Sequence record: LR877332 | Source: Shigella phage vB_SsoM_JK08 | DNA length: 64,000 nucleotides | Direction: 5' to 3' (one strand) | Shown: positions 1 to 64,000 of the stretch, in pieces | Layout: the number at the start of each line of letters is the position of its first letter | How positions within the stretch are numbered: the first letter of the stretch is position 1 | Notes under the pieces: model-generated | What the model was told of the DNA's origin: nothing | Database searches by the model: none | The model's input: the letters and a program-made list of their open reading frames with translations, nothing else | Translations under genes and position numbers: made by a program

Positions 1-47
1 TTTTATTTCAGGAATAGTTAATAGATGCTGTCCGGTTGAATATTCCA
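1..47 (-). CDS. hypothetical protein, first 16 codons only (gene runs off the window start)
   Basis: ATG (RC of 45-47) preceded by GGAGG RBS; reading frame open to window edge. Confidence 0.35.
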
Positions 48-103
48 TGTTTTTCCTCCATAGAGATTATACTCTAATAAATTAAAGCATAATCTCTTAT
101 AAA

Positions 104-1786
104 TTAAACCATTACAGTAAATCGACCAACTTTCTTCATTTGAAGATGCTGACCGTATGCTTGCGGGTCATGGTCTCTATGTGAAATAACAAAAACGTTA
201 GTATTTTTTAAACTATCTAAAATAGTTGAAATAGCTTTTACACCTTCAACGTCGGTCGCTGAATCAAAAACTTCGTCAAGAATTAACGTGTTTATTTTAA
301 CACCTGAAACTTTTTCAGCAATATCACGCCAAGTAAATAAAAGAGCAATATCAATTCGTGCTTTTTCACCTTGACTGAATGAAGCATAACTAAAATCTTC
401 GCGACCACGGGATTTAATTGTCTCATTAAATTCTTCATCTAATGTAAACACATAATCCGCTTCCATTATTTTAAGATAATGGTTAATCTGCTTATTAAAT
501 AATGGAATGTACTTTTTAATAATAGCACCTTTAATACCAGAATCTTTGAGCATATCAGTCAAAATTCCTCGGTGGTATTTTTCCATTACTAAATTAGTTT
601 TTGTCTTAACAATTTTATCAAGTTCTTCTTGAAGCAGTGCTATTTCATCAGCATGGTCAATAAACTCAGAAGATGCTTTTTCTATAGCCGCTTTAACCTT
701 TTTAGCTTTATCTACTGCTGCGATCAGAGATTGCTTTTTATTGCGAATATCATTTGCCAACGACTGTTGGGTTTTAATATTATCTCGGTATTCATCAACA
801 AGAACTTTTAAATTATCACGATGTGTTGAAAGCTGTTCAAACGAATGCGTACATTCAGAAACTTTATCTTTAATTTTAGAAACAACTTTATCACCGGAAC
901 TCAATTGTGACAAACAGGTTGGACATAATCCACCTTCGTGATACATATTAATGACTTTATTATACGAGTCAATTTTTGATTTAATTAAAACTGCTTCTTG
1001 ACCGATTTTATTAAATGCATCAGTCGGGTCTTCATCTAAAACAATATTAACTAATCTTTCATTAGCTTCTTCTATTTCCGATTTTAGCGTTCTAGCTTCT
1101 TTTGCCAAATCATCATACATATTTTGCAGACGAGTAAGATTGTCACCCGTTAATTTTTTCTGGCGTTCAACGTTATCATTATATATTTTAATTTGTTGGA
1201 TAATACTATCTTTTTTAACGTCAAGCACTTGGTTTTGTGAATTTAATTCACGTATTAGTGCTTTATTAAGCTTATCCATTTCAGCTAATGTTCCTACCTC
1301 AAGCAGGTCTTCCACAAGCTTTCTTCGCGCAGGGGTCGACAAACCCATGAAAGGGGTATACCCTGCTGTACCAAGGACAACAATCTGCTTGAAACTGGCA
1401 TATGACATTCCGATAAGCTGTTCAAATTCTGCTTGGAAATCTTTACTGCTGGCAGATTCATTAAGACGTGTACCGTTAACGGTGATTTCAAAAACGTTCG
1501 GTTTTTGTCCTCTTTTGATATAGTACTTTTTCTCATCATATTCCATCCACAGTTCAACTAAAAGTTCTTTCTTATTTGTGCTGTTTATTAATTGACCTTT
1601 CTTTACATCACGAAATGGCTTGCCAAAAAGCCCAAATGTGATGGCTTCTAACATAGTAGACTTACCACCGCCATTTCGTCCAGTAATAAGAGTTTTTTGA
1701 ACCTTATCTAATTGAATGTCAATAGGATTTCCACCTACTGACATTATATTTTGATACCTAACTCGGTTTAGTTTAAAATTCTTCAC
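104..1786 (-). CDS. 46: recombination endonuclease subunit gp46 (Rad50/SbcC-like ATPase)
   Basis: 560-aa ORF; Walker A GRNGGGKST near N-terminus, long coiled-coil middle, signature/Walker B at C-terminus; synteny 46-47. Confidence 0.92.
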   Translation of the reverse strand: MKNFKLNRVRYQNIMSVGGNPIDIQLDKVQKTLITGRNGGGKSTMLEAITFGLFGKPFRDVKKGQLINSTNKKELLVELWMEYDEKKYYIKRGQKPNVFEITVNGTRLNESASSKDFQAEFEQLIGMSYASFKQIVVLGTAGYTPFMGLSTPARRKLVEDLLEVGTLAEMDKLNKALIRELNSQNQVLDVKKDSIIQQIKIYNDNVERQKKLTGDNLTRLQNMYDDLAKEARTLKSEIEEANERLVNIVLDEDPTDAFNKIGQEAVLIKSKIDSYNKVINMYHEGGLCPTCLSQLSSGDKVVSKIKDKVSECTHSFEQLSTHRDNLKVLVDEYRDNIKTQQSLANDIRNKKQSLIAAVDKAKKVKAAIEKASSEFIDHADEIALLQEELDKIVKTKTNLVMEKYHRGILTDMLKDSGIKGAIIKKYIPLFNKQINHYLKIMEADYVFTLDEEFNETIKSRGREDFSYASFSQGEKARIDIALLFTWRDIAEKVSGVKINTLILDEVFDSATDVEGVKAISTILDSLKNTNVFVISHRDHDPQAYGQHLQMKKVGRFTVMV

Positions 1787-2046
1787 AAAAGATTCCTTTT
1801 AATGTATCTTTTAGACCATTCTATCATATCATCATAATCTAAAAAGTATTCATCAAATTCAGCCATGCAAACAACGCCTTGTGCTGTTTTTGATGTAATA
1901 TAAATTATTCCAACATATCTAGAATCTTCTTCGGTATAATCAATGTTTGCTATGAATTCATCATTAATGTCAAATGTCGAAAACTTCACAGTATGCATCC
2001 TTAATACAAGATACGGCCATATCTCGTAATGATTTAGGTGTGTCAT
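1783..2046 (-). CDS. hypothetical protein (46.x-like small ORF)
   Basis: 87-aa ORF in compact operon between 47 and 46; overlaps neighbour, true start may be internal. Confidence 0.4.
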   Translation of the reverse strand: MTHLNHYEIWPYLVLRMHTVKFSTFDINDEFIANIDYTEEDSRYVGIIYITSKTAQGVVCMAEFDEYFLDYDDMIEWSKRYIKRNLL

Positions 2047-2233
2047 TATCTAAAATGTTGAAGTTAAAGGATACAGCCCAGTCAGTGCAGACCGTAACCT
2101 TTTTAATACAATTATCTTCAACCTCTAGCGGTTCAAACCAATATTCAATAATTTCTTTATGCCCAATATCATCTTTTACTTCGCATTCAAAATGCTGACT
2201 CATCATAACATTTTTAAATTCATCAAAAGTCAT
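1970..2233 (-). CDS. hypothetical protein (46.x-like small ORF)
   Basis: 87-aa ORF; stop overlaps gp47 start region. Confidence 0.4.
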   Translation of the reverse strand: MTFDEFKNVMMSQHFECEVKDDIGHKEIIEYWFEPLEVEDNCIKKVTVCTDWAVSFNFNILDNDTPKSLRDMAVSCIKDAYCEVFDI

Positions 2234-3249
2234 TGTGTTGCCTCTACATATAACTGATTTGCATATTGAATAAGTGCTTCACGGTCAGAATCAGTGATGT
2301 CTGGAATTGCATTAATGTATTCTTCCATCAACGTCTGAAGAGATTGAACTTCAACCTCTTCGCTGTCATCTGACCCGACAGAGTTATCAATCTTTGACAC
2401 AACTCGTAATGAATGCACAACTTTTTCTAGTTCAGATTCGAACTTCGTCAGATTTTTGTCTACTTCAGTTACTATAACACGTACTGATAGATTTGTAAAA
2501 TCTTTATAGTCAATTTTTCCTTTAAATGGATAATGAATTCTACGATGCCAGGTAGTGTTGTTTGGAATAAATTCCATTCGTTCTGTTTCTGTATCAAACA
2601 TCCAGAACCCACGAGGGTCATTCTCGTCACCTGCTGTTAGTGTCCATGGTGTCCCAATATATCTGACGTTAGCAGCCTCAGAAATAGTATGGAAGTGACC
2701 AGACCACACTTCTTTATAAGTCTTAAGGAAATCAGGTTCAAGACCATGAGATTTCATTCCTTTATAAAAATAAAATCCATTCAGTTCCCAGTGACCGACG
2801 CAAAAAGAAGCAGATGAAGTTTTGATATGCTCAAGAATTTCACCAGTATTTTCTTCACACATCCAAGGAATTAAATCAATTAAACATCCGTCAAAATCTA
2901 CTGTAGTAGGCTTATCATATACTTTAACATTAGGATATTTAGCCAAAAGCTCAGTAGAGGCATTTGGATGCATTACATTTTTGTAGTGGAGATCGTGATT
3001 TCCTACAATAGTATGTAATGTGATTCCAGCGTCATCAAGCATTTGAACTATTTCACGGGCAAACTCCATAGTTTTATGCGTGATTGCTTTTCGCACATCA
3101 AAAATATCACCATATTGAATCCATACAGTAATTCCATTTTTCTTAGAATATTCTATCGCTTGCTTAATTCCATCAATTTGAATACCGCGAATCCACTCAT
3201 CATCAGCTTTAACGCCTAAATGCCAATCACCCAAGTTTAGTATTTTCAT
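2230..3249 (-). CDS. 47: recombination endonuclease subunit gp47 (Mre11/SbcD-like phosphoesterase)
   Basis: 339-aa ORF; N-terminal GDWHLG phosphoesterase motif, GNHD motif; adjacent to gp46. Confidence 0.92.
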   Translation of the reverse strand: MKILNLGDWHLGVKADDEWIRGIQIDGIKQAIEYSKKNGITVWIQYGDIFDVRKAITHKTMEFAREIVQMLDDAGITLHTIVGNHDLHYKNVMHPNASTELLAKYPNVKVYDKPTTVDFDGCLIDLIPWMCEENTGEILEHIKTSSASFCVGHWELNGFYFYKGMKSHGLEPDFLKTYKEVWSGHFHTISEAANVRYIGTPWTLTAGDENDPRGFWMFDTETERMEFIPNNTTWHRRIHYPFKGKIDYKDFTNLSVRVIVTEVDKNLTKFESELEKVVHSLRVVSKIDNSVGSDDSEEVEVQSLQTLMEEYINAIPDITDSDREALIQYANQLYVEATQ

Positions 3250-3850
3250 GGTGTCTTTTCCATCCTAATTTAGCTGCTTTTGAAACCAGTTCTTTAATTT
3301 TTCCTTTTGTCCATTCAGGACCAGGAGGTTCATGACATAACATTTGCTTAACTCCGTTATTATACCATTTTTTACCTTTATTATGTGATGAAGCTTTAAA
3401 TTTATTTGACCTTCCTTTTACATAACCTTCTGGAATATAAGGCAAAAAGGCAGATTTTCCTGTTAATGGATCATGTGAATGTATATTTCCTTTACAATTA
3501 TGAGAACCATATAATGGATGATTTTGTCCTTTATTATCTCTTCCAAACGAACCTTTTGGAGCAGCATATGACATATTAAAGAATAATGGATTTTTAACTG
3601 CATCATGCAATCGTTGATAATATAACTCGCATTTAATAGCTTCTTCACGCGTATCAAATTCAGCTAAAATGCATGAATCAAATAAGTGAGGATTATCTGA
3701 AAGCTCTTTATTATAAATTTTCTTATACTTTTTAGATAAAACTGAACCATGATATCCAGCTAAATGCCTATCTAAAGACGTAGATCCAATATAAAAAGGA
3801 GGAAGTTTATCTCCACTATATATTGTTAAATAAGTTATATATTTTTTCAT
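3227..3850 (-). CDS. GIY-YIG family endonuclease-like protein (putative free-standing homing endonuclease)
   Basis: 207-aa ORF; N-terminus YITYLTIYSGDKLPPFYIGSTSLDRHLAGYHG matches GIY-(10)-YIG spacing with downstream Arg/His and conserved Glu (TREEAIKCE); basic Gly/Lys-rich C-terminal half. Confidence 0.6.
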   Translation of the reverse strand: MKKYITYLTIYSGDKLPPFYIGSTSLDRHLAGYHGSVLSKKYKKIYNKELSDNPHLFDSCILAEFDTREEAIKCELYYQRLHDAVKNPLFFNMSYAAPKGSFGRDNKGQNHPLYGSHNCKGNIHSHDPLTGKSAFLPYIPEGYVKGRSNKFKASSHNKGKKWYNNGVKQMLCHEPPGPEWTKGKIKELVSKAAKLGWKRHHENTKLG

Positions 3851-3999
3851 ATATCAAGAACCGTCATTGAAATGCAAAATAAAATTATTGAAATAAACCC
3901 ATCTGGCGTGCTAAAGAACCCAATCCAACATGCTCTAGTGAATAGATAAAATGCAAGAAAAAGTATCACATATCCAAGAAATATCATTATATCAAACTC

Positions 4000-4028
4000 C
4001 GTATAAAGCTAAAGGGCCGAAGCCCTTT
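4000..4028 (-). terminator. hairpin terminator (UUCG tetraloop on minus strand) at a-gt 3' end
   Basis: aaagggc-cgaa-gcccttt inverted repeat at 4011-4028 followed by U-rich tract on minus strand. Confidence 0.4.
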
Positions 4029-5229
4029 ATTTTGTAATAATGTCAAACTGTTCTTTAAAGCAGAAGCTTGAATCTTGATGCTGATACAAAAATTCATAAG
4101 CTTTTTCGCGTTCACGGTCATAAAGAGTTCGGTCAGATGACAGTTCTTTAATACGTTCAAATGTTGATTCCATGTCATTTTCATCAAACCAAATGATACC
4201 GCTATCATGCGAGGTCAAAGGAGTATTATCAACACGGAATTTTAAATTTTCGCCAGTAGATTTCCAAAATACCGGAATTGTTCCACATGCACCAAGCTCG
4301 AGATGAGTATATTCTAAAGAACGTTGTAGATATTTTTTGTCCAACTTACTCAGCTGATAACCAAATCCGGATTTACTCATGCGTTCAAGCATTTCGCTAT
4401 TTACATAACGGTCAAGAATTTGCGTTGGCAAATTAGGAGCAATTTTAATTTGGTCTACTTGATGAAGACGATAATACTCGTATGGAATTCCTTTTTCTTT
4501 AATAGGAATGAACGCTGGAGAACGTTCCAGACCTTCCATAATAGTACTTAGTCCTGCAGGTTTAAGATGTTTTTCGTGAAAATCAAACATCTGATAAAAA
4601 CCTTTCCATGTAGTCGTACGACCAATCCAACGGTTGACATTCATGTTAATTTCAGAAACATCTTTCCAGTAGGTTGACCGAACCTTCGCAATATCCATAG
4701 GAGGCTGAAAGTTATATACGGTCGGCGCTTCTTCAATATCATCAAACAGAGAAACAGTTTCTGGATACCATTCTTTCATCAGAACTTTATTAAAATCACC
4801 ATTATCAGAATGGCTAAAAATAACATCAGCTCGACGAACAGTTTCTTCTAATCCCAAATTTCGACGCAAAGAAAGAGAAGAATGGTCATGTTGATAAACT
4901 ACAACACGAACAGAAGGTTTAATGTTATCAATAATTTTTTTATAGTTATTAATAGTGTCTTCTTCAACCGAAGTAGCAGGAACTGAATTGATAATTAGAA
5001 TATCACAATCATTTACCAGCTTAAGTGTTTTATCGTATTCTTTTGCCAATAAAACCGGAATTGAAAATGATTTATAATCATGCGCACAGTTACGAGTAAA
5101 TGATTTATCTTTGGCATAAACCAAAGTTACTTCATGACCATTTTTAATAAACCAATCACGTTGCTCAAGAGAAAATTTAGTTACACCGCAACCTTCAAGA
5201 CCTCGAGCCATAAAAATACATACTTTCAT
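4027..5229 (-). CDS. a-gt: DNA alpha-glucosyltransferase
   Basis: 400-aa ORF closely matching recalled T4 alpha-glucosyltransferase along its whole length (e.g. MARGLEGCGVTKFSLEQRDWF). Confidence 0.85.
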   Translation of the reverse strand: MKVCIFMARGLEGCGVTKFSLEQRDWFIKNGHEVTLVYAKDKSFTRNCAHDYKSFSIPVLLAKEYDKTLKLVNDCDILIINSVPATSVEEDTINNYKKIIDNIKPSVRVVVYQHDHSSLSLRRNLGLEETVRRADVIFSHSDNGDFNKVLMKEWYPETVSLFDDIEEAPTVYNFQPPMDIAKVRSTYWKDVSEINMNVNRWIGRTTTWKGFYQMFDFHEKHLKPAGLSTIMEGLERSPAFIPIKEKGIPYEYYRLHQVDQIKIAPNLPTQILDRYVNSEMLERMSKSGFGYQLSKLDKKYLQRSLEYTHLELGACGTIPVFWKSTGENLKFRVDNTPLTSHDSGIIWFDENDMESTFERIKELSSDRTLYDREREKAYEFLYQHQDSSFCFKEQFDIITK

Positions 5230-5261
5230 TTAATATCCTCATTGTTTTGGTTTATTTTACC

Positions 5262-5300
5262 AAAAATTTATAAAGCAATATAGGAGCCGAAGCTCCTATC
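5262..5300 (-). terminator. hairpin terminator (UUCG loop)
   Basis: taggagc-cgaa-gctccta inverted repeat 5281-5300 then U-rich run on minus strand. Confidence 0.4.
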
Positions 5301-5472
5301 CGCATAATACGCCATACAAAGGCTCATTAGAACTTCTAAATTTTATACGCTTATATGTTATAGTTCCTTCTGCTTTAGCTTTATCATGAGACTTTTTAAA
5401 GCGTCTCATCATTTCCTCTTTAGAGGAACGAATTTTATTATAATCTATTTCAGAAGTCTGGGTGTTCATCTT

Positions 5473-5679
5473 TCACAGTTGCCACCATTTTTTGACTTGA
5501 TAAGAATCAACCCACACTTTCATATTAGGGTCTGCTCTTACAATAGGAGGATTAACTTCTTTAATTGAACTATCATGGTATTCTTTTTCAGAAATTTTCA
5601 CACAAAGATGACCATTCAAAGATTCAGTAAATCCTGCATTAATTTTAAGACGCTTGAATTTTACGTGTGTAAGCATCAA
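5473..5679 (-). CDS. hypothetical protein
   Basis: 68-aa ORF in a-gt/55 intergenic operon. Confidence 0.35.
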   Translation of the reverse strand: MMLTHVKFKRLKINAGFTESLNGHLCVKISEKEYHDSSIKEVNPPIVRADPNMKVWVDSYQVKKWWQL

Positions 5680-5962
5680 TCATATCCTCAATCTGCGATC
5701 TAGTAGTCTTCCAAAGAATACTGATGAGTTCATCGTTATATGGCTGTTTCAGAATATCCCGACTTTTCTTGATAGCATATTCGTATTGAGCAAAATTATT
5801 GTTTTCAGCTGCGATCTGAGCGTGCTTATAAAGACGATTCAGTTCGCGTTTGTTTTTAGACAATAACTTATTTGCTTTTCTTTCTGCTTCAAGACGGTTC
5901 TTTTCTTCAATAGAAGAAATAAGCTTTTCCACTTCATCATTAATTTCGGGTTTATCAGTCAT
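5645..5962 (-). CDS. hypothetical protein
   Basis: 105-aa ORF, charged coiled-coil-like composition. Confidence 0.5.
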   Translation of the reverse strand: MTDKPEINDEVEKLISSIEEKNRLEAERKANKLLSKNKRELNRLYKHAQIAAENNNFAQYEYAIKKSRDILKQPYNDELISILWKTTRSQIEDMIDAYTRKIQAS

Positions 5963-5963
5963 A

Positions 5964-6182
5964 TTATTTCTCTAATATAAAATAAAAATCATCATCTGTT
6001 AAATGATACCTGTAATTTAATTCTACACCATTAGATTTAAAAGCGGTATCATACGGATTTTCTGGATCAATATCAATGTCAAGAGCTAAAACTTCCCTGA
6101 GATACATTTTAAGTAAATAGGGAATAGCTTCAACTTCAGGTATTTCTTCCAAGAATCCGGAGAGGTTAATCGTTAGCCTCAT
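5964..6182 (-). CDS. hypothetical protein
   Basis: 72-aa ORF immediately downstream of gene 55. Confidence 0.45.
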
Positions 6183-6729
6183 ATAAAAAATCCAAACTAG
6201 GAGAATCGTCTACAACACTTTTCTTTTCAGCCCCCGGTGTTCTATAGGTTGATTCTTCGTAATGCGTCATTTTATCGTAGATGTCTTGAATAAAAGTTTC
6301 ATCTACTAACGCAACCATATCGTCGTCACGGCTGTCATAGACATTGTGAACGAAGTAACTGTATTTCTTTGCAACTTCCTTACGTTCTTTTTTAATACGT
6401 TGGACGAATGCATTAAAACAAGCTTGAGTTATATATGCATGCGGGTTTTTATATTTCGTTTCATCAAAATTGTGAAGCCCCTTAATAGAAGCTTCTATAC
6501 CATCTGCAATCATTTCTTGTTTCCAAGACTGGGTGTATCCTGAAAAGTTGAAACGTTTAGATAAGCCTTCTGCAATAAGCATAATGGCTAATCCGATAGT
6601 ATCATTCTGACGAACTACTTTATTTGGGTCTTTATTATTTGCTAATTCTGTTTTCCAATCAATAATAGCTTGTAAAAGCTCTTTATTGTTTACGTAATTA
6701 TATTTAGGCTTAGTTTCTGACATTTTCAC
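6166..6729 (-). CDS. 55: late-transcription sigma factor gp55
   Basis: 187-aa ORF matching recalled T4 gp55; position upstream of nrd genes. Confidence 0.88.
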
Positions 6730-6801
6730 CTCTTAGCTCAATTCATAGATCTATTATATCATAATATTTGAAGATCTATCTTAAAGCATAGAGGATATCA
6801 G

Positions 6802-7071
6802 TTATCTAAGTAAACAGTATGCTTGGAACACTTTTTCCATCATCTTTTTAAATTCATGAATATCTATGTAATGACTAGTTAAATCAGCATGATATAAAAA
6901 GTCTAAAAACTTTTCATGTGTACTAACATATTCACTTTCATTTAATTCAGAAACATGGCTTTCCCAATATCCAACACCAGTCTTATTTGGGAAAAATGAA
7001 ATTTTCATGTATTTGTCAACATAGAAAATGCCATAATTTTCAATAGTAATAGAAATATTAATAAATTTCAT
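6802..7071 (-). CDS. hypothetical protein
   Basis: 89-aa ORF. Confidence 0.45.
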   Translation of the reverse strand: MKFINISITIENYGIFYVDKYMKISFFPNKTGVGYWESHVSELNESEYVSTHEKFLDFLYHADLTSHYIDIHEFKKMMEKVFQAYCLLR

Positions 7072-7283
7072 ACATTCATCAACTTAGCCGCTTCAAGAGC
7101 TGCATCTAGTGAATCAAATTGATCAACATATTCAATCAATTCGCCATAATTAGCATATAACCACCATTGGCTAAATTCATACTCAAGGATGAATCCGTTT
7201 CCTTCAATTTGAGTTAAACCAATGCCATTTATATTTACTTCATACCCAGCAAGACGTAAATCGTTAATAAGAGCTTCGTTCAT
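7068..7283 (-). CDS. hypothetical protein
   Basis: 71-aa ORF, ATGA-type overlap with neighbour. Confidence 0.45.
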   Translation of the reverse strand: MNEALINDLRLAGYEVNINGIGLTQIEGNGFILEYEFSQWWLYANYGELIEYVDQFDSLDAALEAAKLMNV

Positions 7284-7285
7284 AA

Positions 7286-7612
7286 TTATACCTTAGTAAT
7301 TTTCAGGTCTGCAAATTTTTTCTTGCGTTGATTTTTCATGCGACGAATAGTTTTATCGGAAATTTCATGCTTTTGATAAGCTTTAGATTCTACACCAAAA
7401 GCTTTAACATCAAATTCTGACAAGATATATTGAACCAACAATTCACGGACAGTATTGCGTCCAATCTTCTGATCATTCTGTTTCATCGTCTGATGAAGCT
7501 CTTTTTCCCATTTATCCAAAATTTGAGGAGTTACAATATCGCCTTTTTCTAGCAAAGAAACTACTTTATCATATGCGTAAGAATTAATGACGTTTTTAAT
7601 TTGAATAGTCAT
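7286..7612 (-). CDS. hypothetical protein
   Basis: 108-aa ORF. Confidence 0.5.
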   Translation of the reverse strand: MTIQIKNVINSYAYDKVVSLLEKGDIVTPQILDKWEKELHQTMKQNDQKIGRNTVRELLVQYILSEFDVKAFGVESKAYQKHEISDKTIRRMKNQRKKKFADLKITKV

Positions 7613-7644
7613 ACATTATCCTCAATTACGTTAAAATTTTATTA

Positions 7645-7666
7645 TCCAAAAAGGGCCGAAGCCCTT
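7645..7666 (-). terminator. intrinsic terminator (UUCG hairpin + U-run)
   Basis: aagggc-cgaa-gccctt at 7651-7666 with A-run 7647-7650 on plus (U-run on minus transcript). Confidence 0.6.
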
Positions 7667-7865
7667 AGCTAAACTTTTTGGCACCCTTCCAGCCTTCGTA
7701 CATCATTGCGACTGACAATGACAAAGCTCCTTCACATGCTGCATACTTATTATTCCAGAACCAATTTAGAAAAACTTCATCCTCAATACCATTGTGTTTC
7801 ATGTTCTGGAAAAATTTGGCGCGTTCTTCAGCAATTCGCTGCGATAATTTAGATTCAGGATTCAT
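7665..7865 (-). CDS. hypothetical protein
   Basis: 66-aa ORF. Confidence 0.45.
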   Translation of the reverse strand: MNPESKLSQRIAEERAKFFQNMKHNGIEDEVFLNWFWNNKYAACEGALSLSVAMMYEGWKGAKKFS

Positions 7866-8081
7866 TTAAATTTCCCAATTGCCATTTTCATCAATAAATT
7901 TAATCCAGTCATTTACTGACCACTTAGTTGTATCGCCTTTTGGAGTAGCATTTAAAGTATATAGCCCTTGCTTAAAAAGCATTCGTTTGATATTCATATT
8001 TTCCTCAGCTGTAACGATAACACTCGTTTGATTTGCGTTTAGCAACTCGTTGAGAAATATTATAATCAAAATCATCGTCAA
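7866..8081 (-). CDS. hypothetical protein (start probably internal, near 7997)
   Basis: 71-aa ORF overlapping the next ORF by 77 nt; internal Met would remove the overlap. Confidence 0.35.
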   Translation of the reverse strand: MTMILIIIFLNELLNANQTSVIVTAEENMNIKRMLFKQGLYTLNATPKGDTTKWSVNDWIKFIDENGNWEI

Positions 8082-8337
8082 TGTAAACTGATTTTTTCAA
8101 CTTTCTTACTTCACCACGTAATTGGCGGTTCAATTCATTCTTAACCTCTGAATCAACACCTCGCATACGTCGCCATTTATCTGAGCGAAAAATGTTTTCA
8201 ACCATATCTTTATGACTTACACCGTCTGGAGCTTTACGCTTTCCGAAATAGTCATAATCACGCACTTTTAAGTCTTTACGACGATACGTTTTACCCATGG
8301 AGTTTAATTTCCTTAGCAACTGAACTAAATGTAGCAC
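8005..8337 (-). CDS. hypothetical basic protein (start probably internal, near 8298)
   Basis: 110-aa ORF rich in Arg/Lys. Confidence 0.45.
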   Translation of the reverse strand: MLHLVQLLRKLNSMGKTYRRKDLKVRDYDYFGKRKAPDGVSHKDMVENIFRSDKWRRMRGVDSEVKNELNRQLRGEVRKLKKSVYIDDDFDYNISQRVAKRKSNECYRYS

Positions 8338-8473
8338 GATCGCAAATCATGCGTTTATGTAACTTGAGTATAATATAGCAAACTTCAAAACTATTTACAT
8401 GAGTAACACGAACAGCATTACCATTAATGAGATAATACTGTCCCTTTTTAATTTCTTTATCAACTACAACCAT
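8291..8473 (-). CDS. hypothetical protein
   Basis: 60-aa ORF directly downstream of an early promoter. Confidence 0.45.
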   Translation of the reverse strand: MVVVDKEIKKGQYYLINGNAVRVTHVNSFEVCYIILKLHKRMICDRATFSSVAKEIKLHG

Positions 8474-8503
8474 ATCAATTCCTCAAAGGTAATTCATATG
8501 TTA

Positions 8504-8532
8504 ATAATACCACGGTTTGAACTTGTTGTAAA
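8504..8532 (-). promoter_or_regulatory. sigma70-type early promoter (-35 GTTTACA, extended -10 TGgTATTAT)
   Basis: RC of 8527-8532 = TTTACA, 17-nt spacer, RC of 8504-8509 = TATTAT preceded by TGG; A-rich UP-like element upstream. Confidence 0.55.
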
Positions 8533-8603
8533 CAACTTTGTGAAAAATATTTTAGGGAATGATAAGAAAGGAACGATAACTTAGAATGGTAATATACAGA
8601 ATG

Positions 8604-8628
8604 TGAGAAAGAAAGGCCCAGAGGGCCC
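8604..8628 (-). terminator. hairpin terminator
   Basis: ggccc-aga-gggcc hairpin followed by U-rich tract on minus strand. Confidence 0.4.
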
Positions 8629-8631
8629 GTC

Positions 8632-8955
8632 TTAATCTTCTATGATATCTCTATCATATCCAAGTGAAATGAGAGTTTCTTTGAAGTGTTTAATGTTCTT
8701 TTGTCTAGAATCATTAATGAAAATGACTGGATAACGAATGTTAAGAGATGTGAATCCAGCGCGTTTAGCAAGAGATACAATCAGTGGACGATCATACTCA
8801 ATCTTACCGTTATTTGTAAGAACTTTATAGAAAGTAAAAGGAGCATTGAGCTCCTTTAGAAGTTTTGTAACTGATTGACATCCAGGACAACGACCTACTT
8901 CATCTGGAATTCCATAGACTTCAATCTTATTCTTTAAGTTCGAGTTTTGTTCCAC
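8632..8955 (-). CDS. glutaredoxin/NrdH-like redoxin (CPGC motif), probable GTG start
   Basis: ORF-track ORF 8632..9084 has no in-frame ATG after its extreme N-terminus and overlaps the upstream ORF; GTG at 8953-8955 lies just past the upstream stop; CPGC active-site-like motif. Confidence 0.45.
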   Translation of the reverse strand: MEQNSNLKNKIEVYGIPDEVGRCPGCQSVTKLLKELNAPFTFYKVLTNNGKIEYDRPLIVSLAKRAGFTSLNIRYPVIFINDSRQKNIKHFKETLISLGYDRDIIED

Positions 8956-9238
8956 GAGAAATAATTCCTTGGTAAGCCCAATAAGGAGGATTAACAGAAT
9001 CCTCGCCAGAGTTTTCTTCAGGAAAATAAACCTGGATAACAAATCCAGATGCATCAAAGGTAAAATAAACCGTAGGCAGTTCACCTAACAATTCGGCACG
9101 AGCATTAATTTCTTCGAGATCTCGTTCACGTCCAGCCCAAAAACTAGGATTTAGACTACATTCGTAAAAATAATAGTCATTACCGAACATATCAAAACCC
9201 TTCCAACTCTCTACCACATACCGCTCAAAACTAATCAT
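8927..9238 (-). CDS. hypothetical protein
   Basis: 103-aa ORF. Confidence 0.5.
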   Translation of the reverse strand: MISFERYVVESWKGFDMFGNDYYFYECSLNPSFWAGRERDLEEINARAELLGELPTVYFTFDASGFVIQVYFPEENSGEDSVNPPYWAYQGIISRGTKLELKE

Positions 9239-9240
9239 AA

Positions 9241-9456
9241 TTAAGCCTTTTTATCAAGAACAGAATTCAGCTTGTTAGTAATTTTATCCAGACGCTCATT
9301 GAACTCGCTAGAAGATAAACCCTTTTCTGGAGAAATCAAACTAATCACGAAAAATATAGCAATAAAAGGAATAAGGAAAATAGCTCCAACTGCCATAAAC
9401 AGAAAGAATGTTACAGTTGTAAGAAAATCAGCTAAACCTTTACGAAATTTATACAT
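9241..9456 (-). CDS. small membrane protein
   Basis: 71-aa ORF with one long hydrophobic segment. Confidence 0.5.
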   Translation of the reverse strand: MYKFRKGLADFLTTVTFFLFMAVGAIFLIPFIAIFFVISLISPEKGLSSSEFNERLDKITNKLNSVLDKKA

Positions 9457-9571
9457 ATTTTACCCTTAATTGATTAACCAAGCATTGATAAGCACTAAAC
9501 TATACTGCGAATAAAATTCTGGACCAAAATGAAAAATCATATCATTTATAGTATCCATAATGTAATTCAAT

Positions 9572-10042
9572 TTAATCATGTGTCCACACCCCATCGGTAT
9601 TTGACCAAAGTCGCTGATTATCTGATCCTCGCCACAGCTTTTTGGTCGGAAGATTTTTCTCATACTTCCCATCAATAATAACATCAACATATTTAAGCAT
9701 TTCTAGTTGTTTAATATCTTCAAACTTATATCCTGTCCACAACCAAATGCTTTTATTTGGATAAAGATTTTTTACTGTTTGAACAATGCAATGAATAACA
9801 TCTCGATTATCAGGATAGAGAGGGTCTCCTCCAGTTATAGTTAATCCTTCTATATAATCATTATTCAAACATTCAATTAATTGTTCTAGTGTTTCACCAG
9901 TGAATGGAATACCATTTCTAGCATTCCATGTTGATTTATTATAACACCCTTCGCATTTATGCAAACAACCTGTAACGAAAAGAACGACCCTGCAACCAGG
10001 GCCATTCACAAAATCGCAAGGATAAAATCTATCATAATTCAT
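9572..10042 (-). CDS. nrdG: anaerobic ribonucleotide reductase activating protein (radical SAM)
   Basis: 156-aa ORF; Cys cluster CRVVLFVTGCLHKCEGC; overlaps nrdD stop. Confidence 0.9.
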   Translation of the reverse strand: MNYDRFYPCDFVNGPGCRVVLFVTGCLHKCEGCYNKSTWNARNGIPFTGETLEQLIECLNNDYIEGLTITGGDPLYPDNRDVIHCIVQTVKNLYPNKSIWLWTGYKFEDIKQLEMLKYVDVIIDGKYEKNLPTKKLWRGSDNQRLWSNTDGVWTHD

Positions 10043-11856
10043 TGGTGTTTAACCCTATGCATGATTTCTTTATTTTTACCGAGATTAAATCCGCGTTCGT
10101 TCGGATTTCCCAAATAACCGCACGTTCTTCTTATTGTGTTCATCTTTTTAGGATCAGTTTCTCCACAAATAGAACAAACAAACCCGTTTTCAGTAGGAGT
10201 CATTTCATGGGTACTTCCACACGTAAAACATTTATCTACTGGCATGTTAACACCAAAATAATCTAAATGTTGTGCAGCATAATCCCAGACAGCCTCAAGA
10301 CCTTTTAGGTTATTTTTCATATCAGGAAGTTCAACATAAGAAATGTGACCACCTGTCGCAATGAAATGATATGGGGCTTCGCGAGAAATCTTTTCAAACG
10401 GAGTAATATTTTCTTCTACTGAAACATGGAAACTGTTAGTGTACCATCCTTTATCGGTAACATCTTTTACACTTCCATATTTTTCTGTATCAAGTTTACA
10501 GAAGCGATAACAAAGGTTTTCAGCAGGAGTCGAATACAAACTAAAAGCAAACCCAGTTCTTTCAGCCCACTGTTTAAGACGAGCATTCATTTTAGTTAAA
10601 ATTTCTTGTCCAATATCACGACCGACAAGAATATTCAATTCATGAATACCAATGTATCCTAAAGACACTGAACTTCTACCGTTTTTAAATAACTCAATTA
10701 TGTCGTCATCAGGCTTAAGACGAACCCCGAATGCACCTTCTTGGTAAAGAATAGGAGCAACAGTCGCTTTAACTCCTTTTAAGGAACTAATTCTACACAT
10801 CAAAGCTTCAAAACATAAATCCATTCGCTCATTGAACAATTCAGTAAATTTCTGTTCATTGAACTGTGTTCCAATATAAGAATCCAACGCAATACGAGGA
10901 AGATTCAGTGTTACAACACCAAGATTATTACGTCCATCAAGAATTTCATTACCGGTTGAATCTTTCCACGCGCTCAAGAAACTGCGGCAACCCATTGGAG
11001 AAACAGGAATAGATGAGCCGGTGATAGCTTTATTGTTCTTAGCTGAAATAATATCAGGATACATCCTTTTGCTTGCACACTCTAGAGCAAGCTGCTTAAT
11101 ATCATAGTTCGGATCGTCTTTATAAAGATTAACACCTTCTTCAACGAACATAACAAGCTTAGGGAAAATAGGAGTTATCCCATCACGACCGAGACCTTTA
11201 ATACGATTTTTCAGAATTGCTTTCTGAATCATTCGTTCAGTCCAGTCAGTTCCCGTACCAAATGTAATTGTTACAAAAGGAGTCTGTCCGTTTGAACTAA
11301 AGAGAGTATTTACTTCATATTCATAAGCTTGGAATGCATCGTATACATCTTTTTCTGTTTTAGATTGAGCATAATTTAACGCATCAGCGATTTGCCATTT
11401 TTCTGCATCCTCAATATGTTTTGCATAGGTGCGTTTAACATAAGGAGAAAGTACTTTATCTACATTAGCAAAAGTCGTTCCGCCATATTGATGGGAAGCA
11501 ACTTGCGCAGTAATTTGTGCCATAATTGCAGTAGCAACGCCAATTGATTTAGGAGTTTCAATCTGTGCATTACCTAGCTTAAATCCGTTTTCAAGCATTC
11601 CTTTTAAATCTACTAAACAACAATTAGTAAATGGAAGAGCAGGGGAATAATCAATATCATGGAAATGAATAATTCCGCTTTCATGCGCTTTCATAATAAA
11701 AGACGGGACCATATTTTTGGCAATGTGTTTAGACACAATACCAGCCATAAGGTCCCGTTGAGTTGGAAAAACACGAGAATCTTTATTAGCATTCTCGTTT
11801 AAAAGGTCTTTATTAGTTTTATGAATCAATCCTTCAATTTCTTTTTCAATTGTCAT
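10039..11856 (-). CDS. nrdD: anaerobic ribonucleoside-triphosphate reductase (glycyl radical enzyme), uninterrupted
   Basis: 605-aa ORF; C-terminal glycyl radical motif RRTCGYLG and Zn-ribbon Cys pairs; single continuous reading frame. Confidence 0.93.
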   Translation of the reverse strand: MTIEKEIEGLIHKTNKDLLNENANKDSRVFPTQRDLMAGIVSKHIAKNMVPSFIMKAHESGIIHFHDIDYSPALPFTNCCLVDLKGMLENGFKLGNAQIETPKSIGVATAIMAQITAQVASHQYGGTTFANVDKVLSPYVKRTYAKHIEDAEKWQIADALNYAQSKTEKDVYDAFQAYEYEVNTLFSSNGQTPFVTITFGTGTDWTERMIQKAILKNRIKGLGRDGITPIFPKLVMFVEEGVNLYKDDPNYDIKQLALECASKRMYPDIISAKNNKAITGSSIPVSPMGCRSFLSAWKDSTGNEILDGRNNLGVVTLNLPRIALDSYIGTQFNEQKFTELFNERMDLCFEALMCRISSLKGVKATVAPILYQEGAFGVRLKPDDDIIELFKNGRSSVSLGYIGIHELNILVGRDIGQEILTKMNARLKQWAERTGFAFSLYSTPAENLCYRFCKLDTEKYGSVKDVTDKGWYTNSFHVSVEENITPFEKISREAPYHFIATGGHISYVELPDMKNNLKGLEAVWDYAAQHLDYFGVNMPVDKCFTCGSTHEMTPTENGFVCSICGETDPKKMNTIRRTCGYLGNPNERGFNLGKNKEIMHRVKHQ

Positions 11857-12326
11857 TTTAAACTCTTTCTAAGCTGCTTCTTAAATGAAGCTATTAATTG
11901 TGTTTTAGTGTCAGATTCATTATATTCAAATCCTCTTTGAAGCATCTCGGCCATCATTTCCTCTTTTCCTAAACGAGAAAATTCCTTTGATTTATCTCCA
12001 ACAAAGTTAGGGTGAATATTATTTTGGGTGTAATCGGATTTTAAATAAGTAAGTAAATTTTCTAACCATTCAAGATAATCAACACCTTGTCCCTTTAAGC
12101 CAGAACGATTAAATTTATGCTTCATTTGACCTTCTGCGGCATTGCATAGATTACAAAGCAATCCACGTACCTTTCCTGCTTTTGGTCCATTTAATTCATG
12201 GTCATGATCAAGATGATTAGCTTGAACATCAGGATTTAGTTCTCGTTGGCAAATTAAGCATTTACCGTTTTGTGCATTATAAAATTTCTGTTTTTCTTCT
12301 TTGTATAATTTGCCAGTCAATAACAT
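11853..12326 (-). CDS. 49: endonuclease VII (Holliday junction resolvase)
   Basis: 157-aa ORF; N-terminal Zn-binding CxxC...CNLC; matches recalled T4 gp49. Confidence 0.85.
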   Translation of the reverse strand: MLLTGKLYKEEKQKFYNAQNGKCLICQRELNPDVQANHLDHDHELNGPKAGKVRGLLCNLCNAAEGQMKHKFNRSGLKGQGVDYLEWLENLLTYLKSDYTQNNIHPNFVGDKSKEFSRLGKEEMMAEMLQRGFEYNESDTKTQLIASFKKQLRKSLK

Positions 12327-12334
12327 AATAAAAC

Positions 12335-12362
12335 CCTTACCTTAAATAGATAAGGGTATTTA
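12335..12362 (-). terminator. hairpin followed by T-run
   Basis: cccttac...ataaggg inverted repeat with flanking T/A runs. Confidence 0.3.
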
Positions 12363-12368
12363 TTATTT

Positions 12369-12545
12369 TTAAGTATTGTAAAACATTCGATGCAATCGTT
12401 TATACTGTCGAATCATCTTTTTAGTAGGACGAGAATAGGTTCCTACGCAAGTGGTCATATGAGGGTCCGTAGAATGTCCTTTAATAAAAAGTTTCCAAAC
12501 CTTACCGCCATTTAACTTTTCAGTATAAACCAATTCGGTTTTCAT
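12369..12545 (-). CDS. small hypothetical protein (58 aa) sharing its C-terminal module with the neighbouring 167-aa ORF
   Basis: ATG (RC of 12543-12545) to TAA (RC of 12369-12371); C-terminus IRQYKRLHRMFYNT encoded by the 44-bp repeat. Confidence 0.4.
   Translation of the reverse strand: MKTELVYTEKLNGGKVWKLFIKGHSTDPHMTTCVGTYSRPTKKMIRQYKRLHRMFYNT
12371..12414. repeat. 44-bp direct repeat copy 1 (encodes the C-terminus and stop of the small ORF)
   Basis: about 90% identical to 12584-12627. Confidence 0.8.
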
Positions 12546-12557
12546 TAAAATGTCCTG

Positions 12558-12586
12558 TCAGAAAAAGAATTTTGAGTTTTTTCAAG
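12558..12586. repeat. flanking direct repeat DR1 (tcagaaaaagaattttgagttttttcaag)
   Basis: near-identical to 12634-12659 with one mismatch and a 3-nt indel. Confidence 0.75.
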
Positions 12587-13085
12587 TATTGTAAAACATT
12601 TGATGCAATCGCTTATATTGCCGAATCTTTTGGTCAGAAAAAGAAATTTGAGTTTCAAGCCATTCAATGTACTCTGCGGCAGCTTGCATCAGGTTACCTT
12701 CATAGCCATCGTTATTTTCTTGTGCAGCTAATTTAGCTAATGCGTATGAAATACGTTCACCTTGAAAATCGGCTTTAGGCTTCTGAACAACTTGATTAGT
12801 TCGCTCTACAACTTCTTCAATTTCGCCATTTTCGACTGATTCAGTATTCCACAAGCACCAATACGTAATTGGCTTATCGTAGATGTTAATAATCTTTCCG
12901 TCGGAAAGTTCAATTTCAATAATTCCAGTGTCAGGCTCTATATCATCTTCACATTCTTTTACAAGTTCACGAACTTTAAAGACAGTACCTGCACTAAGTT
13001 CCGGCCAGTAATTACATAGCCCTGTATCAACACGATTAATTCTAAACCACTTATCTACTGTAATCATGTCCCATCTCCATATCAA
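12582..13085 (-). CDS. hypothetical protein (167 aa)
   Basis: ORF; C-terminal 14 aa encoded by the repeat module. Confidence 0.55.
   Translation of the reverse strand: MIWRWDMITVDKWFRINRVDTGLCNYWPELSAGTVFKVRELVKECEDDIEPDTGIIEIELSDGKIINIYDKPITYWCLWNTESVENGEIEEVVERTNQVVQKPKADFQGERISYALAKLAAQENNDGYEGNLMQAAAEYIEWLETQISFSDQKIRQYKRLHQMFYNT
12584..12627. repeat. 44-bp direct repeat copy 2 (encodes the C-terminus and stop of the 167-aa ORF)
   Basis: about 90% identical to 12371-12414. Confidence 0.8.
12634..12659. repeat. flanking direct repeat DR2
   Basis: matches DR1. Confidence 0.75.
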
Positions 13086-13189
13086 TTAAGTCATTTATCG
13101 TTGGTTCATTATATACTGTTTCTTCATCAGTGTAAACCGGTTCTTCCGGCTCTGGCTCTACAGTTTCCCATCTAGCCGCCCACCAAGGT

Positions 13190-13360
13190 TTAACCCCGAA
13201 GCTTATTAAGTTCTTCATAATCAATCCAGGATTCTAATCCTGATGGCAAATCAGATTCAATTTCCCAAAGAAGCTCTTCAATTTTCTGAAGACGATCTAG
13301 TTCTTCGGCTGGAATAGTAACCATTGACGGAGCTCGTGATACATTAATATCGTAAATCAT
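13190..13360 (-). CDS. small hypothetical acidic protein (56 aa)
   Basis: ATG at 13360 to TAA at 13190-13192; fills a gap between flanking ORFs. Confidence 0.3.
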   Translation of the reverse strand: MIYDINVSRAPSMVTIPAEELDRLQKIEELLWEIESDLPSGLESWIDYEELNKLRG

Positions 13361-13362
13361 AT

Positions 13363-13578
13363 TTACCCCAATTTAACCATACAATCGCCGTATTTCCACT
13401 TAGAAATAGACTTTTCACCATTAGAATAATAAACTTCGAGTTTAGCACGATTATTTTTAATTTGAATAACCTTGGCTGTCATCAAAGTTCCATACCCATA
13501 ATAAACTGCAACTTCATCACCTACATATACCGCGCTTCCGCGGTAATCATGAATATAGTCAGTTCCTTCGAGCATCAT
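13363..13578 (-). CDS. hypothetical protein
   Basis: 71-aa ORF. Confidence 0.45.
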   Translation of the reverse strand: MMLEGTDYIHDYRGSAVYVGDEVAVYYGYGTLMTAKVIQIKNNRAKLEVYYSNGEKSISKWKYGDCMVKLG

Positions 13579-13838
13579 TTAAAATATTCTCGCAGTTGGT
13601 CAAATCCACCAATATGACTTCCATCAGGAGCAAATACCTGAGGCATTGTCAAGCCGATTTGAGTATCACGACCTAGTTTAGTCAGAAGCTCAGCGATTTT
13701 CTCATCATCAAAAACACCTTTTTCCGGCATAATGTTGATAAATTCAAACGGCTGTTTCTTCACAGTCAAAAGACGTTTTGCATTATCGCAATACACGCAT
13801 TTATGAATGTTGCTATCATAACCATATACTTTAAACAT
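13575..13838 (-). CDS. nrdC: thioredoxin/glutaredoxin
   Basis: 87-aa ORF with CVYC active site; matches recalled T4 thioredoxin. Confidence 0.9.
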   Translation of the reverse strand: MFKVYGYDSNIHKCVYCDNAKRLLTVKKQPFEFINIMPEKGVFDDEKIAELLTKLGRDTQIGLTMPQVFAPDGSHIGGFDQLREYFK

Positions 13839-13839
13839 A

Positions 13840-14082
13840 TTATTCCTTAATTCCTAGTACTTGTTTAAAAGTCTCGTCGTAATCAAGACTTTGGCCCGTT
13901 TGTTCTTTATGTTTGTATATAATATCACTTACTTCTGATAGCATATTTTTATATGAACGAGTTAAAGCAGATTTAAGCACGCTGTATCTATCAGGAAATT
14001 TACCGTGTTCATTATAATAAGCTATTGCTAATTCACGGACTGCCTTTTCAGCAGCCTCCATATATTCTTTACGCTTGGTCAT
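13840..14082 (-). CDS. hypothetical protein
   Basis: 80-aa ORF. Confidence 0.5.
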
Positions 14083-14084
14083 TT

Positions 14085-14474
14085 TTAATCCAAAATATTA
14101 TTAGGCATTGGTTGAACACTCACAAGTTCTTTAAAGAACTCAGTAGAGTCAGGCAATTTAACCATTTCCGGAGCATGCTTACTGAATTTATGTTTACATT
14201 GACGGCATTTATATTCAAGCTCTGGTTTACGCCAGTTAATCAACTGAACTTGTTCAGTACCGCATTCAGGGCAATTAGGAACGTTTTTAGAAGCTCTTTC
14301 ACGTCGTTCAACCATAGCCATAATAGCATCCCATGCTGGAGGGTTAAAATCTAAATCGTCGCAGCCGTGAATCTTTCCACGCATTTCCATATCATCTTCC
14401 TCACCAGCCATAATAATTTTAATTAAACTGGAATTACTTGAAGCTGCAATGTCTTCTAATAAACGCTTTTTCAT
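14085..14474 (-). CDS. zinc-ribbon protein
   Basis: 129-aa ORF with CPECG...CRQC Cys pairs. Confidence 0.55.
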
Positions 14475-15400
14475 TTCAATACCTCAATAGCATTACGTAA
14501 ACCATTTGCTTTTGCATTAAGAGCTTTTAACAATTTGGTGTGTTCGGCAATCTGGGCTTCAACTTCAATCAAACGAGCATTGAGATATTCACGTTCTTCA
14601 CTCAGGTTATCAACCTTTTCTACTTTAGGTTCTTTTACAACTTGCTTATATGTATTAGGGTTCTTCAGTTTAATTAGAATGCGTGAACTGTACAGCATTG
14701 AACCATTATCTTCGGTTTCGTCATACATTTCCACTACGTCCATCATCTCCACCATCGTGCAGAGTTTATAAGACAACGAACGAATAATTTTGTTGTGCTT
14801 ATTAATTTCTCTAGCTGTCATGGTGCCGAGATTACGTGAGTAATAATAAGGAACCTGGATATTAATTAATACTGATGAACCACCTGGCTTGTGTGTTACT
14901 TCATCAGCAATAACCCAATCCTTAACATGAACTGTATTTGTACGGTCATCGCCCGCGGTAAATAGTTTACGAGCATGCTTAAAAAGCATATTCACTTGGT
15001 CATTGAATTGACAAGCGAATTTATCAGCAAATTTAGTTTCGGGAATGGTAGATAACCAATCAGCCAAATGGGTCTTTTTAACATCGTTAACAATAGTAAA
15101 TTCAACCAAATCGGTTATAGATGTCGCAGTTTTAATGAATCTCGGCTTCATAAAGTTTTTAATGTTATCACTAGCTACAGTAGAAGATAACAGACGAGAA
15201 CGTTTAAACCATTGAAGCAAATTGCCTAACGAATGAGAATAAGCGTTTTGAGTATCTTTACAGATATGATTTTCCTGGCCAACATATTGAAGGAAATCAC
15301 GAAGAATATTATTGATTACTGCTCTGTGTCCGATCTGATAATTACGGTGTTTAGTAATAAGACTGTCAAAATAATCAATATAATGTTTACGAGTTTTCAT
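14471..15400 (-). CDS. hypothetical protein, paralog family member A (C-terminal coiled coil)
   Basis: 309-aa ORF; shares mid-protein motif and heptad-rich tail with the three upstream ORFs. Confidence 0.6.
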   Translation of the reverse strand: MKTRKHYIDYFDSLITKHRNYQIGHRAVINNILRDFLQYVGQENHICKDTQNAYSHSLGNLLQWFKRSRLLSSTVASDNIKNFMKPRFIKTATSITDLVEFTIVNDVKKTHLADWLSTIPETKFADKFACQFNDQVNMLFKHARKLFTAGDDRTNTVHVKDWVIADEVTHKPGGSSVLINIQVPYYYSRNLGTMTAREINKHNKIIRSLSYKLCTMVEMMDVVEMYDETEDNGSMLYSSRILIKLKNPNTYKQVVKEPKVEKVDNLSEEREYLNARLIEVEAQIAEHTKLLKALNAKANGLRNAIEVLK

Positions 15401-15452
15401 ATTCTTCTCACTTGGTTAATGGTTTATACTCCGAGCCATCCTTGGCTTTAAA

Positions 15453-16454
15453 TTACTTAATTAACTGTAAAGCTTGTTCAAGACGATCAAGACGATTAAC
15501 GGATTCTTCCCAAATCTTTTTAGCCTGCTCATATTCTTTCTGCGCTTTATTAGAAATTTCTAGAACTTCTTTATAAGCTTTTTCTAGTGCAATAACTTCT
15601 GGACGAATTTCTACTGGTTCAGGCGAATCGTCAAGACATTCCATTAGTTCCTCAAGGGTAGTTTCTTCTTTAGGAGTATTCACAATTTCATCACATTTTT
15701 GTTGGTAAATTTCTTTATCAGTCGGTGAGTACGCACACTTTACTTCACGGAGACTAACTACAATTTTATATCCTTCCCAACCGCATATATTCTTAAAAGG
15801 ATAAGTATGAATATTTTCTACTGTTTCCATACAAAGTAATGCGGTCTCTAACTGACGAGTTATATCGCTAGCAATTGAGAAAAATTTATTAATGTTCTTT
15901 TGATTAGCTTCTGGTGTAAAAAATTCATAATTCACAAAAATAGCTGCTTTATTTTTATCAAGCTCATATTCTTTTATGATAATCATATCAGAAGCCCAAG
16001 GATGGATTTGACGATAATCACCATAGCATAATTTAGAAGCTGATTTTAGAATTTGCTTCTTGAAAAGTCTAAAATTACTAATCCAACGACGAGTAAAAAT
16101 ATTCTCAGGGTCTTCTTTATTATTAAGATGATAAGAATTAACATCACCGAACCAACTGTATCCTACTACATCTTTAGTTCGTTTAATTTCTTTCCCAAAT
16201 TTACCAAGAATATCTTGATTAACTAAATATGAAAGAAGACGAGAACCTTTAAAAGTTTCCTTAATATCATCTTTATATTCGCGACTAGAAATTTTATGAA
16301 CTTCATGAATAAATTTGCTTGAAGAAACAATACTTGCATCAATATTATTGAGCCATTGATTGATAATGGAAATAACACTATTCTGACTAAACACAGGTTT
16401 AACTTTATCATCAATAACGCTATTGAATGATTTGATATATTCGTTACGAGTCAT
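15453..16454 (-). CDS. hypothetical protein, paralog family member B (start refined to internal ATG)
   Basis: ORF-track ORF 15453..16505; promoter -10 at 16483-16488 and GAGGAG RBS place the start at 16454 (333 aa). Confidence 0.6.
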   Translation of the reverse strand: MTRNEYIKSFNSVIDDKVKPVFSQNSVISIINQWLNNIDASIVSSSKFIHEVHKISSREYKDDIKETFKGSRLLSYLVNQDILGKFGKEIKRTKDVVGYSWFGDVNSYHLNNKEDPENIFTRRWISNFRLFKKQILKSASKLCYGDYRQIHPWASDMIIIKEYELDKNKAAIFVNYEFFTPEANQKNINKFFSIASDITRQLETALLCMETVENIHTYPFKNICGWEGYKIVVSLREVKCAYSPTDKEIYQQKCDEIVNTPKEETTLEELMECLDDSPEPVEIRPEVIALEKAYKEVLEISNKAQKEYEQAKKIWEESVNRLDRLEQALQLIK

Positions 16455-16482
16455 ATTAATCTCCTCAGTAGAAAGTAAGAAC

Positions 16483-16511
16483 ATTATACCACATCCTTGT
16501 GGCAAAGTAAA
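16483..16511 (-). promoter_or_regulatory. sigma70-type early promoter (-35 TTTACT, extended -10 TGgTATAAT)
   Basis: RC of 16483-16488 = TATAAT with TGG; 17-nt spacer to GTTTAC-like -35. Confidence 0.55.
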
Positions 16512-17531
16512 CTAGTTTAGTGCATTTAGTGCATTGTTCAGTTTAGAACGTTGCTTCGTAAGATTTTTGACTTTTTCTTGAGCTTTTTCTAGCATCTTTT
16601 CAGCTTCTAACACTTCATTAGTTGCTTTAACGAGTTCATCATCTACTGCCTTGATAGACTTCTCAATCGCATCCGCGTGCCATTTTTCAACAGGTTTAAG
16701 ACTCGGATTTTCAACAGGAAGAAAATTCACTTTATTGAATTTCCATGTATCTTTATTACCTGAACTATACATCCAAAATTTAGGATCGTTTGATGAGTAA
16801 TTGGATAAATTTAAGATATCTTGCACTTCCTGCTTTTTCTCTTGCGGGACTTCGTCCTTTCTCAAAAAATCGTATTTAAATGAAACGATCATATCAAGTT
16901 CATACGTTGTTGTATGTTCCCAATTTCGCTCAAAATGAGGTAAAATCTTAGACTGAACCGCGGCAACTACATCCATATACTTAAATGCTTCTGTCAACTG
17001 TGATTTAAGGCATTCACAAATTGAAAGAGAATTTTTTGTATTAGGTTTAAAGCTAATTCGTGCAGTTCTGTTATTTTCTTTTAATGGTCTTACTTCCATC
17101 TGAAGAGTATAACCATCAAATTTCAGATTCTTTAAGTTAATATCAGAACCTTTTAATCGACTAGCCGTCGACAAAATTTGCTTTAATTGTTTACGGAATA
17201 GAGCAATAAATCTCCACTCAATACGATAATGATTTGGATTAAAAAATCCTGTTGATAAATCAACCTTACTCTGACCAACGCCTTGAACAAATAGAGGATT
17301 TTTATAATCAATAGTTTTACAGAAATCGGTGAGCTGCTCACGAGCCGTCATTTGTGTAATATACCCCGCTTTACTAAAATGACGTAACCATTCACTGCTA
17401 TTCATATATTTAAAGTGAATATCACGATTAACTTTATCAGGGTCTAAATTATTTTGGCACAAAAATGTCATAACATCACGAGTATAACTGGCATTACGAA
17501 CCATATCTTCAATTTGAGAACGAGTTTTCAT
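16512..17531 (-). CDS. hypothetical protein, paralog family member C
   Basis: 339-aa ORF; motif WRFIALFRKQLKQILSTASRL resembles member B RRWISNFRLFKKQILKSASKL. Confidence 0.6.
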   Translation of the reverse strand: MKTRSQIEDMVRNASYTRDVMTFLCQNNLDPDKVNRDIHFKYMNSSEWLRHFSKAGYITQMTAREQLTDFCKTIDYKNPLFVQGVGQSKVDLSTGFFNPNHYRIEWRFIALFRKQLKQILSTASRLKGSDINLKNLKFDGYTLQMEVRPLKENNRTARISFKPNTKNSLSICECLKSQLTEAFKYMDVVAAVQSKILPHFERNWEHTTTYELDMIVSFKYDFLRKDEVPQEKKQEVQDILNLSNYSSNDPKFWMYSSGNKDTWKFNKVNFLPVENPSLKPVEKWHADAIEKSIKAVDDELVKATNEVLEAEKMLEKAQEKVKNLTKQRSKLNNALNALN

Positions 17532-17539
17532 GGTGTTCC

Positions 17540-18442
17540 TTAAGATTTAAGTAAATCAACAATTTTAATTAACTTTTCACGCTCAGATTTAGCTTTACTA
17601 CTCAATCCAGATAGTCTGAAAATTTCATCATCATATTGTTGAATAGAAATATTCAGCTCTTCAATTTGCTTATTAAAATAATCAATTTGCTCAGAATGTT
17701 TTTCATTACTACGAACTGGTACAGGTTTTGTAGGCAATTTAGTTGAACTGGATTCATCCGGGCGATAAATTAAAATACAATTTGAACCAATCGGGCATTT
17801 AGCACCAGACACATATTCTAGTGTTCCAGCTTCTTTTAAAACTTCAAAAGCTAAACAGAGATGATGACCCATATTGACATAATCTGTAGAGTGAGCTCTG
17901 ATATAATAATCATCTCCACGAGTACTAAATTTAAAGCATTTAAGGTCTTCTGTATTATTAGTTTTAAAAATCATTTGTTTATCTAGACCTTTAGCTAATC
18001 GAGCGCCTAATGCTAATAATCGTCGTTGATTTTCCCACAAATCTGCGATCATTTGGTCAAATGATAATTTCGGCATTAGTCGACCATAAAGGTCATATCC
18101 TTTATTATAATTGCGAAGGATTTCACTCGCATTAATACGAGACAACGCTCCAATTTTATTAAGGGCTTTCATGATGCGATTAGATAAACCCATTCCAGAT
18201 CCGTTTGTTCGTTGCAAATGTTTATCTAATCCAAACCCAATATCAACTTTAAATTTATCTAAAATTTCAGCATGAACATCTCTGTCAATAACATTCAAAT
18301 CCAAAGTTGGGTTAAATCTATGAAAAAATTTATCTGGCTCTCCACGACGAAGTACAGTCCATTCATTTAATTTTTTATTAACTAAAGATTTAATTACTGC
18401 ATTGACATTATTAATTACTACTGACATATTTTTCTCACTCAA
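17540..18442 (-). CDS. hypothetical protein, paralog family member D
   Basis: 300-aa ORF; similar motif RRLLALGARLAKGLD; coiled-coil tail. Confidence 0.55.
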   Translation of the reverse strand: MSEKNMSVVINNVNAVIKSLVNKKLNEWTVLRRGEPDKFFHRFNPTLDLNVIDRDVHAEILDKFKVDIGFGLDKHLQRTNGSGMGLSNRIMKALNKIGALSRINASEILRNYNKGYDLYGRLMPKLSFDQMIADLWENQRRLLALGARLAKGLDKQMIFKTNNTEDLKCFKFSTRGDDYYIRAHSTDYVNMGHHLCLAFEVLKEAGTLEYVSGAKCPIGSNCILIYRPDESSSTKLPTKPVPVRSNEKHSEQIDYFNKQIEELNISIQQYDDEIFRLSGLSSKAKSEREKLIKIVDLLKS

Positions 18443-18843
18443 TTTTCAATTTTACTAAATACACAGAATATGATGGAAAAGACTATATAAGCACCGCATA
18501 CAGATTGAACTAATACCATTCCAAAGAACCAAACAATATTATCAAACAATGTCTGTTTTACGTCGAAAGGACGTAAACTTACAGTAATATTATCGCCTTT
18601 TTCTATTGATGAATACATCTCTGGTGAAATATATTCACTAAATCTATAACCGTCTTTGAGTTCATATACGGCAATAAACGATAAACTAGACCCCTTTCCT
18701 TGAGTTCCTGTAAGGGTATTAACTACAGTAACATCATAATCTTTATAATGCATATAATCATTAATTGCATAATAACCATATGCAACTACTACACATAAAC
18801 AACATATCAATAAATTCAATCTTTTAATTATCAACTGTTTCAT
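18439..18843 (-). CDS. membrane protein
   Basis: 134-aa ORF with N- and C-terminal hydrophobic helices. Confidence 0.55.
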   Translation of the reverse strand: MKQLIIKRLNLLICCLCVVVAYGYYAINDYMHYKDYDVTVVNTLTGTQGKGSSLSFIAVYELKDGYRFSEYISPEMYSSIEKGDNITVSLRPFDVKQTLFDNIVWFFGMVLVQSVCGAYIVFSIIFCVFSKIEN

Positions 18844-18872
18844 AATAATCTCAATTAAAAGGGCTTAGAACC

Positions 18873-18901
18873 ATTATACCATCCTTGGTATAAAGCGGTT
18901 A
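18873..18901 (-). promoter_or_regulatory. extended -10 promoter (TGgTATAAT), weak -35
   Basis: RC of 18873-18878 = TATAAT preceded by TGG. Confidence 0.35.
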
Positions 18902-19426
18902 TGCGAGTACCGTCTTTAACCGTTCTTCAAACTTCCGAAGAGTATTCTGGCGTTCAGCTCTTTGCTTTTTGTAAGTTTCAATACGCTCTGAAATGAGAGT
19001 GTATCGTTCATTTACTGATTCTTTCATAAAATCAGGAATTTCACGAGAAGCTTTAATCTCATCAAATTTATCAATAACAGCTTGCTCTTCAGCAATTAAG
19101 TTATCATACATCAAAATATCTTTCTTGATGAACTCAATATCTTCTTGAGTTACACGAGATAACTTAGATGCTTTATCCTTTTTGTACTGTTCGTTAGTAT
19201 CACGAGACCAGTGTAATGTACGATTTTTATTCGTATTCTTGTAAATTTCTACAATACCAATCTCATCAATAATAACGATCCAATTCCAACGGGATTTGTA
19301 AATTTGTCCTCCATCAACCGTGATTTCACCACCGATTGAGACATCATTAAAGAACTTGCTTTGAGCTTCAGATTTAAATTTACCATCATTGTAGTTTACC
19401 AAGTTGAAAATATCTTTAGCATTCAT
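18899..19426 (-). CDS. hypothetical protein
   Basis: 175-aa ORF. Confidence 0.55.
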   Translation of the reverse strand: MNAKDIFNLVNYNDGKFKSEAQSKFFNDVSIGGEITVDGGQIYKSRWNWIVIIDEIGIVEIYKNTNKNRTLHWSRDTNEQYKKDKASKLSRVTQEDIEFIKKDILMYDNLIAEEQAVIDKFDEIKASREIPDFMKESVNERYTLISERIETYKKQRAERQNTLRKFEERLKTVLA

Positions 19427-19453
19427 TTTTGTTCCTCCGTAGTTGATAGTTGT

Positions 19454-19482
19454 ATAGTACCACAGAGGAACAGTCTTGTAAA
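19454..19482 (-). promoter_or_regulatory. sigma70-type early promoter (-35 GTTTACA, -10 TGgTACTAT)
   Basis: RC of 19477-19482 = TTTACA, 17-nt spacer, RC of 19454-19459 = TACTAT. Confidence 0.5.
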
Positions 19483-19485
19483 CAA

Positions 19486-19800
19486 CTAAAAGAAACTTCT
19501 TTCACAATTTTTTCCACTGAACCACGCGCTCACTGCTTTCTTAGTCTCAGGAGCAGTGTTATCCATAAACCATTCAAAGGCAGCCTTTTTATGATTCTGG
19601 AGGGCTTCTCGGGCTTTAATCTGCTCACGGTCTATTAACACTAACATATGAGCCTTTCTTGTCACCAGGGGCTTCTTATGATTTTTTGAATACTCCCAAT
19701 CATTTGTCCATCGCATCGTTGTTGCGAATTGAAGTACAGCTTCCTTAATCTTAGTTTCGTAAATTTCACGAGCCTTTGAGTATAACATCATTACCTCCAT
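19486..19800 (-). CDS. hypothetical protein
   Basis: 104-aa ORF. Confidence 0.5.
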   Translation of the reverse strand: MEVMMLYSKAREIYETKIKEAVLQFATTMRWTNDWEYSKNHKKPLVTRKAHMLVLIDREQIKAREALQNHKKAAFEWFMDNTAPETKKAVSAWFSGKNCERSFF

Positions 19801-19891
19801 TTACCAGTTTAATTCTAGTCATCTTTTTGATGGCAGTCCCATATAATCTATTTCTGAACTGCCTTTTTGTCTTAGAAGGCCTCTTATGAAT

Positions 19892-20872
19892 TTATTTCAG
19901 AAGAGTAACCGTAGCGATTTCTTCCCAACCGTTTTTGTCGGTCATAATGAAGTCAGCAAGATAAAGAGCAGTACGCAGTGAAACATTACGTAAACGGTTA
20001 ACATTGACTTTCATCCATGATAATGCTTTATAAGTTTCTTCATCAGAAAGACCGCGCTTTTGCATCATGTCGGTTGAAAGAATAACATCTTCAACCCTGA
20101 CCATAATTTCTTCATTAGTGTGAACACCCAAATCTAAATAAACTGAGCGGGACACTAATGCTTGTAAATGTGGAGCAAGTTTAGTACCACGGTCTAATTC
20201 GCGGTCAATATCAACGTTTGTGATAAAAACAATCGTTCCTTTAAATTCAAACTCACGCTCAATGCCTTTTTCTTCTAAGTAAGAAGATGCAGTGCTCCAG
20301 CAGACTTTACGGGTCTCTCCAGTGTCCAGAGCAGCTTTCAGAAGATTAAGAATGTCCATATCAGAGAAAACATCCACATCATCAATCAAAAGGACAGAAT
20401 TCTCTTCACGATTATTCCAGAGCTGCTCATAAAGACCGATACCTGAGATTTTACCATTAATGCTTTTATACTCAATGTATCCAATATCATTTGCTTTATT
20501 TAAAGCTTTATCTAAAGAATACGTTTTACCAATACCCGCCGCACCAGAGATAATTAATGAACGAATGTTTCCGTTAATAATACCATTCGTCATCATTCCC
20601 ATAACATTAAATCTTTTATTAATGCGGGTTTTCATATCTTCATATGATTCTTTAACTTCTTCAACTTTTACACCATCATATGAAATGTCTGATTTGTAAA
20701 CCCAAACACCGCGACGCTTACCGTCAATTTCAACAAAAACTTTACCATCTCCTTGTGCATCCACCGGAGCATTATCTGGGAACCATTCGCCTAAGAGCTC
20801 AAAAGTTCCAGAGATTTCTTTACCAAAGTAGATACCCTTATTGATAGTTACAGTTTTCATTTTATTCTCCAA
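19892..20872 (-). CDS. P-loop NTPase (AAA-like ATPase) with N-terminal extra domain
   Basis: 326-aa ORF; Walker A GAAGIGKT, Walker B VLLIDDVD, sensor-like FITN. Confidence 0.65.
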   Translation of the reverse strand: MENKMKTVTINKGIYFGKEISGTFELLGEWFPDNAPVDAQGDGKVFVEIDGKRRGVWVYKSDISYDGVKVEEVKESYEDMKTRINKRFNVMGMMTNGIINGNIRSLIISGAAGIGKTYSLDKALNKANDIGYIEYKSINGKISGIGLYEQLWNNREENSVLLIDDVDVFSDMDILNLLKAALDTGETRKVCWSTASSYLEEKGIEREFEFKGTIVFITNVDIDRELDRGTKLAPHLQALVSRSVYLDLGVHTNEEIMVRVEDVILSTDMMQKRGLSDEETYKALSWMKVNVNRLRNVSLRTALYLADFIMTDKNGWEEIATVTLLK

Positions 20873-20894
20873 ATCCGTATCAGTTGATAGTTGT

Positions 20895-20923
20895 ATAGTA
20901 CCATAAAGCTTTATGCTTGTAAA
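20895..20923 (-). promoter_or_regulatory. sigma70-type early promoter (-35 GTTTACA, -10 TGgTACTAT)
   Basis: RC of 20918-20923 = TTTACA, 17-nt spacer, RC of 20895-20900 = TACTAT; A-rich upstream element. Confidence 0.5.
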
Positions 20924-20945
20924 CCGTTTTGTGAAAAATTTTTGA

Positions 20946-20972
20946 AATAAAAAAGGGAGCCCGAAGGCTCCC
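20946..20972 (-). terminator. intrinsic terminator (UUCG hairpin + U-run)
   Basis: gggagcc-cgaa-ggctccc at 20955-20972 with A-run 20948-20954 on plus. Confidence 0.6.
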
Positions 20973-20974
20973 TA

Positions 20975-21988
20975 TCATTTATAATAACTTCGGTGGTTTT
21001 CAAGATAGACCTTCTCAAGGAAGTCATCCCAGAAACCCATGTCTACTTTTTGCTGCATACCGTTCTTAGAAGCTTCAGTAGATGCTGCTTCTACTTGATC
21101 GACCACATCTTCCAAAAACTCTTGAACGGTTTTAAATGGATGTTTACCCAACTTCACGTCGAGAATAAATGGAGCGTCTTGAAGTGGATAGACTAAGTCG
21201 CCAGTTTTGTAAATTTCCAATAGTTGGAGTCCACCACGGCAAGCATGACTCAAAGCTTTCCAGTCAATACCTTCATTGGCTTCGGCCTTACGAGCACGTT
21301 CACCGTATTCAGCATCTAATTTATTCAGTGACTGCTTAAGCTCAATAAGAGAAAGCGTTGTCTGATATTTACGACCCAACACTGTGTAGAACGTTTGTGG
21401 GCCTGTTTTCTCATGATTATGGAACACCCATTCACAGAATTCGTTTTCTGGAAGACGATGCTTAATATCTTCAACTTTAGTACGACGCTGCTTAATGGAA
21501 CCGTCTTCTTGGTAATCAACCCATTGCTCAGGGATTTGATTAACTACTTTCAATACATCACGCAATGCGGCCAAACGAGAACCCTTAACACCATATTTAG
21601 AAGCTTGCTTGCGGACATATCCTAAATAGGATTTCATGTTAGTCGTATAAAAACGAGAACGATTGTCTTGAATAAACTTCCATACATCAGGCAAATCTGA
21701 TTTAACCACTAGCTCAGGTGGAGTGTGAAGCATATCCAACGCTACAGTTTCACCATCTGCTGCTAATTTAAAGAAATATTTAAGACTGTATAGTTCATGG
21801 TCAATATCATCTTTAGTGTTTTTAGATGATGTGTTGTTAGTGTTTTTACTCATGTGCTCTTTGACATTTCCGATAAGAATATCGCGAGCAGGAGGAACAA
21901 AGATTTCTTTAAAATCGACATCAGATTCTGGTGTAGAAGTTCCATAAAGATGACTACCAAAATAACTTTTCATTACTGTTTTCATCAT
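20975..21988 (-). CDS. nucleotidyltransferase-fold protein (Pol-beta/minimal NTase superfamily motif)
   Basis: 337-aa ORF; N-terminal FGSHLYGTSTPESDVDF fits hG[GS]-x(9-13)-DhD; downstream VALDMLH candidate third acidic residue. Confidence 0.55.
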   Translation of the reverse strand: MMKTVMKSYFGSHLYGTSTPESDVDFKEIFVPPARDILIGNVKEHMSKNTNNTSSKNTKDDIDHELYSLKYFFKLAADGETVALDMLHTPPELVVKSDLPDVWKFIQDNRSRFYTTNMKSYLGYVRKQASKYGVKGSRLAALRDVLKVVNQIPEQWVDYQEDGSIKQRRTKVEDIKHRLPENEFCEWVFHNHEKTGPQTFYTVLGRKYQTTLSLIELKQSLNKLDAEYGERARKAEANEGIDWKALSHACRGGLQLLEIYKTGDLVYPLQDAPFILDVKLGKHPFKTVQEFLEDVVDQVEAASTEASKNGMQQKVDMGFWDDFLEKVYLENHRSYYK

Positions 21989-22446
21989 TCAGCCTTATAT
22001 TCAATAACAGGACACACTTTAGCTTTACGAGCTTTTAAAAATTCGACGATAATAGATTTCTTGGGTTGAATAGGAGGTAAACCTTTATACGCCCTATCAA
22101 TATTTTCTACATGTAAAGCATAATCCTTTTTCCATTTATAATCTTTATATTTTTCATGCAGTTGTGCAGGAATAACAAATGAACCAATAATAAGTAAAAT
22201 AAGCAAAATGGCAAGTATAAATGCTGATGGAATAAGAGTCCATAAACTACCAAAAATAAGCCATTTCTGTATGATTTCTGCACAGATAATAGTTAGACCT
22301 GCGAGTATAGTACATCCGAAAAAAGAAACGAAAAATGTAGGGATAACAATAGACCAAAAGTATGCACACAGTGTCTTAGGTCGTTTCCATTCGTCGTTAA
22401 ACAGTTTGAATAATTTATAGTGCCAAGAGTTTTCATTAATAATCAT
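21985..22446 (-). CDS. membrane protein (multi-pass)
   Basis: 153-aa ORF with 3-4 hydrophobic helices. Confidence 0.55.
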   Translation of the reverse strand: MIINENSWHYKLFKLFNDEWKRPKTLCAYFWSIVIPTFFVSFFGCTILAGLTIICAEIIQKWLIFGSLWTLIPSAFILAILLILLIIGSFVIPAQLHEKYKDYKWKKDYALHVENIDRAYKGLPPIQPKKSIIVEFLKARKAKVCPVIEYKAE

Positions 22447-22448
22447 AA

Positions 22449-22970
22449 TTATCCTTTCATTGAAGGTGTAACAGTTGTTAAATACTTAATCATAGCTTCA
22501 GCTTCTGATTTTGATAGTGAAATTTCTCCATTGTTTTGACGAATAGAAATAAAATCCGGATGACGGTCACCACCAGCTTTTAAAACACACATATAAGTAT
22601 CAGTTTCATCTTCAATATTTGAAATGATTGAAGCAGTTCCACATGAATGCGGTTTTTGATAAATCAATACAGCTTTTCTTCCGCCATTTGACTGTTCATA
22701 AACTTTTAATACATCAAACAAATCACTTCTTTTATCAATAGCTAAAATGTTATTTTCATCTTCAATGTTAAATCCTTCGGATACTTCATAAAGTGTCACC
22801 CATAAATCGCCAATATCAATAACAGCGTTCACTTTTCCATGACTTTCAAGAGCATGACAAATTTTCTTGATTTCGTCATAACTCATTTTAATAATATCAT
22901 CTCCTTGAATAAGAAAGATGTCATTTTTAAATTCAACACGAATTAAACCACTTCCACTTGAAATAAACAT
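22449..22970 (-). CDS. hypothetical protein, paralog of 22977..23534
   Basis: 173-aa ORF; C-terminus SKSEAEAMIKYLTTVTPSM resembles neighbour's TKDEAIALKTYLDSVIPTM. Confidence 0.55.
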   Translation of the reverse strand: MFISSGSGLIRVEFKNDIFLIQGDDIIKMSYDEIKKICHALESHGKVNAVIDIGDLWVTLYEVSEGFNIEDENNILAIDKRSDLFDVLKVYEQSNGGRKAVLIYQKPHSCGTASIISNIEDETDTYMCVLKAGGDRHPDFISIRQNNGEISLSKSEAEAMIKYLTTVTPSMKG

Positions 22971-22976
22971 ATTTCC

Positions 22977-23534
22977 TCACTTTGAAATCATAGTTGGAAT
23001 GACAGAATCAAGATAAGTCTTTAGTGCAATAGCTTCGTCTTTGGTAAATGTGACAATATGTGATCGAAAATCGTCGATTTGGCGAATAGTTAAGACATCT
23101 CCCTCTTCATAACATTTTGATACATTTAAAAGAGTTTCATCATTCTGATTGCAAGCGTTAGTAATAATAGCATTGCAATTTTTGAGCCATTTTAAACTAT
23201 GTTTTCTTTCATTAGAATAATAAAAATATTTAATCTTAGCTATAAAACTATCCCAATGGATAACTGATAAACACATTGACTCACTTTTAATATTAAATCC
23301 TGGGCATGAAGAATAAAAATGAATTTTGTGCTCATCATTGATACTTACTATTTTATCAGTATAAGGATATTCAATTTGGGTTAAATGAATGATTTCACTA
23401 GGCGTAAAATATAGCATATCGTCTTCTTGCGTCAAACGATACATGTTATTTACTTTTTCTATAGCCAATTCACCAAAAAGCGGACTAACTTCTAATACTA
23501 ATCGTTTCATATTGATTCTCTTCGACTCACTCAC
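22977..23534 (-). CDS. hypothetical protein, paralog of 22449..22970
   Basis: 185-aa ORF. Confidence 0.55.
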   Translation of the reverse strand: MSESKRINMKRLVLEVSPLFGELAIEKVNNMYRLTQEDDMLYFTPSEIIHLTQIEYPYTDKIVSINDEHKIHFYSSCPGFNIKSESMCLSVIHWDSFIAKIKYFYYSNERKHSLKWLKNCNAIITNACNQNDETLLNVSKCYEEGDVLTIRQIDDFRSHIVTFTKDEAIALKTYLDSVIPTMISK

Positions 23535-23669
23535 AATTACATACTCCTTTGAATAATATCAATAATGTTGTTCACCAGATTATAAGTAAACATTGGATAA
23601 TTATATTGAATCATCACATACACAACAAACAAAACTTTCATTCTCTTCTCCTTGACAGTTGACAAGATT

Positions 23670-23698
23670 ACTATACCATAACCTTGCCAACTTGTAAA
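23670..23698 (-). promoter_or_regulatory. sigma70-type early promoter (-35 GTTTACA, -10 TGgTATAGT)
   Basis: RC of 23693-23698 = TTTACA, 17-nt spacer, RC of 23670-23675 = TATAGT. Confidence 0.45.
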
Positions 23699-23701
23699 CC
23701 G

Positions 23702-23875
23702 TTAAATGTTGTTTTCAATAAAATTATGAAGCTTTGTGTGAGCATCAACCATGATTTTCATTTCTTCCTTTGCGAAAGCTGTACCTCTTTCCCTAGCAGA
23801 ATACTCATAGTCAGAAACTGCATTAGCATATTCTTCAATTAGCTTCATTAAAAACATCTGCTTTTCAGTTTTCAT
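23702..23875 (-). CDS. small hypothetical protein (57 aa)
   Basis: ATG at 23875 with AGGTGG RBS; below the ORF-track size cutoff. Confidence 0.4.
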   Translation of the reverse strand: MKTEKQMFLMKLIEEYANAVSDYEYSARERGTAFAKEEMKIMVDAHTKLHNFIENNI

Positions 23876-24059
23876 TATTCCACCTAATCATTTCAAGATA
23901 TTGAACTAACTTAGCTTTGGATTTATCCAAATCCTTTTTAGCTGCTTCTATACCATCGTATGAGTATCCTTCACAATGCTCAACTGCTAATTGATATGAA
24001 TCTATTTCAACATCACGTGCTAATTTAATAATTTTTTCAAACTGTTCACGTGTTAGCAT
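23865..24059 (-). CDS. hypothetical protein
   Basis: 64-aa ORF. Confidence 0.45.
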   Translation of the reverse strand: MLTREQFEKIIKLARDVEIDSYQLAVEHCEGYSYDGIEAAKKDLDKSKAKLVQYLEMIRWNNEN

Positions 24060-24061
24060 AC

Positions 24062-24265
24062 TTAAACTCTCGTATTATGATCGATAATTTCATCAAGAAA
24101 CATATCTAAAGCTTCTACAGCATTATCAACTTTAGCTTCAAATTTTTCAATACCTTTATTTGCAATGCCTGCCGAAAACCAAGCAAAGTCACTAAGTTCC
24201 TCATCTGCTTTGCGAATTAAAGCTACCAATTCTTTAATTTTATCTGCTTGTTCAATTCTAGTCAT
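24062..24265 (-). CDS. hypothetical protein (start at internal ATG 24265)
   Basis: ORF-track 24062..24301; internal ATG overlaps the upstream stop. Confidence 0.4.
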   Translation of the reverse strand: MTRIEQADKIKELVALIRKADEELSDFAWFSAGIANKGIEKFEAKVDNAVEALDMFLDEIIDHNTRV

Positions 24266-24453
24266 TATTCCACCACATATGAAAGAGAGAATATTGCACA
24301 CGCCATATGAGTTGCAGCTTCATCACACATATCATAACGTTTCTTAAGAAGTTCTACAAGTTCTTCACTAGTAACTTCATCCATGTCGACGAAAAAATCA
24401 CCATTAATGATGACGTAGATATTTCCTTCTTGATTAAGTGCTTCAATTTTCAT
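24265..24453 (-). CDS. hypothetical protein (start refined to 24453)
   Basis: ORF-track 24265..24498; promoter -10 lies inside the longer ORF; ATG 24453 has a GAGGAG RBS. Confidence 0.45.
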
Positions 24454-24481
24454 GATGTTCTCCTCTTTATCCGATAGTTGT

Positions 24482-24511
24482 ATAGTATCACAGCTCAAAT
24501 GGAAAGTAAAC
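24482..24511 (-). promoter_or_regulatory. sigma70-type early promoter (-35 GTTTAC, -10 TGaTACTAT)
   Basis: RC of 24482-24487 = TACTAT; GTTTAC at RC of 24506-24511. Confidence 0.45.
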
Positions 24512-24520
24512 CGGTAAAAT

Positions 24521-24543
24521 GAAAAAAGTCTCCCGAAGGAGAC
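24521..24543 (-). terminator. intrinsic terminator (UUCG hairpin + U-run)
   Basis: gtctcc-cgaa-ggagac at 24528-24543 with A-run 24522-24527. Confidence 0.6.
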
Positions 24544-24548
24544 TAATG

Positions 24549-24935
24549 TTATTCGAGGGAAAGAAGATATTTACTCTGGTAAAACATCCCAGTAATATCA
24601 TCTATCGTGCTTTGAATGGCTGGAGGCATTTCTTTATAAATGCTGTTAGATTGGTCTAGTATGCGATCAATCATTTTAATTGTGTCAGTAGGAAGTTTAC
24701 TGGCATCTGGAATAGAAGGCGTGTATTTTCTACCAGAATACCCCAAATATTGCTCACCAAATTTATCAATCAAATCTGGCAACTCAGAGAAAATAAAATC
24801 GTATGCTTTGTGTCTAGCATAACTTTTAGTTTCAAAATGCGCAGAATGAAAATAAGCTTGTGCAGCCATTAATAAACCTAAGTATTCATCTGCCTTTGAA
24901 GGTTTTCCACTTTGTGAAAAGTCGCTGAATTTCAT
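24549..24935 (-). CDS. hypothetical protein
   Basis: 128-aa ORF downstream of rI. Confidence 0.5.
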
Positions 24936-25225
24936 TCAGTCTCCAATTTAATGTTCATAATTCTAGCGTATGATTGTGCCATCTCCGCGCCTCGCTCTAT
25001 ACATTCAAAATCAGAAGAGCACGGGTCATTTTTATAGGTCGTTCGCATAAAACTATAGAACTGTTCAGATGATTCTACGCTTTTATTTTCAAAAAGCATA
25101 TAAACGTGTCTAATACCAGATTCCATAAATTTATCAAAATGAGGATCGACATTCGCTTCAATTGGTGGAGATAAAGCAAACGCTAATCCTAGCATGGCAA
25201 ATAGTGCCGTTGCTTTTAAGGCCAT
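24932..25225 (-). CDS. rI: lysis inhibition regulator RI (antiholin), signal-anchor protein
   Basis: 97-aa ORF; N-terminal hydrophobic signal-anchor MALKATALFAMLGLAFALSP; matches recalled T4 RI. Confidence 0.75.
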   Translation of the reverse strand: MALKATALFAMLGLAFALSPPIEANVDPHFDKFMESGIRHVYMLFENKSVESSEQFYSFMRTTYKNDPCSSDFECIERGAEMAQSYARIMNIKLETE

Positions 25226-25237
25226 AAAGGCCTCCTA

Positions 25238-25450
25238 TCATTTTTGTCCTGTATTTACTTTATGCCGATGCACGGCCTTAACTTTATCAAGGTATTTTTC
25301 AAAATTTCGCAATCTAGTATAGTCTGCCGGAGATTGGTTGAGTGATACTTCTCGACGCAAAGCTGAAATGATATTTCCAACTTCCCTACGAATTTCATCT
25401 AATTGAAGCACAGTAAGATTGCGAAGTTGCTTTTCAGTTAATTGTAGCAT
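25238..25450 (-). CDS. hypothetical protein
   Basis: 70-aa ORF. Confidence 0.45.
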
Positions 25451-25492
25451 ATATACCCCTTTAGTTAGATAAACCTATTTATAACTTTTGCA

Positions 25493-26074
25493 CTAACCGA
25501 GCTTTTTAGTTAATTCATTCCAATGTTTTCTACACAAAGAAACATAAATTTCATCACCAATACAGATTTGATTACCTTCTTTAACTGGTGTTCCATCTTC
25601 CGTTAATCGAGCTGTCATAATCGCTTTTTTACCGCAATGACAAACCGCCTTTAGTTCAATAAGTTTATCTGCAATCGCTAAAAGTTCTTTAGAACCTTCA
25701 AACAATTTTCCAGCGAAATCAGTCCTTAATCCATAAGCCATAACAGGAACATTATATGTATCAACAATTCGACTTAATTGATGCACCTGTTCAGTTTTTA
25801 AAAACTGAGCTTCATCTACAAATACGCAATGAATATCTTTTTGTGCTTCAGCCCATTTATAGAACTCGAAAATATCCATATCATCTGTAATAATATTTGC
25901 TTCCTGCCTAATTCCAATGCGAGAAACGACTTCACAGACAGAATCGCGAGTATCAATAGCAGGCTTAAGAACTAATACACTCATTCCACGTTCTTTATAA
26001 TTATGTGCAGCAGTCAAAAGAGAAGCAGATTTTCCAGCATTCATTGCTGCATAAGTAAAAATTAAACTCGCCAT
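25493..26074 (-). CDS. tk: thymidine kinase
   Basis: 193-aa ORF; P-loop AMNAGKS, Zn-binding CHCG...C-terminal Cys; matches T4 Tk length. Confidence 0.92.
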   Translation of the reverse strand: MASLIFTYAAMNAGKSASLLTAAHNYKERGMSVLVLKPAIDTRDSVCEVVSRIGIRQEANIITDDMDIFEFYKWAEAQKDIHCVFVDEAQFLKTEQVHQLSRIVDTYNVPVMAYGLRTDFAGKLFEGSKELLAIADKLIELKAVCHCGKKAIMTARLTEDGTPVKEGNQICIGDEIYVSLCRKHWNELTKKLG

Positions 26075-26083
26075 ATCACCTTC

Positions 26084-26269
26084 TTAAAGCGTATTCACAT
26101 AAGCTATTAATTCATTTTCTTTCTTATCAAACCGATCAGCAAATTCTTCCTGCTGTTCGGGAGATAACGGGCCGTATTCATCATAAAAGGTGTTTGCTTC
26201 TGTATGCTCATCTAGAAGTTCATGGATAAGCTCAAATAATTTATCTTTTTGTTCTTTACTCAGACTCAT
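26084..26269 (-). CDS. hypothetical acidic protein
   Basis: 61-aa ORF; ATGA overlap with upstream small ORF. Confidence 0.45.
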   Translation of the reverse strand: MSLSKEQKDKLFELIHELLDEHTEANTFYDEYGPLSPEQQEEFADRFDKKENELIAYVNTL

Positions 26270-26439
26270 ATATTAATTTCCAAAAGTTTTAAAATAATTC
26301 GCTTTTGCTTAAATATTTCCACAGTTAAATGATCAGTATCTTTTTGACCAATTCCAATGGCAAAACCTTTATTAACAGCGAGTTCAATTAAATTATCAAG
26401 TTCACGTAACACTTCATATTGTAACTCAGAACTATTCAT
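26266..26439 (-). CDS. small hypothetical protein (57 aa)
   Basis: ATG at 26439, TGA at 26266-26268 overlapping next start; below ORF-track cutoff. Confidence 0.4.
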   Translation of the reverse strand: MNSSELQYEVLRELDNLIELAVNKGFAIGIGQKDTDHLTVEIFKQKRIILKLLEINI

Positions 26440-26648
26440 TTCGGTTTACCTTCTTTAACGAAATCTGGATAAGGATAAAATCCCGAATAAAACCCTTCAC
26501 CTTTATGATTGATGCATCCTTTATTAGAACAATAGCACCAATAATCGAAATCACAAACCATTTCATCGTTGCATAAAGCAAAAACAACCGGCCACTTACA
26601 CTTTTCACAATGGGCATTTTTAAGAATACTAGTTTGGCTCATAACCAT
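26436..26648 (-). CDS. Cys-rich small protein (putative zinc-binding)
   Basis: 70-aa ORF with 9 Cys (CEKC, CNDEMVC, CYC, C..H). Confidence 0.5.
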   Translation of the reverse strand: MVMSQTSILKNAHCEKCKWPVVFALCNDEMVCDFDYWCYCSNKGCINHKGEGFYSGFYPYPDFVKEGKPK

Positions 26649-26866
26649 GTAACCTTTAAGCAGTATTCTTCTACATGCTGTTTACGACCTTTCTTATCAA
26701 TAAAGGTATATTCAACGAATGTTCCAATGTAGTCTTTATCTACATCATGCGGACTATTAATTGGACATTTAGTACGGCAAATGCGTTCCCATTGACGAAT
26801 AATTACTGCCTTATTCTTTGGGTCATATGGATGTGGATAATGTATATTCATAATAACGGTTCCCAA
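26639..26866 (-). CDS. hypothetical protein
   Basis: 75-aa ORF. Confidence 0.45.
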   Translation of the reverse strand: MGTVIMNIHYPHPYDPKNKAVIIRQWERICRTKCPINSPHDVDKDYIGTFVEYTFIDKKGRKQHVEEYCLKVTWL

Positions 26867-27315
26867 TCAACAATCACAATTTCTAATTTAGAGGAATATG
26901 TATCTAAAATCCCCTCAATAATATCCCAGTTCCCTTTACCTATGCCTGCACCAATCCTAGGCATATAGATTGTAGGTTTAATCAGTTTATTTTCACCAAA
27001 CTCATTTAATTCTAACATACAATTCATTAAAGCGGAATACTCAAAATTTGGCCCTGGTTGAAATTGAGTATAAAGGTTGAAGCAATACGCTTTATGAGTC
27101 CTAAAGTATTTTTCATAGACTGAGTAAGAACCGAGTTTAGTTACATCACCCCATTCAGTCTGTAATTTATCAGCTTCCAAAATTTTAGGGAAAGCTTTGG
27201 TTAATTGACCCGCTACGCCTGAACCCATAGTATGAAAACAATTGCATCCATGCGCAATATTTTTACCTTCAGCGAAAAGGGCGACAATATCGCCCTTGAT
27301 ATATTTTACAATCAT
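26848..27315 (-). CDS. macro-domain-like protein (putative ADP-ribose binding/hydrolase)
   Basis: 155-aa ORF; GDI...AHGCNCFHTMGSGVAGQL and IYMPRIGAGIGKG resemble macro-domain ligand-binding loops. Confidence 0.5.
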   Translation of the reverse strand: MIVKYIKGDIVALFAEGKNIAHGCNCFHTMGSGVAGQLTKAFPKILEADKLQTEWGDVTKLGSYSVYEKYFRTHKAYCFNLYTQFQPGPNFEYSALMNCMLELNEFGENKLIKPTIYMPRIGAGIGKGNWDIIEGILDTYSSKLEIVIVDWEPLL

Positions 27316-27653
27316 CTAGTACTCAATCCTCGATTATAAGAATCTACCAAACGGTCAACCATTGAATGACAAGCGGCTTTATCTTTCTCCTCCGCAACTG
27401 AACATTCTAAGGTATTCCACTTTTTAGCATATCGTTTTAATAATGTATCGTTTTTGTATCTGCTTGATTTATCTCTTTCTCCGTCTTTATATGCATATAT
27501 TAATTTCTGCGCAAATTCAGCTTGGCATGCTTTATTTTTCCCACAATAATCTGCCGCAGTGCGATTTACATATTCTCTAATTTCAGTATATGATGTATCT
27601 GCTAACGCAGAAAATGAAATTAATCCTATACATAAAACCAAAATTTTAGTCAT
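27312..27653 (-). CDS. secreted/periplasmic hypothetical protein
   Basis: 113-aa ORF with N-terminal signal peptide MTKILVLCIGLISFSALA. Confidence 0.5.
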   Translation of the reverse strand: MTKILVLCIGLISFSALADTSYTEIREYVNRTAADYCGKNKACQAEFAQKLIYAYKDGERDKSSRYKNDTLLKRYAKKWNTLECSVAEEKDKAACHSMVDRLVDSYNRGLSTR

Positions 27654-28191
27654 TTACTATTTCCAAAAGTTTATTATTTTTAAGGTAATTAGCCTTTTCT
27701 AGGACTTCAGAAGCATATTTAGAACCTGCTTTAACATTCCATCCCGAATTATAAGATGATATTGCTTTTCTTATATCGCCCTTATGTATATTTAACCAAT
27801 AAGAAAGTTCAATGTACGCCCAGGAAGCTGAATTGGATCGTTTATTCAACATTCTTTTTATTTCAGCATCGGTCATATTATAACCAAGTTCCTTAACTCT
27901 TGCTCGCATAGTAGGCAAATAATTTTGGAACATTCCATAAGCGTGATGCTTTGGTTTAGATTTTAAATTAACTCCGCCAGAGCTTTCTTGCCATAAAATG
28001 GCTGCCATTATATGGCCTAATCCGCTCTTGTGGATGTTTTTGTGTGTTTTATATTTTCCATCCTTAGAAAATTGTTCCCCGAATTGATACGCGTAACGCA
28101 TGTTATCGAGTTGGACATTACTGAAAGTATGCTCGGAGCTATGTGCCATCATTGAAATGGCCAATAGACCAGCGAGTAGTGCTTTTCTCAT
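27646..28191 (-). CDS. secreted lytic-transglycosylase-like protein
   Basis: 181-aa ORF; signal peptide MRKALLAGLLAISMMAHS; ILWQESSGG...AYGMFQ resembles SLT-domain catalytic Glu-Ser motif. Confidence 0.5.
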   Translation of the reverse strand: MRKALLAGLLAISMMAHSSEHTFSNVQLDNMRYAYQFGEQFSKDGKYKTHKNIHKSGLGHIMAAILWQESSGGVNLKSKPKHHAYGMFQNYLPTMRARVKELGYNMTDAEIKRMLNKRSNSASWAYIELSYWLNIHKGDIRKAISSYNSGWNVKAGSKYASEVLEKANYLKNNKLLEIVND

Positions 28192-28198
28192 GCTTACC

Positions 28199-28660
28199 TC
28201 ATTGAGTTTTAATTACTGCTTTAGAAGCCTTTCCTGGTAAACGACGACTGTTGATAATTGCCATCCTGCATTGAAGTGACGGGTTTTTGAACTTCTCATT
28301 AGGCTTACAAACCGTAAATCCAAGCCAAAGATTTCCATCTGTGATTTCTAAACGTCCAGGACGATATTCAACCCCATCAATAAAATCCTCGTCAATGTCA
28401 GGACGCGGAGGCATACTCAGGAATTCATTAACTTCTAAAACATGGTCTTTTATTTTATGGAATAATTCAAAAACATATGTCTCATCAATCTCCCGTTGAA
28501 TTGCACGATCAAGAAGATGTTGAGAATATTTTAGATGAAACGATGAGACTCCTGCTGCTTTTGATGCCTCACGAATCTCATTGTTAATTTGACGAAACTC
28601 CGACTCAAAATGACGACGAAGCTTATTTCGACGGATAAAAACTTCTGTATTGATAGTCAT
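28199..28660 (-). CDS. regB: endoribonuclease RegB
   Basis: 153-aa ORF matching recalled T4 RegB (MTINTE.FIRRNKLRRHFESEF...); own early promoter upstream. Confidence 0.75.
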   Translation of the reverse strand: MTINTEVFIRRNKLRRHFESEFRQINNEIREASKAAGVSSFHLKYSQHLLDRAIQREIDETYVFELFHKIKDHVLEVNEFLSMPPRPDIDEDFIDGVEYRPGRLEITDGNLWLGFTVCKPNEKFKNPSLQCRMAIINSRRLPGKASKAVIKTQ

Positions 28661-28687
28661 GTTGTTCTCCTCTTAACTGATAGAAAA

Positions 28688-28716
28688 ATTATACCACAGT
28701 CAAGAGGAAAAGTAAA
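28688..28716 (-). promoter_or_regulatory. sigma70-type early promoter (-35 TTTACT, -10 TGgTATAAT)
   Basis: RC of 28688-28693 = TATAAT with TGG; 17-nt spacer to RC of 28711-28716. Confidence 0.55.
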
Positions 28717-28719
28717 CAG

Positions 28720-29040
28720 TTATTCTTTAAATCTAATCAATTTATTCATAGACTTTGAAACTTCTGCACGAACCTCATGTAGATTTTTGAGCTGTTCAAG
28801 ACGCTGCGTATAGTAAGCAATTTCATCTTCTTCGAGACAGTCCTGTGAATCTTCTTTAAGATACCGTGCATAGTCCTGGAAAGCGTTACGGACTACTTCC
28901 TGGAAGTCATCAAGACTTTGAATTTTCTTAGGAGCAGCAGACACACGACGAGGGGCAGTATAATACTCATAACCAAACCCTGCGCTTAATTGAGCCATTA
29001 GTATTTTTCCTCTGGTTGGAACACAGCACGACAAGCCCAC
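28720..29040 (-). CDS. hypothetical protein
   Basis: 106-aa ORF. Confidence 0.45.
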
Positions 29041-29264
29041 ATACTGGCTTCTTTGAGTTTCGTTTTAGCAATAGCTAACTGATCGAGGCTTTCAGCATAA
29101 TTCTTCGCGAGTTCAAAGTCTTCGCAATTATCTAGTGCTTCCCAGAATTCATCATATAAAGCATCAAAGATAAGTCCTAAACGAACTTCAGCGTCTTTAA
29201 TAGCATTTACTTTACTGATTTTATCGTCAGTATGTGGTTTATAACCTTTAATGTCTTCAATCAT
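28998..29264 (-). CDS. hypothetical protein
   Basis: 88-aa ORF. Confidence 0.45.
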
Positions 29265-29478
29265 ATTTTACTTCCTCACCTGTTCCCAAATCATATTCAA
29301 CTAAACGAATAGGTTCATGAATGCCATATCCTTGAACAGAAATTTCTGTCGTAGGATAAATTCCATTAATATCACCCATGTTCCATGCTTCGTTAAATTG
29401 CTGTTCGCCTGAATTACTAAACCACTCGGCGAAAGCATTTAGCACATCTTCAGAACCTTCAATAATTATCTTTGCCAT
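29257..29478 (-). CDS. hypothetical acidic protein
   Basis: 73-aa ORF. Confidence 0.45.
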   Translation of the reverse strand: MAKIIIEGSEDVLNAFAEWFSNSGEQQFNEAWNMGDINGIYPTTEISVQGYGIHEPIRLVEYDLGTGEEVKYD

Positions 29479-29840
29479 TACAAACTCTCGGTGAAGGTAC
29501 GAGCGATAACGTCGCGCTGCTGTTCCGGAGTCAGAGAGTTAAAGCGAACTGCATAACCGGATACACGGATGGTCAGCTGCGGATATTTTTCCGGATGCTT
29601 AACTGCATCTTCCAGAGTTTCACGACGCAGAACGTTAACGTTCAGGTGTTGACCACCTTCAATTTTAACTGTAGGCTGTTGCTCAATTTCAATTTCACGG
29701 GCATGCAAACCATAGAAAATTTCTGGGTCTACAAAAGAGTCCTCTTTAAAGGTTTTAGAGACAATAATTCGTGCTTGAATACCATCTTCAAAATAAATAG
29801 TACCTTTATGTGTGCCTTCAAGAATTTGATATGCTTTCAT
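29478..29840 (-). CDS. autonomous glycyl radical cofactor (GrcA/YfiD-like)
   Basis: 120-aa ORF; C-terminal [25 protein letters not shown] matches the pyruvate-formate-lyase glycyl-radical loop (RVSGY). Confidence 0.65.
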
Positions 29841-29846
29841 ATAACC

Positions 29847-30176
29847 TCAATTAGAAAATAAATTTATCCAAGATTGTTCTTTAATTAAAAATGGCTCAGA
29901 ATCATATGCCATTAAACTCTGTGTGATTAGTCCTTTAAAAGGCCCATCAATAAATTCCATGGTAAAATATGGAATTTTATTCATTAGCCGTGCATTAGGA
30001 GCCGTGCACAAAACTCTGCATCCTTTGAATACGCCTTTTTGTAATTTGTATTGCTTGGGATAAAATTCGCTCAAAATGTTATTTTTTGCCAAAATTTCAA
30101 AATGATTCACCAATTTATTTTTAATAGTTTTTGGCGAAAAATAAAGATATTCGAAAAGCTGAGTGTCTGTCATCAT
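29847..30176 (-). CDS. hypothetical protein (start at internal ATG 30176)
   Basis: ORF-track 29847..30227; ATGA overlap with the upstream stop at 30173-30176 supports the internal start. Confidence 0.45.
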   Translation of the reverse strand: MMTDTQLFEYLYFSPKTIKNKLVNHFEILAKNNILSEFYPKQYKLQKGVFKGCRVLCTAPNARLMNKIPYFTMEFIDGPFKGLITQSLMAYDSEPFLIKEQSWINLFSN

Positions 30177-30760
30177 TGCATTCCGATTACGAAAAACTGT
30201 GGACGAGTAATACCACCAATGCAACATTTAATATTACAGCAGCAGTGTACAGTGTCAATATGGACACTATAAATCTTATCCATATCAGGAGATTTGACAG
30301 GCTCATCAATTATATACAAAATTCGCGAAAGCGATAAACCTCTGAACTTGCTTCCTTTATTACCAATAAAACTGCGCACAGAATCAGTAAATAAACGAAA
30401 ACGTATATCATCATTAGAATAACGCGAAAATTCCTTTTTAATATTATCTGCGGAAATTTTAGCGTAAGCTGAAGTATTAGAAAGAACAATAACTGTTCCA
30501 CCGTCATACAACCAATTAGCGGCAAAATTAGTTACTGCAGTTGATTTACCAGATTGACGCCCACCATCTAGTCGAAGTGTACAATACTGTTTAAGTAAGT
30601 CTTCAAATGGCGGGATATATTCGTTTTTACAAATTTCTTCTACTCTAGCATCAGAATGGTGTGTAAAAGCATTCATCAGGGATAGATAAGGACCAGTTAA
30701 AAATGTTCTCATTTTGTTCTCTCTAGGTTTGGGCCATTCCATGGCGCATGAATTGTCCAT
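30173..30760 (-). CDS. P-loop NTPase-like protein
   Basis: 195-aa ORF; Walker A GGRQSGKST; hydrophobic Asp-Glu stretch ILYIIDEP. Confidence 0.5.
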   Translation of the reverse strand: MDNSCAMEWPKPRENKMRTFLTGPYLSLMNAFTHHSDARVEEICKNEYIPPFEDLLKQYCTLRLDGGRQSGKSTAVTNFAANWLYDGGTVIVLSNTSAYAKISADNIKKEFSRYSNDDIRFRLFTDSVRSFIGNKGSKFRGLSLSRILYIIDEPVKSPDMDKIYSVHIDTVHCCCNIKCCIGGITRPQFFVIGMQ

Positions 30761-30857
30761 TTCTGTATTTACCCATTACCGCACTTGGGCTCGACCTTAT
30801 TACAGGTTGGCGGGAATCCCTCACAGAATCATGAGGTCCAGGTTATTCCCATGTTAT

Positions 30858-31274
30858 TTAAATGTAAATATTTTTGCCGTAATACTTATACCAGTGTGGC
30901 TTCATTAAAATTTTTTCATCGAGTCGTTGTTGACTCAACTTAATAGCTGATTTGCATGGATTATAATCATTTTTCCATTCTACTGGAATATCGCTGATGT
31001 CAGGAACTTCAGTATCTTTTATACTGAACCCGCGTTTTAAGCATTCCGTTATAATGTCCGATTGACGCTTTCGCAAAAATTCTAACTTATCGTAAAAGAA
31101 AGTAACATGACCAGAACCTAAAATAAATTTAGAAGATATTTTAAAATCTTTAACGCGCTTACCGTTTGCCACATGCTTACGAACTATACCAAAAACACGC
31201 GGCAATTCACGGTATTCTGCGATTAAATGTTGATCAGCAAGTTCAGATACTAAAGTCAAATTAATACGAGTCAT
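30858..31274 (-). CDS. denV: endonuclease V (pyrimidine dimer DNA glycosylase)
   Basis: 138-aa ORF matching recalled T4 endonuclease V over full length. Confidence 0.9.
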
Positions 31275-31299
31275 TTTATCCCTCCAAGTAACTGTGAAT

Positions 31300-31328
31300 A
31301 TATTATCACAATTCTAGGAGAAAGTAAA
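31300..31328 (-). promoter_or_regulatory. sigma70-type promoter (-35 TTTACT, -10 TGaTAATAT)
   Basis: RC of 31300-31305 = TAATAT with TGA; 17-nt spacer. Confidence 0.45.
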
Positions 31329-31333
31329 CAACT

Positions 31334-31864
<531 letters not shown>

Positions 31865-32320
31865 TTAAAAGAGGCTGTTCATTATTCGGTAAAGTGAAGG
31901 ACCCATCACATATTGCCACTGAGTACGAGGAATAAGAGCAAAAGCATCCATCTCTGGAATCATAACGCCATCTTTATTTTCAAAATAAGACTCGCAATGG
32001 CAATTTCTAAACATCTCATGCTCTACTGGAATCGTATAATAAAATAACTGTAAGTCTTTATTACTAGAATATTTAAATACACCTAGGTCTTCTAGAAGGT
32101 CTGGATTATAATTGCTAAAACCGGTCTCTTCTAAGCATTCTCTTTTTGCAGCTTCCAGTGCATTCAAATCAGAACTTTCTACGCGGCCCTTTGGAATATC
32201 CCAGCGATGTGCCATCATTCCAGGCTTACGAGAACCAGTAACCCGACCCATAAATAAATCTTTATCTTCTGTCATAAAGATAATACCAGCTGATAGTGTT
32301 TTCATTTTAATTTCCTGCAT
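31865..32320 (-). CDS. nudE: Nudix hydrolase
   Basis: 151-aa ORF; Nudix-box-like RECLEETGF. Confidence 0.75.
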   Translation of the reverse strand: MQEIKMKTLSAGIIFMTEDKDLFMGRVTGSRKPGMMAHRWDIPKGRVESSDLNALEAAKRECLEETGFSNYNPDLLEDLGVFKYSSNKDLQLFYYTIPVEHEMFRNCHCESYFENKDGVMIPEMDAFALIPRTQWQYVMGPSLYRIMNSLF

Positions 32321-32790
32321 TCAGTGATAAAGTTATTTAAATTTTGAGTATATTTCTTTTCATCAAAAATCTTTTGTTGTCTGCGTAAACGCCATGGCAT
32401 TTCAATGAACATACGCCATATTCCTGATAATACTGCTGCTGTAAAAATATTAACAAGTATAGTTAAAAGAACCCAATCTCCTATTCTGTCCATTGGATTT
32501 TTTATAAAAAAGTAAAATACGAACGATGATATAGGAAGACTAATGATATACCACAGAAGAACCTTCTTATCTGTGAACCAATCAGCATTCGTTAACTTAG
32601 CGCGACCGTTTTGAATACATACGAACTTATCATCTGTTACAGTAAATGGCTTAGCTGCTTGATATCCCATTCTAAACTCCCTAATCAACAAATTTTTCAT
32701 ATCTTCGGAACAACCATTCCAGTCAACTCTATCAACTGAAATGCCATCATCCCCATCATCTAAATCATACCAGCGAGTTTTTAAAATCAT
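32302..32790 (-). CDS. membrane protein
   Basis: 162-aa ORF with two hydrophobic helices. Confidence 0.5.
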   Translation of the reverse strand: MILKTRWYDLDDGDDGISVDRVDWNGCSEDMKNLLIREFRMGYQAAKPFTVTDDKFVCIQNGRAKLTNADWFTDKKVLLWYIISLPISSFVFYFFIKNPMDRIGDWVLLTILVNIFTAAVLSGIWRMFIEMPWRLRRQQKIFDEKKYTQNLNNFITECRKLK

Positions 32791-33149
32791 TTAATTTTCC
32801 TACAATCACTCACAAACTCTTTCATTGACTCATTTTCAATATAAGACATGTAGCTATTATATTCTTTTAATTGTATTTTGTAATCCTTTTTTCTTTGCCA
32901 ATTTATTTTAAAATTATCATAATGAAAATATAACATGGTACCAAAGAATGAAAATAATGAAATCGCTATAGTAAAACGAAGTTCACTCCAAACCTCTGTT
33001 ATAATTACTGTGCCGTCGATATTTAAAATAAAACAGTCAATTAACAATCCAATAAGACTACCCGCAAGAGCTGTAAATACTGATACAGCAAGAATTAATA
33101 GTGCCTCAGGAAACGAATATTTGACTTTATTTAGTTTTGGCTTTTGCAT
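32787..33149 (-). CDS. membrane protein
   Basis: 120-aa ORF with two TM segments. Confidence 0.5.
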   Translation of the reverse strand: MQKPKLNKVKYSFPEALLILAVSVFTALAGSLIGLLIDCFILNIDGTVIITEVWSELRFTIAISLFSFFGTMLYFHYDNFKINWQRKKDYKIQLKEYNSYMSYIENESMKEFVSDCRKIK

Positions 33150-33544
33150 CGTGATTCCTTAACAAATTTCATAATTTCATCAAATTCATACATATCTAGC
33201 TTAAGCTGGTGTTCCTTTTTAATCTTTTTACACTGAGCTTTCCAATCACGTACACGTTTACGATAATGTCTTCCTTGATACCAGTATCCTACCCAATTTA
33301 CGGGTACTAATAAAAGTGGAACTATTAATGGAAGAATTAGCATTAACACAAGTATTTCGCCAGAATCAATATCAGTCATAACATCTAAAACACCTCCAAT
33401 AATCAATAGAATTACAAATGATATGAGTATAACAGGACCTATTAACACATCAGTAGAAATTATCTGACGCTTTGGTTCATACTTCACAGGTTTACTTGGA
33501 AGGTATAGTGATGGTTTTGACATATTCTCTACATTCCTTAACAA
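33131..33544 (-). CDS. membrane protein
   Basis: 137-aa ORF with TM segments. Confidence 0.5.
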   Translation of the reverse strand: MLRNVENMSKPSLYLPSKPVKYEPKRQIISTDVLIGPVILISFVILLIIGGVLDVMTDIDSGEILVLMLILPLIVPLLLVPVNWVGYWYQGRHYRKRVRDWKAQCKKIKKEHQLKLDMYEFDEIMKFVKESRCKSQN

Positions 33545-34106
33545 ATTTTTCTAGTAATAAATCACTTTCAAAATTGGGATTTTCTACAAATTTATCAAAA
33601 AGATCATCAACAATAGTTAAGATATTCTTTTTACTAAGAATACGTTTATTTTCATGCTTCGTTTCAGAATCAACTATAAGAGTAAAGAAATATTTCTTGC
33701 CCTGAAATTTTACAGTAGTATCAATATAAAATAAATTTGACTTTTGTAAATTACGTTTAAACCATGCGTCACTTAAACTATAAACACCGAGATAATCAAA
33801 ATCGTCGTTTAAATAACAAACCGTCCATTCAGGAGAAATGAAATCAGTAAATTCAACATCAAAATCACACGTCAATGAATGAATTGATTCAATACTGTTA
33901 ATGAGTATTCCAGGACGTATTAAAGACTTTTTACCTCTAGAAAATCTTCCGGAAAGGCTTTCATCAGTTTCATATGAAGACCCCCAATAGTAATTACGTC
34001 CTTCTGCCATGCGTTTAAGAGCATTTAGTAATTGGTCTGGAACATCAACCTGTCTTTGGAACTCTTCAAACATTGAATTGAAATCACTTTGCATTTTCAT
34101 TTTCAT
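33492..34106 (-). CDS. hypothetical protein
   Basis: 204-aa ORF (start may be internal; overlaps downstream by 53 nt). Confidence 0.5.
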   Translation of the reverse strand: MKMKMQSDFNSMFEEFQRQVDVPDQLLNALKRMAEGRNYYWGSSYETDESLSGRFSRGKKSLIRPGILINSIESIHSLTCDFDVEFTDFISPEWTVCYLNDDFDYLGVYSLSDAWFKRNLQKSNLFYIDTTVKFQGKKYFFTLIVDSETKHENKRILSKKNILTIVDDLFDKFVENPNFESDLLLEKFVKECREYVKTITIPSK

Positions 34107-34116
34107 TCCTATTTAC

Positions 34117-34140
34117 TCCAAGTATAAGGGGCCGAAGCCC
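34117..34140 (-). terminator. UUCG hairpin (terminator-like)
   Basis: ataagggg-ccgaag-ccccttat perfect inverted repeat. Confidence 0.35.
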
Positions 34141-34147
34141 CTTATCA

Positions 34148-34741
34148 TTATTTCAGAGAATTAATGTATTCCTGAACATCGGCAGAGGTAGTTTCAACCC
34201 CAGAAATATTACCGTTAAAGGTTTCAACTCGAGCAAGGGTATCTTCAATATCAACCTTAGTCAGTGCTGCAATTTCAACTACATCATCAGCAGTACTAAT
34301 TCCAAGGGCATTTGCTGCACGAGTTTCACGGATATATTCCAATTTAACCGCAAGTTCTTGACGAGCATCATCTAACTCAACTACTTTCTTGGCGATTTCA
34401 ATTCGCATTTCAGCATAACCGTCAGCCTTAGTAGTCAACTGCTCAGCTGTTCGACGATATAGTAAACCGAGTTTAGCATGCATTGTTACATCTTGGCCTT
34501 CGGAAAGAAGTTTACGAATTTCACGCTCTTTTGATTCGGCCTGTCGATTCTTTTCGATAACAAGTTCACGAATACGTTTTTCTTCGTTAATAGATTTAAC
34601 AGAAGCAGTTTTTAGATCTTTAATTTTATCAAGTAGTTTTGCTGCTGCAGCAGTATACTGTTCTTCGACAGATAGATTTTTAGCCATAGCAGAACCAAGT
34701 TTAGTGCGAATAAACTCAACAATTTTCTTCAGTGTGTTCAT
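34148..34741 (-). CDS. coiled-coil protein with PspA/IM30-like architecture
   Basis: 197-aa ORF, continuous heptad-rich helix; composition resembles phage-shock protein A family. Confidence 0.4.
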
Positions 34742-34842
34742 AGTATTTCCTTAGGTTAATTGAGATTTAAAATCCGTAGGAGTATAATACTCTATCGTCA
34801 AATTATAGGCTCATAATATCTCAATCATGAGCCTGCGTAAAC

Positions 34843-35106
34843 TTATTTCATATTATTGAAATATTCTTCTGCGATTTCGTCGTTATCATGGTAAACTTTA
34901 GAAGACAGTTTAACATAACCTTCTGCTGTGAACATATTAATCACAACTTTTACAGTATACCACTGACCGTCTTCATTACCCATTACTGCGTAAGTTTCAA
35001 ACATCGGATGATCAGGACCGATAACTTTAATATCATTCACTGTACGACCGAAATCTTCTGAAACGCATTTCATAAAGAAGTTGAACAGTTCGCCGTAATT
35101 ATCCAT
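34843..35106 (-). CDS. hypothetical protein (88 aa; start refined downstream of promoter)
   Basis: ORF-track 34843..35226; early promoter -10 at 35150 lies inside the long ORF; ATG 35106 has a GGAG RBS. Confidence 0.45.
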   Translation of the reverse strand: MDNYGELFNFFMKCVSEDFGRTVNDIKVIGPDHPMFETYAVMGNEDGQWYTVKVVINMFTAEGYVKLSSKVYHDNDEIAEEYFNNMK

Positions 35107-35149
35107 TTCATTCTCCAAGTTGTTTTCTGTATCAGTAGTTGATAGTTGT

Positions 35150-35178
35150 ATAGTACCATGGAAGAACAGAGATGTAAA
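35150..35178 (-). promoter_or_regulatory. sigma70-type early promoter (-35 GTTTACA, -10 TGgTACTAT)
   Basis: RC of 35173-35178 = TTTACA, 17-nt spacer, RC of 35150-35155 = TACTAT; A-rich UP element. Confidence 0.5.
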
Positions 35179-35302
35179 CAGTTTTGTGAAAAAATTTTTA
35201 GGGAATTCTAGGGCAGGGATGGGCAATTAAAGGATAGGATAATATATTATAAAGGGTATAAACTAAATGATGCCTAGAGAGGTCCAGAAAGGCCTAGATA
35301 CC

Positions 35303-35327
35303 AAAAAGCCCTATCATTTAGATAGGG
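35303..35327 (-). terminator. intrinsic terminator
   Basis: ccctatc-attta-gataggg hairpin with A-run 35303-35307 (U-run on minus). Confidence 0.5.
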
Positions 35328-35335
35328 ATTTAAAA

Positions 35336-35899
35336 TTATTTACCTAGTTTACTTATTATAGCTTCTGCAGCAGCTTTTAGCTTAGATGCAGTGTTAATAC
35401 GATTTTTAATTTCAGTATACGCATCGCCAAGAACATCAAGGCTATCAGAATAAACACTTACACTATTGCGTTCGCTATTTGAAATAGAACCTTTAGTTTT
35501 GCGGTCAAAATCGGTGTACACGTCTTGAAGATCGCGGGCTGCCTTCTTTGCATCATCCAATGCATCAAGAGCTTTATTCAAAGCATTAACGTATTTTTTA
35601 GTGTCGAACATATTCTTAGAAATTTTAACAGGTGCGCGTTCAGGAGTAGCTAACACAGATTTAGGAACCTGAGCGCCAGATGCCAATTTCTTAGAAATTT
35701 TGAAAAATGCTTTATTGAATTTATTTTCTTGACTCATTGTAAAAGAACTATTATCGATGTTGTACATTTCAATAGCTTTAGCTTTCCACTTAAGAAAATC
35801 GCCGCGGTCTTTTGGGTCCAATTGGAAGAATACTTTAGTAAGATCTGCTTCAGATGGTAATTTTGCTGCTTCGGTTAAAAATTCGGCATAGGTTTTCAT
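35336..35899 (-). CDS. internal-protein-like protein with capsid-targeting N-terminus
   Basis: 187-aa ORF; N-terminus MKTYAEFLTE resembles the T4 internal-protein targeting sequence MKTYQEFIAE with an LxE protease-site motif. Confidence 0.55.
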   Translation of the reverse strand: MKTYAEFLTEAAKLPSEADLTKVFFQLDPKDRGDFLKWKAKAIEMYNIDNSSFTMSQENKFNKAFFKISKKLASGAQVPKSVLATPERAPVKISKNMFDTKKYVNALNKALDALDDAKKAARDLQDVYTDFDRKTKGSISNSERNSVSVYSDSLDVLGDAYTEIKNRINTASKLKAAAEAIISKLGK

Positions 35900-35989
35900 T
35901 TAAAATCCTTGAAATAATTTATCGGTTGGTTATTAATTATTTATTACTTTGTTACTATCCGTAACAGCGTTATCCGAGTGATTCAAACT

Positions 35990-36016
35990 AAAAAGCCCCA
36001 ACCTTTCGGTCGGGGC
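35990..36016 (-). terminator. intrinsic terminator (GAAA-loop hairpin + U-run), copy 1
   Basis: gccccaacc-tttc-ggtcggggc with A-run; identical copy at 36545-36572. Confidence 0.6.
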
Positions 36017-36024
36017 TAAGAATG

Positions 36025-36498
36025 TCATTTGATTTGTTTAGCAGACCAAATGCGGTCTTTAATAATTTTTTGGATGTCTTCAACATACTCAAGAGAGTGA
36101 ACATGTGGATTATCTTTGAAACTATAAGCACGGGCTAACTTTTGGCCTTCGGTTTTGATTACTAAAAGCTCTTTAAGGATAGCTTCATATTTGGAGATAA
36201 TTCCTTTAACAATATTTTTCTCTTGTGTGACTTTAGGATCTTCTTTAGGAGCAGGTTTACCTGAAGCCTTTGCAAAAGCAGCTCCAGTAGCAACTAAACT
36301 TTTCCAAGCCATACTAACTGCATTCCCTGTAAATCCTTCGGCTTTCATATCACGAGCAAATTGGAATCGTGATTCATCGGAAGCATCTTTATAGGAATAT
36401 TTACCCGCGGCAATGGCAGCTTTTGCAACAGCTTGAATTTCAGTGCTAGATGCTTCATTTAACACCGCTTCATTTAAAAATTGAGTATATGATTTCAT
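36025..36498 (-). CDS. internal-protein-like protein with capsid-targeting N-terminus
   Basis: 157-aa ORF; N-terminus MKSYTQFLNE; late promoter upstream. Confidence 0.55.
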   Translation of the reverse strand: MKSYTQFLNEAVLNEASSTEIQAVAKAAIAAGKYSYKDASDESRFQFARDMKAEGFTGNAVSMAWKSLVATGAAFAKASGKPAPKEDPKVTQEKNIVKGIISKYEAILKELLVIKTEGQKLARAYSFKDNPHVHSLEYVEDIQKIIKDRIWSAKQIK

Positions 36499-36534
36499 CT
36501 TATTTCCTGTTTTAATTCGGGGTTTTAATATACT

Positions 36535-36542
36535 TATTTATA
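36535..36542 (-). promoter_or_regulatory. late promoter TATAAATA
   Basis: RC of 36535-36542 = TATAAATA, about 37 nt upstream of the ATG at 36498. Confidence 0.55.
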
Positions 36543-36544
36543 CT

Positions 36545-36572
36545 AAAAAGCCCCAACCTTTCGGTCGGGGCT
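36545..36572 (-). terminator. intrinsic terminator, copy 2 (ends the tRNA/stable-RNA transcript)
   Basis: same hairpin sequence as 35990-36016. Confidence 0.6.
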
Positions 36573-36579
36573 AAGCCTT

Positions 36580-36885
36580 GCGGCAACCTTGTCGGGGTTC
36601 CACCTTCTAAGGCAAGTGTTTGTACGAAACGCCGGGATTCGAACCCGGTTATTAAGCAGTTGACGCTACTCAATATTTTTAAAAGGCCATATCTCGACCA
36701 TATCCGAACGTTCCGTCAAAAACGCTACTCGGCTTACGGCAAAGATATTTCCTCGAATCGATAATTCGGTGCGCCGTTTCTGCTGTGATATAAGGGGACA
36801 TTAACAAAACATAAAGATTTATTAATACCAGTCCTTAAACAGGGAACATCAGTCCGACGACTTGCCGGTAGCGACCCGGCTTCTT
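36580..36885 (-). ncRNA. candidate stable small RNA region with a tRNA-like T-arm (cf. T4 stable RNA species 1/2)
   Basis: non-coding stretch between tRNA-Arg and the terminator; T-arm-like ccggg-attcgaa-cccgg at 36632-36648 preceded by a 7-nt acceptor-like segment with a near-complement about 150 nt away. Confidence 0.3.
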
Positions 36886-36888
36886 GTC

Positions 36889-36964
36889 TGGTCGAGGCAG
36901 TAGGGATCGAACCTACGACCCAGGACTTAGAAGGTCCTTGCTCTTCCTTCTGAGCTATGCCTCG
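36889..36964 (-). tRNA. tRNA-Arg (anticodon UCU), CCA encoded
   Basis: manual cloverleaf: acceptor cgaggca/tgcctcg, T-arm gtagg-gatcgaa-cctac, anticodon loop CUUCUAA. Confidence 0.8.
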
Positions 36965-36968
36965 TATT

Positions 36969-37043
36969 TGGCGGACGTGATAGGATTCGAACCTATAACC
37001 AATCGCTTAACAGGCGATCGCTCTGCCATTGAGCTACACATCC
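36969..37043 (-). tRNA. tRNA-Asn (anticodon GUU), CCA encoded
   Basis: manual cloverleaf with 4-bp D stem, GG in D loop, anticodon loop CUGUUAA, T loop UUCGAAU. Confidence 0.65.
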
Positions 37044-37047
37044 AAAT

Positions 37048-37134
37048 TGGTGGGGAGTGGTGGAGTCGAACCACCCGAGTCGCAATGACAATGAATTTAC
37101 AGTCCACACCGCTACCTCTACGGGATAACTCCCC
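37048..37134 (-). tRNA. tRNA-Tyr-like (anticodon GUA), long variable arm, atypical D-arm
   Basis: acceptor ggggagt/actcccc, T-arm ggtgg-agtcgaa-ccacc, anticodon loop CUGUAAA; anticodon stem has 2 G-U pairs and D-arm connector is irregular. Confidence 0.5.
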
Positions 37135-37143
37135 AAATTAATT

Positions 37144-37218
37144 TGGTGGCCCTGGGTGGAATTGAACCACCATCTGGCGATTATGAGTCGCTTGCTTGAA
37201 CCTTCCAGCTACAGGGCC
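37144..37218 (-). tRNA. tRNA with CAU anticodon (Met or Ile2)
   Basis: acceptor ggccctg/cagggcc, anticodon loop CUCAUAA. Confidence 0.75.
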
Positions 37219-37219
37219 T

Positions 37220-37295
37220 TGGTGCTGATTGACGGAATCGAACCGCCGACCTTCTCATTACAAGTGAGTTGCTCTACCTACTGAGCTAAATCAGC
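37220..37295 (-). tRNA. tRNA-Thr (anticodon UGU)
   Basis: acceptor gctgatt/aatcagc, anticodon loop CUUGUAA. Confidence 0.75.
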
Positions 37296-37300
37296 AAAAC

Positions 37301-37390
37301 TGGCGGAGGCGATAGGATTTGAACCTATGAGTCGCCGGAGCGACTGCCGGTTTTCAAGACCGGTGCATTAAACCACTCTGCCACGCCTCC
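37301..37390 (-). tRNA. tRNA-Ser (anticodon UGA), long variable arm
   Basis: acceptor ggaggcg/cgcctcc, variable stem gtcgc/gcgac, anticodon loop CUUGAAA. Confidence 0.75.
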
Positions 37391-37392
37391 AG

Positions 37393-37466
37393 TCTCCGTG
37401 GCAGGATTTGAACCTACGACATTCTGCTCCCAAAGCAGACGCTCTACCAAACTGAGCTACACGGAG
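37393..37466 (-). tRNA. tRNA-Pro (anticodon UGG), CCA not encoded
   Basis: acceptor ctccgtg/cacggag, anticodon loop UUUGGGA. Confidence 0.7.
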
Positions 37467-37476
37467 TAAATTAAAT

Positions 37477-37550
<74 letters not shown>

Positions 37551-37555
37551 AAATT

Positions 37556-37642
37556 TGGTGCGAGAAGTGGGACTCGAACCCACAAGGAAATCATTCCGCA
37601 GCATTTTAAGTGCTGTGCCTTTACCAATTTGGCCATTCTCGC
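37556..37642 (-). tRNA. tRNA-Leu (anticodon UAA), long variable arm
   Basis: acceptor gcgagaa/ttctcgc, variable stem ggaa/ttcc, anticodon loop CUUAAAA. Confidence 0.75.
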
Positions 37643-37643
37643 G

Positions 37644-37716
37644 CTGGGAATAAAGGACTCGAACCTTTGCATCCTGGAATCAAAATCCAGTGCCTTACCA
37701 ACTTGGCTAATTCCCA
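37644..37716 (-). tRNA. tRNA-Gln (anticodon UUG), CCA not encoded
   Basis: acceptor tgggaat/attccca, anticodon stem ctgga/tccag, loop UUUUGAU. Confidence 0.7.
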
Positions 37717-37813
37717 ATTATTAACAAAGGCTCTTAAGCAAGAACCCTTGATGATAGAGGGTATTAATCAGTGCGATATGAGTTAATAATAACAAATAAT
37801 TCTTAAAGCATAT

Positions 37814-38101
37814 TTACCATTTATAATAATACATATTTACGATGCATTCAAGACCCAAAGGATTCTTGAAAATATCATATTCAAGAGGACCTTTTTCTGT
37901 TTCAATAAAGAAATCAAAATTTACTGTATTAAATTTACGTTCTTCCTTCACTAATTTAACTTGAGAAGATGAACGGTCAATGTAAACCTTTTCAACTTCA
38001 AAACATGTTAAAATGCCATAATCATCAATCAAAGCTTTAGCCGCGTCTTGATCATATTTATATCCATTTTCAATGGATGATACTTTCGCATAAAGAATCA
38101 T
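37814..38101 (-). CDS. hypothetical protein
   Basis: 95-aa ORF. Confidence 0.5.
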   Translation of the reverse strand: MILYAKVSSIENGYKYDQDAAKALIDDYGILTCFEVEKVYIDRSSSQVKLVKEERKFNTVNFDFFIETEKGPLEYDIFKNPLGLECIVNMYYYKW

Positions 38102-38103
38102 TA

Positions 38104-38502
38104 TCAGCCTTCATCAACAATAGTGTGAGTATTAGCATTTACGATTTGCCACCAATCAAAGCGATTAGAATCCATCGGTTTGTTTTCATTTTCTTTGATA
38201 ATGTCACGGAGTTCATCTTCAGAGAATGCTTTAGCAATTAAATCGGTATACCCACCACGGGGATAATAATTATCACCTGCAAACAAAAGGAAATTTACCT
38301 TCCCGGAAGCAACATATGCTTCCTTAGGATACTTGTTTCCTGCGTGGTCAACCACTTCAATATAACGGTAAGGAATATCGGTTCTTTCAACCCATTGCCA
38401 TGCCGCCGCAGGGGAATCGAAAGCATCTACACCTAAACGATTATCTTCATCTTTAGACGGATTATTTTCGTAATCCGCATATACATAATATTCAACGTTC
38501 AT
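38104..38502 (-). CDS. hypothetical protein
   Basis: 132-aa ORF. Confidence 0.5.
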   Translation of the reverse strand: MNVEYYVYADYENNPSKDEDNRLGVDAFDSPAAAWQWVERTDIPYRYIEVVDHAGNKYPKEAYVASGKVNFLLFAGDNYYPRGGYTDLIAKAFSEDELRDIIKENENKPMDSNRFDWWQIVNANTHTIVDEG

Positions 38503-38687
38503 TATTCACCTTTAGAAATTTTATCCATAACAATAGCAATTAAACCAATTAAAAATGCTACTACAAGTGAAAACACATTTTCTGCTGTAGTCAATAATCC
38601 ACATATAAATCCAACAAACATTGAAAAACTAAAAGCGGAAGCAGAAATTGCAATAGCAACATTTCGAATTAATTCACAACGTTTCAT
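38502..38687 (-). CDS. small membrane protein
   Basis: 61-aa ORF, almost entirely hydrophobic. Confidence 0.5.
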   Translation of the reverse strand: MKRCELIRNVAIAISASAFSFSMFVGFICGLLTTAENVFSLVVAFLIGLIAIVMDKISKGE

Positions 38688-38716
38688 TTTATTCTCCTCA
38701 GTAGTAGATAGGGTAA

Positions 38717-38744
38717 TAGTATCACTACCCTATCTAAAAGTAAA
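38717..38744 (-). promoter_or_regulatory. early promoter inside stem-loop cassette (PeSL-like)
   Basis: -10 TGaTACTAT (RC of 38717-38725) embedded in inverted repeat gataggg...ccctatc; -35 TTTACT. Confidence 0.5.
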
Positions 38745-38745
38745 C

Positions 38746-38991
38746 TTATTTTTTACGAAAAATTGATTTATTTTCTGCTGCCCATTTTTCAATAACTGCA
38801 GCAGGACCAGTAACAACAATTTTATCACCGTAATCTTCTGCGGCGAGTTGACCGAAATTATCTAATGCATCACGAAGAACTCCATGAGGCATTTCACCCA
38901 TTTTATCTTTCTTGCCAGTGTAAATAAACTCAACTTTTACATCAGCAGTTTCAGCAATAAATTCTTGGTAAGTTTTCATTTTGATTTCCAT
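38746..38991 (-). CDS. internal-protein-like protein (capsid-targeting sequence MKTYQEFIAE)
   Basis: 81-aa ORF; residues 5-14 MKTYQEFIAE match the T4 internal-protein targeting sequence; true start may be the second ATG (38979). Confidence 0.6.
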   Translation of the reverse strand: MEIKMKTYQEFIAETADVKVEFIYTGKKDKMGEMPHGVLRDALDNFGQLAAEDYGDKIVVTGPAAVIEKWAAENKSIFRKK

Positions 38992-39014
38992 TTGGTTTTG
39001 TTTTGATAGGGTAA

Positions 39015-39042
39015 TAGTATCACAACTAAAACCCTATGTAAA
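39015..39042 (-). promoter_or_regulatory. early promoter inside stem-loop cassette (PeSL-like)
   Basis: gtaatagtatcac -10 region flanked by tagggt/accctat; -35 GTTTACA; shared downstream block gtaaacaactttgtgaaattattttaa. Confidence 0.5.
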
Positions 39043-39055
39043 CAACTTTGTGAAA

Positions 39056-39313
39056 TTATTTTAAATCTTCTAATCGTTTCTTCATCTTAGAACCATTTTT
39101 AGCAATTTCTCCTGCATCGGAGCATAATGCTAAAAGTGCTTTAACTTTAGTTTGGTCTCCTTTAAAAGATGAAGGATCGACCGCAGCAGCAAGTTCTTTA
39201 ATACGAGAGAAAAGACGCTCAGCTTCAGCTAAAGCCATTCCAAGCTTTACTTCCATACCGTGGGAAGATTCGGTGATAGTAGTTTTTGTAGCAAACTCTT
39301 TGAAAGTTTTCAT
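39056..39313 (-). CDS. internal-protein-like protein (N-terminus MKTFKEFATK)
   Basis: 85-aa ORF with targeting-sequence-like N-terminus and ITE motif. Confidence 0.5.
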   Translation of the reverse strand: MKTFKEFATKTTITESSHGMEVKLGMALAEAERLFSRIKELAAAVDPSSFKGDQTKVKALLALCSDAGEIAKNGSKMKKRLEDLK

Positions 39314-39344
39314 TTTTATTTTCCTAATTAATTTTGATGAGGTA

Positions 39345-39372
39345 ATAGTATCACTACCTCATCAGTATGTAA
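39345..39372 (-). promoter_or_regulatory. early promoter inside stem-loop cassette (PeSL-like)
   Basis: gatgaggta-atagtatcac-tacctcatc inverted repeat around -10; -35 GTTTACA; near-identical to the cassette at 39001-39060. Confidence 0.5.
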
Positions 39373-39386
39373 ACAACTTTGTGAAA

Positions 39387-40071
<685 letters not shown>

Positions 40072-40072
<1 letters not shown>

Positions 40073-40797
40073 TATAGTACCTTTAGTGTATTTTTAATTT
40101 TAGAAAAAAGTTCTTCAAGAGAACCATCGTTTGTAATTACTAAATCGCCATCACGAATTGGCAATCCAGCTTCTGTAATATGTGTATCATTGGATTTTTG
40201 ACCAGGACGAACTACATGAATTACTGTAGCACCCATCGCCCTAGCCGCATCCATTTCATGATCTTGACGGGTATCAGGAACGATATAATAATCATAACCT
40301 GAGTTAAATTTATCAAGATAATCTAAAGCAAATAATTTTACCCAGTACATGCGGTCGAAGTTATTAACAATCAAATCCGTACCTAGGGCTTGCATCAGAC
40401 GACGGACTGACCATTGATCTTCAATATTATTTATAACGTCAATAATCTTGTTAAATGCTACGGAATTAACTGATTCTTGTCCTTCGTCATCAAAAACAAA
40501 CACACCTTTAATTGGGCTTTTACCATTAAGATAGCAAAATGCTTGTTCCATAATCGTGATTACTTCTAATTTAGTTAGATTTAAATTAGTCTCACGATCA
40601 TAGTCAATTCCTTCAAACTCTTTACGAGTTAAGCAAGGATAGTCGGTATTTGCTGCAAATACTCCCCATGCATAAGCCAATGCATCCTTAATAGGACCAG
40701 CAAGTTGGTATTTAACTGCAGAATAATTGCTCATGATAAAATCAGCAGTAGTATCTTTTCCACTACGCTTTACACCGCTTAAAAAGATTAGTTTCAT
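40072..40797 (-). CDS. 1: deoxynucleoside monophosphate kinase gp1
   Basis: 241-aa ORF; P-loop GVKRSGKDT; synteny 57A-1-3-2-4. Confidence 0.88.
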
Positions 40798-40846
40798 ATG
40801 TTTCTCCTCAAATTTAGTTAAGATTATAACACATGAAACTGAAGCA

Positions 40847-41377
40847 TTAAACTTCCGCTATAATTTTTCCATCTTTTTCTACTTGAAAATACGTATAAGG
40901 AATCGTTGCTGTACATACTAAAGCCGGGTCTGAATCTTCTGTGTAGCTAAATTCTACTTCAGATAGGTCAGAAACCCAAGGCTTATAAAAATTTATTGAC
41001 ATCACGATTTCAGTTTTGCTATTATCTAAAATGTAAAGCGTAATGTATTCAGGACCTGTTTTTTGGGCAGTATTTTCACCTGTAAGATAGTTGCTAGTTC
41101 CTAGCATCCATTCATACATTCCTATCCATGACTTAAGTTCTTCATCAACTATAAATCTCACGATGAGTGGATCGTACTCAAATGTAGCACCTGGACGTTG
41201 TGCTCGGCCCAGTCCAAACGGCCCAGTCACGGTATCAGTAACAGGTATTCTAATTCCTGGAATAGGAACTGACTGAGCATTTAAAGTAAAAGCAGATGTA
41301 GTATTACTATGTGGTATTGATACTACAAAGTTAGTTGTATTTGCTTGGTTAAAAATTTGTTGCAGTGCTTGCGACAT
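40847..41377 (-). CDS. 3: tail completion/sheath stabiliser gp3 (start refined)
   Basis: ORF-track 40847..41458; internal ATG 41377 with GAGGAA RBS gives 176 aa as in T4 gp3. Confidence 0.75.
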   Translation of the reverse strand: MSQALQQIFNQANTTNFVVSIPHSNTTSAFTLNAQSVPIPGIRIPVTDTVTGPFGLGRAQRPGATFEYDPLIVRFIVDEELKSWIGMYEWMLGTSNYLTGENTAQKTGPEYITLYILDNSKTEIVMSINFYKPWVSDLSEVEFSYTEDSDPALVCTATIPYTYFQVEKDGKIIAEV

Positions 41378-41483
41378 ATATTCCTCATAATGCTTTATAA
41401 CTGTTGGTGGTATAATGGGTCTAAGTCCCTTCCATTCAATTCCATTTAGAACAAACAACAGAAAAGAATGGAAGATAATAGAA

Positions 41484-42308
41484 TTAGATATTTGACCAGA
41501 CTTTGTTTGCAGAGAAACGTTTTCCTTTTGAAACGAACTGCTGAAGTGGCATTAACACAACGTTCGCCCAGTCTTTCGGGGCGATTTCAACAAGGCTACC
41601 CATAATATTACCAGGTATATATGCCTTAATCATTTGGTCTGCACCCCTAAATCCTTTCACTTGACTCCAATCAATTTTTAATTTCGTTTTATTAGTAATA
41701 GTAGGTGTATTTGCATATTGCTTTAAAAGCTCTTCTAGAAACTGTTGACGAGCTTTAGGTGGAATATAGTGCAAGTTCAATCCGTACATTAAATTATGCT
41801 TACCTAAACCAAGGTAAATTATCAAAGGAAATTTATCCCAGTAAGGAAGAGTTTCCTTGTGTTTAGCATCATAAGCAAAAGCATATATTCGTCCCGGCTG
41901 CGGGCGAACAACTTTATGTCCTTTTACTTGCTTAATAGTTTCAGCAAACCACTTTCTGGTTTTATTATTAATTGCTGCGCCTTCATTACGAATTTTATCG
42001 CGCAATGTTTGTCTGAATGAATTTATCATAAGCAGTTGTCTTTCTTGCTTATTGAGTTTATTCATTGGTTTTGATTCAAGCTTTTGAATCTTTTCAGCCG
42101 TTTTAATTCCTGAAGCATATTTTGACATTGCTGAAGTAAACGTAGAGTATTTGATTCCTCTTTCTTCAGCAAATTGCTTTCCTGTCATTCCTTTTGCTTT
42201 GGCCTTTTTATATTCAAGACCTATCTGAATCCATTTCTTTTCGTTTAATGATTGCTTAACCTTTGGAACTTGGGGAGTGCTTTCATTAATTATTTGAAAA
42301 ATAGCCAT
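41484..42308 (-). CDS. 2: DNA end protector gp2
   Basis: 274-aa ORF, length and position as T4 gp2. Confidence 0.8.
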
Positions 42309-42760
42309 TATGCCCCCTTAAAGCCAAGAGCTCGTAATCCATCTTCTGTCAGAATTCTAAATTTTATTCCACGCTTTTCAGCTAAAGCTTGCGCTGCTTT
42401 CCATTTGTCGGTATTAACAGAATATGTATAAATTTCATTCATAAATCTTTTCTTCGCTGCGGTTGTTAGATGTGCTGGTTTAACTGGTGGTTGTGTTTCT
42501 TTTTTAGGTTTTATTTCAATAAAAAATTCTTGTCCAGAAGAATCTTTCATCCAAATATCCATGAAGTATCTACGTTTTTTCCCTTCTGCATTACAAAAAT
42601 AAGGAATTACTGCTGTTTCACTACCCCATGCAATAATTTCTGGATTTTTATCTAACCATTCAAAAAAGAATTTTTCCCAATTTGATCTATACGTAATTTT
42701 TTTAGGGTCACCTCTATACTTTGATATATTTTTAGGAACCCATTTTCCAGAATATGCCAT
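42308..42760 (-). CDS. 4: head completion protein gp4
   Basis: 150-aa ORF, ATGA overlap with gene 2. Confidence 0.8.
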
Positions 42761-42771
42761 TGGATTCTCCT

Positions 42772-42779
42772 TATAAATA
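42772..42779 (+). promoter_or_regulatory. late promoter TATAAATA for gene 53
   Basis: exact TATAAATA about 28 nt upstream of the gene 53 ATG. Confidence 0.6.
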
Positions 42780-42786
42780 GATAATA

Positions 42787-42794
42787 TATTTATA
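42787..42794 (-). promoter_or_regulatory. late promoter TATAAATA for gene 4 (divergent, interleaved with the gene 53 promoter)
   Basis: RC of 42787-42794 = TATAAATA about 27 nt upstream of the gene 4 ATG. Confidence 0.55.
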
Positions 42795-42807
42795 AACAGG
42801 AGGGCCC

Positions 42808-43398
42808 ATGCTCTTTACATTTTTTGATCCGATTGAATATGCGGCCAAAACGGTGAATAAAAACGCGCCGACTATTCCTATGACAGATATTTTTAGAAAC
42901 TATAAAGACTATTTTAAACGCGCTCTTGCGGGATACCGCTTACGTACTTATTATATCAAAGGTTCACCACGCCCGGAAGAATTAGCAAATACTATATATG
43001 GAAATCCACAGTTGTATTGGGTTTTATTGATGTGTAATGATAATTATGACCCGTATTATGGATGGATTACTTCACAAGAAGCAGCTTATCAAGCATCTAT
43101 ACAAAAATACAAAAATGTAGGTGGAGACCAAATAGTATATCATGTGAATGAGAACGGTGAAAAATTTTATAATTTAATATCATACGATGATAATCCATAT
43201 GTTTGGTATGATAAAGGTGATAAAGCTAGAAAATATCCTCAATATGAAGGAGCACTTGCTGCTGTTAATACGTATGAAGATGCTGTTCTTGAAAATGAAA
43301 AACTTCGTCAAATAAAAATAATAGCAAAATCAGACATTAATTCATTTATGAACGACCTTATACGTATAATGGAGAAATCTTATGGAAATGATAAGTAA
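42808..43398 (+). CDS. 53: baseplate wedge protein gp53
   Basis: 196-aa ORF, position before gene 5. Confidence 0.8.
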   Translation: MLFTFFDPIEYAAKTVNKNAPTIPMTDIFRNYKDYFKRALAGYRLRTYYIKGSPRPEELANTIYGNPQLYWVLLMCNDNYDPYYGWITSQEAAYQASIQKYKNVGGDQIVYHVNENGEKFYNLISYDDNPYVWYDKGDKARKYPQYEGALAAVNTYEDAVLENEKLRQIKIIAKSDINSFMNDLIRIMEKSYGNDK

Positions 43399-45109
43399 TA
43401 ACCTTAATTGGTTTGTTGGTGTTGTTGAAGATAGAATGGACCCATTAAAATTAGGTCGTGTTCGTGTTCGTGTGGTTGGTCTGCATCCACCTCAAAGAGC
43501 ACAAGGCGATGTAATGGGTATTCCAACTGAAAAATTACCATGGATGTCAGTTATTCAACCTATAACTTCTGCAGCAATGTCTGGAATTGGAGGTTCTGTT
43601 ACTGGACCGGTAGAAGGAACTAGAGTTTATGGTCATTTTTTAGACAAATGGAAAACTAACGGAATTGTCCTTGGCACGTATGGTGGAATAGTTCGCGAAA
43701 AACCGAATAGACTTGAAGGATTTTCTGACCCAACTGGGCAATATCCTAGACGTTTAGGAAATGATACTAATGTATTAAACCAAGGCGGAGAAGTAGGATA
43801 TGATTCGTCTTCTAACATTATCCAAGATAGTAACTTAGACACTGCAATAAATCCCGATGATAGACCACTATCAGAGATTCCAACCGATGATAATCCAAAT
43901 ATGTCAATGGCTGACATGCTTCGCCGTGATGAAGGATTAAGACTAAAAGTTTATTGGGATACTGAAGGATATCCGACAATTGGTATTGGTCATCTTATCA
44001 TGAAGCAGCCAGTTCGTGATATGGCTCAAATTAATAAAGTTTTATCAAAACAAGTTGGTCGTGAAATTACTGGAAACCCAGGTTCTATTACGATGGAAGA
44101 GGCGACGACTTTATTTGAACGTGATTTGGCTGATATGCAACGGGACATTAAATCACATTCTAAAGTAGGACCAGTCTGGCAAGCTGTCAACCGTTCTCGT
44201 CAAATGGCGTTAGAAAATATGGCATTTCAAATGGGTGTTGGCGGTGTAGCTAAATTTAACACAATGTTAACTGCTATGTTAGCCGGAGATTGGGAAAAAG
44301 CATATAAAGCCGGTCGTGATTCATTGTGGTATCAACAAACAAAAGGCCGTGCATCCCGTGTTACCATGATTATTCTTACGGGGAATTTGGAATCATATGG
44401 TGTTGAAGTGAAAACCCCAGCTAGGTCTCTATCAGCAATGGCTGCTACTGTAGCTAAATCTTCTGACCCGGCTGACCCTCCTATTCCAAATGACTCGAGA
44501 ATTTTATTCAAAGAACCAGTTTCTTCATATAAAGGTGAATATCCTTATGTGCATACAATGGAAACTGAAAGCGGACATATTCAGGAATTTGATGATACTC
44601 CTGGGCAAGAACGATACAGATTAGTTCATCCGACTGGAACTTATGAAGAAGTATCACCGTCAGGAAGAAGAACAAGAAAAACTGTCGATAATTTGTATGA
44701 TATAACCAACGCTGATGGTAATTTTTTGGTAGCCGGTGATAAAAAGACTAACGTCGGTGGATCAGAAATTTATTACAACATGGATAATCGTCTTCACCAA
44801 ATAGATGGAAGCAATACAATATTTGTACGTGGCGATGAAACTAAGACAGTTGAAGGCAATGGAACTATCCTAGTTAAAGGTAATGTTACTATTGTAGTTG
44901 AAGGTAATGCTGACATTACAGTTAAAGGAGATGCTACCACTTTAGTTGAAGGAAATCAAACTAACACAGTAAATGGAAATCTTTCTTGGAAAGTTGCTGG
45001 GACAGTTGATTGGGACGTTGGTGGTGATTGGACAGAAAAAATGGCATCTATGAGTTCTATTTCATCTGGTCAATACACAATTGATGGATCGAGGATTGAC
45101 ATTGGCTAA
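43382..45109 (+). CDS. 5: baseplate hub/tail lysozyme gp5
   Basis: 575-aa ORF; lysozyme domain DEGLRLKVYWDTEGYPTIGIGHL parallels e; C-terminal VxGxxxxx beta-helix repeats. Confidence 0.93.
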   Translation: MEMISNNLNWFVGVVEDRMDPLKLGRVRVRVVGLHPPQRAQGDVMGIPTEKLPWMSVIQPITSAAMSGIGGSVTGPVEGTRVYGHFLDKWKTNGIVLGTYGGIVREKPNRLEGFSDPTGQYPRRLGNDTNVLNQGGEVGYDSSSNIIQDSNLDTAINPDDRPLSEIPTDDNPNMSMADMLRRDEGLRLKVYWDTEGYPTIGIGHLIMKQPVRDMAQINKVLSKQVGREITGNPGSITMEEATTLFERDLADMQRDIKSHSKVGPVWQAVNRSRQMALENMAFQMGVGGVAKFNTMLTAMLAGDWEKAYKAGRDSLWYQQTKGRASRVTMIILTGNLESYGVEVKTPARSLSAMAATVAKSSDPADPPIPNDSRILFKEPVSSYKGEYPYVHTMETESGHIQEFDDTPGQERYRLVHPTGTYEEVSPSGRRTRKTVDNLYDITNADGNFLVAGDKKTNVGGSEIYYNMDNRLHQIDGSNTIFVRGDETKTVEGNGTILVKGNVTIVVEGNADITVKGDATTLVEGNQTNTVNGNLSWKVAGTVDWDVGGDWTEKMASMSSISSGQYTIDGSRIDIG

Positions 45110-45638
45110 TATACTTCCAATGAGCGCTGATTTAGGAGAATCCATGGAAGGTTCTTCTATCGACGTCACCTTTACCGCTCAATTAGAAACAGGTGAAACG
45201 TTAGTATCTATAAATATAACTAGTTACGAAGAAACTCCTGGGGTTTTAGTAGAAGAAAATCGCTTATACGGAACATATGAATCTGTGTTTGGATTTGGAA
45301 ATGACGCGTTGAAATATCGTTTAGGCGATGAATTTAAAACTGCTGCTTCATGGGAAGAACTTCCTACTGATTCTGATACTCAGTTGTATTTATGGAAAGC
45401 TCCTCAAAACCTCCAGAAGACATTCACTTACGAAGTAACATTAATATATGACTACCAAGAACAAAGTGAATCTGGAGGTTCTGGCAGTAATTCTAGGTCA
45501 TCTTCTGATACTACTGAACCGACAGATCCTCCTGCTCCAGTAAGAAAAACTCTCGTTAAAAATTATACTAAAACTATAGTTGGAAATTGGAGTCGTTGGG
45601 CTAATAAATTAAGAAGCTATGTGTATGAGAGGTCATAG
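45081..45638 (+). CDS. hypothetical protein (5.1-like), Ser/Gly-rich
   Basis: 185-aa ORF overlapping the gp5 3' end; start may be a downstream ATG. Confidence 0.55.
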
Positions 45639-45932
45639 ATGTCAGGATTAAGTTATGATAAATGTGTTACTGCTGGTCATGAAGCATGGCCTCCAACAGT
45701 TGTGAATGCTACACAAAGTAAAGTATTCACTGGAGGAATTGCTGTTCTCGTAGCAGGTGATCCAATTACAGAACATACAGAAATTAAAAAGCCATATGAA
45801 ACACATGGCGGAGTGACACAACCCAGAACTTCTAAGGTATATGTCACTGGAAAGAAAGCCGTTCAAATGGCTGATCCAATATCATGCGGTGATACTGTGG
45901 CTCAGGCATCATCTAAAGTATTCATTAAATAG
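45639..45932 (+). CDS. 5.4: PAAR-repeat spike tip protein gp5.4
   Basis: 97-aa ORF with PAAR-like VxxGxP repeats and Cys/His residues. Confidence 0.8.
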
Positions 45933-45940
45933 GATTTAAA

Positions 45941-47923
45941 ATGGCAAATACCCCTGTAAATTATCAATTAACAAGAACAGCAAATGCTATTCCCGAGATA
46001 TTCGTCGGGGGTACGTTTGCTGAAATAAAACAAAACCTCATTGAATGGCTTAATGGCCAAAATGAATTTTTGGATTATGATTTTGAAGGCTCAAGATTAA
46101 ACGTTCTGTGTGACCTTTTAGCTTATAATACATTGTACATTCAACAGTTTGGTAATGCTGCTGTGTATGAAAGCTTTATGCGTACTGCTAACTTACGAAG
46201 TTCAGTTGTTCAAGCTGCACAAGATAACGGATATTTACCTACTTCAAAATCCGCTGCGCAGACCGAAATTATGTTAACATGCACCGACGCATTGAATAGG
46301 AATTACATTACTATTCCTCGCGGAACTCGCTTTTTAGCATATGCAAAAGATACTTCTGTTAATCCATATAACTTCGTTTCTACCGAAGACGTTATTGCTA
46401 TTCGTGATAAAAATAACCAATATTTTCCGCGTTTAAAATTGGCCCAGGGACGTATAGTAAGAACTGAAATCATTTATGATAAATTAACACCTATTATCAT
46501 TTATGATAAAAATATTGATAGAAACCAGGTTAAATTATACGTTGATGGAGCAGAATGGATTAACTGGACAAGAAAGTCAATGGTTCATGCTGGTTCTACA
46601 TCGACAATTTACTACATGCGTGAAACTATTGATGGAAATACTGAATTCTATTTTGGTGAAGGTGAAATTTCTGTTAATGCTTCTGAAGGAGCTTTGACCG
46701 CTAATTATATCGGAGGTCTTAAACCTACTCAGAACTCTACGATTGTTATTGAGTACATCAGTACTAATGGTGCTGACGCGAACGGAGCAGTCGGATTTTC
46801 ATACGCAGATACATTAACAAATATAACTGTCATCAATATTAATGAAAATCCAAACGATGACCCAGATTTTGTTGGGGCAGATGGCGGCGGTGATCCAGAA
46901 GATATTGAGCGTATCCGCGAATTGGGTACTATTAAACGCGAAACCCAGCAACGCTGCGTAACTGCGACTGACTATGATACATTCGTTTCAGAGAGATTTG
47001 GTTCTATTATTCAAGCAGTTCAGACTTTCACTGATTCTACTAAACCTGGTTATGCATTTATTGCTGCTAAACCTAAATCAGGTCTGTATTTAACTACTGT
47101 ACAGCGTGAAGATATTAAAAATTATCTCAAAGACTATAATTTAGCTCCTATTACGCCATCAATTATTTCTCCTAATTATCTTTTTATTAAGACTAATTTA
47201 AAAGTCACATATGCTTTAAATAAGCTGCAAGAATCCGAACAGTGGCTCGAAGGTCAAATAATTGATAAAATTGATCGTTATTATACCGAAGACGTAGAAA
47301 TTTTTAATTCATCTTTCGCTAAATCTAAGATGTTGACATATGTAGATGATGCAGATCATTCTATCATTGGCTCATCAGCGACAATTCAAATTGTTCGTGA
47401 AGTACAAAACTTCTATAAAACGCCTGAAGCAGGTATTAAATACAATAATCAAATAAAAGATTGTTCTATGGAATCTAATACGTTTTCATTTAATTCTGGA
47501 CGAAAGGTTGTAAATCCTGATACTGGTTTAGAAGAAGATGTATTATATGACGTTCGCATAGTATCAACAGACCGAGATTCTAAAGGAATTGGTAAAGTTA
47601 TTATTGGTCCATTTGCTTCTGGCGATGTTACAGAAAATGAAAACATTCAGCCATATACAGGCAACGATTTTAACAAATTAGCAAATTCTAATGGACGCGA
47701 CAAATACTATGTTATCGGTGAAATAAATTATCCAGCTGATGTGATTTATTGGAATATCGCTAAAATTAATTTAACATCTGAAAAATTTGAAGTTCAGACC
47801 ATCGAATTATATTCTGACCCAACCGATGATGTTATCTTTACTCGCGACGGTTCACTGATTGTATTTGAAAATGACTTACGTCCACAATACTTAACTATCG
47901 ATTTGGAGCCTATATCACAATGA
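45941..47923 (+). CDS. 6: baseplate wedge protein gp6
   Basis: 660-aa ORF. Confidence 0.9.
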   Translation: MANTPVNYQLTRTANAIPEIFVGGTFAEIKQNLIEWLNGQNEFLDYDFEGSRLNVLCDLLAYNTLYIQQFGNAAVYESFMRTANLRSSVVQAAQDNGYLPTSKSAAQTEIMLTCTDALNRNYITIPRGTRFLAYAKDTSVNPYNFVSTEDVIAIRDKNNQYFPRLKLAQGRIVRTEIIYDKLTPIIIYDKNIDRNQVKLYVDGAEWINWTRKSMVHAGSTSTIYYMRETIDGNTEFYFGEGEISVNASEGALTANYIGGLKPTQNSTIVIEYISTNGADANGAVGFSYADTLTNITVININENPNDDPDFVGADGGGDPEDIERIRELGTIKRETQQRCVTATDYDTFVSERFGSIIQAVQTFTDSTKPGYAFIAAKPKSGLYLTTVQREDIKNYLKDYNLAPITPSIISPNYLFIKTNLKVTYALNKLQESEQWLEGQIIDKIDRYYTEDVEIFNSSFAKSKMLTYVDDADHSIIGSSATIQIVREVQNFYKTPEAGIKYNNQIKDCSMESNTFSFNSGRKVVNPDTGLEEDVLYDVRIVSTDRDSKGIGKVIIGPFASGDVTENENIQPYTGNDFNKLANSNGRDKYYVIGEINYPADVIYWNIAKINLTSEKFEVQTIELYSDPTDDVIFTRDGSLIVFENDLRPQYLTIDLEPISQ

Positions 47924-50900
47924 CAGTAAAAGCACCTTCAGTCACTAGTCTCAGAATTTCCAAGTTATCCGCAAATCAGGTGCAAGTACGCTGGGATGAC
48001 GTTGGTGCTAATTTCTACTATTTTGTAGAAATCGCTGAGACAAAAACGAACTCGGGGGAAAATCTCCCGAGTAATCAATACAGATGGATTAACTTAGGAT
48101 ATACTGCAAATAACAGCTTCTTTTTTGATGATGCTGACCCATTGACATCATACATTATCAGAGTAGCTACAGCTGCGCAAGATTTTGAGCAGTCTGATTG
48201 GATTTATACCGAAGAGTTTGAAACTTTTGCTACAAATGCTTATACATTTCAAAACATGATTGAAATGCAATTAGCCAATAAATTCATTCAGGAAAAATTT
48301 ACTCTTAATAATTCTGATTATGTTAATTTTAACAATGACACTATAATGGCTGCATTGATGAATGAATCATTTCAATTCAGCCCATCGTATGTTGATGTTT
48401 CATCAATAAGTAATTTTATTATTGGTGAAAATGAGTATCATGAAATACAAGGTTCTATTCAGCAAGTATGTAAGGATATTAACCGAGTTTATTTGATGGA
48501 ATCAGAAGGAATTCTATATCTTTTTGAGCGCTATCAACCTGTAGTTAAAGTATCCAATGATAAAGGACAAACCTGGAAAGCCGTAAAGCTCTTCAATGAC
48601 CGTGTAGGATATCCTTTATCTAAGACAGTATATTACCAATCTGCGAACACAACATACGTTCTAGGATACGACAAGATTTTCTATGGCCGTAAATCGACTG
48701 ACGTTAGATGGTCAGCAGATGATGTCAGATTCAGTTCGCAGGATATAACATTTGCTAAACTTGGCGACCAGTTACATTTAGGATTTGATGTAGAAATCTT
48801 TGGTACTTATGCGACTTTACCAGCGAATGTATATCGTATAGCTGAAGCCATTACTTGTACGGATGATTATATCTATGTTGTTGCCAGAGATAAAGTTAGA
48901 TATATAAAAACGAGCAATGCACCTATAGATTCTGATCCATTATCTCCAACATATTCGGAAAGGCTATTTGAATCTGATACAATGACTATAACTGGAAATC
49001 CTAAAGCAGTATGCTATAAAATGGATTCTATTGGTGATAAAGTTTTTGCTCTTATTATCGGTGAAGTTGAAACATTAAATGCTAATCCTAGAACGTCAAA
49101 AATAATTGATTCTACTGATAAAGGAATATATGTTTTAAATCATGACACAAAAACGTGGAAAAGAGTTTTTGGCAACACTGAAGAAGAAAGAAGACGTATT
49201 CAACCTGGGTATGCGAATATGTCAACTGATGGTAAATTAGTTTCTCTATCTTCGAGTAATTTTAAATTTTTAAATGATAACGTTGTTAATGACCCTGAAA
49301 CTGTAGCAAAATATCAGTTAATCGGTGCCGTTAAATATGAATTTCCTCGTGAATGGTTAGCTGATAAGCATTATCATATGATGGCATTTATAGCAGATGA
49401 AAAGTCTGATTGGGAAACTTTTACGCCTCAGCCAATGAAATACTACGCAGAACCGTTCTTTAATTGGTCTAAAAAATCTAACACACGCTGTTGGATAAAC
49501 AACTCTAATAGAGCTGTAGTAGTTTATGCTGATTTAAAATACACTAAAGTTATAGAAAATATTCCGGAAACATCACCAGATAGATTAGTTCATGAATACT
49601 GGGATGATGGTGATTGTACGATAGTAATGCCAAATGTTAAATTCACGGGATTTAAAAAATATGCGTCTGGGATGCTTTTTTATAAATCTTCTGGTGAAAT
49701 AATTTCTTATTATGATTTTAACTATCGTGTGAGAGATACAGTAGAAATTATTTGGAAGCCGACTGGAGTATTTTTAAAAGCATTTTTACAAAACCAAGAG
49801 CATGAGACTCCTTGGTCGCCAGAAGAAGAGCATGGATTAGCTGACCCTGATTTAAGACCATTAATTGGCACAATGATGCCTGATTCTTATTTGTTGCAGG
49901 ATTCGAATTTTGAGGCATTTTGTGAAGCATATATTCAATATCTTTCTGACGGATACGGAACTCAGTATAATAATTTACGAAATTTAATTCGTAATCAGTA
50001 TCCACGAGAAGAGCATGCGTGGGAATATTTGTGGTCAGAGATATATAAAAGAAACATTTATTTAAATGCTGACAAACGTGATGCTGTTGCAAGATTTTTT
50101 GAATCACGTAGTTATGATTTTTATTCTACTAAAGGAATTGAAGCATCATACAAATTTCTTTTTAAAGTTCTTTATAATGAAGAAGTTGAAATTGAAATTG
50201 AATCTGGGGCTGGTACTGAATATGACATAATCGTTCAATCTGATTCTTTGACTGAAGATTTAGTAGGACAAACGATTTATACAGCCACAGGAAGATGTAA
50301 TGTTACTTATATAGAAAGAAGTTATTCTAATGGTAAATTGCAATGGACCGTAACTATTCATAATCTTTTGGGAAGATTAATTGCTGGTCAAGAAGTTAAA
50401 GCAGAAAGACTCCCTAGTTTTGAAGGCGAAATTATTCGTGGAGTTAAAGGAAAGGATTTGCTTCAAAACAATATAGACTATATTAATAGAAGTAGATCAT
50501 ACTATGTAATGAAAATTAAATCCAATTTACCTTCTTCCCGCTGGAAATCTGACGTTATTCGTTTTGTTCATCCAGTAGGATTTGGATTTATAGCAATTAC
50601 CCTTTTAACGATGTTTATTAATGTTGGTTTAACTCTTAAACATACAGAGACTATAATTAATAAATACAAAAACTATAAATGGGATTCTGGATTGCCTACT
50701 GAATATGCTGATAGAGTAGCTAAATTAACTCCAACCGGTGAAATTGAGTATGATTCAGTAACAGGCGAAGCAATTTATGAGCCTGGCCCAATGGCTGGTG
50801 TAGAATATCCTCTTCCTGATGACTATAATGCTGAAAATAATAATTCAATATTTCAAGGTCAATTGCCGTCTGAACGACGTAAATTAATGAGTCCCCTATT

Positions 50901-51018
50901 TGATGCTTCTGGAACAACATTTGCGCAATTTAGGGATTTAGTTAATAAACGTCTAAAAGATAATATAGGAAATCCAAGAGACCCTGAAAATCCAACACAG
51001 GTTAAAATAGATGAATGA
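47920..51018 (+). CDS. 7: baseplate wedge protein gp7
   Basis: 1032-aa ORF. Confidence 0.9.
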   Translation: MTVKAPSVTSLRISKLSANQVQVRWDDVGANFYYFVEIAETKTNSGENLPSNQYRWINLGYTANNSFFFDDADPLTSYIIRVATAAQDFEQSDWIYTEEFETFATNAYTFQNMIEMQLANKFIQEKFTLNNSDYVNFNNDTIMAALMNESFQFSPSYVDVSSISNFIIGENEYHEIQGSIQQVCKDINRVYLMESEGILYLFERYQPVVKVSNDKGQTWKAVKLFNDRVGYPLSKTVYYQSANTTYVLGYDKIFYGRKSTDVRWSADDVRFSSQDITFAKLGDQLHLGFDVEIFGTYATLPANVYRIAEAITCTDDYIYVVARDKVRYIKTSNAPIDSDPLSPTYSERLFESDTMTITGNPKAVCYKMDSIGDKVFALIIGEVETLNANPRTSKIIDSTDKGIYVLNHDTKTWKRVFGNTEEERRRIQPGYANMSTDGKLVSLSSSNFKFLNDNVVNDPETVAKYQLIGAVKYEFPREWLADKHYHMMAFIADEKSDWETFTPQPMKYYAEPFFNWSKKSNTRCWINNSNRAVVVYADLKYTKVIENIPETSPDRLVHEYWDDGDCTIVMPNVKFTGFKKYASGMLFYKSSGEIISYYDFNYRVRDTVEIIWKPTGVFLKAFLQNQEHETPWSPEEEHGLADPDLRPLIGTMMPDSYLLQDSNFEAFCEAYIQYLSDGYGTQYNNLRNLIRNQYPREEHAWEYLWSEIYKRNIYLNADKRDAVARFFESRSYDFYSTKGIEASYKFLFKVLYNEEVEIEIESGAGTEYDIIVQSDSLTEDLVGQTIYTATGRCNVTYIERSYSNGKLQWTVTIHNLLGRLIAGQEVKAERLPSFEGEIIRGVKGKDLLQNNIDYINRSRSYYVMKIKSNLPSSRWKSDVIRFVHPVGFGFIAITLLTMFINVGLTLKHTETIINKYKNYKWDSGLPTEYADRVAKLTPTGEIEYDSVTGEAIYEPGPMAGVEYPLPDDYNAENNNSIFQGQLPSERRKLMSPLFDASGTTFAQFRDLVNKRLKDNIGNPRDPENPTQVKIDE

Positions 51019-52015
51019 TTCAAGTGTTATCTATCGTGCGATAGTTACTTCAAAATTTAGAACAGAAAAAATGTTGAATTTTTATAATTCAATTGGAAGT
51101 GGTCCGGATAAAAACACTATCTTTATCACATTTGGAAGATCAGAACCGTGGTCATCAAATGAAAATGAGGTGGGCTTTGCCCCACCTTATCCAACCGATT
51201 CTGTATTAGGCGTAACTGACATGTGGACGCATATGATGGGAACAGTAAAGGTTCTTCCATCAATGCTTGACGCAGTTATTCCTCGTCGAGATTGGGGAGA
51301 TACTAGATATCCGGATCCATACACATTTAGAATTAACGATATTGTAGTGTGTAACTCAGCTCCTTACAACGCTACTGAATCAGGCGCAGGCTGGTTAGTA
51401 TATCGTTGTTTAGATGTTCCTGATACTGGAATGTGTTCAATCGCATCTTTAACTGATAAGGATGAATGCCTTAAATTAGGCGGAAAATGGACACCTTCTG
51501 TTAGGTCAATGACTCCTCCTGAAGGTCGAGGAGATGCTGAAGGAACAATTGAACCTGGGGACGGGTATGTATGGGAATATCTTTTTGAGATTCCACCCGA
51601 TGTATCTATAAATAGATGCACGAATGAATATATTGTGGTTCCTTGGCCTGAGGAATTAAAAGAAGACCCGACTAGATGGGGATATGAAGATAATCTCACT
51701 TGGCAGCAAGATGATTTTGGATTAATTTACCGGGTTAAGGCAAATACTATCCGTTTTAAAGCATATTTAGATTCAGTTTACTTTCCTGATGCTGCATTGC
51801 CAGGAAATAAAGGATTTAGACAAATATCAATAATCACAAATCCTCTTGAAGCTAAAGCTCATCCAAATGACCCAAATGTTAAAGCTGAAAAGGATTATTA
51901 TGATCCAGAAGATTTAATGAGGCATTCGGGCGAAATGATTTATATGGAAAATAGGCCACCTATTATCATGGCAATGGATCAGACAGAAGAAATCAATATT
52001 CTGTTTACATTTTAA
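51011..52015 (+). CDS. 8: baseplate wedge protein gp8
   Basis: 334-aa ORF. Confidence 0.9.
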   Translation: MNDSSVIYRAIVTSKFRTEKMLNFYNSIGSGPDKNTIFITFGRSEPWSSNENEVGFAPPYPTDSVLGVTDMWTHMMGTVKVLPSMLDAVIPRRDWGDTRYPDPYTFRINDIVVCNSAPYNATESGAGWLVYRCLDVPDTGMCSIASLTDKDECLKLGGKWTPSVRSMTPPEGRGDAEGTIEPGDGYVWEYLFEIPPDVSINRCTNEYIVVPWPEELKEDPTRWGYEDNLTWQQDDFGLIYRVKANTIRFKAYLDSVYFPDAALPGNKGFRQISIITNPLEAKAHPNDPNVKAEKDYYDPEDLMRHSGEMIYMENRPPIIMAMDQTEEINILFTF

Positions 52016-52018
52016 ATT

Positions 52019-52045
52019 AAGGGAGCCCATGGGCTCCCTTTTTCT
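52019..52045 (+). terminator. intrinsic terminator after gene 8
   Basis: palindrome gggagcccatgggctccc followed by TTTTT. Confidence 0.6.
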
Positions 52046-52046
52046 T

Positions 52047-52054
52047 TATAAATA
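52047..52054 (+). promoter_or_regulatory. late promoter TATAAATA for gene 9
   Basis: exact TATAAATA about 25 nt upstream of the gene 9 ATG. Confidence 0.6.
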
Positions 52055-52078
52055 CTATAAACTCATAAGGAAACCGCT

Positions 52079-52945
52079 ATGTTCATTCAAGAACCAAAGA
52101 AATTGATTGATACCGGCGAAATTGGTAACGCTTCTACTGGTGATATCTTATTCGACGGTGGTAATAAAATTAATAGTGATTTTAACGCAATTTATAATGC
52201 GTTTGGCGATCAGCGTAAAATGGCAGTAGCAAATGGCACTGGAGCAGATGGTCAAATTATCCATGCTACTGGATATTATCAAAAGCACTCTATCGCGGAG
52301 TACGCAACTCCAGTGAAAGTTGGCACTAGACATGATATTGATACCTCTACTGTAGGTGTTAAAGTTATTATTGAAAGAGGAGAACTTGGCGATTGTGTTG
52401 AATTCATTAACTCTAATGGATCAATATCAGTTACTAATCCTTTAACGATTCAGGCTATTGATTCAATTAAAGGCGTTTCAGGTAATTTAGTAGTAACTAG
52501 CCCATATAGTAAAGTAACTTTACGCTGTATTTCATCTGATAATTCTACATCGGTTTGGAATTATTCTATTGAAAGTATGTTTGGACAAAAGGAATCACCA
52601 GCTGAAGGTACATGGAATATTTCTACATCCGGATCAGTTGATATTCCACTATTTCATCGCACTGAATACAATATGGCTAAATTGCTAGTTACGTGCCAAT
52701 CAGTAGATGGAAGAAAAATTAAAACAGCAGAAATAAATATTCTTGTGGATACTGTTAATTCAGAAGTTATTTCTTCTGAGTATGCTGTCATGAGAGTTGG
52801 AAATGAAACAGAAGAAGACGAGATTGCTAATATTGCATTTAGTATTAAAACCAACTATGTAACGGCGACTATAAGTTCTTCTACCGTTGGCATGAGAGCA
52901 GCAGTTAAAGTTATCGCTACGCAGAAAATCGGGGTGGCTCAATAA
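52079..52945 (+). CDS. 9: baseplate wedge/long tail fibre socket gp9
   Basis: 288-aa ORF. Confidence 0.9.
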   Translation: MFIQEPKKLIDTGEIGNASTGDILFDGGNKINSDFNAIYNAFGDQRKMAVANGTGADGQIIHATGYYQKHSIAEYATPVKVGTRHDIDTSTVGVKVIIERGELGDCVEFINSNGSISVTNPLTIQAIDSIKGVSGNLVVTSPYSKVTLRCISSDNSTSVWNYSIESMFGQKESPAEGTWNISTSGSVDIPLFHRTEYNMAKLLVTCQSVDGRKIKTAEINILVDTVNSEVISSEYAVMRVGNETEEDEIANIAFSIKTNYVTATISSSTVGMRAAVKVIATQKIGVAQ

Positions 52946-54750
52946 TGAAACAAAATATTAATATCGGTAATGTTGTTGATGATGGTACCGGTGACTACCT
53001 GCGTAAAGGTGGTATAAAAATAAATGAAAACTTTGATGAACTTTATTATGAACTTGGCGATGGAGATGTTCCATATTCAGCCGGTGCCTGGAAAACTTAT
53101 AATGCTTCATCTGGTCAAACATTAAAAGCTAAGTGGGGAAAATCATACGCTATTAATACCTCTTCTGGAAGAGTAACTTTACAACTTCCTAAAGGAACTG
53201 TTAATGATTATAATAAAGTAATTAGAGCTAGGGATGTATTTGCAACATGGAACATTAATCCAGTTACTTTAGTAGCTGCTTCTGGAGATACAATTAAAGG
53301 GTCGTCATCATCGGTTGAAATTAATACTCAATTTAGTGATTTAGAGCTCGTTTATTGCGCTCCAGGACGTTGGGAGTATGTCAAAAACAAACAAATTGAC
53401 AAAATTATTAGTTCAGATATTAGTAATGTAGCACGTAAAGAATTTTTAGTCGAAGTTCAAGGACAAACGGACTTTTTAGATGTTTTCCGCGGAACTAGCT
53501 ATAATGTTAATAACATCCGAGTAAAACACCGTGGTAATGAATTATATTACGGCGATGTATTTAGTGAAAACAGTGACTTTGGCTCTCCTGGGGAAAATGA
53601 AGGAGAATTGATTCCTCTTGATGGATTTAATATTAGGTTAAGACAGCCTTGTAATATTGGTGACACTGTTCAAATTGAAACATTTATGGATGGTATATCA
53701 CAATGGAGAAGTTCATATACAAGACGCCAAATAAAAGTATTAGATTCAAAATTAACGTCAAAAACTTCTTTAGAAGGAAGTATTTACGTTACTGATTTAT
53801 CAACAATGAAATCAATTCCATTCTCTGCATTTGGATTAATTCCTGGAGAACCTATTAATCCTAATTCTCTTGAAGTTCGTTTTAATGGAATTTTACAACA
53901 ACAAGCTGGAACAGCAGGATATCCTCTGTTTTTGTGTGAAGGTGCTAACTCAGATACGCAAGCAGGATGTATATCTCTTGGTGGTGAATGGAAAGAATCG
54001 AACACAGATTATTCTATAGAATATGAAGATGGAAAACCTGTCAGTCTTTTATTTGATAGAAAATTTGAATCAGGTGATATAATCGTTATAACATGGTTTA
54101 ATAATGATTTAGGAACTCTTTTAGAAAAAGATGACATTATTGAATTAACTGATGACCGTTATGTTAGTAAAGGATCATCTACTGAAGTTACTGGGGATGT
54201 AGCCTTAACAGATTTTGATAAAATCGGTTGGCCAAATGTTGAAAAAGTTGATTCTTATACTAGAACGTATAATTCAATATCATCTATTTTCGATAGCATT
54301 TATCCCGTAGGTTCAATTTATGAAAATGCTATAAACCCAAATAATCCGGTGACTTATATGGGGTTTGGTTCGTGGAAATTATTTGGTAAAGGACAAGTTT
54401 TAGTAGGATGGAATGATGATGTTACGGATCCAAACTTTGCTTTAAACAATAATGATTTAGATTCTAGCGGAAATCCTTCACATACTGCCGGTGGAACAGT
54501 TGGAACAACATCGGTGACACTTGAGAACGCAAATCTTCCTGCGACTAAAACTGATGAAAAAGTTTTAATTGAAGATGAAAACGGATCAGTTATTATTGGA
54601 GGTTGTCAATATGACCCAGACGAAACTGGTCCTATATATACAAAATATCGTGAAGACTACGCAACAACAAACTCTTCACATACTCCTCCTACTAATATTA
54701 GTAATATTCAACCGTCTATTACTGTATACCGTTGGATAAGGATTGCATAA
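52945..54750 (+). CDS. 10: baseplate wedge protein gp10
   Basis: 601-aa ORF. Confidence 0.9.
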
Positions 54751-55409
54751 TGAGTTTACTTAATAATAAAGCGGGAGTTATTTCCCGCTTAGCAGATTTT
54801 CTTGGTTTTAGAACTAAGAAAAATGATATTTCGGTTATGAATAATCAGCCAGTAGGCGCTGTAACAATTTCACAAATAGCAAAAGGTTTTTATGACCCGA
54901 ATGTAGAATCTGCTATCAATGATGTTAGAAATATGGCAGAGCAACCGGTTGGAGCTGTATTAGTTAATATAAGCGGCGTATCTCCTACTGGCGTGCAACA
55001 AACCGACTATTGGTCATTTGAAGGAACTGTTACTGATACTTCAGTCAAATCAGGTGACCCAGTTATTGTTAACATGTTTGGTATTCCAGTTAAAGCTACT
55101 AATGGAATGACTTCAATTGAATTTACTAGTGCCGTTAGAATAGCTCTACAGGAAATGGTTGTAAAATTTATTGCAATTGATTCATTTGAAGACCATCCTA
55201 CCATAGGAAATAAAATACAAGTTAAGTATTTAGATAACCAAGAACATATCTTAGAACAATACTCTGATAAAGGAATTACTTTCAAACAGGAAATAATTTC
55301 TCCTTCTAAACCTGGGTATGGAACTTGGCAATTATTAGGTGCGCAAACTGTTACGCTAGATAGTCACACACAACCTACAGTATTTTATTATTTTGAGAGA
55401 ATAGCATGA
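54750..55409 (+). CDS. 11: baseplate wedge/short tail fibre connector gp11
   Basis: ATG 54750 overlaps the gp10 stop; 219 aa ([20 protein letters not shown]...) matching recalled T4 gp11; ORF-track version starts 18 nt upstream. Confidence 0.88.
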
Positions 55410-55512
55410 GTAACAATACATATCAGCACGTATCAAATGAATCAAAATATGTTAAATTCGATCCTACTGGATCGAATTTTCCTGGCACTGTTACGACAGT
55501 ACAGTCTGCATT
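54896..55512. repeat. tandem duplication copy 1 (617 bp: gene 11 codon 50 to end plus first 35.7 codons of gene 12)
   Basis: 100% identical to 55513-56129 by direct comparison. Confidence 0.9.
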
Positions 55513-56026
55513 CCCGAATGTAGAATCTGCTATCAATGATGTTAGAAATATGGCAGAGCAACCGGTTGGAGCTGTATTAGTTAATATAAGCGGCGTATCT
55601 CCTACTGGCGTGCAACAAACCGACTATTGGTCATTTGAAGGAACTGTTACTGATACTTCAGTCAAATCAGGTGACCCAGTTATTGTTAACATGTTTGGTA
55701 TTCCAGTTAAAGCTACTAATGGAATGACTTCAATTGAATTTACTAGTGCCGTTAGAATAGCTCTACAGGAAATGGTTGTAAAATTTATTGCAATTGATTC
55801 ATTTGAAGACCATCCTACCATAGGAAATAAAATACAAGTTAAGTATTTAGATAACCAAGAACATATCTTAGAACAATACTCTGATAAAGGAATTACTTTC
55901 AAACAGGAAATAATTTCTCCTTCTAAACCTGGGTATGGAACTTGGCAATTATTAGGTGCGCAAACTGTTACGCTAGATAGTCACACACAACCTACAGTAT
56001 TTTATTATTTTGAGAGAATAGCATGA
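55406..56026 (+). CDS. chimeric ORF: gp12 residues 1-35 fused in frame to gp11 residues 50-219
   Basis: 206-aa ORF; N-terminus identical to gp12 ([35 protein letters not shown]), remainder identical to the gp11 C-terminus; created by the tandem duplication. Confidence 0.6.
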
Positions 56027-56129
56027 GTAACAATACATATCAGCACGTATCAAATGAATCAAAATATGTTAAATTCGATCCTACTGGATCGAATTTTCCT
56101 GGCACTGTTACGACAGTACAGTCTGCATT
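55513..56129. repeat. tandem duplication copy 2
   Basis: 100% identical to 54896-55512. Confidence 0.9.
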
Positions 56130-57573
56130 ATCAAAAATAAGTAATATCGGCGTAAATGGTATTCCTGATGCAACTATGGAAGTTAAAGGAATAGCAATGA
56201 TTGCATCAGAGCAAGAGGTTTTAGATGGAACAAATAATTCTAAAATCGTTACACCAGCTACATTAGCAACAAGATTATTGTATCCAAATGCTACTGAAAC
56301 TAAATATGGTTTAACGCGCTATTCAACAAATGAAGAAACATTAGAAGGCTCAGATAATAATTCATCAATAACGCCGCAAAAACTGAAATACCATACTGAT
56401 GATGTGTTCCGAAATAGATATTCATCTGAGTCATCAAACGGGGTTATTAAAATATCATCTACGCCTGCGGCTTTGGCTGGTGTTGATGATACTACGGCGA
56501 TGACTCCGCTAAAAACCCAAAAACTCGCAATAAAATTAATTTCACAAATAGCTCCTTCCGAAGATACTGCATCAGAATCTGTGAGAGGTGTGGTTCAATT
56601 ATCAACTGTTGCGCAAACTCGTCAAGGAACTCTCCGCGAAGGATATGCAATTTCTCCGTATACCTTTATGAATTCTGTTGCAACACAAGAATATAAGGGT
56701 GTTATACGTTTAGGAACACAATCGGAAATTAACAGTAATTTAGGAGATGTTGCAGTAACAGGTGAAACACTAAATGGTCGAGGAGCTACTGGTTCTATGC
56801 GTGGAGTAGTTAAATTAACGACGCAAGCCGGTATTGCCCCTGAAGGTGATAGTTCTGGAGCATTAGCGTGGAACGCAGATGTAATTAATACGCGTGGTGG
56901 ACAAACTATTAATGGTTCTTTAAATTTAGACCATCTTACAGCAAATGGAATTTGGTCACGCGGTGGAATGTGGAAAAATGGCGATCAACCTGTTGCCACT
57001 GAAAGATATGCGTCCGAACGAGTTCCGGTTGGAACTATTATGATGTTTGCGGGTGATTCAGCACCTCCAGGTTGGATTATGTGTCATGGTGGAACCGTGT
57101 CAGGTGACCAATTTCCTGATTATAGAAACGTAGTTGGAACAAGATTTGGTGGCGATTGGAATAATCCTGGCGTTCCTGATATGCGGGGTCTTTTCGTCAG
57201 AGGAGCTGGCACAGGCGGTCATATTTTAAATCAACGAGGACAAGATGGTTATGGAAAGGATAGACTTGGCGTAGGATGTGACGGAATGCATGTTGGTGGT
57301 GTTCAAGCACAACAAATGTCATACCATAAACACGCCGGTGGTTGGGGGGAACATAACAGAAGTGAAGGCCCATTTGGCGCGTCTGTTTATCAAGGATATC
57401 TTGGAACTAGAAAATATGCCGACTGGGATAATGCTTCATACTTCACTAATGATGGATTTGAATTAGGCGGACCGAGAGATGCCCTTGGTACACTTAATCG
57501 TGAAGGATTAATTGGTTATGAAACTAGACCATGGAATATATCATTAAACTATATTATTAAAGTTCATTACTAA
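56023..57573 (+). CDS. 12: short tail fibre protein gp12
   Basis: 516-aa ORF matching recalled T4 gp12 ([20 protein letters not shown]...[13 protein letters not shown]). Confidence 0.9.
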
Positions 57574-57582
57574 GGATTACAA

Positions 57583-59040
57583 ATGATTGAATTAAAAGAT
57601 TTACCTTTTGTTGATAGCGTTCCTGATGAAGGTCAGGAACGTATTTCATGGATTAAAAATGGTGAAGAAATACTAGGAGCTAGCACTAAGTATGGAAACG
57701 ATGGATCAATGAATAGACCAATTGTTTCCGTGTTTAAAAATGTTGAGGTTCTTGACGAAAATATAGGAATTCTTAAAACTGCCATTGAAACATCGCAGAA
57801 AGATATTAAAACAATTCAAGGAGTTTTAGATGTATCAGGAGATATAGAAGCACTATCGCAGATCAGTGTTAATAAAAATGACATATCAAATTTAAAGACA
57901 CTTACTAATGAACACACTGATATATTAACTGGAACTAATAATACAGTTGACAAAATTATTGCTGATATAGGTCCATTTAATGATGAAGAAAACTCTGTTT
58001 ATAGAACAATTAGAAATGATTTATTGTGGATTAAACAAGAACTAGGGCAATATTCTGGCCAAGACATTAACGGTCTTCCTGTTGTTGGTAATGCTAGCAC
58101 AGGAATGAAACATAGAATAATAACAAATAGTACATTATTATCTTCACAAGGCATTCGTTTAAGTGAATTAGAAAATAAATTTACTGAATCTGACGTAGGA
58201 TCATTGACGGTTGAAGTTGGTAAATTACGCGATGAACTTGGTAATAAACCAGTAGATTTTGGACCAAATATTTATAATAGATTAAACACTATAGATGATA
58301 AACAAACTTTAATAAATTCTGATATAGCAGAAATTAAATCTTCTATTGGATACCCAGAAAATGTTTCTATAATAACAGAAATTAATAATAACAAAAGTAG
58401 CATTGAATCTATTAATAATGAATTAAATCAGAGTGAAGGTGTTAAACAGCGCTTAACGGCTATTGAAACTTCTATAGGTTCAGATGATATTCCTTCTAGT
58501 ATTAAAGGAAAAATTAAAAATCACACAACTTCTATTGAGTCTTTAAACGGAATTGTTGGTGAAAACACTTCGTCTGGTTTAAGAGCGAATGTTTCGTGGT
58601 TAAATCAAATTGTTGGAACTGACTCCAGCGGAGGACAACCGTCTCCTTCTGGATCTCTATTAAATAAAGTTTCAGTGCTTGAAGGAGAAGTTTCAGTTTT
58701 AAACAATAATGTTCAAAATATACAAGTTGAAATAGGAAATAATAGAACAGGAATTAAAGGTCAAGTTATTGAACTTACTTCACTTATAAATGGAAATAAT
58801 CCTGACGGATCAACTGTTGAAGAACGAGGATTAACTAATTCTATAAAAACGAATGAAACTAACATTGCGGCAGTCACGCATGAAGTAAATACAGCTAAAG
58901 ACAATATATCCTCTTTACAGAGCAGCGTTCAAGCTCTACAAGAAGCAGGTTATATTCCTGAAGCTCCAAAAGATGGCCAAGCTTACGTTCGTAAAGACGG
59001 CGAATGGGTACTACTTTCTACCTTTTTATCACCAGCATAA
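57583..59040 (+). CDS. wac: fibritin (whisker antigen control)
   Basis: 485-aa ORF, coiled-coil segments and C-terminal foldon [27 protein letters not shown]. Confidence 0.92.
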
Positions 59041-59063
59041 CATGGGGCCGCAAGGCCCCAAAG
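59041..59063 (+). terminator. hairpin after wac (weak terminator/attenuator)
   Basis: ggggcc-gcaa-ggcccc hairpin, no strong U-run. Confidence 0.3.
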
Positions 59064-59071
59064 GATTTTAA

Positions 59072-60773
<1,702 letters not shown>

Positions 60774-60814
60774 TAAATATTATAAACTAATTAAAGCCCA
60801 GATTAGGAGAAATC

Positions 60815-63952
<3,138 letters not shown>

Positions 63953-63984
63953 ATATATTAAAGCATATTAAAGAGGATTAAAAA

Positions 63985-64000
63985 TGACTTTATTATCTCC
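63985..64000 (+). CDS. 18: tail sheath protein gp18, first 5 codons only (runs off window end)
   Basis: ATG at 63985 with GAGG RBS; MTLLS matches the recalled T4 gp18 N-terminus. Confidence 0.5.

Follow-up and report, generated by a model that had tools for sequence, protein, structure and literature searches.

Two neighbouring genes of Shigella phage vB_SsoM_JK08, ORF-A and ORF-B (hereafter A and B), very probably encode packaged internal proteins and, judging from their sequence, make up a third, overlooked internal-protein locus. Our best explanation, to which we assign a probability of about 0.72, is that both products are prohead-targeted proteins made late in infection from a recombining locus, with leader docking, cleavage by gp21 and ejection as predicted steps. 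The internal-protein reading is well supported: the experimentally critical residues of the leader are retained, and across genera the leader stays the same in kind where the bodies diverge. It is further supported because the proteins are basic and similar in size to IPII and IPIII, the genes have late promoters, and an ortholog of B is listed in virions of phage fD1.

The characterised injected internal proteins of T-even phages (Ip1, Ip2, Ip3 and Ip6) all disarm type IV restriction and so contribute to host range. Two internal-protein loci are described in the literature, which reports no such genes elsewhere in T-even genomes. The two are the ipI locus and the denV–e locus (PMC2839356), and Silas et al. 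2025 likewise recognise two. The A/B locus lies between e.8 and rnaC, outside both, which we counted against the internal-protein reading, though packaging does not require either position. The absence of A and B from T2, T4 and T6 plausibly explains why the locus went unnoticed, and every database record of the two proteins reads "hypothetical". The kind of protein is already known; what is new here is a different regulatory cassette, unusually broad conservation and an unannotated locus. The family is found in most sequenced Tequatrovirus genomes and in several further genera, and some of the phages that carry it have been proposed for therapeutic use; its members are ready candidates for new counter-defence or head-assembly factors.

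Leaders and protein character of A and B

The window, i.e. the whole stretch of 64,000 nucleotides that was analysed, was assigned to Tequatrovirus and is T4-like. Over bases 35200–36700 it matched two Tequatrovirus phages, Yersinia phage PYps35T and Escherichia phage a15, at 100% identity and a third, vB_EcoM_G9062, at 99.8%. A (35336..35899, minus strand, 187 aa) and B (36025..36498, minus strand, 157 aa) were found exactly where the first-pass annotation had placed them, with the N-termini MKTYAEFLTEA and MKSYTQFLNEA. The T4-like capsid-targeting start that it had proposed was also present on both: Tyr4, Phe7, Leu8 and Glu10 are retained, followed by Ala. In A, the putative leader MKTYAEFLTE (35870..35899, minus strand) has a predicted gp21 cut after Glu10 (LTE/A, the slash marking the cut). 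The leader of B, MKSYTQFLNE/AVLNE/A (36454..36498, minus strand), contains two consecutive [LI]xE sites, the second LNE/A lying five residues beyond the first. Both leaders are thus closed by [L/I]-x-E and a small residue, which is the gp21 cleavage context and marks predicted processing sites.

Amber-suppression work on IPIII assigned targeting mainly to positions 4 and 7 and processing to positions 8 and 10 (PMC9026906), and the first 10 residues of IPIII suffice to package foreign proteins (PMC9026906; PMC3012670). The targeting residues at IPIII positions 4 and 7 are present in A and B as Tyr4 and Phe7. A six-frame pattern scan of the window recovered the leader pattern in A, B and Ip6 only, and listing the ORFs of the ipI locus added Ip5 with its longer, IPI-type leader (MKTFKEFATKTTITE). 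As a rough estimate, the chance that a random protein begins with MK[TS]Y.[EQ]F[LI].E is ~1e-8.

After removal of the first ten residues, A is predicted to be a protein of 19.6 kDa with a pI of 9.5 (32 Lys+Arg, 23 Asp+Glu). It would be nearly equal in size and charge to T4 IPIII* (20.4 kDa, pI 9.65, 33 Lys+Arg, 23 Asp+Glu); mature B is predicted at about 16.1 kDa and pI 9.4. T4 IPII and IPIII (Ip2 and Ip3) share with A and B a 10-residue MKTY.EF[IL].E leader, the [IL]xE/A site and a basic character (mature pI ~9.4–9.6), and they too are non-core genes with terminator-like hairpins at their flanks. They differ in their unrelated bodies, in their locus (denV–e as opposed to e.8–rnaC) and in having GmrSD variants as known targets. 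For either protein we rejected direct homology to IPI, IPII, IPIII, IpIV, IpV or IpVI, as the leader alone matched. The dN/dS ratio was 0.09 for A and 0.04–0.12 for B; since the overall range was 0.04–0.15, both are real genes under constraint.

No direct homology between A and B was detectable, also with hhalign. The AlphaFold2 model of B was all-helical (pLDDT 77), and that of A (pLDDT 58) was too poor for a fold search. The models suggest a common all-helical plan in which a Pro/Lys-rich linker joins a small helical domain to a long helical hairpin. With the B model as query, Foldseek matched nothing in PDB and BFVD beyond generic helical bundles and orthologs of B itself, and scans of A and B against Pfam, NCBIfam and PADLOC gave nothing above threshold. 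Hence, neither fold nor family searches on A and B provided a functional hint. Sequence similarity to the characterised type IV restriction inhibitors was confined to the leader, and no fold match was significant. Ip1, Ip2, Ip3 and Ip6 are themselves mutually unrelated.

Regulatory cassette and indel states

On the minus strand, in the direction of transcription, the genes run Ip5, Ip6, trna.4, trna.3, trna.2, ten tRNAs (36889–37716), the rnaD and rnaC homologs, B and A. On the 3' side of A follow e.8 (34843–35106, minus strand; 87 aa in its annotated and conserved form), e.6, the remaining e-series genes, nudE, the lysozyme gene e (31334–31828, minus strand) and denV (30858–31274, minus strand). 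The first-pass annotation had reported ipII and ipIII as missing between denV and e, and the 59-bp gap between these two genes in the window indeed holds no ip gene. Just upstream of e, two TATAAATA motifs (31842–31849 and 31855–31862, minus strand), 13 nt apart from start to start, have the appearance of tandem late promoters. The mechanically called ORF of e.8 (34843–35226, minus strand) has a TTG start and 127 aa, the conserved 87-aa protein starting at 35106, and an early-type promoter (TTTACA...TACTAT with TG) lies in the e.8 region at 35178–35150.

A T4-type late promoter, TATAAATA, is present on the minus strand ahead of B (36535..36542, 36 nt upstream of the ATG), in agreement with the first-pass annotation. 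It begins 2 nt past the T-run of a terminator (TTTTT-AG-TATAAATA). As a bare motif, TATAAATA was about as frequent in the window as chance predicts (13 occurrences, 11 expected). Its position ahead of the first gene of the locus, however, is kept in 10 diverged loci, eight with TATAAATA and two with AATAAATA. A has no consensus late promoter, only the variant AATAAATA, a late-promoter-like motif matching at 7/8 positions (35938..35945, minus strand), 38 nt upstream of the start codon. This putative promoter had been missed before and is kept in all three A loci examined.

The same GAAA-tetraloop terminator hairpin stands on both sides of the 157-aa gene, as had been claimed, in copies identical over 34/34 nt (35987..36020 downstream and 36542..36575 upstream, minus strand). 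The stems, of 10 bp each (35994–36017 and 36549–36572), are part of hairpins that fold at about −20 kcal/mol, with z = −4.2 and −5.1 against shuffled sequence. The downstream copy terminates B. The upstream copy simply belongs to the tRNA/rnaC operon as its terminator and is shared with T4, which the first-pass annotation had overlooked together with the separate terminator of A. The latter (35303..35327, minus strand, or 35309–35327 in a narrower delimitation; stem CCCTATC/GATAGGG followed by CTTTTT; −11 kcal/mol, z −3.1) is weaker than the GAAA hairpin and different from it, and it marks where the insertion, seen against T4, ends on the e.8 side.

A segment of ~1.2 kb (35328..36539) is absent from T4 according to blastn, and a sub-segment of it, the A cassette (~35328–35986), is absent from fD1. 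The e.8–rnaC interval of T4 is non-coding and consists of one copy of the GAAA-loop terminator followed by GGTATCTAAG; in the window, the matching flank GGTATCTAGG comes after the terminator of A. Three states were thus observed. In T4, T2, T6 and PST, the terminator leads directly into the flank, with neither A nor B. In fD1, the order is terminator, TATAAATA, B, terminator and flank, with B only. In vB_SsoM_JK08, it is terminator, TATAAATA, B, terminator, AATAAATA, A, the second type of terminator and flank. The edges of the indels coincide with the GGGCTTTTT ends of the hairpins, and recombination between the terminator copies would yield the T4 state. The proposal that the duplicated terminator marks one copied cassette was therefore not upheld: B is flanked by the tRNA-operon terminator, which was there before, and by a copy of its own, and the T4 type looks like the one-copy state.

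We also considered A and B as a replacement for ipII and ipIII and found no general rule. Phage phiE142 carries both A and IPIII, so A is no general IPIII substitute; in Mosigvirus- and Dhakavirus-like contigs, IPIII stands beside B-type or 205-aa genes, while B and IpIV occur together in fD1 and a further genome (L014).

The cassettes of the classical internal-protein genes are built differently. An early-type promoter (GTTTAC-N17-TGnTAnnAT) under an AT-rich inverted repeat precedes ipI, ipII and ipIII of T4 as well as Ip5 and Ip6 of the window (examined at 38980–39055 and 39314–39386, minus strand, and upstream of the three T4 genes in L002), and none of these five genes had TATAAATA upstream. 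This arrangement agrees with the published elements of internal-protein genes (PMC2839356). The A/B module instead combines a GC-rich terminator with a late promoter, and we counted this against the internal-protein reading. Ip5 (PST IpV; 39056–39313, minus strand, 85 aa) and Ip6 (PST IpVI; 38746–38979, minus strand, 77 aa) share with A and B the genome and the kind of leader, and packaging is presumably alike. Unlike A and B, they are small, maturing to 70 and 67 aa, sit in early-type cassettes and lie on the opposite side of the tRNA array. The PeSL cassettes of RB49 and phi1 resemble the A/B module as terminator-plus-promoter composites that flank accessory ORFs, with indel boundaries inside hairpins. 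Their promoter is sigma-70-like and early, whereas here a late TATAAATA is coupled to a GAAA-tetraloop tRNA-operon terminator.

Family relationships and distribution

Both proteins matched phrog_2280 (function unknown), A at E = 2e-53 and B at E = 3e-60. In hhalign comparisons with a 205-aa family, A scored a probability of 98% (97% without leaders) and B 97.5% (95% without leaders), although the low-complexity linker may inflate the score of B. A HMMER search of 1.8 billion proteins matched A to a 204-aa relative at E = 2.6e-6, and no close relatives of A were found beyond Tequatrovirus. These profile comparisons place A and B in one conserved family, within which they have diverged deeply. 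They are thus not new relative to each other, as both are profile-linked to the 205-aa/phrog_2280 family; the first-pass annotation had spoken of novel internal proteins.

In Dhakavirus, Mosigvirus, Karamvirus, Kanagawavirus and Marfavirus, the 205-aa family fills the corresponding slot immediately behind the tRNA array, so that leader-bearing members follow the tRNA array in at least five genera besides Tequatrovirus. Each gene in the slot is preceded by a hairpin and a (T/C/G/A)ATAAATA motif. Relatives with 25–55% identity in the body retain leaders (MKFKEFLAE, MLNFKEFIAE, MLNFNEFITE, MLKFKDILTE), and most 205-aa-type relatives have a second [LIV]xE/A site, comparable to the double site of B. 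Besides the slot and the hairpin plus late-promoter module, the 205-aa family has in common with A and B the succession of leader, helical domain, Pro/Lys-rich linker and helical hairpin. It differs in the linkers, which are short in A and B, and has been annotated as hypothetical only. Long Ala/Lys/Pro-rich linkers, e.g. KPAKPAKAPVAKPAAQPKVAAPKPTPKPEP, were seen in 205-aa-type relatives on three contigs (L010, 6260–6877; L015, 3001–3657; L017, 3001–3642). Their composition resembles histone H1 tails and suggests contact with DNA inside the head. In the phage collection, a close e.8 gene was present in ~531 records, A in 164 and B (at least 90% identity) in ~365.

Classical internal proteins are hypervariable, whereas this family is under strong purifying selection and is conserved from genus to genus, which we counted against the internal-protein reading.

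Packaging, essentiality and possible roles

In the mechanism that we propose, A and B would be made late, from their own late promoters, alongside the head proteins. Docking on the gp22 scaffolding core is predicted to occur through the N-terminal leaders, which the prohead protease gp21 would then cut off behind Glu10; in B, a second cut behind Glu15 is probable. Once mature, the two basic proteins (~19.6 and ~16 kDa) would stay with the DNA in the head and be ejected into the next host. The slot just downstream of the tRNA/rnaC operon would be fixed across T4-like genera, with cassettes gained and lost by recombination at the terminator hairpins.

Published virion data bear on B. The fD1 ortholog g140 (98% identity to B) stands among the particle-associated proteins, in a permissive list that contains 137 of the 277 phage proteins and 672 host proteins and also names DenV, lysozyme, NudE and thymidine kinase. 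In the virion data of Klebsiella phage ValerieMcCarty, the part of the supplement examined held no peptides of a B-family homolog, and the "internal virion protein" of that phage is an IPII homolog. The fPS-90 paper comes without proteomics. Altogether, the description of A and B as internal-protein-like genes stands as regards the leader, the late promoter, size and charge, and is joined by the fD1 listing, whereas the idea of a copied cassette fell and A turned out to be without a consensus promoter.

The transposon data for Bas37 (phage KarlGJung), which lacks ipII and ipIII, set A apart from B. The Bas37 gene bas37_0243 is identical to A (187/187) and bas37_0244 nearly so to B (153/157). 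In the HIDEN-SEQ reference library, the B ortholog was non-essential, with 29/34 TA sites hit, and the neighbour e.8 was hit at 23/23 sites (10.1101/2025.11.20.689424). The A ortholog was hit at 1/48 sites and scored "Essential", a call that the authors do not discuss (10.1101/2025.11.20.689424) and that we wish to bring to attention. It poorly fits a dispensable accessory gene and was counted against our reading. Against true essentiality, A is missing from many viable relatives, and, the A cassette being a natural indel, a library stock that lacked it would mimic essentiality. Two isolates, OE5505 and G4500 (L037 and L038), each have a 1-nt deletion in an A gene that is otherwise 100% identical, leaving two annotated ORFs. 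The deletion lies inside an A6 run in OE5505 and outside any homopolymer in G4500, and the two may be either true loss-of-function variants or sequencing errors.

Several other explanations were weighed against our preferred one. It is very improbable that A and B go unpackaged and act in the cell late in infection, their common 5' end being a relic of cassette recombination or a conserved translation-start module. Such a module is suggested by a 42-nt repeat of 74% identity at the two 5' ends, ribosome-binding site included, and recombination at conserved flanks is known to reshuffle T4-like cassettes (PMC2839356, PMC4122927). However, the conservation is at the protein level, exactly at the functionally mapped residues, in genera whose surrounding DNA is unrelated; the [LI]xE-Ala cleavage context is retained, and late-only expression suits prohead assembly. 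A minor but real possibility is that the proteins are packaged and mainly structural, as helpers of the core or scaffold or in neutralising DNA charge as IPIII does, rather than inhibitors of defence. The fixed position and purifying selection across genera would fit such a role, as would the long linkers of the relatives, the basic character of every member and the equivalence of A and IPIII*. Loss of IPIII halves the rate of head assembly and lowers burst size to 40% (PMC9026906), and the "Essential" call comes from a phage without ipII and ipIII. On the other hand, T2, T4, T6 and PST assemble normally without the family, the B ortholog is dispensable, A co-occurs with IPIII in phiE142 and is frameshifted in two natural isolates, and IPIII itself is a GmrSD inhibitor (PMC12373910).

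That A is an injected antidote to a barrier present in E. coli K-12 or encoded by the phage itself, and conditionally essential in Bas37-type genomes, seems unlikely. The contrast in TA-site hits between the A ortholog and its neighbours e.8 and B speaks for it, and the same library worked for Ip6, which was needed only in the presence of McrBC. The silence of the authors on the call, the possible artefact of a stock without the A cassette, the frameshifts in OE5505 and G4500 and the growth on K-12 of close relatives lacking A speak against it. We consider it similarly doubtful that A is a truly indispensable capsid-targeted accessory of an ancient third locus lost by T2, T4 and T6, whether as an injected antidote to a barrier still left in restriction-deleted E. 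coli K-12 or as a lineage-specific component of the head core. In view of the unexplained "Essential" call, head assembly or DNA handling, or a conditional antidote function, is for A as good a candidate as counter-defence.

With A and B taken as injected internal proteins, an anti-defence activity, which the first-pass annotation had considered plausible, would follow by analogy. Ip1, Ip2 and Ip3 are inhibitors of GmrSD type IV restriction enzymes, each of a different one (PMC12373910), and Bas37_0260, to which Ip6 of the window is identical (77/77), inhibits McrBC of E. coli K-12 (HIDEN-SEQ preprint, 10.1101/2025.11.20.689424). The analogy is stronger because all four of these proteins inhibit type IV restriction. 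Published plating data for T2, T4 and T6 are silent on A and B, as these phages lack both genes. Counter-defence is our best guess for B, which, by analogy with Ip1, Ip2, Ip3 and Ip6, may be a dispensable, host-specific factor acting in the first minutes of infection. The B ortholog was unchanged (log2FC −0.11) in one Bas37 host comparison within the part of the dataset covered (10.1101/2025.11.20.689424). For A, head-core assembly or DNA handling, possibly with counter-defence in addition, would be about as likely.

For other genes of the window, the Bas37 data suggest possible host-dependent roles. The ortholog of Ip5 (0261) had a log2FC of −2.09 in one comparison of K-12 with a clinical isolate, a hint that its role depends on the host. 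Strong depletion was seen in one HIDEN-SEQ comparison with a clinical isolate for 0240 (log2FC −6.49) and 0239 (log2FC −3.62), the orthologs of e.6 and e.5. The homologs of these two genes in the window (e.6 at 34148–34741, minus strand, phrog_1203, function unknown; e.5 at 33492–34106, minus strand) are, from this depletion, possible counter-defence candidates.

Follow-up and report, generated by a model that had tools for sequence, protein, structure and literature searches.

Predicted early promoter cassettes with embedded inverted repeats at the IP1 hyperplastic locus of a T4/T6-type phage

The window, a 64,000-nucleotide stretch of Shigella phage vB_SsoM_JK08 (LR877332), very probably contains the IP1 hyperplastic locus of a T4/T6-type phage, in which early promoters precede the genes, recombination falls at the promoter cassettes and a hairpin around the -10 element is maintained by selection. 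The observation is correct but already described: the polymorphism and the promoter/stem-loop elements have been on record since 1994, with further treatment in 2010 and 2014, and GenBank records already carry annotations of these cassettes. Over this region the window matches sequenced coliphages and Yersinia phages at 100% identity and T6 at 99%, and by sequence it belongs to Tequatrovirus. About 860 INPHARED genomes gave matches. The order of genes on the minus strand is gene 1, 57A, 57B (Acb1), an ip5-like gene, an ip6-like gene, trna.4/.3/.2 and ten tRNAs, which is the order of T4 except for the internal-protein (IP) genes (names are from T4 and MG781190). The position between 57B and trna.4 is one of the two IP loci of T-even phages, the other being denV to e. 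The features of the locus are listed below.

39387..39845, minus strand: 57B (Acb1, anti-CBASS), the conserved left flank (Pfam PF23474 Acb1, E 2.7e-60)
39314..39402, minus strand: cassette 3, predicted early promoter of the ip5-like gene, with A/T-rich tract 39375-39395, -35 GTTTAC 39369-39374, 18-nt spacer, TGn and -10 TACTAT 39345-39350, hairpin arms 39335-39344 and 39355-39364, Shine-Dalgarno AGGAAA and ATG 39311-39313
39056..39313, minus strand: ip5-like gene, whose 85-aa product falls in phrog_3499 'internal head protein' (E 1.2e-49)
38980..39071, minus strand: cassette 2, predicted early promoter of the ip6-like gene, with A/T-rich tract 39044-39064, -35 GTTTAC 39038-39043, -10 TACTAT 39014-39019 and an imperfect hairpin 38998-39018 / 39025-39045
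38944..38987, minus strand: second part of the repeated module, the Shine-Dalgarno and capsid-targeting codons of ip6, 77% identical to the matching part of ip5 at 39278-39321
38746..38979, minus strand: ip6-like gene, whose product has 77 aa counted from MKTYQEFIAE and falls in phrog_8111 'internal virion protein' (E 1.2e-52)
38688..38745, minus strand: cassette 1, predicted early promoter of trna.4-.3-.2, with -35 GTTTAC 38740-38745, -10 TACTAT 38716-38721, hairpin arms 38705-38715 and 38726-38736, and Shine-Dalgarno GAGGAG 38694-38699 with a RegB-type GGAG inside it
38502..38687, minus strand: trna.4, 61 aa, the conserved right flank (phrog_1692; annotated trna.4 in T4 and relatives)

Both flanks agree with the annotations of relatives, which name the left-flank gene 57B or Acb1. 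The initial annotation had described a 61-aa membrane protein, which fits the trna.4 product with its two hydrophobic segments (hydropathy). It had also proposed two internal-protein-like genes with capsid-targeting N-termini. This was borne out, as the products beginning MKTFKEFATK and MKTYQEFIAE belong to PHROG internal head and internal virion families with E values of about 1e-50, and the two genes are named ip5 and ip6 in MG781190. The ip5-like N-terminus MKTFKEFATKTTITE (MKTFKEFATK...) is likely a prohead-protease leader like that of T4 IPI. Neither protein had a match in a Pfam or PDB sequence search. The interval 38746..38991 had been given as the MKTYQEFIAE gene; the leader is present, but that open reading frame begins at an upstream ATG (MEIKM...) while the leader starts at 38979. 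Use of this ATG (38989-38991), which is in frame, would extend the ip6-like protein by MEIK, and the MG781190 annotation puts the ip6 start at the capsid-targeting MKTYQEFIAE (38979). As in T4, cassette 1 precedes trna.4 and not a leader-bearing ORF.

Three cassettes are present at the positions first reported, as determined by both a repeat search and a 14-mer count. Exactly three copies of the 14-mer GGTAATAGTATCAC are present in the 64 kb (38712-38725, 39010-39023 and 39341-39354), a count of at least three being reached in 0 of 100 shuffles, and the repeat search placed 38703-38773, 39001-39071 and 39332-39402 in one family. The description of the cassettes as near-identical holds for cassettes 2 and 3 (about 85% alike; 86% over 71 nt) but not for cassette 1, which is 61% identical to cassette 2, is 55-66% identical to both others over the promoter and has in common with them only the 14-nt core and the -35. 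Similarly, a block that had been assigned to all three cassettes is found in cassettes 2 and 3 but not in cassette 1: with up to 3 mismatches allowed, the 28-nt TGTAAACAACTTTGTGAAATTATTTTAA occurs only twice (39037-39064 and 39368-39395), and cassette 1 retains only its GTAAAC (38740-38745). This block, made up of the A/T tract and the -35, had been placed after the -10, whereas in the orientation of the genes (minus strand) it comes before it. Thus, the earlier observation was confirmed in part, for coordinates and inverted repeats but not for block count, block order or near-identity, and at the level of sequence its interpretation is supported by the promoter, cargo and hotspot evidence.

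The repeated module is longer than was originally noted. It additionally includes the D-L-K-stop codons of the upstream gene (57B or ip5), which are the last codons of 57B in the case of cassette 3, and on the other side it extends through the Shine-Dalgarno into the next gene, of which it takes in the first ~7 codons. The repeat shared by cassettes 2 and 3 measures about 113-125 nt, and the blastn alignments of a related locus, L035, overlap by 113 nt on both copies. Together with the first codons of ip5 and ip6, cassettes 2 and 3 form a direct repeat with a spacing of 331 nt. From the spacings of the copies, recombination between neighboring elements is predicted to generate circles of 331 bp (ip5) and 298 bp (ip6).

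Each cassette appears to be a T4-type early promoter, as first claimed, judging from its sequence, its identity to the T4 ipI promoter and public annotation. All three cassettes contain GTTTAC-N18-TGnTACTAT, and a consensus scan read cassettes 2 and 3 as TTTACA-17-TACTAT with TG before the -10 (for the T4 early promoter consensus see PMC1524935, and for the PST/T4 PeSL promoter consensus, TTTACW-N17-TAYWAT, PMC4122927). The A/T-rich tract upstream of the promoter is TTTAAAATAATTTCACAAAGTT, and a Shine-Dalgarno and ATG lie 20-35 nt downstream. Cassette 3 is identical to the T4 ipI upstream region at 98 of 98 positions. The annotation of NC_055724 carries a 'predicted early promoter' at all three cassette sites, and the annotators of OL960581 likewise put early promoters there. 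These promoters would be read by host sigma-70 RNA polymerase, and after each of them come a brief A-rich leader, a Shine-Dalgarno and an ATG. With such elements in front of each, three autonomous early transcription units are predicted: the ip5-like gene, the ip6-like gene and trna.4-.3-.2. In the literature consulted, a search found no 5'- or 3'-end RNA data for this phage or for T4, and no genome-wide end mapping of T4.

Elements of this kind were reported at the T-even IP loci by Repoila, Tetart, Bouet & Krisch in 1994 (EMBO J 13:4181; summarized in PMC2839356, PMC4122927 and PMC12373910). As known from these later summaries, those elements show no difference of substance from the window: they lie at the 57B to trna.4 IP1 locus, they accompany ORFs with a conserved N-terminal capsid-targeting leader, they consist of an early promoter of T4 type and a stem-loop that is AT-rich and varies in size, and the IP genes are polymorphic in number, order and identity. 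The window cassettes have all four properties, namely the IP locus, leader-bearing ORFs, an early promoter with an AT-rich stem-loop, and polymorphism.

The cassettes had also been called PeSL-like, which is the term that Arbiol et al. 2010 (PMC2839356) used for the elements seen by Repoila et al. 1994 at T-even IP loci. The term is apt for the A/T tract, the promoter and the hyperplastic region, but the cassettes are not canonical PeSLs. The PeSLs of RB49/phi1, PST/T4 and nt-1/KVP40 (PMC2839356, PMC4122927) similarly contain an A/T tract, a -35/-10 early promoter, a Shine-Dalgarno, an ATG and a stem-loop, lie in hyperplastic regions beside indels between close relatives, and have been proposed to provide portable homology for modular shuffling. 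The window cassettes agree with them in an A/T-rich region with a sigma-70-like promoter and in a hyperplastic location next to indels or replacements. In contrast, the PeSL stem-loop is situated just upstream of the promoter, has GGGG/CCCC stems and is an effective terminator, while that of the window has AT-rich stems and no U-tract and lies across the spacer, -10 and start site. The overlap with the promoter and the missing U-tract identify the window cassettes as analogues and not as canonical PeSLs. In cassette 1 the -35 immediately adjoins the ip6 stop codon, so there is no room upstream for a stem-loop. Additionally, mini-circles have been shown for the RB49/phi1 PeSLs.

The locus is a real and active exchange point for injected proteins. 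Across 34 related loci, the interval from 57B to trna.4 occurs in 23 arrangements, with 0-5 IP genes per locus drawn from about 20 families, and homology breakpoints fall within cassettes or just past the capsid-targeting codons. The proposal of a recombination hotspot is therefore upheld, since the gene content of orthologous loci is not identical and the breakpoints are in the cassettes. The clearest case is L035, which equals the window minus ip5 through a clean 331-bp cassette-to-cassette indel; both ends of the indel lie within an identical 34-nt block (A/T tract and -35), and on either side the two sequences agree at 98-99% over 8 kb. When the window is compared with T4 and with locus L034, homology is kept through cassette 3 and the first ~7 codons, is lost in the body of the IP gene, and resumes at the -35 or -10 core of the trna.4 cassette (the -35 for L034). 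Moreover, four cassettes (the T4 trna.4 cassette, L028_832, L028_1164 and L019_1555) are chimeras of the window cassette types joined in the GTGATACTATTACC core, and L019_1555 also carries a 19-nt slippage duplication. With breakpoints in cassettes and chimeric cassettes, the recombination level of the explanation is shown by comparative genomics. Relatives at a greater distance have many IP genes that directly adjoin 57B or one another without any cassette, indicating that cassettes are not the sole route to variation.

We propose that the cassettes act as portable homology of 14 to about 125 nt, including D-L-K-stop upstream and the MKT[YF][QK]EF codons downstream. General homologous recombination of the phage would cross over in whichever identical stretch exists, and whole promoter-plus-gene units would be deleted, inserted or replaced with their neighbors undisturbed. 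A simpler account is a tandem duplication of gene and promoter, in which the inverted repeats are incidental and the locus is no more recombinogenic than its neighborhood. While the direct repeat with its 331-nt spacing is what a duplication would leave, ip5 and ip6 fall in different PHROG families with the leader alone in common, 34 loci have 23 architectures, chimeric cassettes exist, and the hairpin z-scores and covariation given below are far beyond controls. This account is scarcely tenable and is already contradicted by the gene content of the 34 loci, the L035 indel and the breakpoints against T4 and L034.

The -10 had been reported to lie inside an inverted repeat, and this is true of all three cassettes. 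The repeat is perfect in cassette 1 (11 bp) and cassette 3 (10 bp) and imperfect in cassette 2 (a 21-nt pair, 81%). The hairpin arms lie between the -35 and about +10, enclosing the -10 and the likely start site, and the stems are 10-13 bp long and mostly A/T with 3-4 G/C pairs. Predicted stabilities are dG -18.5 (z -7.8) for cassette 1, dG -13.2 (z -4.7) for cassette 2 and dG -17.4 (z -7.7) for cassette 3, and the RNA fold of cassette 3 reaches -20.5 kcal/mol (z -4.1). Over 49 unique cassettes with differing arm sequences, the mean dG was -10.8 kcal/mol and the mean z was -3.9, while most other early promoters, serving as a control, were without a hairpin and had z near 0.

Although the arms differ in sequence, they stay complementary and covary over about 40 distinct cassettes. 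In-register pairing was found in 62% of cells compared with 29-54% when the partner was slid, and 0 of 500 shuffles reached the observed covariation score. The covarying arms indicate that the inverted repeat is a selected structure. A single consensus hairpin register was rejected: the stems fall into at least three registers, their axis moves by as much as 6 nt, and a slide of -3 still leaves 54% paired, so that a covariation count based on one structure understates the signal. Within T4 positions 1-77 kb the layout was found at 4 of 5 IP-locus promoters and at 3 of 22 other matches (Fisher p = 0.009), with enrichment at both T4 IP loci. About a quarter of the related cassettes have a weak hairpin or none (L006_850, L010, L015_834, L021, L036 and L039), as do some chimeras, suggesting that the structure is dispensable at least in the short term. 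An Rfam search (E <= 1, 36400-40200) returned the downstream tRNAs only and no match in the cassettes.

A selected structure at exchange points raises the question of a canonical PeSL or an integron-like mobile system, in which the stem-loop is a real terminator and/or a structure-specific recombination signal. A cruciform or folded strand would then be seen by a nuclease or recombinase, for example endonuclease VII, and the IP genes would move as promoter-gene mini-circles in a targeted reaction. Integron attC gene cassettes form arrays of adaptive genes, their flanking sites keep structure over sequence, and excision as circles has been proposed for them. The window resembles them as a small promoter-adjacent array of adaptive genes with structure-conserving flanking sites; unlike integrons, it has no integrase, its crossovers are scattered, each cassette has a promoter, and general homologous recombination would suffice. 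The preservation of structure and not of sequence recalls structure-recognized sites, the layout is enriched at both IP loci, and for the RB49/phi1 PeSLs, mini-circles were shown by experiment and a structure-binding protein was speculated upon (PMC2839356). Additionally, the annotators of OL960581 predicted overlapping rho-independent terminators at T4-type cassettes (WebGeSTer, TransTermHP).

Nevertheless, we consider a canonical PeSL or integron-like system quite unlikely. The junctions are scattered over the A/T tract/-35 block, the -35, the -10 core and the sequence after the capsid-targeting codons, as expected if exchange is driven by homology and not if crossing over is confined to a single fixed site. 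In the window the stem-loop and promoter overlap, while in defined PeSLs the stem-loop lies upstream (PMC4122927), and Arbiol et al. call the IP elements analogues, not homologues (PMC2839356). A canonical intrinsic terminator seems improbable: a scan of 37700-40200 found 0, and the stems are followed by A-rich sequence with no U-tract, making efficient intrinsic termination unlikely. Furthermore, a late promoter, TATAAATA, lies within gene 1 (40428-40435), and late expression of the head proteins from it would require read-through of the hairpins.

The position of the promoter also recalls the switches of T4 e, soc and I-TevI-III (PMC2330249), in which a promoter lies in or overlaps a hairpin and promoter-proximal transcripts are without the 5' arm, whereas those that read through are able to fold. 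A translational switch of this type, with the hairpin sequestering the ribosome-binding site in read-through transcripts while the promoter's own transcripts are translated, is very unlikely here. T4 is known to place promoters within, or shortly before, hairpins that sequester (PMC2330249), cassette-promoter transcripts would be without the 5' arm, and in the T4 denV cassette the 3' arm of a long stem includes the Shine-Dalgarno GGAG. However, the T4 switches pair an RBS-sequestering hairpin with a late or middle internal promoter, while the window has an early promoter and a ribosome-binding site outside the stem. In all three cassettes the stable stem leaves out the Shine-Dalgarno and AUG, which are found 7 to ~25 nt past the 3' arm in unpaired A-rich sequence. 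For cassettes 2 and 3 they are unpaired in both predicted structures, MFE and centroid; for cassette 1 this holds for the centroid, and the MFE shows weak pairing around the Shine-Dalgarno. Thus, the ribosome-binding site is not sequestered, and the RBS-sequestering switch was rejected.

Control at the DNA level would assign the palindrome itself a function, with the -10 inverted repeat serving as the operator of a dimeric regulator or forming a supercoil-dependent cruciform that masks the -10 and tunes the time of firing. The inverted repeat is centered on or beside the -10 in every register seen, and with DNA energy parameters the stems form on both strands, with values of about -8 to -10 kcal/mol. 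There is little difference in stability between sense and antisense folds, the sense RNA being marginally more stable (33 vs 16 cassettes, p = 0.03, with sequences that are not independent). Since the folds are this close and G-U counts have only a weak sense bias, an RNA-level role cannot be separated from a DNA-level one by stability. Arm sequences are not conserved (GATGAGGTA, GATAGGGTA, GGTCTATAG, TAGGACTA, GAATTGTGA and others), which argues against a sequence-specific operator, the symmetry axis moves up to 6 nt between cassette types, and the DNA-fold z-scores are modest (-1.8 to -3.3). We know of no candidate regulator, and control of this kind seems very improbable.

Our preferred reading, offered as a guess, is that the hairpin has a stability or insulator role. 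A transcript from a cassette's own promoter is without the 5' arm, so an RNA hairpin would form only in read-through transcripts, which may arise early from the preceding cassette and late from TATAAATA inside gene 1. Lying between cistrons, it could there serve the upstream one as a 3'-end, stability or insulator hairpin. As part of this proposal, the hairpin would be superimposed on the next promoter because spacers of 58-76 nt leave no other room.

The covariation of the arms and the enrichment at IP loci, in a structure that looks like no canonical terminator and does not trap the RBS, also leave room for a structure-selected signal specific to these loci, which we regard as unlikely. At the DNA level, folded DNA or a cruciform would target strand breaks and concentrate gene exchange, in an integron-like manner without an integrase. 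At the RNA level, a processing signal would set the early and late dosage of the injected anti-defence proteins.

The ip5-like and ip6-like products are packaged and injected proteins that, by analogy with T4 Ip1-3, probably act against host defences. In T4, Ip1, Ip2 and Ip3 are specific inhibitors, each directed at a different GmrSD nuclease, a type IV restriction enzyme (PMC12373910), and the exchange locus adjoins the anti-CBASS gene acb1. Swapping of promoter-plus-gene units at defined repeats may help to predict differences in host range between near-identical therapeutic phages, and the cassettes could serve as natural 'landing pads' for engineering.

Lastly, the idea that the tRNA cluster is driven by cassette 1 was rejected. 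A separate middle promoter of MotA type serves the cluster (TGCTTTA 37804-37810, TATTAT 37786-37791), and tRNA transcription is described as initiating mainly there (Broida & Abelson 1985, as cited in PMC2330249). Cassette 1 would thus contribute to the tRNAs by read-through at most.

The interval 37800-40100 is 100% identical to several Tequatrovirus genomes, including Escherichia phage D5505 and Yersinia phage PYps35T (859 records match), and phage T6 shares 99% identity with the 711-bp core of the cassette region. Gene order and names follow the annotated T4 genome and near-identical annotated records. All genes at the locus are on the minus strand.

Genes at the locus, named from the annotation of relatives unless a family match is given
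40072-40797, minus: gene 1, dNMP kinase
39842-40072, minus: 57A
39387-39845, minus: 57B, that is Acb1, an anti-CBASS cyclic-nucleotide phosphodiesterase (Pfam PF23474, E 2.7e-60)
39056-39313, minus: ip5-like gene, 85 aa
38746-38979, minus: ip6-like gene, 77 aa
38502-38687, minus: trna.4
38104-38502, minus: trna.3
37814-38101, minus: trna.2
36892-37716, minus: ten tRNA genes

A single gene, ipI, occupies the 57B-to-trna.4 interval in T4, and the locus is therefore the 'IP1 locus' (internal protein) of T-even phages. Because 57B is Acb1, the variable IP genes directly adjoin another counter-defence gene; public records often still label 57B 'RNA ligase' or 'hypothetical'. Immediately past the trna.2 stop and ahead of the tRNA cluster is a middle promoter of MotA type (TGCTTTA, 12 nt, TATTAT; 37786-37810, minus), which agrees with one reported to drive T4 tRNA transcription. 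With this promoter of their own, the tRNAs do not depend on cassette 1.

Three predicted early-promoter cassettes are present, numbered 1 (ahead of trna.4-.3-.2), 2 (ahead of the ip6-like gene) and 3 (ahead of the ip5-like gene). The 64 kb hold exactly three copies of the 14-mer GGTAATAGTATCAC, starting at 38712, 39010 and 39341, a number that no shuffle reached, and a repeat search placed 38703-38773, 39001-39071 and 39332-39402 in one family. The initial annotation called all three near-identical, which holds for cassettes 2 and 3 (86%) but not for cassette 1, which is 61% identical to cassette 2 and whose promoter is 55-66% identical to those of the others. Likewise, the 28-nt block it assigned to each cassette is confined to cassettes 2 and 3, and cassette 1 retains GTAAAC alone. 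The inverted repeat it described around the -10 was borne out: perfect repeats flank the 14-mer in cassettes 1 (11 bp) and 3 (10 bp), and cassette 2 has an imperfect 21-nt pair.

On the minus strand, each cassette reads A/T-rich tract (TTTAAAATAATTTCACAAAGTT in cassettes 2 and 3), GTTTAC, 18-nt spacer, TGnTACTAT, an A-rich leader of ~20-35 nt with a Shine-Dalgarno, and ATG. The cassette 2/3 repeat, longer than the initial annotation described, begins within coding sequence, in the final codons of the upstream gene (57B and ip5 both end D-L-K-stop), and extends through the Shine-Dalgarno to about the first seven codons downstream. In cassette 1, the -35 directly touches the ip6 stop codon. GTTTAC-N18-TACTAT was found in all three cassettes, and a promoter consensus scan gave TTTACA-17-TACTAT for cassettes 2 and 3, with TG ahead of the -10. 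T4 early promoters are characterised by GTTTAC at -36 to -31 (PMC1524935); for PST/T4 promoter-early stem-loops (PeSLs), the reported promoter consensus is TTTACW-N17-TAYWAT (PMC4122927). The 98 nt preceding the ip5 ATG match those preceding T4 ipI base for base. Three 'predicted early promoter' features in the Yersinia phage fPS-65 record coincide with cassettes 1-3, and in the phage SA20RB record T4 early promoters overlap predicted terminators at T4-type cassettes.

As proposed initially, the cargo genes are internal-protein-like. The ip5-like product matches PHROG phrog_3499 'internal head protein' (E 1e-49) and the ip6-like product phrog_8111 'internal virion protein' (E 1e-52); the genes carry the names ip5 and ip6 in MG781190. 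Pfam and structure-database sequence searches gave neither product a Pfam match or a solved-structure relative. Both begin with capsid-targeting leaders, MKTYQEFIAE (ip6-like) and MKTFKEFATKTTITE (ip5-like), the latter similar to the T4 IPI leader MKTFKEFTSTTTPV. For ip5 and ip6, we know of nothing comparable to the inhibition of GmrSD by T4 Ip1-3. Each of T4 Ip1, Ip2 and Ip3 inhibits a distinct type IV restriction enzyme of the GmrSD kind (PMC12373910). The ip6 start differs among public records (38977-38991, minus), giving MEIKMKTYQ... (81 aa) where an in-frame ATG further upstream is used, or MKTYQEFIAE (77 aa), and a 'MEIKM'- or 'METKM'-type extension is also present in the related loci L004, L016 and L035. 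Production of the longer form would leave the capsid-targeting leader away from the N-terminus.

The comparison of gene content covered T4 and 36 IMG/VR loci that encode 57B relatives. Among the 34 with a recognisable trna.4, the 57B-to-trna.4 interval holds from 0 (L009) to 5 (L020) leader-bearing genes, belonging to about 20 sequence families in 23 different arrangements; such differences agree with the recombination hotspot claimed at the outset. L035 shares about 98-99% identity with the window across 8 kb and lacks exactly cassette 3 and ip5, a clean 331-bp indel whose ends fall within an identical 34-nt block, GATTTAAAATAATTTCACAAAGTTGTTTACATA. Compared with T4 (ipI) and with L034 (a different, 102-aa IP gene), near-identity lasts from 57B to codon seven of the IP gene, with cassette 3 included, is lost in the body of that gene, and resumes in the trna.4 cassette, at the -35 for L034 and at the -10 core for T4. 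In T4, the cassette ahead of trna.4 is chimeric: cassette 2 is matched by the 5' half and cassette 1 by the 3' half. Further chimeric cassettes (L028_832, L028_1164 and L019_1555) join within the invariant GTGATACTATTACC core, and L019_1555 has an added 19-nt tandem slippage duplication, GATACTATTACCTCATCAA. The chimeras at L019 ~1470-1555 and L028 ~760-1164 (57B on plus) have mismatched hairpin arms, for example 5' arm ATAGGGTA with 3' arm TACCTCAT, and resemble relics left by crossover or slippage within the -10 core. The junctions of the compared loci gave no evidence of a single fixed crossover site; they are spread over all shared stretches, and thus ordinary homologous recombination on short homologies accounts for them. 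Many IP genes of more distant relatives have no cassette and overlap one another or 57B (ATGA overlaps), indicating that cassettes are a feature of the T4/T6-like subgroup and not a universal requirement.

The hairpin arms occupy the spacer and the discriminator/initial transcribed region, which places the -10 in the loop or stem top; the probable start site, some 7 nt downstream of the -10, falls in the 3' arm. Folded as RNA, the inverted repeats are most stable in cassettes 3 and 1 (-17 to -18.5 kcal/mol) and less so in cassette 2 (-13), with z of -4.7 to -7.8 in 40-nt segments and -3.2 to -4.1 in 76-86-nt contexts. For 49 distinct cassettes of the compared loci, folded from the -35 to 16 nt beyond the -10, mean dG was -10.8 kcal/mol and mean z -3.9, and in about three quarters a stem of 8-14 pairs encloses the -10. 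The arms differ widely yet remain complementary (GATGAGGTA/TACCTCATC, AGATAGGGTA/TACCCTATCT, GGTCTATAG/CTATAGACC, GGGCTxTAG/CTATAGCCC, TAGGACTAT/ATAGTCCTA, GATGGGATAA/TTATCCCATC). When 38 cassettes were aligned gap-free in a fixed register, 62% of cells were paired, versus 29-54% with the 3' partner slid; 11 of 14 pairs vary on both sides, and none of 500 shuffles reached the observed covariation score. Because several stem registers coexist, fixed-register covariation understates the signal.

In the window, z is close to 0 for most of the remaining early promoters (35179, 24511, 20924, 19483, 8533 and others). In T4 1-77000, a -10-enclosing hairpin precedes ipI, trna.4, ipIII and ipII, and elsewhere only regB, motB and motB.2, that is 4/5 IP-locus promoters versus 3/22 other matches (Fisher p = 0.009). 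The stem at the second T4 IP locus differs (GAATTGTGA/TCACAATTC). The non-IP T4 promoters with a -10 hairpin (L003 / L042, minus) are at 62797, 8218 and 7215, ahead of regB, motB.2 and motB. In the window, an early promoter at 34790-34842 (minus), directly adjoining the upstream stop codon and ahead of an e.6-like gene (34148-34741), has its -10 within the hairpin GGCTCAT...ATGAGCC (dG -15.7, z -5.2); the layout is thus present outside IP loci too.

Judged from its position in the sequence, the hairpin would be unable to form in a transcript from the cassette's own promoter and could form only in read-through RNA. The hairpin does not have the form of a canonical intrinsic terminator, as the stem is followed by A-rich sequence and a scan gave no terminator-like site. 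IP head proteins are probably expressed late from TATAAATA inside gene 1 (40428-40435), a route that depends on reading through the hairpins and so speaks against strong termination. A ribosome-binding-site trap of the kind described for T4 e and I-TevI (PMC2330249) does not fit, with Shine-Dalgarno and AUG outside the stem, and the arms vary too much to be a sequence-specific operator. An Rfam search matched no family to the cassette hairpins. The sense RNA folds slightly more stably than the antisense (p = 0.03), a difference too small to tell an RNA-level role from a DNA-level one. Within our main explanation, the preferred though somewhat doubtful reading is that the hairpin is an intercistronic RNA element of the upstream cistron, with a role in processing, in insulation or in protecting the 3' end; spacers of just 58-76 nt would account for its overlap with the next promoter. 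Late-promoter motifs TATAAATA on the minus strand lie at 40428-40435, inside gene 1, and at 38055-38062, inside trna.2, with a count in the window not above chance (13 found, 11 expected). The gene 1 motif could allow late read-through of 57A, 57B, ip5 and ip6 bearing the cassette hairpins.

A cassette-flanked IP locus is already known. A passage in Arbiol et al. 2010 relates the observation of Repoila et al. at T-even IP loci (PMC2839356), and Comeau et al. 2014, where they recall the 1994 observation, extend PeSLs to the PST/T4 pair (PMC4122927). Given these descriptions, the cassette finding is a correct rediscovery; the observation in the initial annotation is confirmed in part and its PeSL-like interpretation is supported. 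The cassettes share with published PeSLs the promoter, A/T tract, Shine-Dalgarno/ATG, hyperplastic location and association with indels. In contrast, the PeSL stem-loop lies upstream of the promoter, which is not its placement here.

vB_SsoM_JK08 carries no IP genes at the second T4 IP locus, ipII/ipIII, which lies between e and denV.

Features at the e-denV junction
31334-31828, minus: gene e
30858-31274, minus: denV

The junction (31275-31333, minus) contains one early promoter, with GTTTAC at 31324-31329 and the -10 hairpin GAATTGTGA/TCACAGTTAC. This cassette looks like the T4 ipIII-upstream cassette fused to the denV leader, as expected from a cassette-to-cassette deletion.

Lastly, a third IP-like locus lies at 35336-36572 (minus), between an e.8-like gene and the tRNA cluster, and has two paralogues of phrog_2280 (function unknown) with leader-like N-termini.

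Genes at the third locus
36025-36498, minus: phrog_2280 paralogue, 157 aa, MKSYTQFLNEA...
35336-35899, minus: phrog_2280 paralogue, 187 aa, MKTYAEFLTEA...

An identical 30-nt GC-rich terminator hairpin, AGCCCCGACCGAAAGGTTGGGGCTTTTTAG, stands ahead of each paralogue (36543-36572 and 35988-36017), and a late promoter, TATAAATA, follows the first copy immediately (36535-36542). Unlike the early-cassette design, this locus looks like a terminator-plus-late-promoter cassette pair.

Follow-up and report, generated by a model that had tools for sequence, protein, structure and literature searches.

The window analysed here is a stretch of 64,000 nucleotides from the genome of Shigella phage vB_SsoM_JK08 (sequence record LR877332), and it contains genes 10, 11, 12 and wac. 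JK08 is a Tequatrovirus whose best relatives are approximately 99.3-99.4% identical to it across 20-24 kb (fFiEco06, MG781190). At the boundary between genes 11 and 12 a unit of 617 nucleotides occurs twice in direct succession, and an additional ORF is found between the two genes. The features of this array and its surroundings are as follows.

52945-54750, plus strand: gene 10 (gp10, 601 aa; baseplate wedge/tail pin protein), upstream of the array and unaffected
54750-55409, plus strand: gene 11, intact (gp11, 219 aa); Pfam PF08677 GP11 over residues 1-219, E 2.8e-75
54896-55512, no strand: copy 1 of the unit, from gene 11 codon 49 (third base) to gene 12 codon 36 (second base); identical to copy 2
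55007-55285 and 55624-55902, minus strand: a pair of identical 92-aa ORFs from the ORF list
55406-56026, plus strand: chimeric ORF of 206 aa, consisting of gp12 residues 1-35, Phe36 and gp11 residues 50-219
55454-55479, plus strand, with a copy at 56071-56096: hairpin with a perfect 11-bp stem and a 4-nt loop, AAATTCGATCC-TACT-GGATCGAATTT
55501-55526, plus strand: novel junction, ACAGTCTGCATT followed by CCCGAATGTAGAAT, with the joint between 55512 and 55513; unique in the window. Reads of duplicated JK08 DNA would contain the junction-spanning string ACAGTCTGCATTCCCGAATGTAGAAT
55513-56129, no strand: copy 2 of the unit, extra DNA relative to every relative; identical to copy 1
56023-57573, plus strand: gene 12, intact (short tail fibre gp12, 516 aa); Pfam PF09089, PF07484 and PF14928
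57583-59040: wac, from the ORF list

In the copy-versus-copy comparison the two copies were the same in 617 of 617 nucleotides, with 0 mismatches and no spacer, and the perfect tandem repeat described in the first-pass annotation is upheld. The absence of obvious microhomology at the joint was likewise borne out, as identity continued 0 bases past either end of the copies and the boundaries are exact. A joint without homology is expected approximately 53-56% of the time with random breakpoints. The unit had been described as running from codon 50 of gene 11 to codon 36 of gene 12; its end is retained, at the second base of codon 36, while its start is corrected to the third base of codon 49. 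Both breakpoints fall in mid-gene, within these two codons, and are unrelated to the gene boundaries. The length of the unit is not a multiple of three (617 mod 3 = 2), and the fusion keeps its frame solely through the offset of 2 that gene 12 has against gene 11. The array is internal, at least 7.8 kb from both ends of the window. The 617-nt pair was the sole exact direct repeat of at least 40 nt in the 64-kb window, and none of that length was present across approximately 542 kb of related loci; a chance origin of the repeat is therefore excluded.

Repeats of other kinds were also observed in the window. Two families of intergenic direct repeats of 58-71 nt were located at 19427-19484, 20868-20925, 24455-24512 and 35123-35180, and also at 38703-39402. 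They contain GATAGTTGTATAGTACCA followed further on by GTAAACA, their minus strand resembles T4-type early promoters (GTTTAC ... TAtAcT), and they stand upstream of leftward early genes. Gene 5 (43382-45109) holds a tandem repeat with a 24/48-nt period at 44848-44980, and this period fits the 8-residue repeat in the C-terminal beta-helix needle of gp5.

The two parental genes are complete, with the final 514 nt of gene 11 lying within copy 1 and the initial 107 nt of gene 12 within copy 2. The ORF list gives gene 11 as 225 aa from a TTG at 54732, whereas the true gp11 is 219 aa long and starts from the ATG at 54750. The exact gp10 protein was present in many relatives, with gp11 (219 aa) and gp12 (516 aa) coming after it in every case; the exact gp11 protein was also found in phages PYps55T and UTI-E4, and the exact gp12 protein in Isf-Pm2 and one Logan contig. 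The identical 92-aa minus-strand ORFs lie where the first-pass annotation had placed them. Their counterpart was absent from annotated relatives, and they are simply duplicated noise ORFs. The 225- and 206-aa ORFs do share a C-terminus as had been claimed, but this is 171 residues long only if the stop is counted, and otherwise 170.

No late promoter (TATAAATA) was found inside the 617-nt unit, the nearest plus-strand sites being at 51607 and 52047, and sigma-70-like and terminator-like matches in the unit were in no excess over background. A regulatory rationale for the duplication was consequently dropped, as the unit has no late promoter and its other signals are at background level. The hairpin with the 11-bp stem lies in the opening 25 codons of gene 12, where it encodes KFDPTGSNF, 33 nt ahead of the joint. 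Judged by position, it may be the element annotated as a 'terminator' in fPS-65 and fPS-90, where the annotation falls inside the stretches that match the query. The joint itself (55497-55520) can fold into an 8-bp hairpin, TCTGCATT-CCCG-AATGTAGA, with one G-T pair. This was rejected as a cause of the duplication, since it would favour an inverted and not a direct rearrangement; it is probably there by chance.

The chimeric protein

The order of an intact gp11, an in-frame fusion of the gp12 N-terminus to the gp11 body with a Phe at the joint, and an intact gp12, as read in the first-pass annotation, agreed with the ORFs. The Phe is specified by a new codon, TTC, in which TT precedes the joint and C follows it. 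The chimera matched Pfam PF08677 GP11 with an E-value of 2.2e-55 (188 bits) at profile positions 58-252 of 252, so that the N-terminal fifth of the profile is missing from it, and it aligned to T4 gp11 (PDB 1el6) across residues 37-219. Its residues 1-35 are identical to the gp12 of the window and align to residues 1-35+ of T4 gp12 (5iv5_O; E 1.4e-11). None of the gp12 middle, collar and receptor-binding domains was detected in the chimera by Pfam. The gp11 residues 1-49, which are absent from it, are presumably most of the N-terminal trimeric helix in the 1EL6 structure.

Among approximately 15 billion proteins the chimera matched CAD2272783.1 of Shigella phage vB_SsoM_JK08 with 100% identity and 100% coverage; this protein is annotated 'baseplate wedge subunit and tail pin' in the 169,207 bp JK08 record. 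The number of other proteins spanning the fusion was 0, and the protein cluster of the chimera has one member from one contig. The next-best matches after CAD2272783.1 were ordinary gp11 proteins of 219 aa.

Both gp11 and gp12 are trimers present in 18 copies per virion (Leiman et al. 2010, PMC3004832; PMC8825819). The gp12 N-terminus docks coaxially on a gp10 domain and the gp11 fingers clamp a gp10 domain, gp10 taking both partners as trimers (PMC3004832; PMC8825819). With the finger and head domains of gp11 and the docking segment of gp12, but without gp11 residues 1-49, the chimera could either form joint trimers with gp11 or act as a competitor for gp10. It carries the initiation region of gene 12 itself, GAGAG...ATGA overlapping the gene 11 stop, and its synthesis, from the late transcript running from gene 9 to wac, would therefore be about as strong as that of gp12. 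If the duplication is real, a cost of the fusion is more plausible than a benefit. The weight given earlier to competition of the fusion in baseplate and short-tail-fibre assembly is not supported by its occurrence in a single record and absence from 321 relatives, the lack of homology at the junction and the use of the MIRA assembler.

Occurrence in relatives and lineage mosaic

The unit was single in all 321 phage records that carry it (321 places), and all 320 records covering a 2,501-nt probe spanned 1,884 nt, that is 2,501 - 617. None of the 321 records was identical to the unit; the best had 1 mismatch, and the single copy of the relatives differed by 1-15 mismatches. A megablast search of 50,697 phage records with a 100-nt junction probe never gave a contiguous match, only half-matches 617 nt apart. 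An exact scan with the junction 26-mer yielded 0 matches in IMG/VR, JGI metagenome and GTDB genome contigs, and the E. coli genome and plasmid collections gave no match whatever. Thirty relatives were gathered through exact lookups of gp10, gp11, gp12, wac and gp7 in NCBI, ENA metagenome scaffolds and Logan read-set assemblies, and 30/30 displayed the single-copy arrangement gp10 (601)-gp11 (219)-gp12 (516 or 518)-wac (485). No Logan contig derived from the JK08 reads was encountered in these lookups or in that of the chimera. The comparison with related phages proposed in the first-pass annotation consequently went against the duplication, the junction being absent from the 321 relatives, the 30 fetched loci and the three contig collections. 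In these sequence searches the duplication is confined to one deposited record, that of JK08.

With copy 2 removed, 12 relatives aligned collinearly to 20.4 kb of the window with 0-1 gaps, and 83 of the 84 shared ORFs of at least 80 aa were equal in length to those of fFiEco06. On account of this collinearity and the conserved ORF lengths the rest of the window is regarded as clean. Three differences from fFiEco06 (MG781190) were observed: approximately 595 nt extra between genes 47 and a-gt (window 3249-3844), approximately 494 nt of fFiEco06 missing near nrdC.10/DUF4031 (window 20872-20884) and approximately 1.2 kb of divergent sequence near e.8 (window 34792-35987). They are typical of ordinary accessory-gene variation in T4-like phages. 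A deletion compensating for the additional 617 bp was considered among them and discarded, since these differences are ordinary variation and +617 bp needs no compensation.

The cassette from gene 12 to wac is Isf-Pm2-like, with 1 mismatch in 2,911 nt, and both of its flanks are fFiEco06/EC101-like. The Isf-Pm2-like stretch extends over window 55313-58400, where 58400 is given with copy 2 removed and corresponds to about 59000 in window coordinates. The left lineage switch falls in the interval 55313-55401, which belongs to the 3' end of gene 11 and to the unit and is 110-200 nt from the joint. It looks like an ordinary exchange of a fibre-gene cassette among T4-like phages. The same internal switch was present in copy 1 and copy 2, and the copies therefore stem from one template that was already recombinant; neither of them has changed since the duplication. 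Lineage switches recur every 1-5 kb along the window, and the nearness of this one to the joint is for that reason probably a coincidence. A tie between the duplication and the switch within the unit was accordingly rejected, as both copies share the mosaic and switches are frequent.

Origin of the second copy

JK08 was sequenced by MiSeq 2x250 from a PCR-free library and 'assembled with MIRA v4.0.2' (PMC8044893); the duplication goes unmentioned in that paper, as does any step of re-orientation or contig joining. PCR chimeras are excluded because of the PCR-free library. The sample is ERS3957427 in project PRJEB34549. MIRA is an overlap-layout-consensus assembler which does not circularise, and on a circularly permuted genome it gives redundant contig ends of about read-to-template length, or, at very high coverage, several overlapping contigs. 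Direct terminal repeats are used by CheckV as a signal of circularity. A literature search on the end-overlap behaviour of MIRA turned up nothing. Guidelines for phage genomics, in the Phage Annotation Guide, warn that contigs may surpass 100% of the genome length and that redundancies can sit internally (PMC8785237).

The first-pass annotation had offered a very recent duplication or an assembly artefact, which is the right pair of options, and the evidence now favours the artefact. It is likely that copy 2 is not in the phage and represents an untrimmed contig overlap made internal by re-orientation or contig joining. The reads of a circularly permuted T4-type genome would tile a circle, and an overlap-layout assembler such as MIRA would render it as a linear contig repeating one stretch at both ends, of approximately one read or read-pair template; alternatively, the assembler would yield more than one contig, the ends of which overlap. 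If the linear contig were cut and re-joined for a conventional start, or the several contigs concatenated, with the overlap untrimmed, a perfect head-to-tail duplication would result. Its breakpoints would be arbitrary and possibly in mid-gene, and a gene caller would then list the read-through ORF as an extra 'gp11-like' protein. Two steps in this account are inferred: that trimming of the overlap was omitted, and that re-orientation or joining of the contig took place. The JK08 record itself displays perfect identity of the copies, arbitrary breakpoints free of homology and otherwise clean collinear sequence, it is the single record to do so, and the assembler is the one described. Like the redundant or 'over-length' contig ends of the guidelines (PMC8785237), the JK08 repeat is a perfect direct repeat with arbitrary homology-free bounds and a length on the scale of a read or template, found in one record from a non-circularising assembler; unlike them it is internal and tandem and does not lie at the two ends of the record.

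Tandem duplications in T4 differ from it in several respects. Duplications and amplifications of rII, genes 16-18 and dmd-tifA and those of CRISPR escape are reported to form at homologies of 2-10 bp (Srikant et al. 2022, PMC9391042). Packaging in T4 is by the headful, with a terminal redundancy of roughly 3.3 kb (PMC9391042), and the earlier statement that tandem duplications are known in T4-type genomes and tolerated within the headful limit agrees with that study. The JK08 array resembles these cases as a head-to-tail repeat in the range of a few hundred to a few thousand bp, tolerated by headful packaging and leaving the essential flanking genes intact. The T4 cases, however, involve short homologies and selection and often compensating deletions, whereas in JK08 there is no homology, no evident gain and no independent confirmation. 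Duplications of rII and the Hp17 amplifications of genes 16-18 were reportedly described in T4 by Kumagai et al. in 1993 and Wu et al. in 1991, respectively, and host-range duplications within the tail-fibre adhesin gene 37 of T4 are said to have been found by Tetart et al. in 1996. The latter are alike in being in frame and in affecting structural genes for the tail or its fibres in a T-even phage, but they concern a domain within one protein and alter receptor recognition, while the JK08 array fuses two proteins and leaves the parents unchanged. A literature search on gene 11/12 duplications and on the instability of T4 duplications found nothing specific.

A second case was detected in Escherichia phage a15 (OQ067373.1), in which the 3' end of gene 8 carries 103 nt twice in perfect tandem (14019-14121 and 14122-14224 in coordinates of the fetched locus). 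It has no microhomology, makes a stray ORF of a 29-aa gp8 fragment, displaces gene 9 by 103 nt and was absent from the other relatives examined. Like the JK08 repeat it is a perfect tandem copy lacking microhomology, and it too is found among the baseplate genes of a T4-like genome that has been deposited; it differs in its length and location and in creating only the small gp8 fragment. It could be real or an artefact, and in either case perfect homology-free tandem duplications therefore recur in the records.

That the duplication arose in assembly is argued by copies that are 100% identical to each other yet at least 1 nt from all 321 relatives, which points to a common template, and by the 0 nt of junction homology against the 2-10 bp of real T4 duplications (PMC9391042). 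It is unique to JK08 among the phage records, the contig collections and the approximately 15 billion proteins, MIRA was applied to a circularly permuted genome, 617 nt approximates one paired-end template, and a second perfect tandem repeat without homology is known from phage a15. Stable upkeep is also unlikely for a fusion that has 170 residues in common with the trimeric gp11 and is made from the gene 12 initiation region. Since the duplication is internal, an artefact nevertheless requires an additional, undocumented step of re-orientation or joining. The surrounding assembly is clean, with 83/84 ORFs of at least 80 aa equal in length to those of fFiEco06, and an in-frame fusion, with a prior of 1 in 3, is mildly more expected from a viable real event. 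T4 could also accommodate +617 bp within its terminal redundancy of approximately 3.3 kb (PMC9391042). Illegitimate recombination mediated by topoisomerase and free of homology, which is known in T4, is likewise to be weighed against an artefact. We hold an artefact to be clearly more likely than a biological origin.

A genuine, very recent and recombinationally unstable tandem duplication in the sequenced JK08 stock is possible but unlikely. Illegitimate recombination, unequal sister or concatemer exchange, or template switching would then have brought codon 36 of gene 12 up against codon 49 of gene 11, with genes 11 and 12 left intact and the 206-aa protein, neutral or mildly harmful, made on the late transcript from gene 9 to wac. 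The repeat is after all present in the deposited sequence, within a clean surrounding assembly and from a PCR-free library that excludes PCR chimeras; the reading frame continues through the fusion, and neither essential gene is lost. In T4, tandem amplifications arise readily and are tolerated up to the headful limit (PMC9391042). The additional 617 bp are 0.37% of the genome (record of 169,207 bp) and pose no obstacle to packaging because they are well inside the terminal redundancy of approximately 3.3 kb (PMC9391042). The 11-bp hairpin 33 nt ahead of the right breakpoint could perhaps stall replication. These points are set against a junction without the 2-10 bp of homology typical of T4, undiverged copies, and the absence of the duplication from all other isolates, metagenomes and read-set assemblies. 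The unit offers no late promoter and no other evident gain, and the fusion holds the whole gp11 body and could form mixed gp11 trimers, which predicts a cost and not a benefit. The assembler used is prone to redundant ends. A perfect repeat of 617 nt is a substrate for the very active homologous recombination of T4, and by that route the copy would be lost unless a recent plaque bottleneck had fixed it.

It is very improbable that JK08 physically carries the duplication and produces a fusion protein which enters the baseplate periphery or disturbs it. Even less probable is a genuine duplication that is selectively maintained with the gp12N::gp11C fusion as a functional new baseplate component, which might, for example, occupy the gp12 site on gp10 or alter the deployment of the short tail fibres or adsorption. 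The reading frame and the retention of the gp10-binding N-terminal segment of gp12 together with the gp11 finger and head domains would permit such a role. Against it, the fusion is known from one record only and no relative has such an architecture; the zero divergence indicates no evolutionary persistence, and the lost gp11 residues 1-49 presumably take most of the trimeric helix with them. The least probable reading is a mis-join of contigs from two mixed T4-like phages, in which the lineage switch would be an assembly chimera and the duplication a contig overlap. The change from fFiEco06-like to Isf-Pm2-like sequence at 55313-55401 does lie inside the unit, but both copies have the same mosaic, and copy 2 is without the 11 Isf-Pm2-type variants expected of a pure Isf-Pm2-like contig. 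Switches recur every 1-5 kb in the window, furthermore, and exchange of the gene 12-wac cassette is ordinary in T4-like phages.

Meaning for the JK08 genome

If the duplication is an artefact, the JK08 record of 169,207 bp is 617 bp too long and includes a spurious CDS, CAD2272783.1, and a spurious 'baseplate wedge subunit and tail pin' has already spread into nr and the protein clusters. JK08 belongs to a proposed therapeutic cocktail, and an accurate genome matters for this reason. The value of the finding is probably mainly one of curation, namely that the genome of a candidate therapeutic phage probably contains an error of 617 bp and, with it, a spurious CDS. Perfect tandem repeats without homology in circularly permuted phage genomes are to be held suspect until the reads have been checked. 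A real duplication would add one modest case to the tandem duplications that T4 is known to be prone to form, and it would be of interest only should the fusion protein prove functional. A fusion that was both made and incorporated would be a natural chimeric baseplate protein, changing the docking of the short tail fibres or adsorption and caught just after its birth.
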